Below are positions 1 through 64,000 of a stretch of DNA of 64,000 nucleotides, piece after piece. Every line of letters begins with the position of its first letter. Positions within the stretch are counted from its first letter, which is position 1. The stretch is from positions 62,001 to 126,000 of the forward strand of contig OZ024748.1 of assembly GCA_964016885.1 (NCBI GenBank). The letters run 5' to 3'. The notes below the pieces were generated by a model. It made no database searches. It saw nothing but the letters and a program-made list of their open reading frames with translations, and was not told where the DNA came from. This stretch comes from Eledone cirrhosa (Eukaryota). The position numbers were made by a program, and so were the translations under genes.

Positions 1-306
1 CAACACCCTTCTTATGCAACCTCACCAAGCAACCCCACAACACAACCTCACGTTCACAATTCACAACACTCAACAAGGCATTCGTTATCTAGGGTTTACA
101 GTAAACATAGCGAGGTAAGACACACCCAGTACACTCTGTAAAGTGGTCATTAGGTTAAGATTAAACTGAAATCATACCTCCATTGTCGTTGGCGTATATT
201 TTCTCTAAAACTTAATTTCATTGCTTTCATTTCTCTTCTTTTTCTTCTATTCCATCTAAATATGAAAAAAAAATTATACAGGTCATTTCGTCTTATCAAG
301 AGCTCC

Positions 307-337
<31 letters not shown>

Positions 338-589
338 CCGAGATAATACCTTAAAATAATGGTAAAAAAAGTGTTTAATTACGAAAATCCTTTGAAATAA
401 CTTCCTCGCTCTTACTGGTCATACCTGCAAAACACAAAACACTAGCGTTAGCGTGAACAGTGCAGTGCAGTGGAGTGCAGTGCAGTGCAGTGTAATTTAG
501 TATGGTGCAGTTTAGTGGCACAGTACACTGTAAAACATTTAGCCAATCTCTCAGACATTTACAAATCTTTCAAGATATATATATATATA

Positions 590-1093
590 TGGGAGAGAGA
601 GAAATTACCCTCAGTAGATCAGACAGAGGGACCAGCTATTGAGATTAACGAATATAGGGTCCAAGAGGCGATTAAGGAAATGAAAAATGGTGAGGCTGCT
701 GGACCATCGGAGATAGTTGCTGAGATGCTGAAGGCCTCAGGGGACGTAGGCACTAAACTGGTTGCACACATCATCAATCAGGCTATATATGGCAGTGTCA
801 TACCCAAAGACTAGTGCAAAAGTAAAGGGGACGCTCTTGAGAGGAGAAATTATAGGGATATAAAACTGATGGATCAGGTTATGAAAGTGGCAGAAAGGAT
901 ATTAGCACAACTAATTAGAGAAAGGGTCAAACTAGATGAGATGCAGTTTGGTTTTGTGCCTGGGAATAGTACAACAGATGCCCTCTTCTTGATGAGACAA
1001 TTACAAGAGAGGTTCTTAGAGAAAAATAAGCCACTATACTTAGCCTTTGTTGACCTAGAGAAGGCCTTTGATAGGGTACGCCGATCTGTCATC
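590..1093 (+). mobile_element. RTE-clade LINE fragment: N-terminal part of reverse transcriptase (every unit)
   Basis: AAGPSEIVAEMLK, NYRGIKL, QFGFVPG-STTDA and AFVDLEKAFDRV; stop at 812-814; ends before QG/YADD. Homologous to the longer RTE at 41515-45040. Confidence 0.93.
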
Positions 1094-1094
1094 T

Positions 1095-1254
1095 TATTAT
1101 TTAACCTATAAATGGGGCCCCAACAGGTACTACTACACCAGGCCAGAGCAGACCTGGGAGTTATGACAACTAAGGGGGTAACTCCACGTTCCCCACAGTT
1201 CCTTCTGAACTTGAGCCTTGCCACTGGATGTAGTTTAATGTCATACCCAGGACA
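1095..1254 (-). repeat. Short interspersed repeat fragment interrupting the RT piece (every unit, and 35295-35455)
   Basis: ~160-bp non-RT block between the RT fragment and a TA/TACA microsatellite. Orientation and family are uncertain. Confidence 0.5.
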
Positions 1255-1324
1255 AATATATACATACATATATATATATGCATACACACATATATATATA
1301 TATACATATATACAAATATATATA

Positions 1325-1795
1325 TGCGTACGAAAGTGTGGTTACATGATGCCTATGCGAGATGTGCGACGCTGCATGGTAGTGAGACATGGACAGCAAC
1401 TGCAGAGGGTATGCGATGGCTGGAGAGAAATGAAGCAAGCACGCTCCGTTGGATGTGCAATGTCAATGTGCGGGAACGACCAAGCATAAACGAGTTGAGA
1501 GAGAAACTGTGTTTAAGAGGGATAAGTTGTGGTGTGCAAGAGAGGACTGAGATGGTATGGACATGTGATGCGCATGGAGGTTGAGCGCTGGGTAAAGAAG
1601 GGAGACGCAGTAGAGGAAGACCACGAAAAACATGGGTGGAGGTGGTGAGAGCCGACTTCAGATCGCTGAAACTCACCAAGGAGATGACGAAGGACCGTGA
1701 CAAGTGAAGAGATGCTTTGCTCAAGAGGACCTGTCCCACCCTTTCAAGCAGGGAAAAGCGGACGTAAAATGATGAACAGACGATGATAATGATGC
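1325..1795 (+). mobile_element. RTE LINE 3' end with short 3' UTR and (GAT)n tail (every unit)
   Basis: LHGSETW...LERNEASTLRWMCNV...RGRPRKTW, then cccaccc...gcagggaaaagcggacgtaaaatgatga. The same tail is at 52569-52612 and, reversed, at ~49405-49450. Confidence 0.92.
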
Positions 1796-2118
1796 TCTCT
1801 ATATATCTATCTCTCTATCAATCTATCCAGATATCTGTGCATCAGTCTATCTATTTACCTACACTTCTCACTCCGTCTCAGGATCACCGAGACATCACCA
1901 ACAACCAACCCACGCTGTGGGAAACAGTCCTCCCCGGGGCACACCCTGGTACTTCACACCATCTGTCTGTCTCGCTGCCTAACTACCGAGAAATCCGGCT
2001 TCTGTGCTTGCCTAATTCGTAGGTTATTAGGCAGTTGGCAGGTTTGCGGAAGTTGGTTTTGCAAATGGTTAAAACACTTGCATCACAAAATTCAAATAGC
2101 ATCACTCCTTGTTTTATC

Positions 2119-2237
2119 TTTCTCGTCTTTACCTAGGCCTGCATAAGTTAGTGTTACGGTTAGTGTTACTGTTAGCGTTACGGCTAGTTTTAGGGTTAAT
2201 TGAGAGCAAGAAACTGCTGCTAGGTAAAGACAAGAAA
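2119..2237. mobile_element. MITE-like element: 18-bp inverted repeats around degenerate (TTAGGG)n (every unit)
   Basis: tttctcgtctttacctag (2119-2136) versus ctaggtaaagacaagaaa (2220-2237), 1 mismatch. Core reads ttagtg ttacgg ttagtg ttactg ttagcg ttacgg ctagtt ttaggg. Confidence 0.7.
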
Positions 2238-2284
2238 TTCTGCATTTACAAGCAATTTTTACAAACAGCCACAATGACAGGACG

Positions 2285-3060
2285 GAGACATCGTTATGCT
2301 AGCAGGGGATTTCAATGGTCATGTTGGACAGCTCTACGATGGTTACACCGAGGTACGTGTTGGGCACACTTACGGCTTAAGAAATGAAGCAGTGAAACTT
2401 CTTGAATTTTGCGATGCAATTGCACTAACCATCTACAACACTAACTTACACAAATCTGCCAACCACCTAATAACCTACAAATCAGGCAAGCACATAAGCC
2501 AGATTGACTTCTTGCTAGTGAGGCAGCGGGACAGGCAGATGGTGTCAAATACAAAGGCATACCCCGGGGAAGAATGTACCCCAAGCAAGAGACTGAATGA
2601 GACATACAGGAAGGTGTGGAAAAAAGAAAGGTCTGGAAGCTAAAAGAGCTCTCACTAAAATACAAATTTAGGAAAGCCCTTCAATATGTGTATGATGAAA
2701 AAGAAGACGATTTAGAGTCGTACAACATAGATGATAACTGGAATTTCTTATGCGATACCTTACTGCAGGTTACTGATGAAACTTGTGGCTGGATCAGAGT
2801 TCCAACCAGACAGAGAGTGACATGGTGGTGGGACAGCACAGTAGATCGGGCCATTGGAGACTAAAGACTAGCATGGAATGCTTGCAAAATTAGTGCGAGT
2901 AGAGAAGAATATACAGCTGCTAAGAGAGAAGCTAGACGTCAGGTGTACTTAGCATGCAAGGAGGCTGCTCGACGACGTGCGCTGTTCCGTACTGCGAGGC
3001 AGTGTGTCAGTGCAAATCGGGATTAAGTCTGTCCGCAATGATGCCGCTGTACTTTGTGTC
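2285..3060 (+). mobile_element. RTE LINE fragment: C-terminal APE endonuclease plus linker (every unit)
   Basis: AGDFNGHVG, ITYKSG..SQIDFLL, TWWWD and KREARRQVY; frameshifted, with stops. Confidence 0.92.
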
Positions 3061-3076
3061 ACGAATGAGTGTTGAT

Positions 3077-3222
3077 GAGTAGAAAAGAGGACAAAACTCT
3101 ATTCCGTCAGGGAAATGGCCATGTTCGATATGCAGAAACGGAACTGGCATAAATTATATAAAACGTACACAAAAGATCGAGTGCGATAGCAGGCACGTAG
3201 TGGGATAGCAGGCAAACTAACA
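3077..3222 (+). mobile_element. RTE LINE fragment: decayed PHD-finger segment (every unit)
   Basis: Nucleotide match to 51801-51950, which encodes REEDKTLIPSGKWSCSICRKG...CSGIAGKLT. Confidence 0.8.
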
Positions 3223-3239
3223 GCATATTTTGATTATAA

Positions 3240-3941
3240 TAAAACAAATAATAATAGTAATAATAATAATAATAATCGTCATTGTTCTTTTCTTCTGTGC
3301 CTTTCTTTGCCTTCTCTGTCATCTGAATAACAAAAATAAAAGAAAAAAAGAATCTTAAACATATGTTGCCTTTACAAAGTGCTGTGATCAAAGTAGCTTT
3401 TAAGCAATTTCCTAACTAACAAACAACATCAACAAAATATATACAAATATCTTTGAATGTCAAGTCCACCAAGAGAAAATAGTCATAATGTACTTACAGA
3501 TACAATGCTAGGGACTCGCATCAATGAGTTTTAGTAGAAAATGACTGACTGACTGTTGAGGGGACAGAGGTGTGTTTTCAAATATTTATCAATTCACAAC
3601 AAAGCCTCACAAAGCTACATCATAATGCAAACTCACAACACCCTTCTTATGCAACCTCACCAAGCAACCCCACAACACAACCTCACGTTCACAATTCACA
3701 ACACTCAACAAGGCATTCGTTATCTAGGGTTTACAGTAAACATAGCGAGGTAAGACACACCCAGTACACTCTGTAAAGTGGTCATTAGGTTAAGATTAAA
3801 CTGAAATCATACCTCCATTGTCGTTGGCGTATATTTTCTCTAAAACTTAATTTCATTGCTTTCATTTCTCTTCTTTTTCTTCTATTCCATCTAAATATGA
3901 AAAAAAAATTATACAGGTCATTTCGTCTTATCAAGAGGTCC

Positions 3942-3972
<31 letters not shown>

Positions 3973-4059
3973 CCGAGATAATACCTTAAAATAATGGTAA
4001 AAAAAGTGTTTAATTACGAAAATCCTTTGAAATAACTTCCTCGCTCTTACTGGTCATAC
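3240..4059 (-). other. Putative spliced exon chain, probably non-coding: exons 4059-3985, 3890-3813, 3552-3498 and 3322-~3240 (every unit)
   Basis: Minus strand: branch CTAAC (A at 4083) + gtgttttgtgttttgcag|; aag|gtatta; ttttttttcatatttag|...gag|gtatga; ctctgtcccctcaacag|...tct|gtaagt; tttttttcttttatttttgttattcag|. Introns are 94, 260 and 175 nt. No continuous ORF. Confidence 0.55.
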
Positions 4060-7000
4060 CTGCAAAACACAAAACACTAGCGTTAGCGTGAACAGTGCAG
4101 TGCAGTGGAGTGCAGTGCAGTGCAGTGTAATTTAGTATGGTGCAGTTTAGTGGCACAGTACACTGTAAAACATTTAGCCAATCTCTCAGACATTTACAAA
4201 TCTTTCAAGATATATATATATATATGGGAGAGAGAGAAATTACCCTCAGTAGATCAGACAGAGGGACCAGCTATTGAGATTAACGAATATAGGGTCCAAG
4301 AGGCGATTAAGGAAATGAAAAATGGTGAGGCTGCTGGACCATCGGAGATAGTTGCTGAGATGCTGAAGGCCTCAGGGGACGTAGGCACTAAACTGGTTGC
4401 ACACATCATCAATCAGGCTATATATGGCAGTGTCATACCCAAAGACTAGTGCAAAAGTAAAGGGGACGCTCTTGAGAGGAGAAATTATAGGGATATAAAA
4501 CTGATGGATCAGGTTATGAAAGTGGCAGAAAGGATATTAGCACAACTAATTAGAGAAAGGGTCAAACTAGATGAGATGCAGTTTGGTTTTGTGCCTGGGA
4601 ATAGTACAACAGATGCCCTCTTCTTGATGAGACAATTACAAGAGAGGTTCTTAGAGAAAAATAAGCCACTATACTTAGCCTTTGTTGACCTAGAGAAGGC
4701 CTTTGATAGGGTACGCCGATCTGTCATCTTATTATTTAACCTATAAATGGGGCCCCAACAGGTACTACTACACCAGGCCAGAGCAGACCTGGGAGTTATG
4801 ACAACTAAGGGGGTAACTCCACGTTCCCCACAGTTCCTTCTGAACTTGAGCCTTGCCACTGGATGTAGTTTAATGTCATACCCAGGACAAATATATACAT
4901 ACATATATATATATGCATACACACATATATATATATATACATATATACAAATATATATATGCGTACGAAAGTGTGGTTACATGATGCCTATGCGAGATGT
5001 GCGACGCTGCATGGTAGTGAGACATGGACAGCAACTGCAGAGGGTATGCGATGGCTGGAGAGAAATGAAGCAAGCACGCTCCGTTGGATGTGCAATGTCA
5101 ATGTGCGGGAACGACCAAGCATAAACGAGTTGAGAGAGAAACTGTGTTTAAGAGGGATAAGTTGTGGTGTGCAAGAGAGGACTGAGATGGTATGGACATG
5201 TGATGCGCATGGAGGTTGAGCGCTGGGTAAAGAAGGGAGACGCAGTAGAGGAAGACCACGAAAAACATGGGTGGAGGTGGTGAGAGCCGACTTCAGATCG
5301 CTGAAACTCACCAAGGAGATGACGAAGGACCGTGACAAGTGAAGAGATGCTTTGCTCAAGAGGACCTGTCCCACCCTTTCAAGCAGGGAAAAGCGGACGT
5401 AAAATGATGAACAGACGATGATAATGATGCTCTCTATATATCTATCTCTCTATCAATCTATCCAGATATCTGTGCATCAGTCTATCTATTTACCTACACT
5501 TCTCACTCCGTCTCAGGATCACCGAGACATCACCAACAACCAACCCACGCTGTGGGAAACAGTCCTCCCCGGGGCACACCCTGGTACTTCACACCATCTG
5601 TCTGTCTCGCTGCCTAACTACCGAGAAATCCGGCTTCTGTGCTTGCCTAATTCGTAGGTTATTAGGCAGTTGGCAGGTTTGCGGAAGTTGGTTTTGCAAA
5701 TGGTTAAAACACTTGCATCACAAAATTCAAATAGCATCACTCCTTGTTTTATCTTTCTCGTCTTTACCTAGGCCTGCATAAGTTAGTGTTACGGTTAGTG
5801 TTACTGTTAGCGTTACGGCTAGTTTTAGGGTTAATTGAGAGCAAGAAACTGCTGCTAGGTAAAGACAAGAAATTCTGCATTTACAAGCAATTTTTACAAA
5901 CAGCCACAATGACAGGACGGAGACATCGTTATGCTAGCAGGGGATTTCAATGGTCATGTTGGACAGCTCTACGATGGTTACACCGAGGTACGTGTTGGGC
6001 ACACTTACGGCTTAAGAAATGAAGCAGTGAAACTTCTTGAATTTTGCGATGCAATTGCACTAACCATCTACAACACTAACTTACACAAATCTGCCAACCA
6101 CCTAATAACCTACAAATCAGGCAAGCACATAAGCCAGATTGACTTCTTGCTAGTGAGGCAGCGGGACAGGCAGATGGTGTCAAATACAAAGGCATACCCC
6201 GGGGAAGAATGTACCCCAAGCAAGAGACTGAATGAGACATACAGGAAGGTGTGGAAAAAAGAAAGGTCTGGAAGCTAAAAGAGCTCTCACTAAAATACAA
6301 ATTTAGGAAAGCCCTTCAATATGTGTATGATGAAAAAGAAGACGATTTAGAGTCGTACAACATAGATGATAACTGGAATTTCTTATGCGATACCTTACTG
6401 CAGGTTACTGATGAAACTTGTGGCTGGATCAGAGTTCCAACCAGACAGAGAGTGACATGGTGGTGGGACAGCACGGTAGATCGGGCCATTGGAGACTAAA
6501 GACTAGCATGGAATGCTTGCAAAATTAGTGCGAGTAGAGAAGAATATACAGCTGCTAAGAGAGAAGCTAGACGTCAGGTGTACTTAGCATGCAAGGAGGC
6601 TGCTCGACGACGTGCGCTGTTCCGTACTGCGAGGCAGTGTGTCAGTGCAAATCGGGATTAAGTCTGTCCGCAATGATGCCGCTGTACTTTGTGTCACGAA
6701 TGAGTGTTGATGAGTAGAAAAGAGGACAAAACTCTATTCCGTCAGGGAAATGGCCATGTTCGATATGCAGAAACGGAACTGGCATAAATTATATAAAACG
6801 TACACAAAAGATCGAGTGCGATAGCAGGCACGTAGTGGGATAGCAGGCAAACTAACAGCATATTTTGATTATAATAAAACAAATAATAATAGTAATAATA
6901 ATAATAATAATCGTCATTGTTCTTTTCTTCTGTGCCTTTCTTTGCCTTCTCTGTCATCTGAATAACAAAAATAAAAGAAAAAAGAATCTTAAACATATGT

Positions 7001-7574
7001 TGCCTTTACAAAGTGCTGTGATCAAAGTAGCTTTTAAGCAATTTCCTAACTAACAAACAACATCAACAAAATATATACAAATATCTTTGAATGTCAAGTC
7101 CACCAAGAGAAAATAGTCATAATGTACTTACAGATACAATGCTAGGGACTCACATCAATGAGTTTTAGTAGAAAATGACTGACTGACTGTTGAGGGACAG
7201 AGGTGTGTTTTCAAATATTTATCAATTCACAACAAAGCCTCACAAAGCTACATCATAATGCAAACTCACAACACCCTTCTTATGCAACCTCACCAAGCAA
7301 CCCCACAACACAACCTCACGTTCACAATTCACAACACTCAACAAGGCATTCGTTATCTAGGGTTTACAGTAAACATAGCGAGGTAAGACACACCCAGTAC
7401 ACTCTGTAAAGTGGTCATTAGGTTAAGATTAAACTGAAATCATACCTCCATTGTCGTTGGCGTATATTTTCTCTAAAACTTAATTTCATTGCTTTCATTT
7501 CTCTTCTTTTTCTTCTATTCCATCTAAATATGAAAAAAAAATTATACAGGTCATTTCGTCTTATCAAGAGGTCC

Positions 7575-7610
<36 letters not shown>

Positions 7611-10600
7611 GAGATAATACCTTAAAATAATGGTAAAAAAAGTGTTTAATTACGAAAATCCTTTGAAATAACTTCCTCGCTCTTACTGGTCATACCTGCA
7701 AAACACAAAACACTAGCGTTAGCGTGAACAGTGCAGTGCAGTGGAGTGCAGTGCAGTGCAGTGTAATTTAGTATGGTGCAGTTTAGTGGCACAGTACACT
7801 GTAAAACATTTAGCCAATCTCTCAGACATTTACAAATCTTTCAAGATATATATATATATATGGGAGAGAGAGAAATTACCCTCAGTAGATCAGACAGAGG
7901 GACCAGCTATTGAGATTAACGAATATAGGGTCCAAGAGGCGATTAAGGAAATGAAAAATGGTGAGGCTGCTGGACCATCGGAGATAGTTGCTGAGATGCT
8001 GAAGGCCTCAGGGGACGTAGGCACTAAACTGGTTGCACACATCATCAATCAGGCTATATATGGCAGTGTCATACCCAAAGACTAGTGCAAAAGTAAAGGG
8101 GACGCTCTTGAGAGGAGAAATTATAGGGATATAAAACTGATGGATCAGGTTATGAAAGTGGCAGAAAGGATATTAGCACAACTAATTAGAGAAAGGGTCA
8201 AACTAGATGAGATGCAGTTTGGTTTTGTGCCTGGGAATAGTACAACAGATGCCCTCTTCTTGATGAGACAATTACAAGAGAGGTTCTTAGAGAAAAATAA
8301 GCCACTATACTTAGCCTTTGTTGACCTAGAGAAGGCCTTTGATAGGGTACGCCGATCTGTCATCTTATTATTTAACCTATAAATGGGGCCCCAACAGGTA
8401 CTACTACACCAGGCCAGAGCAGACCTGGGAGTTATGACAACTAAGGGGGTAACTCCACGTTCCCCACAGTTCCTTCTGAACTTGAGCCTTGCCACTGGAT
8501 GTAGTTTAATGTCATACCCAGGACAAATATATACATACATATATATATATGCATACACACATATATATATATATACATATATACAAATATATATATGCGT
8601 ACGAAAGTGTGGTTACATGATGCCTATGCGAGATGTGCGACGCTGCATGGTAGTGAGACATGGACAGCAACTGCAGAGGGTATGCGATGGCTGGAGAGAA
8701 ATGAAGCAAGCACGCTCCGTTGGATGTGCAATGTCAATGTGCGGGAACGACCAAGCATAAACGAGTTGAGAGAGAAACTGTGTTTAAGAGGGATAAGTTG
8801 TGGTGTGCAAGAGAGGACTGAGATGGTATGGACATGTGATGCGCATGGAGGTTGAGCGCTGGGTAAAGAAGGGAGACGCAGTAGAGGAAGACCACGAAAA
8901 ACATGGGTGGAGGTGGTGAGAGCCGACTTCAGATCGCTGAAACTCACCAAGGAGATGACGAAGGACCGTGACAAGTGAAGAGATGCTTTGCTCAAGAGGA
9001 CCTGTCCCACCCTTTCAAGCAGGGAAAAGCGGACGTAAAATGATGAACAGACGATGATAATGATGCTCTCTATATATCTATCTCTCTATCAATCTATCCA
9101 GATATCTGTGCATCAGTCTATCTATTTACCTACACTTCTCACTCCGTCTCAGGATCACCGAGACATCACCAACAACCAACCCACGCTGTGGGAAACAGTC
9201 CTCCCCGGGGCACACCCTGGTACTTCACACCATCTGTCTGTCTCGCTGCCTAACTACCGAGAAATCCGGCTTCTGTGCTTGCCTAATTCGTAGGTTATTA
9301 GGCAGTTGGCAGGTTTGCGGAAGTTGGTTTTGCAAATGGTTAAAACACTTGCATCACAAAATTCAAATAGCATCACTCCTTGTTTTATCTTTCTCGTCTT
9401 TACCTAGGCCTGCATAAGTTAGTGTTACGGTTAGTGTTACTGTTAGCGTTACGGCTAGTTTTAGGGTTAATTGAGAGCAAGAAACTGCTGCTAGGTAAAG
9501 ACAAGAAATTCTGCATTTACAAGCAATTTTTACAAACAGCCACAATGACAGGACGGAGACATCGTTATGCTAGCAGGGGATTTCAATGGTCATGTTGGAC
9601 AGCTCTACGATGGTTACACCGAGGTACGTGTTGGGCACACTTACGGCTTAAGAAATGAAGCAGTGAAACTTCTTGAATTTTGCGATGCAATTGCACTAAC
9701 CATCTACAACACTAACTTACACAAATCTGCCAACCACCTAATAACCTACAAATCAGGCAAGCACATAAGCCAGATTGACTTCTTGCTAGTGAGGCAGCGG
9801 GACAGGCAGATGGTGTCAAATACAAAGGCATACCCCGGGGAAGAATGTACCCCAAGCAAGAGACTGAATGAGACATACAGGAAGGTGTGGAAAAAAGAAA
9901 GGTCTGGAAGCTAAAAGAGCTCTCACTAAAATACAAATTTAGGAAAGCCCTTCAATATGTGTATGATGAAAAAGAAGACGATTTAGAGTCGTACAACATA
10001 GATGATAACTGGAATTTCTTATGCGATACCTTACTGCAGGTTACTGATGAAACTTGTGGCTGGATCAGAGTTCCAACCAGACAGAGAGTGACATGGTGGT
10101 GGGACAGCACAGTAGATCGGGCCATTGGAGACTAAAGACTAGCATGGAATGCTTGCAAAATTAGTGCGAGTAGAGAAGAATATACAGCTGCTAAGAGAGA
10201 AGCTAGACGTCAGGTGTACTTAGCATGCAAGGAGGCTGCTCGACGACGTGCGCTGTTCCGTACTGCGAGGCAGTGTGTCAGTGCAAATCGGGATTAAGTC
10301 TGTCCGCAATGATGCCGCTGTACTTTGTGTCACGAATGAGTGTTGATGAGTAGAAAAGAGGACAAAACTCTATTCCGTCAGGGAAATGGCCATGTTCGAT
10401 ATGCAGAAACGGAACTGGCATAAATTATATAAAACGTACACAAAAGATCGAGTGCGATAGCAGGCACGTAGTGGGATAGCAGGCAAACTAACAGCATATT
10501 TTGATTATAATAAAACAAATAATAATAGTAATAATAATAATAATAATCGTCATTGTTCTTTTCTTCTGTGCCTTTCTTTGCCTTCTCTGTCATCTGAATA

Positions 10601-11212
10601 ACAAAAATAAAAGAAAAAAAGAATCTTAAACATATGTTGCCTTTACAAAGTGCTGTGATCAAAGTAGCTTTTAAGCAATTTCCTAACTAACAAACAACAT
10701 CAACAAAATATATACAAATATCTTTGAATGTCAAGTCCACCAAGAGAAAATAGTCATAATGTACTTACAGATACAATGCTAGGGACTCGCATCAATGAGT
10801 TTTAGTAGAAAATGACTGACTGACTGTTGAGGGGACAGAGGTGTGTTTTCAAATATTTATCAATTCACAACAAAGCCTCACAAAGCTACATCATAATGCA
10901 AACTCACAACACCCTTCTTATGCAACCTCACCAAGCAACCCCACAACACAACCTCACGTTCACAATTCACAACACTCAACAAGGCATTCGTTATCTAGGG
11001 TTTACAGTAAACATAGCGAGGTAAGACACACCCAGTACACTCTGTAAAGTGGTCATTAGGTTAAGATTAAACTGAAATCATACCTCCATTGTCGTTGGCG
11101 TATATTTTCTCTAAAACTTAATTTCATTGCTTTCATTTCTCTTCTTTTTCTTCTATTCCATCTAAATATGAAAAAAAAATTATACAGGTCATTTCGTCTT
11201 ATCAAGAGGTCC

Positions 11213-11243
<31 letters not shown>

Positions 11244-14200
11244 CCGAGATAATACCTTAAAATAATGGTAAAAAAAGTGTTTAATTACGAAAATCCTTTG
11301 AAATAACTTCCTCGCTCTTACTGGTCATACCTGCAAAACACAAAACACTAGCGTTAGCGTGAACAGTGCAGTGCAGTGGAGTGCAGTGCAGTGCAGTGTA
11401 ATTTAGTATGGTGCAGTTTAGTGGCACAGTACACTGTAAAACATTTAGCCAATCTCTCAGACATTTACAAATCTTTCAAGATATATATATATATATGGGA
11501 GAGAGAGAAATTACCCTCAGTAGATCAGACAGAGGGACCAGCTATTGAGATTAACGAATATAGGGTCCAAGAGGCGATTAAGGAAATGAAAAATGGTGAG
11601 GCTGCTGGACCATCGGAGATAGTTGCTGAGATGCTGAAGGCCTCAGGGGACGTAGGCACTAAACTGGTTGCACACATCATCAATCAGGCTATATATGGCA
11701 GTGTCATACCCAAAGACTAGTGCAAAAGTAAAGGGGACGCTCTTGAGAGGAGAAATTATAGGGATATAAAACTGATGGATCAGGTTATGAAAGTGGCAGA
11801 AAGGATATTAGCACAACTAATTAGAGAAAGGGTCAAACTAGATGAGATGCAGTTTGGTTTTGTGCCTGGGAATAGTACAACAGATGCCCTCTTCTTGATG
11901 AGACAATTACAAGAGAGGTTCTTAGAGAAAAATAAGCCACTATACTTAGCCTTTGTTGACCTAGAGAAGGCCTTTGATAGGGTACGCCGATCTGTCATCT
12001 TATTATTTAACCTATAAATGGGGCCCCAACAGGTACTACTACACCAGGCCAGAGCAGACCTGGGAGTTATGACAACTAAGGGGGTAACTCCACGTTCCCC
12101 ACAGTTCCTTCTGAACTTGAGCCTTGCCACTGGATGTAGTTTAATGTCATACCCAGGACAAATATATACATACATATATATATATGCATACACACATATA
12201 TATATATATACATATATACAAATATATATATGCGTACGAAAGTGTGGTTACATGATGCCTATGCGAGATGTGCGACGCTGCATGGTAGTGAGACATGGAC
12301 AGCAACTGCAGAGGGTATGCGATGGCTGGAGAGAAATGAAGCAAGCACGCTCCGTTGGATGTGCAATGTCAATGTGCGGGAACGACCAAGCATAAACGAG
12401 TTGAGAGAGAAACTGTGTTTAAGAGGGATAAGTTGTGGTGTGCAAGAGAGGACTGAGATGGTATGGACATGTGATGCGCATGGAGGTTGAGCGCTGGGTA
12501 AAGAAGGGAGACGCAGTAGAGGAAGACCACGAAAAACATGGGTGGAGGTGGTGAGAGCCGACTTCAGATCGCTGAAACTCACCAAGGAGATGACGAAGGA
12601 CCGTGACAAGTGAAGAGATGCTTTGCTCAAGAGGACCTGTCCCACCCTTTCAAGCAGGGAAAAGCGGACGTAAAATGATGAACAGACGATGATAATGATG
12701 CTCTCTATATATCTATCTCTCTATCAATCTATCCAGATATCTGTGCATCAGTCTATCTATTTACCTACACTTCTCACTCCGTCTCAGGATCACCGAGACA
12801 TCACCAACAACCAACCCACGCTGTGGGAAACAGTCCTCCCCGGGGCACACCCTGGTACTTCACACCATCTGTCTGTCTCGCTGCCTAACTACCGAGAAAT
12901 CCGGCTTCTGTGCTTGCCTAATTCGTAGGTTATTAGGCAGTTGGCAGGTTTGCGGAAGTTGGTTTTGCAAATGGTTAAAACACTTGCATCACAAAATTCA
13001 AATAGCATCACTCCTTGTTTTATCTTTCTCGTCTTTACCTAGGCCTGCATAAGTTAGTGTTACGGTTAGTGTTACTGTTAGCGTTACGGCTAGTTTTAGG
13101 GTTAATTGAGAGCAAGAAACTGCTGCTAGGTAAAGACAAGAAATTCTGCATTTACAAGCAATTTTTACAAACAGCCACAATGACAGGACGGAGACATCGT
13201 TATGCTAGCAGGGGATTTCAATGGTCATGTTGGACAGCTCTACGATGGTTACACCGAGGTACGTGTTGGGCACACTTACGGCTTAAGAAATGAAGCAGTG
13301 AAACTTCTTGAATTTTGCGATGCAATTGCACTAACCATCTACAACACTAACTTACACAAATCTGCCAACCACCTAATAACCTACAAATCAGGCAAGCACA
13401 TAAGCCAGATTGACTTCTTGCTAGTGAGGCAGCGGGACAGGCAGATGGTGTCAAATACAAAGGCATACCCCGGGGAAGAATGTACCCCAAGCAAGAGACT
13501 GAATGAGACATACAGGAAGGTGTGGAAAAAAGAAAGGTCTGGAAGCTAAAAGAGCTCTCACTAAAATACAAATTTAGGAAAGCCCTTCAATATGTGTATG
13601 ATGAAAAAGAAGACGATTTAGAGTCGTACAACATAGATGATAACTGGAATTTCTTATGCGATACCTTACTGCAGGTTACTGATGAAACTTGTGGCTGGAT
13701 CAGAGTTCCAACCAGACAGAGAGTGACATGGTGGTGGGACAGCACGGTAGATCGGGCCATTGGAGACTAAAGACTAGCATGGAATGCTTGCAAAATTAGT
13801 GCGAGTAGAGAAGAATATACAGCTGCTAAGAGAGAAGCTAGACGTCAGGTGTACTTAGCATGCAAGGAGGCTGCTCGACGACGTGCGCTGTTCCGTACTG
13901 CGAGGCAGTGTGTCAGTGCAAATCGGGATTAAGTCTGTCCGCAATGATGCCGCTGTACTTTGTGTCACGAATGAGTGTTGATGAGTAGAAAAGAGGACAA
14001 AACTCTATTCCGTCAGGGAAATGGCCATGTTCGATATGCAGAAACGGAACTGGCATAAATTATATAAAACGTACACAAAAGATCGAGTGCGATAGCAGGC
14101 ACGTAGTGGGATAGCAGGCAAACTAACAGCATATTTTGATTATAATAAAACAAATAATAATAGTAATAATAATAATAATAATCGTCATTGTTCTTTTCTT

Positions 14201-14845
14201 CTGTGCCTTTCTTTGCCTTCTCTGTCATCTGAATAACAAAAATAAAAGAAAAAAGAATCTTAAACATATGTTGCCTTTACAAAGTGCTGTGATCAAAGTA
14301 GCTTTTAAGCAATTTCCTAACTAACAAACAACATCAACAAAATATATACAAATATCTTTGAATGTCAAGTCCACCAAGAGAAAATAGTCATAATGTACTT
14401 ACAGATACAATGCTAGGGACTCGCATCAATGAGTTTTAGTAGAAAATGACTGACTGACTGTTGAGGGACAGAGGTGTGTTTTCAAATATTTATCAATTCA
14501 CAACAAAGCCTCACAAAGCTACATCATAATGCAAACTCACAACACCCTTCTTATGCAACCTCACCAAGCAACCCCACAACACAACCTCACGTTCACAATT
14601 CACAACACTCAACAAGGCATTCGTTATCTAGGGTTTACAGTAAACATAGCGAGGTAAGACACACCCAGTACACTCTGTAAAGTGGTCATTAGGTTAAGAT
14701 TAAACTGAAATCATACCTCCATTGTCGTTGGCGTATATTTTCTCTAAAACTTAATTTCATTGCTTTCATTTCTCTTCTTTTTCTTCTATTCCATCTAAAT
14801 ATGAAAAAAAAATTATACAGGTCATTTCGTCTTATCAAGAGGTCC

Positions 14846-14880
<35 letters not shown>

Positions 14881-17800
14881 GAGATAATACCTTAAAATAA
14901 TGGTAAAAAAAGTGTTTAATTACGAAAATCCTTTGAAATAACTTCCTCGCTCTTACTGGTCATACCTGCAAAACACAAAACACTAGCGTTAGCGTGAACA
15001 GTGCAGTGCAGTGGAGTGCAGTGCAGTGCAGTGTAATTTAGTATGGTGCAGTTTAGTGGCACAGTACACTGTAAAACATTTAGCCAATCTCTCAGACATT
15101 TACAAATCTTTCAAGATATATATATATATATGGGAGAGAGAGAAATTACCCTCAGTAGATCAGACAGAGGGACCAGCTATTGAGATTAACGAATATAGGG
15201 TCCAAGAGGCGATTAAGGAAATGAAAAATGGTGAGGCTGCTGGACCATCGGAGATAGTTGCTGAGATGCTGAAGGCCTCAGGGGACGTAGGCACTAAACT
15301 GGTTGCACACATCATCAATCAGGCTATATATGGCAGTGTCATACCCAAAGACTAGTGCAAAAGTAAAGGGGACGCTCTTGAGAGGAGAAATTATAGGGAT
15401 ATAAAACTGATGGATCAGGTTATGAAAGTGGCAGAAAGGATATTAGCACAACTAATTAGAGAAAGGGTCAAACTAGATGAGATGCAGTTTGGTTTTGTGC
15501 CTGGGAATAGTACAACAGATGCCCTCTTCTTGATGAGACAATTACAAGAGAGGTTCTTAGAGAAAAATAAGCCACTATACTTAGCCTTTGTTGACCTAGA
15601 GAAGGCCTTTGATAGGGTACGCCGATCTGTCATCTTATTATTTAACCTATAAATGGGGCCCCAACAGGTACTACTACACCAGGCCAGAGCAGACCTGGGA
15701 GTTATGACAACTAAGGGGGTAACTCCACGTTCCCCACAGTTCCTTCTGAACTTGAGCCTTGCCACTGGATGTAGTTTAATGTCATACCCAGGACAAATAT
15801 ATACATACATATATATATATGCATACACACATATATATATATATACATATATACAAATATATATATGCGTACGAAAGTGTGGTTACATGATGCCTATGCG
15901 AGATGTGCGACGCTGCATGGTAGTGAGACATGGACAGCAACTGCAGAGGGTATGCGATGGCTGGAGAGAAATGAAGCAAGCACGCTCCGTTGGATGTGCA
16001 ATGTCAATGTGCGGGAACGACCAAGCATAAACGAGTTGAGAGAGAAACTGTGTTTAAGAGGGATAAGTCGTGGTGTGCAAGAGAGGACTGAGATGGTATG
16101 GACATGTGATGCGCATGGAGGTTGAGCGCTGGGTAAAGAAGGGAGACGCAGTAGAGGAAGACCACGAAAAACATGGGTGGAGGTGGTGAGAGCCGACTTC
16201 AGATCGCTGAAACTCACCAAGGAGATGACGAAGGACCGTGACAAGTGAAGAGATGCTTTGCTCAAGAGGACCTGTCCCACCCTTTCAAGCAGGGAAAAGC
16301 GGACGTAAAATGATGAACAGACGATGATAATGATGCTCTCTATATATCTATCTCTCTATCAATCTATCCAGATATCTGTGCATCAGTCTATCTATTTACC
16401 TACACTTCTCACTCCGTCTCAGGATCACCGAGACATCACCAACAACCAACCCACGCTGTGGGAAACAGTCCTCCCCGGGGCACACCCTGGTACTTCACAC
16501 CATCTGTCTGTCTCGCTGCCTAACTACCGAGAAATCCGGCTTCTGTGCTTGCCTAATTCGTAGGTTATTAGGCAGTTGGCAGGTTTGCGGAAGTTGGTTT
16601 TGCAAATGGTTAAAACACTTGCATCACAAAATTCAAATAGCATCACTCCTTGTTTTATCTTTCTCGTCTTTACCTAGGCCTGCATAAGTTAGTGTTACGG
16701 TTAGTGTTACTGTTAGCGTTACGGCTAGTTTTAGGGTTAATTGAGAGCAAGAAACTGCTGCTAGGTAAAGACAAGAAATTCTGCATTTACAAGCAATTTT
16801 TACAAACAGCCACAATGACAGGACGGAGACATCGTTATGCTAGCAGGGGATTTCAATGGTCATGTTGGACAGCTCTACGATGGTTACACCGAGGTACGTG
16901 TTGGGCACACTTACGGCTTAAGAAATGAAGCAGTGAAACTTCTTGAATTTTGCGATGCAATTGCACTAACCATCTACAACACTAACTTACACAAATCTGC
17001 CAACCACCTAATAACCTACAAATCAGGCAAGCACATAAGCCAGATTGACTTCTTGCTAGTGAGGCAGCGGGACAGGCAGATGGTGTCAAATACAAAGGCA
17101 TACCCCGGGGAAGAATGTACCCCAAGCAAGAGACTGAATGAGACATACAGGAAGGTGTGGAAAAAAGAAAGGTCTGGAAGCTAAAAGAGCTCTCACTAAA
17201 ATACAAATTTAGGAAAGCCCTTCAATATGTGTATGATGAAAAAGAAGACGATTTAGAGTCGTACAACATAGATGATAACTGGAATTTCTTATGCGATACC
17301 TTACTGCAGGTTACTGATGAAACTTGTGGCTGGATCAGAGTTCCAACCAGACAGAGAGTGACATGGTGGTGGGACAGCACGGTAGATCGGGCCATTGGAG
17401 ACTAAAGACTAGCATGGAATGCTTGCAAAATTAGTGCGAGTAGAGAAGAATATACAGCCGCTAAGAGAGAAGCTAGACGTCAGGTGTACTTAGCATGCAA
17501 GGAGGCTGCTCGACGACGTGCGCTGTTCCGTACTGCGAGGCAGTGTGTCAGTGCAAATCGGGATTAAGTCTGTCCGCAATGATGCCGCTGTACTTTGTGT
17601 CACGAATGAGTGTTGATGAGTAGAAAAGAGGACAAAACTCTATTCCGTCAGGGAAATGGCCATGTTCGATATGCAGAAACGGAACTGGCATAAATTATAT
17701 AAAACGTACACAAAAGATCGAGTGCGATAGCAGGCACGTAGTGGGATAGCAGGCAAACTAACAGCATATTTTGATTATAATAAAACAAATAATAATAGTA

Positions 17801-18482
17801 ATAATAATAATAATAATCGTCATTGTTCTTTTCTTCTGTGCCTTTCTTTGCCTTCTCTGTCATCTGAATAACAAAAATAAAAGAAAAAAAGAATCTTAAA
17901 CATATGTTGCCTTTACAAAGTGCTGTGATCAAAGTAGCTTTTAAGCAATTTCCTAACTAACAAACAACATCAACAAAATATATACAAATATCTTTGAATG
18001 TCAAGTCCACCAAGAGAAAATAGTCATAATGTACTTACAGATACAATGCTAGGGACTCGCATCAATGAGTTTTAGTAGAAAATGACTGACTGACTGTTGA
18101 GGGGACAGAGGTGTGTTTTCAAATATTTATCAATTCACAACAAAGCCTCACAAAGCTACATCATAATGCAAACTCACAACACCCTTCTTATGCAACCTCA
18201 CCAAGCAACCCCACAACACAACCTCACGTTCACAATTCACAACACTCAACAAGGCATTCGTTATCTAGGGTTTACAGTAAACATAGCGAGGTAAGACACA
18301 CCCAGTACACTCTGTAAAGTGGTCATTAGGTTAAGATTAAACTGAAATCATACCTCCATTGTCGTTGGCGTATATTTTCTGTAAAACTTAATTTCATTGC
18401 TTTCATTTCTCTTCTTTTTCTTCTATTCCATCTAAATATGAAAAAAAAATTATACAGGTCATTTCGTCTTATCAAGAGGTCC

Positions 18483-18521
<39 letters not shown>

Positions 18522-21500
18522 GAGATAATACCTTAAAATAATGGTAAAAAAAGTGTTTAATTACGAAAATCCTTTGAAATAACTTCCTCGCTCTTACTGG
18601 TCATACCTGCAAAACACAAAACACTAGCGTTAGCGTGAACAGTGCAGTGCAGTGGAGTGCAGTGCAGTGCAGTGTAATTTAGTATGGTGCAGTTTAGTGG
18701 CACAGTACACTGTAAAACATTTAGCCAATCTCTCAGACATTTACAAATCTTTCAAGATATATATATATATATGGGAGAGAGAGAAATTACCCTCAGTAGA
18801 TCAGACAGAGGGACCAGCTATTGAGATTAACGAATATAGGGTCCAAGAGGCGATTAAGGAAATGAAAAATGGTGAGGCTGCTGGACCATCGGAGATAGTT
18901 GCTGAGATGCTGAAGGCCTCAGGGGACGTAGGCACTAAACTGGTTGCACACATCATCAATCAGGCTATATATGGCAGTGTCATACCCAAAGACTAGTGCA
19001 AAAGTAAAGGGGACGCTCTTGAGAGGAGAAATTATAGGGATATAAAACTGATGGATCAGGTTATGAAAGTGGCAGAAAGGATATTAGCACAACTAATTAG
19101 AGAAAGGGTCAAACTAGATGAGATGCAGTTTGGTTTTGTGCCTGGGAATAGTACAACAGATGCCCTCTTCTTGATGAGACAATTACAAGAGAGGTTCTTA
19201 GAGAAAAATAAGCCACTATACTTAGCCTTTGTTGACCTAGAGAAGGCCTTTGATAGGGTACGCCGATCTGTCATCTTATTATTTAACCTATAAATGGGGC
19301 CCCAACAGGTACTACTACACCAGGCCAGAGCAGACCTGGGAGTTATGACAACTAAGGGGGTAACTCCACGTTCCCCACAGTTCCTTCTGAACTTGAGCCT
19401 TGCCACTGGATGTAGTTTAATGTCATACCCAGGACAAATATATACATACATATATATATATGCATACACACATATATATATATATACATATATACAAATA
19501 TATATATGCGTACGAAAGTGTGGTTACATGATGCCTATGCGAGATGTGCGACGCTGCATGGTAGTGAGACATGGACAGCAACTGCAGAGGGTATGCGATG
19601 GCTGGAGAGAAATGAAGCAAGCACGCTCCGTTGGATGTGCAATGTCAATGTGCGGGAACGACCAAGCATAAACGAGTTGAGAGAGAAACTGTGTTTAAGA
19701 GGGATAAGTCGTGGTGTGCAAGAGAGGACTGAGATGGTATGGACATGTGATGCGCATGGAGGTTGAGCGCTGGGTAAAGAAGGGAGACGCAGTAGAGGAA
19801 GACCACGAAAAACATGGGTGGAGGTGGTGAGAGCCGACTTCAGATCGCTGAAACTCACCAAGGAGATGACGAAGGACCGTGACAAGTGAAGAGATGCTTT
19901 GCTCAAGAGGACCTGTCCCACCCTTTCAAGCAGGGAAAAGCGGACGTAAAATGATGAACAGACGATGATAATGATGCTCTCTATATATCTATCTCTCTAT
20001 CAATCTATCCAGATATCTGTGCATCAGTCTATCTATTTACCTACACTTCTCACTCCGTCTCAGGATCACCGAGACATCACCAACAACCAACCCACGCTGT
20101 GGGAAACAGTCCTCCCCGGGGCACACCCTGGTACTTCACACCATCTGTCTGTCTCGCTGCCTAACTACCGAGAAATCCGGCTTCTGTGCTTGCCTAATTC
20201 GTAGGTTATTAGGCAGTTGGCAGGTTTGCGGAAGTTGGTTTTGCAAATGGTTAAAACACTTGCATCACAAAATTCAAATAGCATCACTCCTTGTTTTATC
20301 TTTCTCGTCTTTACCTAGGCCTGCATAAGTTAGTGTTACGGTTAGTGTTACTGTTAGCGTTACGGCTAGTTTTAGGGTTAATTGAGAGCAAGAAACTGCT
20401 GCTAGGTAAAGACAAGAAATTCTGCATTTACAAGCAATTTTTACAAACAGCCACAATGACAGGACGGAGACATCGTTATGCTAGCAGGGGATTTCAATGG
20501 TCATGTTGGACAGCTCTACGATGGTTACACCGAGGTACGTGTTGGGCACACTTACGGCTTAAGAAATGAAGCAGTGAAACTTCTTGAATTTTGCGATGCA
20601 ATTGCACTAACCATCTACAACACTAACTTACACAAATCTGCCAACCACCTAATAACCTACAAATCAGGCAAGCACATAAGCCAGATTGACTTCTTGCTAG
20701 TGAGGCAGCGGGACAGGCAGATGGTGTCAAATACAAAGGCATACCCCGGGGAAGAATGTACCCCAAGCAAGAGACTGAATGAGACATACAGGAAGGTGTG
20801 GAAAAAAGAAAGGTCTGGAAGCTAAAAGAGCTCTCACTAAAATACAAATTTAGGAAAGCCCTTCAATATGTGTATGATGAAAAAGAAGACGATTTAGAGT
20901 CGTACAACATAGATGATAACTGGAATTTCTTATGCGATACCTTACTGCAGGTTACTGATGAAACTTGTGGCTGGATCAGAGTTCCAACCAGACAGAGAGT
21001 GACATGGTGGTGGGACAGCACGGTAGATCGGGCCATTGGAGACTAAAGACTAGCATGGAATGCTTGCAAAATTAGTGCGAGTAGAGAAGAATATACAGCC
21101 GCTAAGAGAGAAGCTAGACGTCAGGTGTACTTAGCATGCAAGGAGGCTGCTCGACGACGTGCGCTGTTCCGTACTGCGAGGCAGTGTGTCAGTGCAAATC
21201 GGGATTAAGTCTGTCCGCAATGATGCCGCTGTACTTTGTGTCACGAATGAGTGTTGATGAGTAGAAAAGAGGACAAAACTCTATTCCGTCAGGGAAATGG
21301 CCATGTTCGATATGCAGAAACGGAACTGGCATAAATTATATAAAACGTACACAAAAGATCGAGTGCGATAGCAGGCACGTAGTGGGATAGCAGGCAAACT
21401 AACAGCATATTTTGATTATAATAAAACAAATAATAATAGTAATAATAATAATAATAATCGTCATTGTTCTTTTCTTCTGTGCCTTTCTTTGCCTTCTCTG

Positions 21501-22123
21501 TCATCTGAATAACAAAAATAAAAGAAAAAAAGAATCTTAAACATATGTTGCCTTTACAAAGTGCTGTGATCAAAGTAGCTTTTAAGCAATTTCCTAACTA
21601 ACAAACAACATCAACAAAATATATACAAATATCTTTGAATGTCAAGTCCACCAAGAGAAAATAGTCATAATGTACTTACAGATACAATGCTAGGGACTCG
21701 CATCAATGAGTTTTAGTAGAAAATGACTGACTGACTGTTGAGGGGACAGAGGTGTGTTTTCAAATATTTATCAATTCACAACAAAGCCTCACAAAGCTAC
21801 ATCATAATGCAAACTCACAACACCCTTCTTATGCAACCTCACCAAGCAACCCCACAACACAACCTCACGTTCACAATTCACAACACTCAACAAGGCATTC
21901 GTTATCTAGGGTTTACAGTAAACATAGCGAGGTAAGACACACCCAGTACACTCTGTAAAGTGGTCATTAGGTTAAGATTAAACTGAAATCATACCTCCAT
22001 TGTCGTTGGCGTATATTTTCTCTAAAACTTAATTTCATTGCTTTCATTTCTCTTCTTTTTCTTCTATTCCATCTAAATATGAAAAAAAAATTATACAGGT
22101 CATTTCGTCTTATCAAGAGGTCC

Positions 22124-22154
<31 letters not shown>

Positions 22155-25100
22155 CCGAGATAATACCTTAAAATAATGGTAAAAAAAGTGTTTAATTACG
22201 AAAATCCTTTGAAATAACTTCCTCGCTCTTACTGGTCATACCTGCAAAACACAAAACACTAGCGTTAGCGTGAACAGTGCAGTGCAGTGGAGTGCAGTGC
22301 AGTGCAGTGTAATTTAGTATGGTGCAGTTTAGTGGCACAGTACACTGTAAAACATTTAGCCAATCTCTCAGACATTTACAAATCTTTCAAGATATATATA
22401 TATATATGGGAGAGAGAGAAATTACCCTCAGTAGATCAGACAGAGGGACCAGCTATTGAGATTAACGAATATAGGGTCCAAGAGGCGATTAAGGAAATGA
22501 AAAATGGTGAGGCTGCTGGACCATCGGAGATAGTTGCTGAGATGCTGAAGGCCTCAGGGGACGTAGGCACTAAACTGGTTGCACACATCATCAATCAGGC
22601 TATATATGGCAGTGTCATACCCAAAGACTAGTGCAAAAGTAAAGGGGACGCTCTTGAGAGGAGAAATTATAGGGATATAAAACTGATGGATCAGGTTATG
22701 AAAGTGGCAGAAAGGATATTAGCACAACTAATTAGAGAAAGGGTCAAACTAGATGAGATGCAGTTTGGTTTTGTGCCTGGGAATAGTACAACAGATGCCC
22801 TCTTCTTGATGAGACAATTACAAGAGAGGTTCTTAGAGAAAAATAAGCCACTATACTTAGCCTTTGTTGACCTAGAGAAGGCCTTTGATAGGGTACGCCG
22901 ATCTGTCATCTTATTATTTAACCTATAAATGGGGCCCCAACAGGTACTACTACACCAGGCCAGAGCAGACCTGGGAGTTATGACAACTAAGGGGGTAACT
23001 CCACGTTCCCCACAGTTCCTTCTGAACTTGAGCCTTGCCACTGGATGTAGTTTAATGTCATACCCAGGACAAATATATACATACATATATATATATGCAT
23101 ACACACATATATATATATATACATATATACAAATATATATATGCGTACGAAAGTGTGGTTACATGATGCCTATGCGAGATGTGCGACGCTGCATGGTAGT
23201 GAGACATGGACAGCAACTGCAGAGGGTATGCGATGGCTGGAGAGAAATGAAGCAAGCACGCTCCGTTGGATGTGCAATGTCAATGTGCGGGAACGACCAA
23301 GCATAAACGAGTTGAGAGAGAAACTGTGTTTAAGAGGGATAAGTTGTGGTGTGCAAGAGAGGACTGAGATGGTATGGACATGTGATGCGCATGGAGGTTG
23401 AGCGCTGGGTAAAGAAGGGAGACGCAGTAGAGGAAGACCACGAAAAACATGGGTGGAGGTGGTGAGAGCCGACTTCAGATCGCTGAAACTCACCAAGGAG
23501 ATGACGAAGGACCGTGACAAGTGAAGAGATGCTTTGCTCAAGAGGACCTGTCCCACCCTTTCAAGCAGGGAAAAGCGGACGTAAAATGATGAACAGACGA
23601 TGATAATGATGCTCTCTATATATCTATCTCTCTATCAATCTATCCAGATATCTGTGCATCAGTCTATCTATTTACCTACACTTCTCACTCCGTCTCAGGA
23701 TCACCGAGACATCACCAACAACCAACCCACGCTGTGGGAAACAGTCCTCCCCGGGGCACACCCTGGTACTTCACACCATCTGTCTGTCTCGCTGCCTAAC
23801 TACCGAGAAATCCGGCTTCTGTGCTTGCCTAATTCGTAGGTTATTAGGCAGTTGGCAGGTTTGCGGAAGTTGGTTTTGCAAATGGTTAAAACACTTGCAT
23901 CACAAAATTCAAATAGCATCACTCCTTGTTTTATCTTTCTCGTCTTTACCTAGGCCTGCATAAGTTAGTGTTACGGTTAGTGTTACTGTTAGCGTTACGG
24001 CTAGTTTTAGGGTTAATTGAGAGCAAGAAACTGCTGCTAGGTAAAGACAAGAAATTCTGCATTTACAAGCAATTTTTACAAACAGCCACAATGACAGGAC
24101 GGAGACATCGTTATGCTAGCAGGGGATTTCAATGGTCATGTTGGACAGCTCTACGATGGTTACACCGAGGTACGTGTTGGGCACACTTACGGCTTAAGAA
24201 ATGAAGCAGTGAAACTTCTTGAATTTTGCGATGCAATTGCACTAACCATCTACAACACTAACTTACACAAATCTGCCAACCACCTAATAACCTACAAATC
24301 AGGCAAGCACATAAGCCAGATTGACTTCTTGCTAGTGAGGCAGCGGGACAGGCAGATGGTGTCAAATACAAAGGCATACCCCGGGGAAGAATGTACCCCA
24401 AGCAAGAGACTGAATGAGACATACAGGAAGGTGTGGAAAAAAGAAAGGTCTGGAAGCTAAAAGAGCTCTCACTAAAATACAAATTTAGGAAAGCCCTTCA
24501 ATATGTGTATGATGAAAAAGAAGACGATTTAGAGTCGTACAACATAGATGATAACTGGAATTTCTTATGCGATACCTTACTGCAGGTTACTGATGAAACT
24601 TGTGGCTGGATCAGAGTTCCAACCAGACAGAGAGTGACATGGTGGTGGGACAGCACAGTAGATCGGGCCATTGGAGACTAAAGACTAGCATGGAATGCTT
24701 GCAAAATTAGTGCGAGTAGAGAAGAATATACAGCTGCTAAGAGAGAAGCTAGACGTCAGGTGTACTTAGCATGCAAGGAGGCTGCTCGACGACGTGCGCT
24801 GTTCCGTACTGCGAGGCAGTGTGTCAGTGCAAATCGGGATTAAGTCTGTCCGCAATGATGCCGCTGTACTTTGTGTCACGAATGAGTGTTGATGAGTAGA
24901 AAAGAGGACAAAACTCTATTCCGTCAGGGAAATGGCCATGTTCGATATGCAGAAACGGAACTGGCATAAATTATATAAAACGTACACAAAAGATCGAGTG
25001 CGATAGCAGGCACGTAGTGGGATAGCAGGCAAACTAACAGCATATTTTGATTATAATAAAACAAATAATAATAGTAATAATAATAATAATAATCGTCATT

Positions 25101-25756
25101 GTTCTTTTCTTCTGTGCCTTTCTTTGCCTTCTCTGTCATCTGAATAACAAAAATAAAAGAAAAAAGAATCTTAAACATATGTTGCCTTTACAAAGTGCTG
25201 TGATCAAAGTAGCTTTTAAGCAATTTCCTAACTAACAAACAACATCAACAAAATATATACAAATATCTTTGAATGTCAAGTCCACCAAGAGAAAATAGTC
25301 ATAATGTACTTACAGATACAATGCTAGGGACTCGCATCAATGAGTTTTAGTAGAAAATGACTGACTGACTGTTGAGGGACAGAGGTGTGTTTTCAAATAT
25401 TTATCAATTCACAACAAAGCCTCACAAAGCTACATCATAATGCAAACTCACAACACCCTTCTTATGCAACCTCACCAAGCAACCCCACAACACAACCTCA
25501 CGTTCACAATTCACAACACTCAACAAGGCATTCGTTATCTAGGGTTTACAGTAAACATAGCGAGGTAAGACACACCCAGTACACTCTGTAAAGTGGTCAT
25601 TAGGTTAAGATTAAACTGAAATCATACCTCCATTGTCGTTGGCGTATATTTTCTCTAAAACTTAATTTCATTGCTTTCATTTCTCTTCTTTTTCTTCTAT
25701 TCCATCTAAATATGAAAAAAAAATTATACAGGTCATTTCGTCTTATCAAGAGCTCC

Positions 25757-25787
<31 letters not shown>

Positions 25788-28700
25788 CCGAGATAATACC
25801 TTAAAATAATGGTAAAAAAAGTGTTTAATTACGAAAATCCTTTGAAATAACTTCCTCGCTCTTACTGGTCATACCTGCAAAACACAAAACACTAGCGTTA
25901 GCGTGAACAGTGCAGTGCAGTGGAGTGCAGTGCAGTGCAGTGTAATTTAGTATGGTGCAGTTTAGTGGCACAGTACACTGTAAAACATTTAGCCAATCTC
26001 TCAGACATTTACAAATCTTTCAAGATATATATATATATATGGGAGAGAGAGAAATTACCCTCAGTAGATCAGACAGAGGGACCAGCTATTGAGATTAACG
26101 AATATAGGGTCCAAGAGGCGATTAAGGAAATGAAAAATGGTGAGGCTGCTGGACCATCGGAGATAGTTGCTGAGATGCTGAAGGCCTCAGGGGACGTAGG
26201 CACTAAACTGGTTGCACACATCATCAATCAGGCTATATATGGCAGTGTCATACCCAAAGACTAGTGCAAAAGTAAAGGGGACGCTCTTGAGAGGAGAAAT
26301 TATAGGGATATAAAACTGATGGATCAGGTTATGAAAGTGGCAGAAAGGATATTAGCACAACTAATTAGAGAAAGGGTCAAACTAGATGAGATGCAGTTTG
26401 GTTTTGTGCCTGGGAATAGTACAACAGATGCCCTCTTCTTGATGAGACAATTACAAGAGAGGTTCTTAGAGAAAAATAAGCCACTATACTTAGCCTTTGT
26501 TGACCTAGAGAAGGCCTTTGATAGGGTACGCCGATCTGTCATCTTATTATTTAACCTATAAATGGGGCCCCAACAGGTACTACTACACCAGGCCAGAGCA
26601 GACCTGGGAGTTATGACAACTAAGGGGGTAACTCCACGTTCCCCACAGTTCCTTCTGAACTTGAGCCTTGCCACTGGATGTAGTTTAATGTCATACCCAG
26701 GACAAATATATACATACATATATATATATGCATACACACATATATATATATATACATATATACAAATATATATATGCGTACGAAAGTGTGGTTACATGAT
26801 GCCTATGCGAGATGTGCGACGCTGCATGGTAGTGAGACATGGACAGCAACTGCAGAGGGTATGCGATGGCTGGAGAGAAATGAAGCAAGCACGCTCCGTT
26901 GGATGTGCAATGTCAATGTGCGGGAACGACCAAGCATAAACGAGTTGAGAGAGAAACTGTGTTTAAGAGGGATAAGTTGTGGTGTGCAAGAGAGGACTGA
27001 GATGGTATGGACATGTGATGCGCATGGAGGTTGAGCGCTGGGTAAAGAAGGGAGACGCAGTAGAGGAAGACCACGAAAAACATGGGTGGAGGTGGTGAGA
27101 GCCGACTTCAGATCGCTGAAACTCACCAAGGAGATGACGAAGGACCGTGACAAGTGAAGAGATGCTTTGCTCAAGAGGACCTGTCCCACCCTTTCAAGCA
27201 GGGAAAAGCGGACGTAAAATGATGAACAGACGATGATAATGATGCTCTCTATATATCTATCTCTCTATCAATCTATCCAGATATCTGTGCATCAGTCTAT
27301 CTATTTACCTACACTTCTCACTCCGTCTCAGGATCACCGAGACATCACCAACAACCAACCCACGCTGTGGGAAACAGTCCTCCCCGGGGCACACCCTGGT
27401 ACTTCACACCATCTGTCTGTCTCGCTGCCTAACTACCGAGAAATCCGGCTTCTGTGCTTGCCTAATTCGTAGGTTATTAGGCAGTTGGCAGGTTTGCGGA
27501 AGTTGGTTTTGCAAATGGTTAAAACACTTGCATCACAAAATTCAAATAGCATCACTCCTTGTTTTATCTTTCTCGTCTTTACCTAGGCCTGCATAAGTTA
27601 GTGTTACGGTTAGTGTTACTGTTAGCGTTACGGCTAGTTTTAGGGTTAATTGAGAGCAAGAAACTGCTGCTAGGTAAAGACAAGAAATTCTGCATTTACA
27701 AGCAATTTTTACAAACAGCCACAATGACAGGACGGAGACATCGTTATGCTAGCAGGGGATTTCAATGGTCATGTTGGACAGCTCTACGATGGTTACACCG
27801 AGGTACGTGTTGGGCACACTTACGGCTTAAGAAATGAAGCAGTGAAACTTCTTGAATTTTGCGATGCAATTGCACTAACCATCTACAACACTAACTTACA
27901 CAAATCTGCCAACCACCTAATAACCTACAAATCAGGCAAGCACATAAGCCAGATTGACTTCTTGCTAGTGAGGCAGCGGGACAGGCAGATGGTGTCAAAT
28001 ACAAAGGCATACCCCGGGGAAGAATGTACCCCAAGCAAGAGACTGAATGAGACATACAGGAAGGTGTGGAAAAAAGAAAGGTCTGGAAGCTAAAAGAGCT
28101 CTCACTAAAATACAAATTTAGGAAAGCCCTTCAATATGTGTATGATGAAAAAGAAGACGATTTAGAGTCGTACAACATAGATGATAACTGGAATTTCTTA
28201 TGCGATACCTTACTGCAGGTTACTGATGAAACTTGTGGCTGGATCAGAGTTCCAACCAGACAGAGAGTGACATGGTGGTGGGACAGCACGGTAGATCGGG
28301 CCATTGGAGACTAAAGACTAGCATGGAATGCTTGCAAAATTAGTGCGAGTAGAGAAGAATATACAGCTGCTAAGAGAGAAGCTAGACGTCAGGTGTACTT
28401 AGCATGCAAGGAGGCTGCTCGACGACGTGCGCTGTTCCGTACTGCGAGGCAGTGTGTCAGTGCAAATCGGGATTAAGTCTGTCCGCAATGATGCCGCTGT
28501 ACTTTGTGTCACGAATGAGTGTTGATGAGTAGAAAAGAGGACAAAACTCTATTCCGTCAGGGAAATGGCCATGTTCGATATGCAGAAACGGAACTGGCAT
28601 AAATTATATAAAACGTACACAAAAGATCGAGTGCGATAGCAGGCACGTAGTGGGATAGCAGGCAAACTAACAGCATATTTTGATTATAATAAAACAAATA

Positions 28701-29389
28701 ATAATAGTAATAATAATAATAATAATCGTCATTGTTCTTTTCTTCTGTGCCTTTCTTTGCCTTCTCTGTCATCTGAATAACAAAAATAAAAGAAAAAAGA
28801 ATCTTAAACATATGTTGCCTTTACAAAGTGCTGTGATCAAAGTAGCTTTTAAGCAATTTCCTAACTAACAAACAACATCAACAAAATATATACAAATATC
28901 TTTGAATGTCAAGTCCACCAAGAGAAAATAGTCATAATGTACTTACAGATACAATGCTAGGGACTCGCATCAATGAGTTTTAGTAGAAAATGACTGACTG
29001 ACTGTTGAGGGACAGAGGTGTGTTTTCAAATATTTATCAATTCACAACAAAGCCTCACAAAGCTACATCATAATGCAAACTCACAACACCCTTCTTATGC
29101 AACCTCACCAAGCAACCCCACAACACAACCTCACGTTCACAATTCACAACACTCAACAAGGCATTCGTTATCTAGGGTTTACAGTAAACATAGCGAGGTA
29201 AGACACACCCAGTACACTCTGTAAAGTGGTCATTAGGTTAAGATTAAACTGAAATCATACCTCCATTGTCGTTGGCGTATATTTTCTCTAAAACTTAATT
29301 TCATTGCTTTCATTTCTCTTCTTTTTCTTCTATTCCATCTAAATATGAAAAAAAAATTATACAGGTCATTTCGTCTTATCAAGAGCTCC

Positions 29390-29420
<31 letters not shown>

Positions 29421-32400
29421 CCGAGATAATACCTTAAAATAATGGTAAAAAAAGTGTTTAATTACGAAAATCCTTTGAAATAACTTCCTCGCTCTTACTG
29501 GTCATACCTGCAAAACACAAAACACTAGCGTTAGCGTGAACAGTGCAGTGCAGTGGAGTGCAGTGCAGTGCAGTGTAATTTAGTATGGTGCAGTTTAGTG
29601 GCACAGTACACTGTAAAACATTTAGCCAATCTCTCAGACATTTACAAATCTTTCAAGATATATATATATATATGGGAGAGAGAGAAATTACCCTCAGTAG
29701 ATCAGACAGAGGGACCAGCTATTGAGATTAACGAATATAGGGTCCAAGAGGCGATTAAGGAAATGAAAAATGGTGAGGCTGCTGGACCATCGGAGATAGT
29801 TGCTGAGATGCTGAAGGCCTCAGGGGACGTAGGCACTAAACTGGTTGCACACATCATCAATCAGGCTATATATGGCAGTGTCATACCCAAAGACTAGTGC
29901 AAAAGTAAAGGGGACGCTCTTGAGAGGAGAAATTATAGGGATATAAAACTGATGGATCAGGTTATGAAAGTGGCAGAAAGGATATTAGCACAACTAATTA
30001 GAGAAAGGGTCAAACTAGATGAGATGCAGTTTGGTTTTGTGCCTGGGAATAGTACAACAGATGCCCTCTTCTTGATGAGACAATTACAAGAGAGGTTCTT
30101 AGAGAAAAATAAGCCACTATACTTAGCCTTTGTTGACCTAGAGAAGGCCTTTGATAGGGTACGCCGATCTGTCATCTTATTATTTAACCTATAAATGGGG
30201 CCCCAACAGGTACTACTACACCAGGCCAGAGCAGACCTGGGAGTTATGACAACTAAGGGGGTAACTCCACGTTCCCCACAGTTCCTTCTGAACTTGAGCC
30301 TTGCCACTGGATGTAGTTTAATGTCATACCCAGGACAAATATATACATACATATATATATATGCATACACACATATATATATATATACATATATACAAAT
30401 ATATATATGCGTACGAAAGTGTGGTTACATGATGCCTATGCGAGATGTGCGACGCTGCATGGTAGTGAGACATGGACAGCAACTGCAGAGGGTATGCGAT
30501 GGCTGGAGAGAAATGAAGCAAGCACGCTCCGTTGGATGTGCAATGTCAATGTGCGGGAACGACCAAGCATAAACGAGTTGAGAGAGAAACTGTGTTTAAG
30601 AGGGATAAGTTGTGGTGTGCAAGAGAGGACTGAGATGGTATGGACATGTGATGCGCATGGAGGTTGAGCGCTGGGTAAAGAAGGGAGACGCAGTAGAGGA
30701 AGACCACGAAAAACATGGGTGGAGGTGGTGAGAGCCGACTTCAGATCGCTGAAACTCACCAAGGAGATGACGAAGGACCGTGACAAGTGAAGAGATGCTT
30801 TGCTCAAGAGGACCTGTCCCACCCTTTCAAGCAGGGAAAAGCGGACGTAAAATGATGAACAGACGATGATAATGATGCTCTCTATATATCTATCTCTCTA
30901 TCAATCTATCCAGATATCTGTGCATCAGTCTATCTATTTACCTACACTTCTCACTCCGTCTCAGGATCACCGAGACATCACCAACAACCAACCCACGCTG
31001 TGGGAAACAGTCCTCCCCGGGGCACACCCTGGTACTTCACACCATCTGTCTGTCTCGCTGCCTAACTACCGAGAAATCCGGCTTCTGTGCTTGCCTAATT
31101 CGTAGGTTATTAGGCAGTTGGCAGGTTTGCGGAAGTTGGTTTTGCAAATGGTTAAAACACTTGCATCACAAAATTCAAATAGCATCACTCCTTGTTTTAT
31201 CTTTCTCGTCTTTACCTAGGCCTGCATAAGTTAGTGTTACGGTTAGTGTTACTGTTAGCGTTACGGCTAGTTTTAGGGTTAATTGAGAGCAAGAAACTGC
31301 TGCTAGGTAAAGACAAGAAATTCTGCATTTACAAGCAATTTTTACAAACAGCCACAATGACAGGACGGAGACATCGTTATGCTAGCAGGGGATTTCAATG
31401 GTCATGTTGGACAGCTCTACGATGGTTACACCGAGGTACGTGTTGGGCACACTTACGGCTTAAGAAATGAAGCAGTGAAACTTCTTGAATTTTGCGATGC
31501 AATTGCACTAACCATCTACAACACTAACTTACACAAATCTGCCAACCACCTAATAACCTACAAATCAGGCAAGCACATAAGCCAGATTGACTTCTTGCTA
31601 GTGAGGCAGCGGGACAGGCAGATGGTGTCAAATACAAAGGCATACCCCGGGGAAGAATGTACCCCAAGCAAGAGACTGAATGAGACATACAGGAAGGTGT
31701 GGAAAAAAGAAAGGTCTGGAAGCTAAAAGAGCTCTCACTAAAATACAAATTTAGGAAAGCCCTTCAATATGTGTATGATGAAAAAGAAGACGATTTAGAG
31801 TCGTACAACATAGATGATAACTGGAATTTCTTATGCGATACCTTACTGCAGGTTACTGATGAAACTTGTGGCTGGATCAGAGTTCCAACCAGACAGAGAG
31901 TGACATGGTGGTGGGACAGCACGGTAGATCGGGCCATTGGAGACTAAAGACTAGCATGGAATGCTTGCAAAATTAGTGCGAGTAGAGAAGAATATACAGC
32001 TGCTAAGAGAGAAGCTAGACGTCAGGTGTACTTAGCATGCAAGGAGGCTGCTCGACGACGTGCGCTGTTCCGTACTGCGAGGCAGTGTGTCAGTGCAAAT
32101 CGGGATTAAGTCTGTCCGCAATGATGCCGCTGTACTTTGTGTCACGAATGAGTGTTGATGAGTAGAAAAGAGGACAAAACTCTATTCCGTCAGGGAAATG
32201 GCCATGTTCGATATGCAGAAACGGAACTGGCATAAATTATATAAAACGTACACAAAAGATCGAGTGCGATAGCAGGCACGTAGTGGGATAGCAGGCAAAC
32301 TAACAGCATATTTTGATTATAATAAAACAAATAATAATAGTAATAATAATAATAATAATCGTCATTGTTCTTTTCTTCTGTGCCTTTCTTTGCCTTCTCT

Positions 32401-33022
32401 GTCATCTGAATAACAAAAATAAAAGAAAAAAGAATCTTAAACATATGTTGCCTTTACAAAGTGCTGTGATCAAAGTAGCTTTTAAGCAATTTCCTAACTA
32501 ACAAACAACATCAACAAAATATATACAAATATCTTTGAATGTCAAGTCCACCAAGAGAAAATAGTCATAATGTACTTACAGATACAATGCTAGGGACTCG
32601 CATCAATGAGTTTTAGTAGAAAATGACTGACTGACTGTTGAGGGACAGAGGTGTGTTTTCAAATATTTATCAATTCACAACAAAGCCTCACAAAGCTACA
32701 TCATAATGCAAACTCACAACACCCTTCTTATGCAACCTCACCAAGCAACCCCACAACACAACCTCACGTTCACAATTCACAACACTCAACAAGGCATTCG
32801 TTATCTAGGGTTTACAGTAAACATAGCGAGGTAAGACACACCCAGTACACTCTGTAAAGTGGTCATTAGGTTAAGATTAAACTGAAATCATACCTCCATT
32901 GTCGTTGGCGTATATTTTCTCTAAAACTTAATTTCATTGCTTTCATTTCTCTTCTTTTTCTTCTATTCCATCTAAATATGAAAAAAAAATTATACAGGTC
33001 ATTTCGTCTTATCAAGAGGTCC

Positions 33023-33058
<36 letters not shown>

Positions 33059-33619
33059 GAGATAATACCTTAAAATAATGGTAAAAAAAGTGTTTAATTA
33101 CGAAAATCCTTTGAAATAACTTCCTCGCTCTTACTGGTCATACCTGCAAAACACAAAACACTAGCGTTAGCGTGAACAGTGCAGTGCAGTGGAGTGCAGT
33201 GCAGTGCAGTGTAATTTAGTATGGTGCAGTTTAGTGGCACAGTACACTGTAAAACATTTAGCCAATCTCTCAGACATTTACAAATCTTTCAAGATATATA
33301 TATATATATGGGAGAGAGAGAAATTACCCTCAGTAGATCAGACAGAGGGACCAGCTATTGAGATTAACGAATATAGGGTCCAAGAGGCGATTAAGGAAAT
33401 GAAAAATGGTGAGGCTGCTGGACCATCGGAGATAGTTGCTGAGATGCTGAAGGCCTCAGGGGACGTAGGCACTAAACTGGTTGCACACATCATCAATCAG
33501 GCTATATATGGCAGTGTCATACCCAAAGACTAGTGCAAAAGTAAAGGGGACGCTCTTGAGAGGAGAAATTATAGGGATATAAAACTGATGGACCAGGTTA
33601 TGAAAGTGGCAGAAAGGAT

Positions 33620-34750
33620 ATAAAAATACAAATTTAGGAAAGCCCTTCAATATGTGTATGATGAAAAAGAAGACGATTTAGAGTCGTACAACATAGATGA
33701 TAACTGGAATTTCTTATGCGATACCTTACTGCAGGTTACTGATGAAACTTGTGGCTGGATCAGAGTTCCAACCAGACAGAGAGTGACATGGTGGTGGGAC
33801 AGCACGGTAGATCGGGCCATTGGAGACTAGCATGGAATGCTTGCAAAATTAGTGCGAGTAGAGAAGAATATACAGCCGCTAAGAGAGAAGCTAGAGGTTA
33901 GGTGTACTTAGCACGCAAGGAGGCTGCTCGACAAGAAGATCAAAGACGCGCCGTGTTCCGTATTGCGAGGCTGTGTGTCAGTGCAAATCGAGATTAAGTT
34001 TGTCTGCTTAATGATGCCGGCGTACTTAGTTTTACGGATGGTCAGAAAAAAAAGGCCTGGAAATGTCATTAAGAGAGACTGATGAATGTGGAGACCCAAT
34101 GTGAGAAAGAGAGAAATTACCCCCCCAGTACATCCGACAGAGGGATCAGCTATTCAGATTGACCAATATATGGTCTAAGAGGCGATTAAGGAAATGAATA
34201 ATGGTAAGGCCGCTGGACCGTCAGGAATAGTTGCCGAGATGCTGCAGGCATCAGGGGACATAGGCACTCAACTGGTTGCACGCTTCATCAAATCAGGCTA
34301 TATATGTCGGTTTTGTACTCAAAGACTGCTGCAGCAATATTCTCGTAAATTGCTACAAAGGTAAAGGAGATGCTCTGGACATGAGCAATTATAGAGGAAT
34401 AAAGCTGATAGATCAGGTTGTGAAAGTGGCAGAAAGGATATTAGCGCAACTAATTAGAGAAAGGGTCCAACTAGATGCGATGCAGTTTGGTTATGTGCCT
34501 GGGAAAAGTGCAACAGATACCCTCTTAGCGAGACAACTACAAGAGAGGTTATTAGAAGCCACTATACTTAGCTTTTGTTGAAATAACTTCCTTTCTCTTA
34601 CTGATCATAACTGCAAAATAGAAAACAGTAGCGTTAGCGTGAACAGTACAGTGCAGTGTAGTGTAGTGTGATTTAGTATGGTGCAGTTTAGTGGCACAGT
34701 ACACTGTAAAACATTTAGCCAATCTCTCAGACATTTACAAATATTTCAAG

Positions 34751-34785
<35 letters not shown>

Positions 34786-35480
34786 ATATACATGGGAGAG
34801 AGAGAAATTACCCTCAGTAGATCAGACAGAAGAACCAGCTATTGAGATTGACGAATATAGGGTCCAAGAGGCAATTAAGGAAATGAAAAATGGTGAGGCT
34901 GCTGGACCATCGGAGATAGTTGTTGAGATGCTGAAGGCCTCAGGGGACGTAGGCACTAAACTGGTTGCACACATCAATCAGGCTATATATGGCAGTGTCA
35001 TACCCAAAGACTAGTGCAAAAGTAAAGGGGATGCTCTTGAGAGGAGAAATTATAGGGGTATAAAACTGATGGATCAGGTTATGAAAGTGGCAGAAAGGAT
35101 ATTAGCACAACTAATTAGAGAAAGGGTCAAACTAGATGAGATGCAGTTTGGTTTTGTGCCTGGGAATAGTACAACAGATGCCCTCTTCTTGATGAGACAA
35201 TTACAAGAGAGGTTCTTAGAGAAAAATAAGCCACTATACTTAGCCTTTGTTGACCTAGAGAAGGCCTTTGATAGGGGTACCCCGATCTGTCATCTTATTA
35301 TTTAACCTATAAAAGGGGCCCTAACAGGTACTACTACACCAGGCCAGAGCAGACCTGGGAGTTATGACAACTAAGGGGGTAACTCCACGTTCCCCACAGT
35401 TCCTCCTGAACTTGAGCCTTGCCACTGGATGTAGTTTAATGTCATACCCAGGACAAATATATACACACACACATATATAT
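33620..35480 (+). repeat. Diverged, rearranged edge monomer of the array
   Basis: Jumps from unit position ~900 to ~2657, continues through RTE linker and RT partly absent from the units (33990-34578), then a diverged copy of unit positions ~395-1260. Confidence 0.85.
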
Positions 35481-35484
35481 ATAT

Positions 35485-36015
35485 CAAAATTGATGGAAGT
35501 TACGGAGTAGGCAGACCCAGAAAAACCTGGGACGATCTGATAAATTCCGACCTTACACACATCTCTCCAAGACAATGTCACTGGACAGAGATCTTTGGCA
35601 CTACGCAGTAATACAGAAGACCTGATTTGTCTATGTACAACGCGAAACCTCGTCAGTAGGCACCTCTTAACCAAAAATACACCCGCATCCCACTACCCTC
35701 TCCTCCAACCTCTTTCTCTGTAAAGTTATGTTGGTACCACAACATCCAGCCCTAAATAAATGAGGTCGTGTAGATGTCACGACAAAAAAAAAAAAAAAAA
35801 AAAAAATCTCCACGCTGTAATGTGCCCGTGTAGGTAACACGGTAAAAACCTCCCAGTCCACACTAAACGTGGTTGGTGTTAGGAAGGGCACCCAACCGTA
35901 GAAAACCTGCCAGACAGTCCTATACGAGCGAGAAAAACCAATCTTGCCTCAAGTGGGACATCTCCCGTCTAAACCCATGCTAGCGTGGAAGATAGACTTT
36001 AAACGATGATGATGA
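35485..36015 (+). mobile_element. RTE LINE 3' end, long-3'UTR subfamily
   Basis: GVGRPRKTWDDLINSDL, then a UTR matching the reverse complement of 41515-41900, ending in (GAT)n. Confidence 0.88.
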
Positions 36016-36179
36016 TATATACACATGGGATAACAAGTTATCGTTTTAGGTAATCCAGTGAGAGGTTTCCTTACTTAGGTAGCGAGTTTGCAATAATTCC
36101 CATGCAGGTCGATCTTGGAGTAATAGTAGTGAAAGAATGAAGAGTAAGATGGTCGGCTGTATAAAAAGGGTTTTATTTA

Positions 36180-36279
36180 CAGTACTAACAATTGTTTCAT
36201 TGAACAGGTGAGTCTAAAAGTCGCTAATCACTCGACCTTAAATACAGTGTGTGGCTCTGATAAAATCATCGGAATACTG
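36180..36279 (-). ncRNA. Penelope-type hammerhead ribozyme with long, degenerate stem II
   Basis: Minus strand: cagtatt-CCGATGA-[~67 nt]-GAAA-caattg-TT-agtactg. Stem I is 7 bp with one G-U, stem III is palindromic, and AATAAA follows. Confidence 0.6.
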
Positions 36280-36669
36280 GAGGGTGTAACACATGGCATT
36301 AGCATTTATAGATACATCAGAGAATCGAGTGAATGAAAACGAAAACATCAATAATAAAAGATAAACAATAATAAAAGTATAAAGAAGAAAGAATGACGAT
36401 ATAAAAAATAAGTACAAAATACGGTTTCTGATAATAGTAGAAGTTATAGTGTAAGTGGATGTGTAAAATAGTGATGACAATAATGATAACAATAACATGA
36501 AAAGGAATACGATATATGTTTCAGCAAAATAAAAAGGCAAGTTGTATAATAAAATATCAAAGGATTAAATAAATAATAAAAAGTAAGAGATAGAGAGATA
36601 AGGAATAGGAGACAGGGACTGAGAATATGGATTCGAGGATGAGACAAAGGGTAGGAATAAGGAGAGGGA

Positions 36670-37340
36670 CTAAAAGTTATGTTTTTCTTAACGATGATAA
36701 TACAAAATTAGAGGAATCAAAAGAGAATTACAGTACTATTCACATGTAGTGCAACTGGTGAAAAGTTTAAACCCCTTTTTACTGAAAAAAGCCTTAAACC
36801 TCGTTGTTTCAAGAATATTGACATTTCTAAACAGGAATTTTATTATAAAAAGAACATTACGGATGGATGACAGACAATATATTTTCATTTTACCTAAAAG
36901 AAATCAATTACGAATTTTTTAAACAATAGAGAAAAGTATTATTGCTCCTTGATAATGCAGCATGCCACAAACAAAGCTTTTAAAATATAAAACTTTTTTT
37001 TTTCTACCCTCGAACACAACTACAAAATTACAACCTTTAGACCAAGGAATAATTTGGTCATTCAAAAGCAACTACAATACGATTTTTATTAATAAAGTTG
37101 GTTAATAAAGATGTGAAAGTGTCAATTTAAAAGGAACGTCATGAGTTACGCCCCTTTATTTTCCGAGTTCAACTTGGCCTTTCATCCTTATAGGGTCGAT
37201 AAATAAAGTACCAGTGATGCACTGGAATAATTGCTGGCAAAAGTAAAAACAGTTATTGCATGGTATTTTTGGTCAGTCCAGGCATGGGATTCGGTTGTAA
37301 AAGAGACAATTGTAAATTGCTGGGAAAAGTCAGGTCTACG
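36670..37340 (+). mobile_element. Tigger/pogo DDE transposase remnant
   Basis: RITVLFTCSATGEKFKPL, KPRCFKN, WMT, KVLLLLDNAACH, FLPSNTTTKLQPLDQGIIWSFK and AWDSVVKETIVNCWEKSG; frameshifts and stops. Confidence 0.88.
37160..37260 (+). mobile_element. SINE fragment inserted in the Tigger remnant
   Basis: gcctttcatcctt...ggtcgataaataaagtaccagt. Related pieces are at 40026-40090 and, reversed, at 48860-49050. Confidence 0.65.
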
Positions 37341-38294
37341 AATACAGAATTCAATGAGTGAAGATTCGGTTGCAAAAGCATTGTGTTTAGAAAATGGGGA
37401 ATACGAGCTGAAATACGCACTTAAGGAACTCAAGGAGCTAAAATATGATAATGTTACTTTTACAATTAAAACTTAAATTTAAATTTTTATGTCTTGTTTT
37501 TAGTTTGGGGAGGGGGGGGGGGATGTCAAAATAACCAACTTTTCTTTTAAAATGTTAATTAAGGTAAACATGACAACTTAAATTCAAGTTTTTTGTCAAA
37601 AAAAAAAAAAAAAGGTCATTATTGACATTTTTACACACACATATATATACATACATACTTATATATACATACATACATACACTAGCTACACTCTACGCTA
37701 TATATATATATACTACGAGTGGTTTTCTGCTAGCATGTGTAGTGTGTATATTGATATTATACGCAAGTATATATACATGTAGATATGATACGTCAAATAA
37801 AATCGCAATTGACAATATACACATTAGTTGAACGAAGACTGTGTTACACTGTCTTATGTGATAAATGATACATTTATAGATAAGGATGAGGGGCTAAATA
37901 TTATCTATATGATTTTACATTGTTGTTATAGGTCTTCGAAGGATATTAGTTATAAGTGATATAATTGAAATACCTTAATCGAAGAGTTGGTAGCTTCTTA
38001 TCGGTAGTAAATGCTGCTGACTTCCAGGATATAAATAAATAGCTCTTCAATGCTCACTCCTCTATAAATATAATTTTATTTGTCGAAAAGGATTGTAGGA
38101 GTCATTTTACAATAAATTTTCGCGCGATGTATCATCTGCAAGTCAGTTCGGTCTGTCATACGCAACTTCCCATTGGTCAGTTTGATGTATGTTGAAAGTA
38201 AAGGAGTGTTTGAATGTGATTGTGGTGTTTGCGGTGGTGCTTGTATTGACACATTGTAGCAGAGGGGAGTATGAGGCTCTGATGTGAGAGCATC

Positions 38295-38505
38295 TGTGTA
38301 GGCCCGCTTTAGTCTGTCAATAGAGTGTGTCTTTATGTCCATTAAAGTCAAAGGTGAAATGTTTATCTCTACGTGCAAGTACACGATAGGGTCCAGAATA
38401 AGGTGGAGTGAGAGGTCTTCTCACCGTCATTTCTGACAAAAACATGGGTCCACGAGGAAAGTCCCTCGGAACAGAATATTTAAAGGTTTGTTGCCTAGTT
38501 TTCAT
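38295..38505 (-). mobile_element. Gypsy LTR-retrotransposon integrase C-terminal (GPY/F) remnant
   Basis: RRPLTPPYSGPYRVLARRDKHFTFDFNGHKDT, then after a frameshift SIDRLKRAY. Confidence 0.8.
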
Positions 38506-39189
38506 GCAAGTCGTGAAGGCGTAGTAGTGGTCGAATTGCCGGAGTACTCCAAAATGTTATCAGCGTAAGAGCTGTGTAGGTGTATAGTCGCCAAGGTGTT
38601 CATCAAAGACGTTCGTAAACTTTAACAAAATAGTTGCGAACAAAACATTTAAAAATAATCTTTTGAAGTCCGTAGTATCCTTGAAACAGTAAAGAGTGCG
38701 CTTATGTTGGCCAAAGTAAAAGCGCGGGAATAAGTGATGAAGAAATAGGAGGTGAGTCGCCACATTGGACAAAAATGCCATGTGCAAACAAAATATTGTG
38801 TTATTGTAAACTCGACATTTTTTTTTTATGTGTGTGAAGGATGTATTCTTTACAGCCAGGTCACCATTTTTTATAGATACATCTTCACGCGTCAACTGTG
38901 TCGGTCTGTCTGGTACGCGTCAACTGTGTCGGGTTTTTAACAAGAGAGTGAGACTGCCCATGTATTCATACGCAACCTCCCATTGGTCAGTTTGACATTA
39001 TTGCGTATGCAAATGTTTGTTTTAATGCGTAGTGGAACTACGTCGCACTTCACAATACCAACATTTGCATAGACGATATTATATATAAACTGCATTAGAA
39101 CAACTACATTTTTTTCGAAACATTTACCTTCACCAGTTGGATACGTGACATTGCCACTGAAACTCCCTTAAATACGACTGAAATATTGG

Positions 39190-39400
39190 TCGGCTGGTAC
39201 ACCCCTCAATATTTTGCGTGTGTGTACTTGATATGGGATCAACGAAATGCTTTGAACGATTGACAGTGAGATGTGTATAACGACCAGGCATACCCGCCAC
39301 TCATCTGTATGGATCATAGATCCATTTGCACAGTGCCTTTCAATGAGAGGCAGCAGTCTCGGCAGAATCAAGACCACCGAGTATCGCCGGATTTTGCTCA
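39190..39400 (-). mobile_element. Merlin (IS1595-like) transposase remnant
   Basis: LLPLIERHCANGSMIHTDEWR, then in another frame HLTVNRSKHFVDPISSTHTQNIEG. Confidence 0.8.
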
Positions 39401-39429
39401 ACCCATTCACTACATACATCACGCATAAA

Positions 39430-39828
39430 ATTGCACCGGTAAAAAAAATTTACTGTATATCGCAACAATATAGTGTTTAAAGAATTTTTTTTCTGTTAAA
39501 AACTGTAAATCTGTTAAAAAAAAAAAATGTATTTCGCAGCAATATTTTTTCTGTTAAAAACTGTAAATAAATATTCATGTAAAAATGAAGCATAGTTTTT
39601 CTGTGAAAAACTGTAAATAAATATTTATTTTGTTAAAAAATTAAATCAAAAATCTAATTTTCTCTGTTAATATTTTAATAAATATTTATTCTAAAAATTC
39701 AATGTTTTTTCGTGTAAAAATGAAGCATGTCAGAAAATTAACATGTAAAAATCAAGCAGCAGGCACGCGCTAGCTCGTATCTAAAAAAAAATCGTATGTC
39801 GGTTCACTCGTATCTCAAGGTACCACTG
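39430..39828. mobile_element. Tigger/pogo-type terminal inverted repeat with an AT-rich repetitive interior
   Basis: Ends ctcgtatctcaaggtaccactg|ta (CAGTGGTACC on the minus strand, TA target). Interior has repeated aaaaactgtaaat. Confidence 0.55.
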
Positions 39829-40245
39829 TATTTAAAACATATTTATGTTATTCTACTGTAAATTTATTTATATGCTCTGTTTATATTTTCATTCTGAAAG
39901 AATTGCAAACGATTTCTAATGTTATTTATACAACTGAATAAAAGAGAAATTTGATAGTTTGTTAACAACTAAATACATTTGGAACAATTATTTACATCTT
40001 ACAATTTGAAATGTTATTATATATTAAATAAAGTACCAGTAATACACTGAATATTTGCCGGCCTTGTGCCAAAAGTAGAAACACTTATTATATATTAAAT
40101 AACGTTACAAATGGGAGTGAAAATATAAACACATATGATATATACAAAGAATATAAATAAATTTACAGTAGAATAACATAAATGTTTTAAATATATACAT
40201 AACACTACAAATGCTTAAGTAACAGTATAAATTGAAGGGGTGGAA

Positions 40246-40509
40246 AACGGAGCCAACACCAGAGCAAAAGACAGCAGCCAGGGGTACTGGGCAACCTCTC
40301 TAATGATTTTTAAGGCAAGCCAGCACACTGGCAGTGTTACCTCGAGTGATGGCGAGGCTGGGGTGCTGGAAGAAACAAGCGCCCTCGCCAGTTACCTCTA
40401 TTAGGCGAGCCGCCAGTGAAGAGAGGAACCTCGCAGTCAGCGGCCCGACTCCCCACAGGCTGAAAAATTTACCCCTCGCTGCTGTCTTTTGCTCTGATGT
40501 TCAACCGTT
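40246..40509. mobile_element. MITE-like element with ~40-bp imperfect inverted repeats
   Basis: cagagcaaaagacagcagccagggg (40260-40284) versus cccctcgctgctgtcttttgctctg (40472-40496). Confidence 0.7.
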
Positions 40510-41242
40510 CCTTTGCATTTTCATAAATAAATTGACAGTTTTTCGAAGCTAGAAATCAAATAGAGATATTTTTATACACATTGTATTATGTGTTTTTATT
40601 TTCATTCTGAAAGAACTGAACAATTTGTAATGTTAATTAAACACATGTTTAGCATACCTTTGTCTTCCTAGTCTTGCTTCATTGAGAAATTCTAGTTTCC
40701 TCTCTTAATTCATTTCTTCTTTCTTCTGTTAAATTTCCTCTGAACTCTTTTTCCTTATATCATTAATATTATTGTTGTTTAAGTTGTTGCATTGAAATGG
40801 TTATCACTATTATGTGCTGTATCAATATTGATAGCGTAATTTTCTGAAGTGACTCTCTTGTAAAATAAATGTCTTATTTGCTCCCATGGACGAGAAAGGA
40901 GGGTAAGAATAAATAAAAAAAAGTTTCCAGAAGAAATAATAGTGGTCCGTTTGTTCAAACAATGAAACACAACTTGTTACGTTTTCACCGAAAATCAAAT
41001 TCAGCGCCGTTCGTCTACCATTGCTGTATGTGGGTGTGTCTAAGTTTGTTTGGTGTGTACGCACGTGTCAAAGTCAATCATGTAATTATCTCCCCTTGGC
41101 AAACAAGCATGATATGGCGTAAGAGGGTGTTTAACATCTCAAGATAGACGTTGCAAAAGGTTTTGAGATACATAAATAGATATGTAGGTAGATAGATATA
41201 TAATTGATAGATATGTAGGTAGATAGATAGATATATAATTAT

Positions 41243-41366
41243 CACAAGTGTAGTGTTTGTACAAGAGTTTTCAAGTCGCTGGCTGGACTAAAAAGTCACA
41301 CTCGTTCAGCGCATCGGTAGGGGTTCTCCTACATGAATATAATGTAGTGGCCGTACTCGAAATACT
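41243..41366 (+). mobile_element. Truncated 3' piece of the C2H2-zinc-finger-tailed element at 45330-45938
   Basis: Near-identical to 45801-45920; encodes HKCSVCTRVFKSLAGLKSHTRSAHR*. Confidence 0.7.
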
Positions 41367-41514
41367 GATATATATATATATATATGTATGGGTACTGGTA
41401 TGTATATGTATGTGTGAATACTAATGTATGTGTATGTGTGTATGTGTGTATATGTATATATGTGTATATGTATATATGTGTATATGTGTATGTATGTATA
41501 TATGTATATATGTA

Positions 41515-44500
41515 TCATCATCATGATCTTCGTTTAACGTCCATATTCCACGCTCGCATGGGTTTGGACGGGAATTTTCCCACTTGAGGCAAGAGTGGTT
41601 GTCTTGCTCGCATAGGACTGTCTGGCGGGTTTTCTACGGTTGGATGCCCTTCCTAACACCAACCACATTTACAGTGTGGAACTGGGAGGTTTTTACCGTG
41701 TTACCTACACGCCCACATTACAGCGTGGACTGTGTGTGCTTTTGTCGTGACACCTACACGACCTCATTTGTTTCGGGCTGGATGTTGTGGTACCAACATA
41801 ACTTTACATTGAAAGGGGTGGTGTGGATGGAGTGGGGGTAATGGGACGGGGGTGTATTTTGTTAGAGGTGCCTACTGACTGTAGTAGGTTTCACTTTGTA
41901 CTTAGGTAAGGCGGGTCTTCTCTATTACTGTGTAGCGCCAAAGAACTCGGTCCAGTGACATTGTCTTGGAGAGGTGTAAGTGTGTGAGGTCGGAATTTAT
42001 CAAGTCGTCCCAGGTTTTTCTGGGTCTGCCTACTCCGTGGCTACCGTTTATTTTTATTGCCCTGCACATTTTTATACAGCTGTCGTCTTTCATGCGCATC
42101 ACGTGACCATACCAACATAGTCTTCTCTCGAGTAAACATCTGATCCCTCTTATTTCTAATTTCTCCCTTATTTCGTTTATGCTTTGCCGTTCACGTATAT
42201 TACTATTACACATCCAGCGGAGCATGCAAGCTTCGTTTCTCTCCAGCCTGCGTATATCCTCTGCACACAATGCCTAGGTCTCACTGCCATGTAACATTGC
42301 TGTTCGTATGCAGGCATCATACAGCCTGCCTTTCATTTTTAGAGAGAACCCTTTAACGGCCAATAGTAGTATAAGCTCTCTTAACTTTTTCCATCCCGTT
42401 CTGACTCTAGCTACTGTACTTTCAGAGCACCCTCCCCCACTGCTGATTTTATCACCCAGGTAACGGAAGCTGTCCACTATTTCTATAGAACCATCTGTGC
42501 AATGGAATGAGTTAGTATTCTGTGGGCACTTGTGTGCTACTTATTGCACCAGAGCACCGGCCACATATAAAATCTATATTCTTAGTTAGCTTACCTGTGA
42601 TCCCACTACATCTTTTATGTAGCCATACTTTGCATTTGGGACATAACATGGAGTTTCTACCTACTCCTTTCCTACACACTGAGCATGGCCATTTCCCAGA
42701 TGGGACCGGTGCCCTATTTTCCTTCCTACAAACTTTAGTCTTAGACAAGTTAACTTTAAGGCCTTTTGATTCTAGGCCATGCTTCCATGTTTGGAATTTA
42801 TTTTCTAGTTCAGCCATTGATTCAGCTATGAGCGTTAGATCATCTGCATATAGGAGTTCCCATGGGCAGCCGGTCTTGAACTCCTCTGTTATAGCCTGAA
42901 GAGCAATAATAAATAGTAGGGGGCTAAGGACGGAGCCCCGATGAACACCAACTCTTCACTATATTCGTTGTTAATTCTAACCTTGCTGACTGTTTCTTTA
43001 TACATGGCTTGTATAGCTCTCACAAGCCATTCATCAACACCTAGTTTTCTAAGGGCTCACCAGATAATCAAGCGGGGTACTCTGTCAAAGGCTTTCTCCA
43101 AGTCAACAAAAGCTAAGTATAGGGGTTTACTTTTAGCTAGGTACTTCTCCTGTAGATGTTGTACAATGAAAAGAGCGTCTGTTGTACTTTTACCTGACAC
43201 AAACCCGAACTGCATTTCGTCTAGATCAATTCGCTCTCTGATTAGTTGCGCTATTACTTTTTCTGTGACCTTCATGACCTGGTCAATTAATTTAATGCCT
43301 CTATAGTTTCCCCCTATCTAGGGCATCACCTTTACCCTTGTAGCAGTTAATGATGATGCTGCTGCGCCAGTCCTTCGGAACGACCCCATTCTGTATGACT
43401 TGGTTTACTATCCGGGTGACCATACTGTGTCCCACCGTTCCAGATGCTTTCAGCATTTCGGCAACTATTTCCGAAGGCCCGGACGCCTTGCCCGTCTTCA
43501 TGTCTTTGATCGCCTTACTTATTATACTACCTTCAACTTTCACTGCTGGTCCCTCTATTGGGTCGATGTGGGGGAGACTGTCTTTCTCCCAATTATTCTC
43601 CTCATTTAGTAGCCTTTCGTAGTGACACTTCCAAGCTACCTTCTTATCAGCGTCAGTGATGGCAAGTACACCATCATCATTTAGGACACACTTCTCCCCG
43701 ACAATATCACTGTTTTCCTTGACACATTGCCTAGCAATCCTGAACACCTCACGTTTTTGGTCCTCGCGTTGTAGAACATGCTTGAACTTTCTTTCCTCTG
43801 CTTCCCTTCTTGCGAAGTACACTTGTCTCCTAGCTTCCCTCCTGGCCACTTGATAGTCTTCTCTACTTCCCCCATCCCGCCATGCTTTCCAAGCCTGCTT
43901 TTTGGCCTTGATTGACCTCTCCACCTTACTGTTCCACCACCAAGTTACTCTCCTCCTGTCTAGAGGCCTGCTCCAGCCACAGGTTTCATCTGTCGCCTTC
44001 AACAGGTTAGCTTTCAGGAATTCCCACTCTTCCTCTATATTGTACAACTCTAATTGCTCTTCCTTACTATCAAAAGCATCAAGTAATATGCTTTTAAATT
44101 TATTACTGGCTGTGGGGTCCTTTAATTTCCATATTTTTCTCCTGAGGATAGTCCTCTTCTGTTGTCGAATACGTCTCGTCCTGACTATGAGGTCGCTAAT
44201 TATGAGTCTATGTTGAGACGTGCATTCTTCATGGGGGAGGGATTTAGTGTTTACAACAGACACTCTGTCACGTCTCCTGGTAAGGATATAATCTACCTGG
44301 CTTGTGTGTCCCCCTATCTATAGGTGATCAAGTGATTGTCTCGTTTTTTGAAGTTAGTGTTACAGATAGTTAGGTTATTTGCGTCACAGAATTCCAGGAT
44401 TCTGGAGCCTTCCTCATTTCTAGTACCAAACCCATAGCCTCCATGGATTCCGTCATAGCCGTCACAATGTTGTCCAACGTGACCATTTAGGTTGCCAGCA

Positions 44501-45040
44501 ATAATTATATAGTCACTGTTGGTTATTTGGGAGGTAGTGAGCATCAGTGTCTCATAGAATCTGTCTTTTATAGTGCCGGGCAGTCCGGATTGGGGTGCGT
44601 ACGCAGATATTACTGTCACCGTAGTTCTATTGAGGACAAATCTTATTTTAATTATTCTGTCGTTCACTCTATTTACGTCTATTATCTTATCTGCCCACTT
44701 TTCTGCTACCATGATTCCTACTCCACCCAGCCCATCGTCATTTCCCACCAAGAAAAGCTTATAGCATCGTTCTTTACCCACGATGAATCTAGCAGACCCA
44801 CCCCTCCACCTGGTCTCTTGAATACAACAAACATCGACCTCCTTACGTTCAAGCATTTCTACAACCTCATTAGAGCGACCCTTTAAGGTGCCTACATTCA
44901 TGGTACCAACTCTGAAGTTTTGGATTGCGTTTGGAGGGTGGGAGCGGGGGGAAATGGGGGAGATGGGTTATGTTAGCCATCCACGACCGAAACAAAGAGG
45001 AGGAGCCCTTGCATTCTCGTCCATGAGGTGAATTTGTTTT
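41515..45040 (-). mobile_element. Near-full-length RTE-clade LINE (APE endonuclease, RT, PHD finger, C-terminus, 3'UTR, (GAT)n), disabled by frameshifts and stops
   Basis: MNVGTL...CCIQETRW, SAYAPQ, GNLNGHVG, HRL, AFVDLEKAFDRV, GCPWELLYADD (~42839-42868), C4HC3 finger, LHGSET, GRPRKTW; stop at 41902. Confidence 0.95.
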
Positions 45041-46526
45041 TATGTATGTATATATATATATGTATGCATATGTGTGTGTATGTATGTATATATATGTGTA
45101 TATGTATGTATGCATATATGTGTGTATGTATATATGTGTGTATGTATATATGTGTGTATGTATATATGTGTATATGTATATATGTGTATGTATATGTATA
45201 TGTATGTATGTATATGTATGTATGTGTATATGTGTATATGTATGTATATGTGTATATGTATGTATATGTGTGTATGTATATGTATATATGTATGTATATG
45301 TATATATGTATGTATATGTATATATGTATGTCAGGTCACCAGTTGGTGCTACTGGTAACATGTATCCCAGTACAACCTGTCCCATGGTCGGGTCGTTGGC
45401 GACTAAACTGGCAACCCCACCAAGGTTTCTTGGTGAGGAGGGTGACTTTGGACATCCTGCAGGACTAAAAACAAGACCTGTCAAAGGGCAAAGGAGCTCT
45501 TAAGAGTCAATGGCCATCCAAAATCACCGGGAGAGATGACCCCTTAGCCTTTGTCAAGGCAGAATTCTAGGAGAAGGAAAACTCTGATATAACACCTGCA
45601 ACTCTGATGGTATCCAATGATGTTGACTTGTTCTTCTTTTTGGTAAATATCATCTTGGTTAAGAGAGTGGGACTGGCTTTGTGCAGTGCCTTTGCTCACT
45701 ATAAAAGCTTCACGGCACAGGCATTGCTTTATATCTGGAGATCTCTCTGCACTTGTCGTCACAGGGTACCATGGCCCCAGCACTATGTGTCAATATTTGT
45801 CACAAGTGTAGTGTTTGTACCAGAGTTTTCAAGTCGCTGGCTGGACTAAAAGGTCACACTCGTTCAGTGCATCGGTAGGGGTTCTCCTATATGGATATAA
45901 AGTAGTGGCCGTACTCGAAAACGAGTTGGCAGCCACCATATGTATGTATATGTATGTATGTATATGTATGTATATGTATATATGTATGTATGTATATGTA
46001 TATGTGTATGTATGTATATGTATATATGTATGTATATGTATATATGTATGTATGTATATGTATATATGTATGTATGTATATGTATATATGTATGTATGTA
46101 TATGTATATATACTTGTGTATATGTATATATACTCGTGTATATGTATATATACTCGTGTATATGTATATATACTCGTGTATATGTATATATACTCGTGTA
46201 TATGTATATATACTCGTGTATATGTATATATACTCGTGTATATGTATATATACTCGTGTATATGTATATATACTCGTGTATATGTATATATACTCGTGTA
46301 TATGTATATATACTTGTGTATATGTATATATACTTGTGTATATGTATATATACTTGTGTATATGTATATATGCTTGTGTATGTGTATATGAATGTGTATA
46401 TGTGTATATGCTTATGTGTATGTATGTATGTATATGTATATTATGTATATATATATGTATGTGTGTATGTATGTATGTATGTGTATGTATGTATGTATAT
46501 GTATGTATATGTATTTATATGTATAT
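45041..46526. repeat. (TATG/TA/TG)n compound microsatellite, split by an insertion and containing a 20-bp minisatellite
   Basis: Read directly; unit tactcgtgtatatgtatata repeats at ~46101-46380. Confidence 0.95.
45330..45938 (+). mobile_element. Short bipartite non-autonomous LINE derivative (RTE-like 5'UTR plus C2H2-finger 3' end)
   Basis: Contains ggagaaggaaaactctga (recalled as an RTE 5'UTR motif) and ends with HKCSVCTRVFKSLAGLKGHTRSVHR* and a short UTR. Inserted in a microsatellite. Confidence 0.6.
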
Positions 46527-46855
46527 GGAGGCACATGGCTTAGTGGTTAGAACATTGGCCTGGCAATCAAAAGATTGTGATTTCAATTCTCACACCGGGT
46601 GATGTGTTGTTTCCTTGAGCAAGACACTTTATTTCACATTGCTCCTGTTTACTCAGCTGTAGAAATGAGATGATAGGACAGGGGTCCCTATCATTCCACT
46701 GTAAAGTGGACGTGTAGGCGCCACGGAAATAAAGCACCCAGCACTCACTGTAAATGAGGTTGGTGTTAGGAAGGGCATCCGGCTGTAGAAATCAAGCCAG
46801 AATCAGTTCACGTCCCACCCTTGCAAACAGGGAAAAGCGGATGTAAAATGATGAT
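46527..46855 (+). mobile_element. tRNA-derived SINE with RTE-type 3' tail
   Basis: A box TGGCTTAGTGG, degenerate B box, central ccttgagcaagacacttt block, tail cccacccttgca...gcggatgtaaaatgatga. Confidence 0.9.
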
Positions 46856-48470
46856 TCGTTGTTAATTCTAACCTTGCTGACTTTTTCTTCATACATGGTT
46901 TGTATAGCTCTGACAAGCAATTCATCAACACCTAGTTTTCTAAGAGTCCACCAGATAATGGAGCGGGGGACTCTGTCAAAGGCTTTCTCCAAGTCAACAA
47001 AAGCTAAGTATCGGGGTTTACTTTTAGCTAGGTACTTCTCCTGTAGTTGTCGTACAAGGAAAAGAGCGTCTGTGGTACTTTTACTTGACACAAACCCAAA
47101 CGGCATTTCGTCTAGATCAATTCGCTCTCTTTAATTGCGCTATAACTCTTTCTGTGACCTTCATGACCTGGTCAATTAATTTAATGCCTCTATAGTTTCC
47201 CCTATATAGGGCATCTCCTTTACCCTTGTAGCAGTTAATGATGATGATGCTATTATGCCAGTCATTTGGTATAACCCCATTCTGTATGACATGGTTTACT
47301 ATCCGGGTGACCATAGAATGTCCCACCGATCCAGATGCTTTCAACATTTCAGCAACTATCTCTGAAGGCCCAGCTGCTTTGCCTGTCTCCATATCTTTGA
47401 TTGCCTTACTTATTATACAACCTTCAACTTGCACTGCTGGTTCCTCTATTGGATTGTTTTGGGGCAGACTATCTTTTTCCCACTTATTCTCCTCATTTAG
47501 TAGCCTCTCGTAGTGACACTTCCAAGCTACCTTTTTATCTGTATCAGTGATGACAAGTATACCATCATCATTACGGGCACACTTCTCCCCGACAATATCA
47601 CGGTTTTCCTTGACACATTGCCTAGCAATCCTGAACACCTCACGTTTTTGGTCCTCACGTTGTAGAACATGCTTGAACTTTATTTCTTCTGCTTCCCTTC
47701 TTGCAAAGTACACTTGTCTCCTAGCTTCCCTCCTGGCCACTTGATAGGCTTCTCTGCTTCCCCCATCCCGCCATGCTTTCCAAGCTCTCTTTTTGGCCTT
47801 GATTGACTCCTCCTGCCTATAGGTCTGCTCCAGCTACAGATTTCATCTGTCGCCTTCAGCAAGTTAACTTTCAGGAATTCCCACTGTTCCTCTATACTGT
47901 ATGTCTCTAATTGCTCTTCTTTACTGTCAAAAGCATCAAGTAATTTGCTTTTAAATTTGTTACTGGCTGTGGGGTCCTTTAACTTTCATATTCTTCTTCT
48001 CAGGGTAGTCCTCCTCTGTTGTCGAATACGTCTCGTCCTGACTATGAGGTCACTAACTATGAGCTATGTTGGGAGGTGCATTCTTCACGGGGGAGGGAAA
48101 TAGTGTTTACAACAGACACTTTTTCACATCTTCTGGTAAGGATATAATCTATCTGACTGGCATGTTCCCCTGATCTATAGGTGATCAAGTGATTGTCTGG
48201 TTTTTAAAGTTTGTGTTACAGATAGTTAGGTTATTAGAGTTACAGAATTCCAGGATTCTAAAGCCTTCCTCATTTCTGGTACCAAACCTGTAGCCACCAT
48301 GGATTCCATCATAGCTATCACAATGTTGTCCAACATGACCATTTAGGTCGCCAACAATTATGTTGTCACTGTCGGTTAGTTGGGAGGTAGTGAGCATTAG
48401 CGACTCATAGAATCTGTCTTTAATAACGCCAGGCAGTCAACATTGGGGTGTGTAAGCAGATATTATTGTC
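46856..48470 (-). mobile_element. RTE LINE internal fragment (endonuclease to mid-RT), paralog of 41515-45040
   Basis: GDLNGHVG, REARRQVYFARRE, NYRGIKLIDQ and AFVDLEKAFDRVPR. Confidence 0.92.
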
Positions 48471-49404
48471 CCCCTTTGCCCACCCGTCTCTTAAAGTAGC
48501 AGTAAAACATTGAACAATATTGAGTCAGCTTTTATAAAGTCGTTTGTCAAACGAGAGAACAGAGAGACAATACCAGTAACCACGAGAGAGACAACCAACC
48601 AACCATAATTATATAATAAATCAAAGTGAAAACAAAACAATATAATTCAACAGATTTTTCCAGATAAATCTTGCAAAACAATTTTTACCACCACCAACAC
48701 CAACATAATTTCATCAACACACATATTATACATATATATACATATATATCTTTCATTTTCTAACCTTAATCCCTAACAAATCCCACCCCCTCCAGTTCTA
48801 AAAATAGCAAATTCTTCCAGAAAGATAGACAGGGAAGAGAGGAAACACAGAGAAGAGAGGAACCCAGTATTTGACTGGTACTTTTATTCATAAAAAGATA
48901 AAGTGAGAAAAATAAAGAGAGGAAGAATTCACATCAGTATTTCACTGGTACTTTTTTTATCAACTTCCAAGGGATGAAAGGCAAAATTGACCTCGGCGGG
49001 ATTTCAACTCAGAGAGCATAGAACAAAAAGGAATACTGCAAAGTATTCTAATAACTCCCACCTTATATGACATTTCATATATATATATATAACAATTGTA
49101 TATATGCATGTGTGTATATACAACAAAATGATGAAATTAATTAAATGGAAAATTTTTCCCCAATACAAAACGTAAAAATAAATTTAACAAAGCTTTTTTT
49201 TGAAGAAATTAATTATATTTAATTTTTTTTTTAAGAAATAAATGAAATTAAACTTTTTATTTTTTAAGAAAAAAATTAAATTGAACTTTTTTTTAAGAAA
49301 TAAATTAAACAAATTTTATTTTTTAAGAAATAAATTAAATATAAATCTGACTGACCTGCAGCCATTTGACTTCCCGTGAGTGATTATGAACACACACCCA
49401 CTAA

Positions 49405-49826
49405 TATCGTCATCATTTTACGTCCGCTTTTCCCTGCTTGCAAGGGTTGGACGGGTGCTATTCAGCACAGCATCTCTCCACTTGTCACGGTCCTTCGTCA
49501 TCTCCTCGGTGAGATTTGAGGTCTGCTCTCACCACCTCCGCCCATGTTTTTCGTGGTCTACCTCTACTGCGTCTTCCTTCTACTGGGATTTCTTGGCACT
49601 TCTTTAGCCGGCGGTCATCCTACATTCGCATCACATGTCCATACCATCTCAGCCTTCTCTCCTGCACACCACAACTTATCCCTCTTATACCCAGTTTCTT
49701 TCTCAACTCGTCTATGCTTGGTCGTTCACGCACTTTGGCATTGCACATCCAATGGAGCATGCTTGCTTCATTTCTCTCTAGCCGTCGCATATCTTCTGCA
49801 GTTGCTGCCCATGTCTCACTACCATC
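49405..49826 (-). mobile_element. RTE LINE 3' end (short-UTR subfamily)
   Basis: Reverse complement of the 1325-1795 type sequence, including the tail. Confidence 0.88.
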
Positions 49827-51023
49827 TCACACATGTGTGTATGTATGAATCTGTGTGTGTGTGTATAATTGTGAACCTGGTGGTGGGGATGGAGGTGGTA
49901 GTAGTTGTTTGGGCGGAAATTTCATTGAGATGAAAGAAGTTTTGCCAGTCAGTGTGGGTATGTGTGTGTATGTGTAACAACAACAACACAAACACCGCCA
50001 CCACTCACAACAACACCGCCAATCCAAACAACACCAGCAAAAACTAAAACATGATTTATTATTCTGTGAAGAAATTAAATATTTTGATCAGAACAATGTG
50101 AAATATATGTGTGTGTGTGAGTGTATGCATGTATGTGTGTACTTGTATATCGTAATTTCTATGTCTATATTTATGAGAAAGAAGGATAGAGAATCAACAG
50201 ATCATGTATATAAATAGCTATTCAGTTTCATATATACACACCCACCCAAAAATTAAAACTTAACCCTATCAATTCTTCTACAAATTGATGAATCCTGTCT
50301 TATCTAAGTGACAATCATATTTAAACAATAAAATACAACCCCAAACCTTGAAAATACCTAACCTGTTGCAGTAATTATGTCACATGAAATATCTTTCTTT
50401 TAACAGCATACAATTAGCACTGACTGAGACCGAACCAGCCTTAACAAGGCATAAATTCAATCACAGTTTTATCAAACGACAACATTTCCGGATAAAAGGG
50501 AAACAACTCCAATAATTTTATTAAAATATTGTAGAGTAATCTCCCTTTGCTAATTGGAATGCTGCATAAACAGATTTGTAGTCTTATGTAAACACACAAA
50601 CACTATACACAATAACACATATATATATATATGTAGATATACATATAGATATACATACACGTGTATACATACATACATATATAGATATATGTACACATAA
50701 GTATATACATACATGACAATATACTATACCCCCACATCAAAACTAAAGCGCAACTATTTCAACGCTGGCAATCTAGCTCAACTTATCAGAGCTACAAGTC
50801 AAAATGTCAGAGTAAAAAGAAAAAAAAAATAAGCTTTTTAAACAAACGAGTTTTAGGAAATATATAAAATATAACCGGTGGCAATGTAATCCATCTTAGC
50901 AATTAATTATTATTGAAATTATATATTAAAAACAAATAGATATTTAGTGCTCAATGTCTGTTCATGTGAGTGAGAGAGTGTATGTGTGTGTTTTCTTCTT
51001 TCATTTTTTCACAAATTATTATC

Positions 51024-52615
51024 CGATAGAGGGACCAGCTATTCACAAAGACGAATATAGGGTTAGGGCATCAAAAGTAGCTACTAAACTGGTTGCACGC
51101 ATCGTCAATCAAGTTATATATATGGCTGAGTCATACCCAAAGACTGGTGCAGCAGTATTCTTATAAATTGCGACAAAGGTAGAAAGGGATGCTCTGGAAA
51201 TGAGCAATTATAGGGGCATCAAACTGATGGATCCGGTTATGAAAGTGACAGAAAGAATACTATTGCAACTAATTAGAGAAAGGGCCAAACTAAATGAGAT
51301 GCAGTTTGGTTTTATGCCTGGGAAAAGTACAACAGATGCCCTCTTCTTAGTGATACAACTACAAGAGAGGTTCTTAGAGAAGAATAAGCCACTATACTTA
51401 GCTTTTGATGACTTAGAGGAGGTCTTTGATAGTGTACCACGATCTGTCATCTGGTGGTCTCTAAGGAAAATAGGTGTAGAGGAATGGCTTGTGAGGACAG
51501 TGCAAGCTAAGTACAGAGGTTCTGTCAGTAAAGTGAGAGAAGTAATGGAGTTTAATGAGGAATTCCAGATACAAGTAGGAGTGCATCAGGGCTCTGTCCT
51601 CAGCCCGATCTTGTTCATTATAATTCTCCAAGCCATAACACGAGTTTAAGACTGACTGCCCATGGGAACTTCTCTAGGCTGACGATCTGGTACTTATAGC
51701 AGATTCAGTAGAGGAACTAGAGAAGAAATTCTGTCTATGGAAAAATCAGTTGGAATCAAGAGGACTGAGAGTGAACCTAGCTAAGACAAAAGTATTGATA
51801 AGTAGAGAAGAGGACAAAACTCTGATTCCATCAGGGAAATGGTCATGTTCAATATGTAGAAAAGGAGTTGGGATAAATTCTATAAAATGTACACAATGCA
51901 GATCCTGGGTACACAAGAGATGTAGTGGGATAGCAGGCAAACTAACAAGTAGAGAGAAATACGTATGCAGTAGTTGTACAGAACTTGACAGTAGAAGACG
52001 CAGTGATAGACACATTTACCACATGAAGGTGGGTTCTAAAGAAGTGGGTGATAGCTTCCGCTACCTAGGTGATCTGATTAGAATGGGAGGGGTGTTCCGA
52101 GACCATAATATCTAGAATAAGGACAGGTCGGAAGAAATTTAGGGAGCTGCTTCCTCTGTTGACAAAGAAGGATTTCTCCCTGCGTACGAAAGGATGGTTA
52201 TATGATGACTGTGTGAGATGCGCGATGCTGCATGATAGTGAGACTTGGGCAGCAACTGCAGAGGATATGCGATGGCTGGAGAGAAATGAACGACTAGGCA
52301 TGGAGGACTTCAGGGAGAAACTGTTTAACTGGGATAAGTTGTAGTGTGCAGGAGAGAAGACTATGTTGGTATAGACATGTGATGCGCATGGAGGATGACA
52401 CCTAGGTAAAGAAGTGCCAAGAAATCCCAGTAGAAGGACAACGCAGTAGAGGAAGACCACGAAAAATACGGGCGGAGCTGGTGTGAGCAGACCTCAAATC
52501 TCTAAAGCTCAATGAGGAGATGACGAAGGACCGTGACAAGTGGAGAGATACTGTGCTCAATAGGTTCGTCCCACCCTTGCAAGCAAGGAAAAGCGGACGT
52601 AAAGTGATGAAGATA
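51024..52615 (+). mobile_element. 5'-truncated RTE LINE (RT, PHD finger, 3' tail), decayed
   Basis: NYRGIKLMD, GVHQGSVLSPILF, ELL*ADDL (Y of YADD mutated to stop), CSIC..CTQC..HKRC..CSSC, tail at 52569-52612. Confidence 0.93.
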
Positions 52616-53554
52616 AGACTTGTTGAAATTTAAACATCAACTAGGTAGATATGTATGCATGTGTGTGCAGCTATCCATCTATTTGTGTGTGCTTGTGTTC
52701 CTTTTCACTTATGTGTGCATCTGTATATGCTTAGTATTTAGATGCACATCATCTCCAATGTTTCAAATATTTTTTATCATACTTACATCGATTATACTTC
52801 GAATTACAAATATAGTCGTCTTCTTTCTATTTCTCTAAAGCAAAGCTTCACAACTAATATGAACGTATAGTCAGGGTCGACCATGTGCAAATGTTTCCTT
52901 ATTTCTGCATAGAGAGTAATATAGATAAACAAATTATATTATCTTCACCAACAAACGCTATATTGTCTCTCACTTTCAAGGATACGCTTTTGCAATAAAA
53001 CAACAGGAAATAAAGACAACCTATCTGATTCCCTAATATATAATATTATATTGGTATCTGCTTGGCAGCGAACTCCAACTGCTGGGCGTCGTCTGTTATG
53101 CTTCCGATTCATTGCTTTTCACCGGAACAATCCACAACTACTCTTTCTATGTCTTAAAACGTTTGCTGTAACTCCCAATGTTTACTCTCGGGGATGACCT
53201 TTCTAGGGATTGCATTCTTCACACTTTTCGCCACATCTTTCCACAGCTTCTTCACATCGGTCACATCTTCAATGTTCAATCTGCACAATTTCCACTTCTT
53301 TTCACATCTAGGTCTTTTGTGTACATCCCTATCTATTCTGTGACTCAGTTAGTCTTAGTTTCAAGTTCTTATATTGTAAAATAATCTTTCAACATGGGAG
53401 ACAATATAGCACTTGTTGCTGAAGATAGACTTTTATCCTCTATATTATTCTCACTCTCCAGCTTCCAGGTAACATATCCATGCATAATATTTGTGTGTGT
53501 GTGTCGTAATTTGTCTATATTTGAGAAAAGGATAATGATAAAAAGATATATACA

Positions 53555-53860
53555 GGGAGGAGGAGAGTGACTTGGTGGTGGAACAATATGGTAGATGAGG
53601 CAGTTAAGGTTAAGCGACAGGCATGGAAAGAATGGAAGAACAGGGCACATTACATAGAGACCAGGAGGGAAGCTAGGCGACAAGTATACTTAGCTAGAAG
53701 GGAGGTAGAGGATAGGAAATTCAAGCATGTTTTGCAACACGAGGAACAGAAACAGGAGGTGTTCCAGATTACGAGGCAGTGTGTCAGAGAGAATTGTGAT
53801 GTCATTGGAGAGAAGTGTTTCCAGAATGATAAAGGTGAGCTTGCATTCACAAGTGCCCTA
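53555..53860 (+). mobile_element. RTE LINE linker fragment
   Basis: TWWWNNMVDEAVKVKRQAWKEW...REARRQVYLARRE...DVIGEKC. Confidence 0.85.
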
Positions 53861-53884
53861 TCCATATAGGAGGTAGCAGAGCGG

Positions 53885-55345
53885 AAGCCAAACAACATAG
53901 GCCAGTCTCCCTGACGTCACATATCAGTAAGGTCATGGAGCGAATCGTCAGAAAGAAACTGATCACTTTCCTCGAGGAAAATGACTGCCTGACTAACACA
54001 CAGCATGGCTTTCACCCAGGAAGAAGCTGCCTTACACAGCTGCTACATCATTAAGACTGGGTACTGAAACAACTGCTTGACAGCTCACATGTGGACATGA
54101 TATATCTGGACTTTGCGAAGGCCTTTGACAAAGTCGACCACGGAATGATATGTCACAAACTACACGGACTCACCATAACTAGAAAAGTAGGTGAGTGGCT
54201 GCACGACTTCTTAAAGGAAAGAAGCCAGACAGTCGCAGCAAACGGGGGCCCTCTCAAAGGAATTATCAATAACAAGTGGGGTTCCCCAAGGCACAGTCCT
54301 GGGACCACTACTGTTTTTGGTGGCTCTCTCAGACATACCCTCTGTAGTACATACAACAACATCCCTCACTAGCTATGCTGATGACACTAAGGTAGCACAG
54401 GAAATCAAAAACCCGGCTGACTCTGCCCTTTTACAACAAGGGCTGTATGCCATATACAAATGGGCAGAAGACAACAACATGCAGTTTAATGCTGGCAAAT
54501 TCCAAGTGCTACGCAATTCCTGCAAACACAAATACAGTACAACACAGTTACACCGGACCAGGAGGGACCGATATGACCGATATCCCTGGGTAAAAATCGA
54601 TATGAGACTTGGGTATAGACATGAGCGATGATGCATCTTTTTCCTCTCACATCATGAAAGTGGCGACAATGTGCAGACGACTCGCTGGCTGGATCTTGAA
54701 GACTTTCCGGACAAGAGACCGAGACACCATGTTGACACTATGGAGGACATTTGTCCTAAGCCGCCTGGACTATTGCTCCCAGTTGTGGTCACCCCATAGT
54801 GTCAAACTAACCACGGAGCTTGAGGCAATCCAGCGAAGCTACACCAAGAAGATTGTGACTATGAAGGAGATAAGCTACTGGGCGAGGCTAAAAGAACTGA
54901 ACCTCTACTCCTTGGAATGAAGACGGGAGAGATACGCAGTGATCTACATGTGGAAAATCCTGGAGGGACTAGCACCAAACTTTGGCATTGGCAGCTGGAC
55001 CAACTGCCGAACAGGACGTCATTGTGTGGTGCCAAAGATCCCGTCTTCCATATCTAGAATAAGGAGCAGATATTGCAAAAGTCTGGGGTTCAAGGACCCT
55101 CAACTCTTCAACAAGCTGCCAAGGGATCTGAGAGATCTGCATGGTGTGGATGTCTTCAAGAAACATGTCGACACCTTGCTATACAAGATCCTAGATGAGC
55201 CCACAGCAAGGCACGAGGGAAACCTAAGGGCAGCAGCAATGAACTCCCTGTTGCACCAGTGGTCAACCAATACAGGCTGGAGATTAAATGTGTAGCAACA
55301 AGGGCGGTGCCCCAGCATAGCCTCAGCCGGATGGCTGGAACAGGT
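53885..55345 (+). mobile_element. CR1-type LINE, 5'-truncated and decayed (RT and C-terminus)
   Basis: RPVSLTSHISKVMERIV, QHGF, YLDFAKAFDKVDH, GVPQGTVLGPLLF, YADDTK, SRLDYCSQLWSP and LKELNLYSLE*RRER. Confidence 0.92.
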
Positions 55346-55365
55346 AAAAAGAGTATATATATACA

Positions 55366-55401
<36 letters not shown>

Positions 55402-55403
<2 letters not shown>

Positions 55404-55773
55404 AAGTGTTAAAACGATCAAATTTTAGTTTAGAACATTTATTTGCTGACAATTGTTTCTTCCAGAAACATGTTACTAAAATCCTATCATTCAGAACATT
55501 TAAGATACATAATTGTTATTAGTGTCAAAGGCATCATGTGGAGAATCAGGAGTTAAAAAGATGTTCTGCTTGAAAGAACACAATTACAGGCAGCACTGGT
55601 TGGAAGTGTAATAGGTATAAGTAAAAAGCACAAGCAAAAAAATCACAGGCATAAAAGTTATAAGCAATGTTTCAACATTCCTTATGCTCCGATGATTCCA
55701 GACTTCCCTCTGGAAGAAACAATTGTCAGCAAATAAATGTTCTAAAGTAAAATTTGATCATTTTAACACTTTG
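55402..55773 (+). mobile_element. Short element with 65-bp inverted termini whose right arm overlaps a hammerhead ribozyme (Penelope-like remnant)
   Basis: 55402-55466 is the reverse complement of 55709-55773 with 2 mismatches; TA on both flanks. Confidence 0.75.
55685..55731 (+). ncRNA. Minimal type I hammerhead ribozyme (Penelope-type)
   Basis: tgct-CCGATGA-ttccaga(cttccc)tctggaa-GAAA-caattg-TC^agca, followed by AATAAA. Perfect 7-bp stem II, palindromic stem III, U4C core variant. Confidence 0.8.
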
Positions 55774-56196
55774 TATCTCGGTTCTGTAAAACACTTGAAA
55801 ACTTGCATTGAGCCTTTTGTCATACCGGTAACCTTCCAGATCATTATATGGAAGGTCATCTTCAGGGCTAAGAGAAAGAAAATACAGCGATCTGAAGAAA
55901 GTGAAGAAGTTTGGCATGCCCGTCTAGCTGCTAACAGAGCCCAAACAGCTTTACCAAGAGCACACAGTTTGGATGAAAGGGAACAAAGGACTACTGCTAC
56001 TCGAGAACAACAAATTAAGGAACAACAGCAAATCAGACGAAATGCTAATCAAGCACATCGTTTTACTGCCTGAGCAGGAGAACAAGCCACAAGTAGAATA
56101 AACTGGCTGATGGGGGCTTTTTCTGATGGGGTTATGTTAGCCATCCGAAACAAAGAGGAGCCCTTGCATTCTCGTCCATGAGGTGAATTTGTCTTT

Positions 56197-56924
56197 ATGT
56201 ATGTGTACGTATGTGTATGTATGTATATGCATGTATGTGTATGTATGTATGTATATGCATGTATGTATATGCATGTATGTATATGCATGTATGTGTATGT
56301 ATGTATGTATGTGTATGTATGTATGTATATGTATATATGTATGTGTATATATGTGTATATGTATATGTATGTATGTATATATGTGTGTATGTATGTATGT
56401 GTGTATGTATGTATGTGTGTATGTATGTATATGTGTGTATGTATGTATATGTGTGTATGTATGTATATATATATGTGTGTATGTATGTATATATATATGT
56501 GTGTGTATGTAAATATGTATGTGTGTATGTATATATGTATGTGTGTGTATATATGTATGTGTATATATATATGTATGTGTATATATATATGTATGTGTAT
56601 ATATATATGTATGTGTATATATATATGTATGTGTATATATGTATGTATGTGTATATATGTATGTATGTGTATATATGTATGTATGTGTATATATGTATGT
56701 ATGTGTATATATGTGTGTGTGTGTATGTATGTGTGTGTGTGTATGTATGTATGTATATGTATGTATGTATATGTATATATACTTGTGTATATGCTTATGT
56801 ATGCGTATGTATGTATATGTATATATATATGTATGTATGTATATGTATGTATATGTGTATGTATATGTGTATGTATGTATGTATGTGTGTGTATGTATGT
56901 ATGTATGTGTATGTATATGTATAT
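56197..56924. repeat. (TATG/TA/TG)n compound microsatellite
   Basis: Read directly. Confidence 0.95.
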
Positions 56925-57276
56925 GGAGGCACATGGCTTAGTGGTTAGAGCATTGGCCTGGCAATCGAAAGGTTGTGAGTTCAATTCTCAGACCGGGTGA
57001 TGTGTTGGTTCCTTGAGCAAAACACTTTATTTCACATTGCTCCAGTTTACTCAGCTGTAGAAATGAGATGATAGGGACTAGGGTCCATATCATTCCACTG
57101 CAAAGTGGTCGTGGAGGTGCCACGGCAAAAAAGCACCCAGCACTCACTGTAAATGAGGTTGGTGTTAGGAAGGGCATCCAGCTGTAGAAATCAAGCCAGA
57201 ATCAGTTCCCGTCCCACCCTTGCAAGCAGGGAAAAAGCGGACTTAAAACGAAATGATGATGATGATGATGATGATG
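56925..57276 (+). mobile_element. tRNA-derived SINE with RTE-type 3' tail
   Basis: A box TGGCTTAGTGG, B box GAGTTCAATTC, (GAT)n tail. Confidence 0.92.
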
Positions 57277-57325
57277 TATGTATGTATGTGTATATGTATG
57301 TATGTATGTATATGTATGTATGTGT

Positions 57326-57462
57326 ATGAGATGCAGCTTGGTTTTGTGCCGCTGAAAAGTGCAACAGATGCCCTCTTCTTAGTGAGACAACTACAAAAGA
57401 GGTTCTTAGAGAAAAATAAGCCACTATACTTAGCTTTGGACATAGAGAAGGCTTTTGATAGA
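57326..57462 (+). mobile_element. Small RTE RT fragment
   Basis: EMQLGFVPLKSATDALFLVRQLQKRFLEKNKPLYLALDIEKAFDR. Confidence 0.85.
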
Positions 57463-57529
57463 GAACTCTTATAAATGACAACATATATATACGTGTGTGT
57501 ATATATATGTTTTTTTTAAAACTATATAT

Positions 57530-57850
57530 TTATTACTCCCTTAAGCAGAAGAAATATATTCCCAGATATCGAAGATTACCACAATAACTAGGGAGCGGAA
57601 GTCAAAAGATGCTGGACATTGCTGCTGAGGGTAGGATGACCTGATGAGCTGGCTCCTGTGGTGGATACCTAAACATAGTAAGACCCAAGTGGGATGACTG
57701 AGGTTCACCTACATACATCAGATGTCTCTGGATCTCCAGCTAGAGATTAATGATCTCAGGAATACCATGAAAAATCGTGACATCTAAAAAAGAAGAGTAG
57801 AATTGTTCTGGCCAATCCACCTGACCTAATAAACAATAATAATATTAATA
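57530..57850 (+). mobile_element. Decayed 3' end of another RTE/RTE-X-like LINE with (TAA)n tail
   Basis: Conceptual translation RER...AGHC...LLWWIPKH...VG..RFTYI...DLRNTMKNRD resembles an RTE-group C-terminus. Confidence 0.55.
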
Positions 57851-57919
57851 TATATTGATGAAAATTAATTATGGTGAAATATCTTAGAAATCATTCTCAG
57901 AGGTTTTGTATTGTAATCC

Positions 57920-59895
57920 ACACTTGCTCATTGTGGCTTCTGATGCAGACATCATGTCCGCCATCAGGTCCTTCCCAGCTAGCAGCTGCGGAGATGTTGA
58001 TGGTCTCTGACCAGGCCTCCTCAAGGAGTTGATATCTCCCCTCTCCGCTGAGGCCGGGCGCCGCCTTCTGAGTGCAATTGTGGCGCTCACCAATAGGCTC
58101 ATCCATGGCGCCCTGGACTCTTATGCTCGAGGCCTCTTTTTTTCGGCCAGCCTCACCGCTCTCAGGAAGAAAGAGGATGGCATACGCCCCATTGCTGTGG
58201 GCAATGTCTTCCGGAGGCTGGCTGCCAAGGTAATCTGCAAGTCCGTAACACTCGGAACCGGCATCCAGGGCCTCCAGCCACCTCATTGTCAAGTTTGACA
58301 TGAGGAATGCCTTCAACTCTTTACGCTGGGATCATCTGCTCGAGGCCTGCCTCAGCCGAGCCCCCTCTGCCTACCTGTCATATGGAGCCCCAAGCATGCG
58401 CCATGCTGCTGATACGGTCATACCCTTGGCTACTGGGATCCAACAGGGCAACCCTTTGGGACCCCTCCTGTTCACCCTTGGTATTGACCACATCGCCTGG
58501 AGTATAACGGCCCCTCTCAACGTTTGGTATCTGGATGATGCTACTTTGGGTGGGCCCGTACAGGCGGTCTGCCATGACCTTCAATCGGTGGTTCCTGCCC
58601 TGGCGGGAATCGACCTCCAGGTCAACTCAGCCAAGTCGGAGGTGGTGAATGTCAGCCTCGATGCTGCAAGCTTTGCAGTCTCCGTCTTGGACGTGCGGTC
58701 CATTCTCCGCCAGGTTCAGGTGACCCCCCAAAGAGGATGCCCTCACCGATCCACCCGCCGGCCATCCGCTCCTCCATCAAGTCCAGACTCTCACGAGCCG
58801 ACTGGGCTTGATTGATGGCCACCCAGTTCTCTTTCTGCTGAGGAAATGCTACGCCATGCCGAAGCTCCTCTATACACTCTGTGCTACACCTAAACTTGTA
58901 TCCGAGCAGCAGCCGATGAGATATGCAACTTTACCTGTCAGGTATGGCGGCCTTCGCCTCCAGTCCCCGATCTCACTAGCTTTGCCGGCATATCTTTCGT
59001 CGGTAACCTCGTACCACGTCCTCCTCAGCAGGGTTCTTCAAAACACAACAGAACCCTCTGTGTTCAGAGAACGCGTCGCCGCCTGTGAGACGTGGGACCG
59101 GCTGGGACTTAGCCCAGTAGACGTTCCTCCTCCTTCTCCCCCTGTTGACGTCAAGTCCCCCCCAACACACTTGGGATGCCATCCAGTGCAGCCTGGCCTC
59201 AGACAGGCTCACGTGCCAGCTCGACCAGCACCGCCTTGTTTGTTTTCGTGCAGCCTCCAAACCCCACAGTGGGGCCTGGCTCCATGCCCTGCCCTCCTTC
59301 TCCACTCGCACGCAGCTAGACAACAATAGCTTGCGCATCGGCGTTTCCCTGAGGCTCGGCCTCACACCAATGTCGCTGCCGTTCCACCATGGACTCTTTC
59401 GGCCTCCACCCGCAATCCACGCCATGCTGCCCTCAACGAAGTCATTAAGCATGGCTTGGACGCTGCAGGCTTCCCTTCCCAGCTCGAGGGGACGGCAAAA
59501 GGCTAGATGGCATGACCATCTTCCCGTTCCGCGGTGGCAAACCCCTCGTCTGGGATGCCACTTGCACCGACACTTTCTGCAGCCGCAACCTGGTGCAGTC
59601 TGCGACTGGCCCAGGTTCTGCTGCACGTCAGGCTGAGGGGGCCAAACTCCTCACATATCGTTCACTCTCCGACAGGTTTGCGGTCGTACCCCTGGAAGTG
59701 GAGACTTCTGGTGTCCTCGGCCCCAGGACTACCTCCTTACTCACCACCATAGGCGCTGAGCTGGCCAGTCGCAGGTGTGAGCCCCGCGAGTTGGAGTGGC
59801 TTTTCCAGCGCGTCTCCCTTGCCGTGCTCCGGGGAAACGCCTTCTCCATTCTGTCCGCCGGGGCTGTGGGTGGGCCCCATCGCGTACCGTTATGA
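57920..59895 (+). mobile_element. CRE-type non-LTR retrotransposon remnant (RT plus restriction-like endonuclease)
   Basis: GIRPIAVGNVFRRLAAK, DMRNAFNS, GIQQGNPLGPLLF, WYLDD, ATLPVRYGGL, SGAWLHALP, DGMTIFPFRGGKPLVWDATCTDT, VETSGVLG and FQRVSLAVLRGNA; multiple frameshifts. Confidence 0.88.
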
Positions 59896-61050
59896 ATGTA
59901 TACAAAACAACTAAATCTCTTAAATAACTTCACTTATATCCAAAACATGATTTGTATATACATCAACAGTGACTCATTATTATACGCCAGTCACGACCCC
60001 ACTGCAAAAACGATATCTATATAACAACCCCACCGTAAAACTACTCTTCCCCACTTTACAAACACTTTATATTATTTGTCATTAAGGTTTCTTAAAATAA
60101 ATATATATACGTATGTGTAGTAATTAGTACGGAGACTGAGAGAGAAGGGGCGAGTGTGTCTTCATGGAGGGCACATGGGACCAGCAAAGTCCTAAAAGTA
60201 GAGACCAGTAAATGAGATAAGGTCCTAGCTATGTTAAGAATATAAATAAGAAACATGTTCTATACATTTAAGAAGACAAGAGAAACATGTTCTAAACATT
60301 TAAGAAATAATTATTTACCTCTTTCATGTCGGTAATATAGCGGTGTTATAAAACTAATTATAACGACCGGTGTTAAAATAGAGAGAGATAGACAGATAAA
60401 TGTGTGTCACACTCTCACCCTCTCTTTAAATCTTTTACACTATCTAACTCGTACTTCTCACACTCTCTTTAAATCTTTTACTCTATCTACCTCTCATTTC
60501 TATCTGTGTATGTATGTATGTATCTGTCTATGTGTAACTCGGTGTACTGGAGCAATATGAAGTGAAGTGTCTTGCTCAAGAAGACATTTTGTGGAGTTAT
60601 ATCATCGTTTCTTGTTATAAAGCTACTTATACTACCGGCGTAACAGTGGCTATAGGTGATAGATGTAGAAATAAAAGGCTGTAACAGCGATATAAATATA
60701 GATGAAATAGTTTACCACGAGACTAAGAATGAATGTTTAATGGAATTAAGTGTAATCTAATAGGAAATAAGAGGCTAGAGCAGCGAAATGTTTACGTAAA
60801 ATAAAAGAACAACAAACAAGAGTGCAACATTGAAATTTTTTTTTTTTTTTTTGTCGATATAAGCGTTATTTTATGCGCGATTTGCCTTGCTGCCGGCGCT
60901 GCTCAGTCAGTAGCAGCCCCGCTTACGAAGTTCAGGAGCCAACGACTTTACATGGTTCGAATCTCACCCTCTCCGCTCTTGTCGAGTTATCTCCTACTCT
61001 TTTTACTTAGTTCCAGGTCATTAAAATAGAGCAAAGAGGGCGCTGCGATC

Positions 61051-61227
61051 GGCATATGCACTGGCTACAATGTTGAACTTTGGTACTGACTGCGTAGTTG
61101 AACGTTCCACATACCAACCGCCCAACTGGCCAGTCAACCGCATATGCGGCTGGCTGGCCGGTTGGGTAGTTGGCATATGTACTGGCTACCATGCTGAACA
61201 TTGTACTGACTGTCAAGTTGAACGTTC
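61051..61227. repeat. ~60-bp palindrome flanked by ~56-bp direct repeats
   Basis: Palindrome at 61114-61173 centred on catatg; direct repeats at 61051-61107 and 61172-61227. Confidence 0.8.
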
Positions 61228-61774
61228 TAACCCTCTCTTTACATCTATTACTCTATCTACCGCTTATTTCTCCCCCTCTCTTTACTTCTATAACTCTATC
61301 TCCCACTCTCTTTACATCTATTACAGTGTCTCCCTGTATATATACACGTATATATGCACTAGATTTTATAAGAAATCTACGTAATAATATAATTAACAAT
61401 AGTTGATGAATTAGACCAGAGTTAATTAAACAATAAATATGAATGAAATAGCAGTAGATGGCGAAACTTGAGTGTTGTGTGTGCATACATATATATGAGG
61501 TAAACTGGTTCAAATACTGTCAGGATTATATTGGATCAAAGACTGTATTAAATAGAAAGTAAAAAATGAAGTGAAAATATAAAAACAAACTGAAAATTTC
61601 CCCATCCCTAGAAAAATTCATATCTTGTTATATATAGATAATTGGCGCTTTAAATTGAATAAATATTCATTTATATATATATATATATGTATATATATAT
61701 GTACACTGATATATATGTGTGTATATATATACTAATATATATATATATATATATATATAAATATATATATCAAC

Positions 61775-62320
61775 TTCATCATACGTCCGCTTTTCCATGC
61801 TTGCAAGGGTGGGGTGGGAGCTGATTCTGGATTGGTTTCTACAGCTGGGTGCCCTTCCTGACGCCAACCCCGTTTGCAGTGAGTGCTGGGTTCTTTTTTT
61901 TTTCCGTGGCACCTCCACGTCAGCTTTACAGTGTGGGCTGGGTGCTTTTTGGCCGCGGCGCCTCCACGACCACTTTGCGGTGGGGCGGTGGGGTGGTATG
62001 TGTATACCCAGCCCATTGTCATTTGCCACACAGAAAAGCGTATAGCATCGTTCTTTACCCACGATGAATCTAGCAGACCCACCCCTCCACCCTTCTCTTG
62101 AATACAACAAACATCGTCCTCCTTACGTTCAAGCATTTCTACAACCTCGTTAGAGCCACCCTATAAGGTGCCTACATTAATGGTACCAACTCTGAAGTTT
62201 TGGATTGCGTTTGGAGGTTGGGAGCGGTGGGGAGCGGGGATGGGGTTAGGGTTAGCCATCCGCGGCCGAAACAAAGAGGAGGAGCCCTTGCATTCTCGTC
62301 CATGAGGTGGATTTGTCTTT
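61775..62320 (-). mobile_element. RTE 5' region/endonuclease start joined to a SINE-type 3' half
   Basis: 62007-62320 matches ~44725-45040; 61775-61990 is the reverse complement of the SINE body and tail. Confidence 0.75.
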
Positions 62321-64000
62321 ATGTATGTATATGTATATATGTGTGTATGTATGTATATGTATATATGAGTGTATATGTGTATATGTATGTATATGTATGT
62401 GTATGTATGTGTATATATGTGTATATGTATGTGTTTGTATATATGTGTGTGTATGTATATATGTGTGTGTATGTATATATATGTATGTATGTGTATATGT
62501 ATGTATATGTATGTATGTGTATATGTATATATGTGTGTATGTATGTATATATGTATGTATGTGTATATATGTATGTATGTATATGTATATATACGTGTGT
62601 ATATGTATATATACTTATGTGTATATGCTTATGTATGTGTATGTATGTATATTTATATTATGTATATATATATATCTATGTATGTATATGTATGTATATG
62701 TGTATGTATGTGTATGTATGTATGTGTATATATGTATGTATGTATATATATATGTATGTATATGTATGTGTATGTATATGTATATGGAGGCACATGGCTT
62801 AGTGGTTCGAGCATTGGCCTGGCAATCGAAAGGTTGTGAGTTCAATTCTCAGACCGGGTGATGTGTTGTTTCCTTGAGCAAGACACTTTATTTCACATTG
62901 CTCCAGTTTACTCAGCTGTAGAAATGAGATGATAGGGACTGGGGTCCATATCATTCCACTGCAAAGTGGTCGTGGAGGTGCCACGGCAAAAAAGCACTCA
63001 GCACTTACTGTAAATGAGGTTGGTGTTAGGAAGGGCATCCAGCTGTAGAAATCAAGCCAGAATCAGTTCCCGTCCCACCCTTGCAAGCAGGGAAAAAGCG
63101 GACTTAAAACGAAATGATGATGATGATGATGATGATGATGTATGTATGTATGTGTATATGTATGTATGTATGTATATGTATGTATGTGTATGAGATGCAG
63201 TTTGGTTTTGTGCCGCTGAAAAGTGCAACAGATGCCCTCTTCTTAGTGAGACAACTACAAAAGAGGTTCTTAGAGAAAAATAAGCCACTATACTTAGCTT
63301 TGGACATAGAGAAGGCTTTTGATAGAGAACTCTTATAAATGACAACATATATATATGTGTGTGTATATATATGTTTTTTTTAAAACTATATATTTATTAC
63401 TCCCTTAAGCAGAAGAAATATATTCCCAGATATCGAAGATTACCACAATAACTAGGGAGCGGAAATCAATAGATGCTGGACATTGCTGCTGAGGGTAGGA
63501 TGACCTGATGAGCTGGCTCCTGTGGTGGATACCTAAACATAGTAAGAGCCAAGTGGGATGACTGAGGTTCACCTACATACATCAGATGTCTCTGGATCTC
63601 CAGCTGGAGATTAATGATCTCAGGAATGCCATGAAAAATCGTGACATCTAAAAAAGAAGAGTAGAATTGTTCTGGCCAATCCACCTGACCTAATAAACAA
63701 TAATAATATTAATATATATTGATGAAAATTAATTATGGTGAAATATCTTAGAAATCATTCTCAGAGGTTTTGTATTGTAATCCACACTTGCTCCTTGTGG
63801 CTTCTGATGCAGACATCATGTCCGCCATCAGGTCCTTCCCAGCTAGCAGCTGCGGAGATGTTGATGGTCTCTGACCAGGCCTCCTCAAGGAGTTGATATC
63901 TCCCCTCTCCGCTGAGGCCGGGCGCCGCCTTCTGAGTGCAATTGTGGCGCTCACCAATAGGCTCATCCATGGCGCCCTGGACTCTTATGCTCGAGGCCTC
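62260..64000 (+). repeat. Segmental duplicate of ~56125-58138 (RTE 5' end, microsatellite, SINE, RT piece, LINE tail, CRE start); runs off the right edge
   Basis: Paired ORFs at 56938/62799, 57191/63052 and 57884/63748; offset 5861-5864. Confidence 0.93.
62786..63140 (+). mobile_element. tRNA-derived SINE with RTE-type 3' tail
   Basis: Near-identical to 56925-57276. Confidence 0.92.

Follow-up and report, generated by a model that had tools for sequence, protein, structure and literature searches.

The human D4Z4 macrosatellite is a subtelomeric array of 3.3-kb units with variable copy number, from which long transcripts such as DBE-T run through several units (PMC5687341). In Chlamydomonas, the Sultan arrays stand in tandem at most chromosome ends and are accompanied by a spliced, putatively non-coding Spacer RNA (10.1101/2021.01.29.428817). 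Human DDX11L is an intron-containing fragment distributed over many subtelomeres that is transcribed and canonically spliced (PMC2705379, PMC7374410), and head-to-tail repeats in the subtelomeres of Leishmania give rise to a spliced non-coding RNA (PMC7374410). In Drosophila, the flamenco locus gives a spliced single-strand RNA to which its transposon pieces lie antisense (PMC10495008), while the subtelomeric tandem repeats known as TAS form dual-strand piRNA clusters (PMC6043984). Macrosatellite transcription and the splicing of subtelomeric RNAs are already on record in other organisms; in the octopus and cephalopod literature covered, outside of which most subscription journals lie, we found no description of such an array.

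A subtelomeric array within a large duplicon

The window analysed here is a stretch of 64,000 nucleotides from Eledone cirrhosa and corresponds to positions 62001-126000 of scaffold C8, in a genome of 3.0 Gb. A tandem array with a 3,635-bp unit occupies window positions 1-33621 in 9.25 copies that are ~99.8% identical. With 40% GC, the unit combines LINE scraps in a mosaic with an intron-exon block that has no ORF. The array's kilobase-sized units run head to tail at high identity and lie in a subtelomeric position, as in D4Z4-like macrosatellites; a protein-coding ORF in each unit, which characterizes D4Z4 proper, is lacking. The 861-bp block at 3240-4100, in which a sequence-only reading had proposed hidden exons, has nine full and one partial occurrence in the window, with each proposed splice site occurring 9-10 times, and the exon-1 motif is found in 14 copies on this scaffold end, at 48-95 kb. 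The centromere-side flank of the duplicon (33622-62000) is 95-99% identical to array flanks on other scaffolds and includes a partial unit copy at 34578-35480 (93% identity). On the telomere side, C8:1-20000 holds a second, older tandem array of ~5-kb units, common to C19, without the spliced cassette. An interpretation of the array as a snoRNA host or a tRNA array was dropped, since Rfam detected no snoRNA at 1-8000, its matches there being to microsatellites and short of the gathering scores, and there is no tRNA in the window.

The earlier estimate of about tenfold amplification proved far too low. Exact matches to the end of exon 2 gave at least 168 unit copies genome-wide, and arrays with unit lengths of 3.34-3.7 kb stand at 23 places or more, these place counts being lower bounds in which the DNA search scored the best 40 candidates and the pattern search counted among the matches listed. 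Both array flanks recur at other places at 95-99% identity and define a duplicon of ~100 kb. Of the 22 chromosome-scale places among the matches listed, 10 are no more than ~100 kb from a scaffold end and 12 lie away from the ends. The GT-AG strand points to the scaffold end in all 10 terminal arrays, which is the direction of TERRA and subTERRA transcription. TTAGGG arrays, tens of kb downstream of the unit array, are present at 8 of these 10 ends; the starts of C8 and C15 have none. The order of a subtelomere is thereby defined as telomere, distal repeats, duplicon and 3.6-kb array. At C21:13.80-14.02 Mb two duplicon copies face each other with ~12 kb of TTAGGG and two gaps between them: one array is followed ~40 kb further on by the TTAGGG block of ~12 kb and a gap, and the other duplicon begins after a gap. 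This arrangement suggests that some internal arrays may be true chromosome ends that scaffolding has brought together, or scars of fusions. Shorter unit variants of 3.34-3.36 kb (C5, C6, C19, C24, C58) are devoid of 3950-4272, including the exon-1 donor, and keep exon 2 and intron B.

Splice joints and the exon-intron model of the unit

The sequence-only reading had described four minus-strand exons in each unit, and its description of the motifs is accurate. AG acceptors precede 4059, 3890, 3552 and 3322, GT donors follow 3985, 3813 and 3498, and the lengths given for exons (75, 78 and 55 nt) and introns (94, 260 and 175 nt) are correct. The CTAAC motif proposed as a branch point is present at 4086-4082, but another AG lies between it and the proposed acceptor. 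As the reading had noted, only the 78-nt exon has an open frame in the window's sequence, and the spliced four-exon product contains stops in all frames. The motifs by themselves are not above chance, however, when scored against shuffled sequence: 12% of 1,000 dinucleotide shuffles reach the same counts, and the strong-site counts (2 donors, 4 acceptors) are also reached by 13 of 178 real 861-bp tiles. All three donors match 6 of 9 consensus positions, and the proposed acceptors are the four best-formed of the 55 AGs in the region, save one AG without a preceding pyrimidine. The scoring simply counted matches to a splice-site consensus rather than applying a trained splice model.

The stretch is present in six sequencing runs, for none of which the kind is recorded. 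Four of them (X1, X2, X5 and X6) were compared on 3100-4300, and X1 alone was also placed on a copy from C5 with a shorter poly(A) run. X1 comprises 88 million contig letters, against 1,428 million in X2 from the same organism; X5 and X6, from other organisms, yielded only short near-identical pieces at depth 2-5 and were not used as evidence. The comparison detected a joint 3813/3322 with GT..AG ends in X1, absent from X2, X5 and X6. A second joint with GT..AG ends, 3985/3890, was detected only when X1 was placed alone on the C5 copy, at least 94% alike, and stands without a DNA-run control, its site adjoining a masked repeat in all runs of the four-run comparison. Two of three donors (3985, 3813) and two of four acceptors (3890, 3322) are accordingly used in GT-AG joints in this one run. 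A single contig, with a short side of 28 letters, underlies each joint, and all come from one run and one sample.

Several results bear on whether these joints could be DNA. The joined forms of three GT-AG joints, including the C28 joint described below, were found in none of 239 genomic sequences compared (1.48 Mb). At the end of exon 2, the next base in the genome is the donor base in at least 168 exact matches and another base in none of the matches listed. Together these observations lead us to infer that run X1 is RNA. Two non-GT-AG joints in X1 (2346/3674 and 2595/2855) turned out to be the genomic structure of a paralogous unit on C28 and serve as an internal control; two more non-GT-AG joints occur at 1433/3365 and 3631/3793. 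Of 30 flanking bases at the joints 3985/3890 and 3813/3322, 5-10 are different in the C28 unit, indicating that both joints come from satellite-type copies. X1 contigs also carry variants foreign to the window's copies but found in other arrays, and the joint flanks are common to most satellite copies, hence the joints are not assignable to the C8 array as their source. RNA editing was rejected, as all 12 base differences in X1 are genomic variants in other copies.

The C28 paralogue belongs to an array of 30-45-kb units at C28:124.72-126.45 Mb, found also at C18:6.7 Mb and on small scaffolds. Its unit contains an LSU rRNA fragment, what we take to be an 18S-like start, GC-rich 160-bp repeats, short telomere-like runs, a LINE ORF of 957 codons and a histone stem-loop match. 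True rDNA was rejected for this array, in which the LSU fragment alone reached an Rfam match. Exons 1-2 have a paralogue in this unit, where the donor is full; a GT-AG joint in X1 (4040/3890), discarded as a splice of the window's unit, fits this C28 intron; the gutted-rDNA array is therefore likely transcribed in its spacer part.

The joints indicate minus-strand splicing in this repeat family, as the sequence-only reading had supposed, in a form simpler than four exons. Intron A (3891-3984, minus strand, 94 nt, GT-AG) is removed in X1, and its joined form was not found as DNA. The 78-nt exon (3813-3890, minus) is spliced on both sides and has no conserved reading frame. Intron B (3323-3812, minus, 490 nt, GT-AG), also removed in X1, includes a scrap of a high-copy repeat near 3750-3790 and the whole of the 55-nt exon 3 proposed at 3498-3552 on the same strand. 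The predicted junction 3985/3890 was thus seen, whereas those of exon 3 (3813/3552 and 3498/3322) were not, 3813/3322 taking their place. Both sites of exon 3 are bridged by one unbroken 485-nt contig and appear in no joint among the X1 contigs, from which rare forms are lost. Likewise, the acceptor at 4060 is bridged by one unbroken 259-nt contig spanning 3985-4253 and is in no X1 joint. The proposed exon 1 (3985-4059, minus), whose donor at 3984 is used, likely forms the 3' terminus of a long exon.

Most of the remaining unit consists of LINE pieces. A reverse-transcriptase fragment (4225-4749, plus strand; Pfam RVT_1, E 9.5e-10) and an endonuclease and linker fragment (5904-6736, plus), presumably of the RTE clade, are both antisense to the spliced strand; the latter is 45-57% identical to LINE ORF pieces at 43304-44967. 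These pieces, on the minus strand of the window and with a Pfam endonuclease match, are related to the unit's fragments, and more copies of them lie at 46854-48473 and 51090-52290. A small inverted endonuclease fragment occupies 5520-5749 on the minus strand. Within it, 5553-5745 pairs with 6022-6218 (197 bp, 78%), an inverted pair in each unit that could fold in a read-through RNA; X1 contigs show no editing.

X1 contigs cover 29 of 30 bins of one unit, the bin without cover being masked simple repeats. Long near-identical contigs run across the LINE part, and we saw no joint that removes it; in the simplest model, exons of 2,973 nt and 78 nt therefore follow each other in turn. The modelled longer exon (3985-6957, minus) opens at the exon-4 acceptor of the following unit, takes in the LINE pieces and closes at the 3985 donor; each contig covers only a part of it. 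The LINE pieces are probably exonic, contrary to the earlier suggestion that most RTE material would be intronic. Rows near masked repeats were left out (1 joint and 10 loose ends for X1 alone, 152 loose ends for the four runs), and a joint removing the LINE part could be missed for this reason. Because the X1 data are contigs, strand, RNA start and end, and level are unreadable from them; no piece spans one unit. The earlier expectation that a read-through transcript would repeat the exon block in each unit fits the data, and we infer that the RNA crosses unit boundaries. No AATAAA occurs on the spliced strand of the unit. The product was rightly called non-coding: ATG frames in the modelled RNA reach at most 131 codons, and Pfam found nothing in the intact ORFs of the unit.

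Paralogues and origin of the spliced block

Older copies of the block are found in older duplicon copies on C1, C2, C3 and C14, and further copies in the array of 30-45-kb units on C28 and other scaffolds (61 matches, 44 on C28). The four used splice sites are intact in the copies on C1, C2 and C3 and in copy 1 on C14, a conservation to be expected by descent among copies 80-95% identical. The donor of exon 3 reads AT in the C2 and C14 copies and probably arose later. None of the six paralogues examined keeps the open frame of the 78-nt exon, and at least one frame is open in 25% of shuffles. In two copies at C14:23.58 Mb, exon 2 is 98 and 95 nt long and open in another frame, shared by the two, which in copy 1 runs on into exon 4; a 20-nt loss closed this frame in the satellite. 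These are weak hints of a decayed coding exon, given that the frame is open in 14-16% of shuffles per copy, that the two copies are related, and that exon 1 has stops in all frames, C14 included.

A search for a parent gene in the Eledone genome by patterns and DNA found none among the best candidates listed, and in a protein search of the same genome 23 of 23 candidates were paralogues of the block. Protein databases also gave none, neither the Atlas nor 1.84 billion representatives (0 matches), for a weak query of 32 residues. A captured gene fragment is a possible source. At C14:23.586 Mb, on the minus strand, a 790-bp stretch with an internally deleted Helitron-like piece lies between two older cassette copies; by its motifs, we take it to join a Rep start to a helicase end, and it has no Pfam match. 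Capture by a Helitron was rejected, since the piece stands head-to-head with a C14 copy but between two cassette copies, making later insertion equally likely. A Pif1 2B fragment lies at C8:34520-35107.

Interpretation and comparison with known systems

We favour a reading, to which we assign a probability of roughly 0.6, in which the 860-bp block belongs to a non-coding subtelomeric macrosatellite within a duplicon, a family transcribed telomere-ward as a long read-through RNA that loses introns of 94 and 490 nt from each unit. Polymerase II would run telomere-ward across the duplicon, with the spliceosome using the inherited sites in every unit to give a long non-coding RNA. An older locus with introns, probably a decayed gene fragment, would most likely have supplied the splice sites, which were carried along as first the duplicon and later the unit underwent amplification. 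Splicing would then be a by-product of read-through by polymerase II, with no sequence-specific job required. The joints might instead be intronless DNA copies in the animal of run X1, or assembly artefacts, with the motifs arising by chance. The chance-level motif counts, the unrecorded kind of X1 and the single contig with 28 letters on the short side behind each joint favour this, but three separate joints coincide exactly with GT-AG borders, two of which had been predicted, and no joined form occurs as DNA in the 239 genomic sequences; we regard an artefact as highly improbable. That the block holds exons of a real multi-exon gene or lncRNA, with a promoter and more exons in the flanks and internal exons multiplied by the array as in a DDX11L-like case, would explain the shared open frame of the C14 copies. 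The shuffle frequencies, the relatedness of those copies, the stops in exon 1, and the failure of the searches above to find a parent gene or protein match weigh against such a duplicon gene, and it appears improbable.

By analogy with flamenco and the fly TAS, a single-strand array at many chromosome ends could also serve as a piRNA or siRNA precursor, its spliced RNA with antisense LINE sequence being cut into small RNAs that silence that LINE. LINE-like protein matches in the unit amount to 2,036 bp antisense to the spliced strand against 95 bp sense, all eight pieces on the telomere side are antisense, and flies provide precedents both for spliced single-strand precursors with antisense transposons and for subtelomeric piRNA sources (PMC10495008, PMC6043984). 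Yet few independent insertions underlie this bias: seven of the eight telomere-side pieces are copies in another tandem repeat, and the eighth is a self-match. Both orientations occur on the centromere side (5 antisense, 6 sense), and the pieces are only 45-59% identical in protein to LINE ORFs nearby. A silencing precursor has, in our judgement, a small chance of being the right description. A bolder form, in which the locus is a candidate subtelomeric piRNA-cluster family with a telomere-facing spliced precursor at 10 or more chromosome ends, built from a decayed gene fragment and antisense LINE and scaling in dose with array length, is rather doubtful.

Exact splice junctions of a repeat-derived RNA are now given for the animal group of Eledone, and they provide handles for RT-PCR and FISH with which to ask whether the RNA acts on chromosome ends or in LINE silencing. 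If the RNA is only read-through, it is an ordinary case of satellite transcription with splicing.

Compared with the systems described above, the Eledone array resembles D4Z4 as a subtelomeric array of a kilobase-sized unit. D4Z4 is GC-rich and encodes DUX4, whereas the Eledone unit has 40% GC and no ORF and occupies many more chromosome ends; the comparison implies no homology. The RNA of the Chlamydomonas Sultan arrays starts in the Spacer and runs centromere-ward, while in Eledone each unit has introns of its own and the spliced strand points to a telomere tens of kb away. DDX11L has a known parent gene and is not described as a tandem array in the sources cited; for the Eledone unit no parent was found. 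TAS clusters are dual-strand; the Eledone unit has few independent insertions, and any small-RNA output from it is putative. Splicing in Leishmania is trans-splicing, in a protist, whereas the Eledone joints are cis GT-AG introns.
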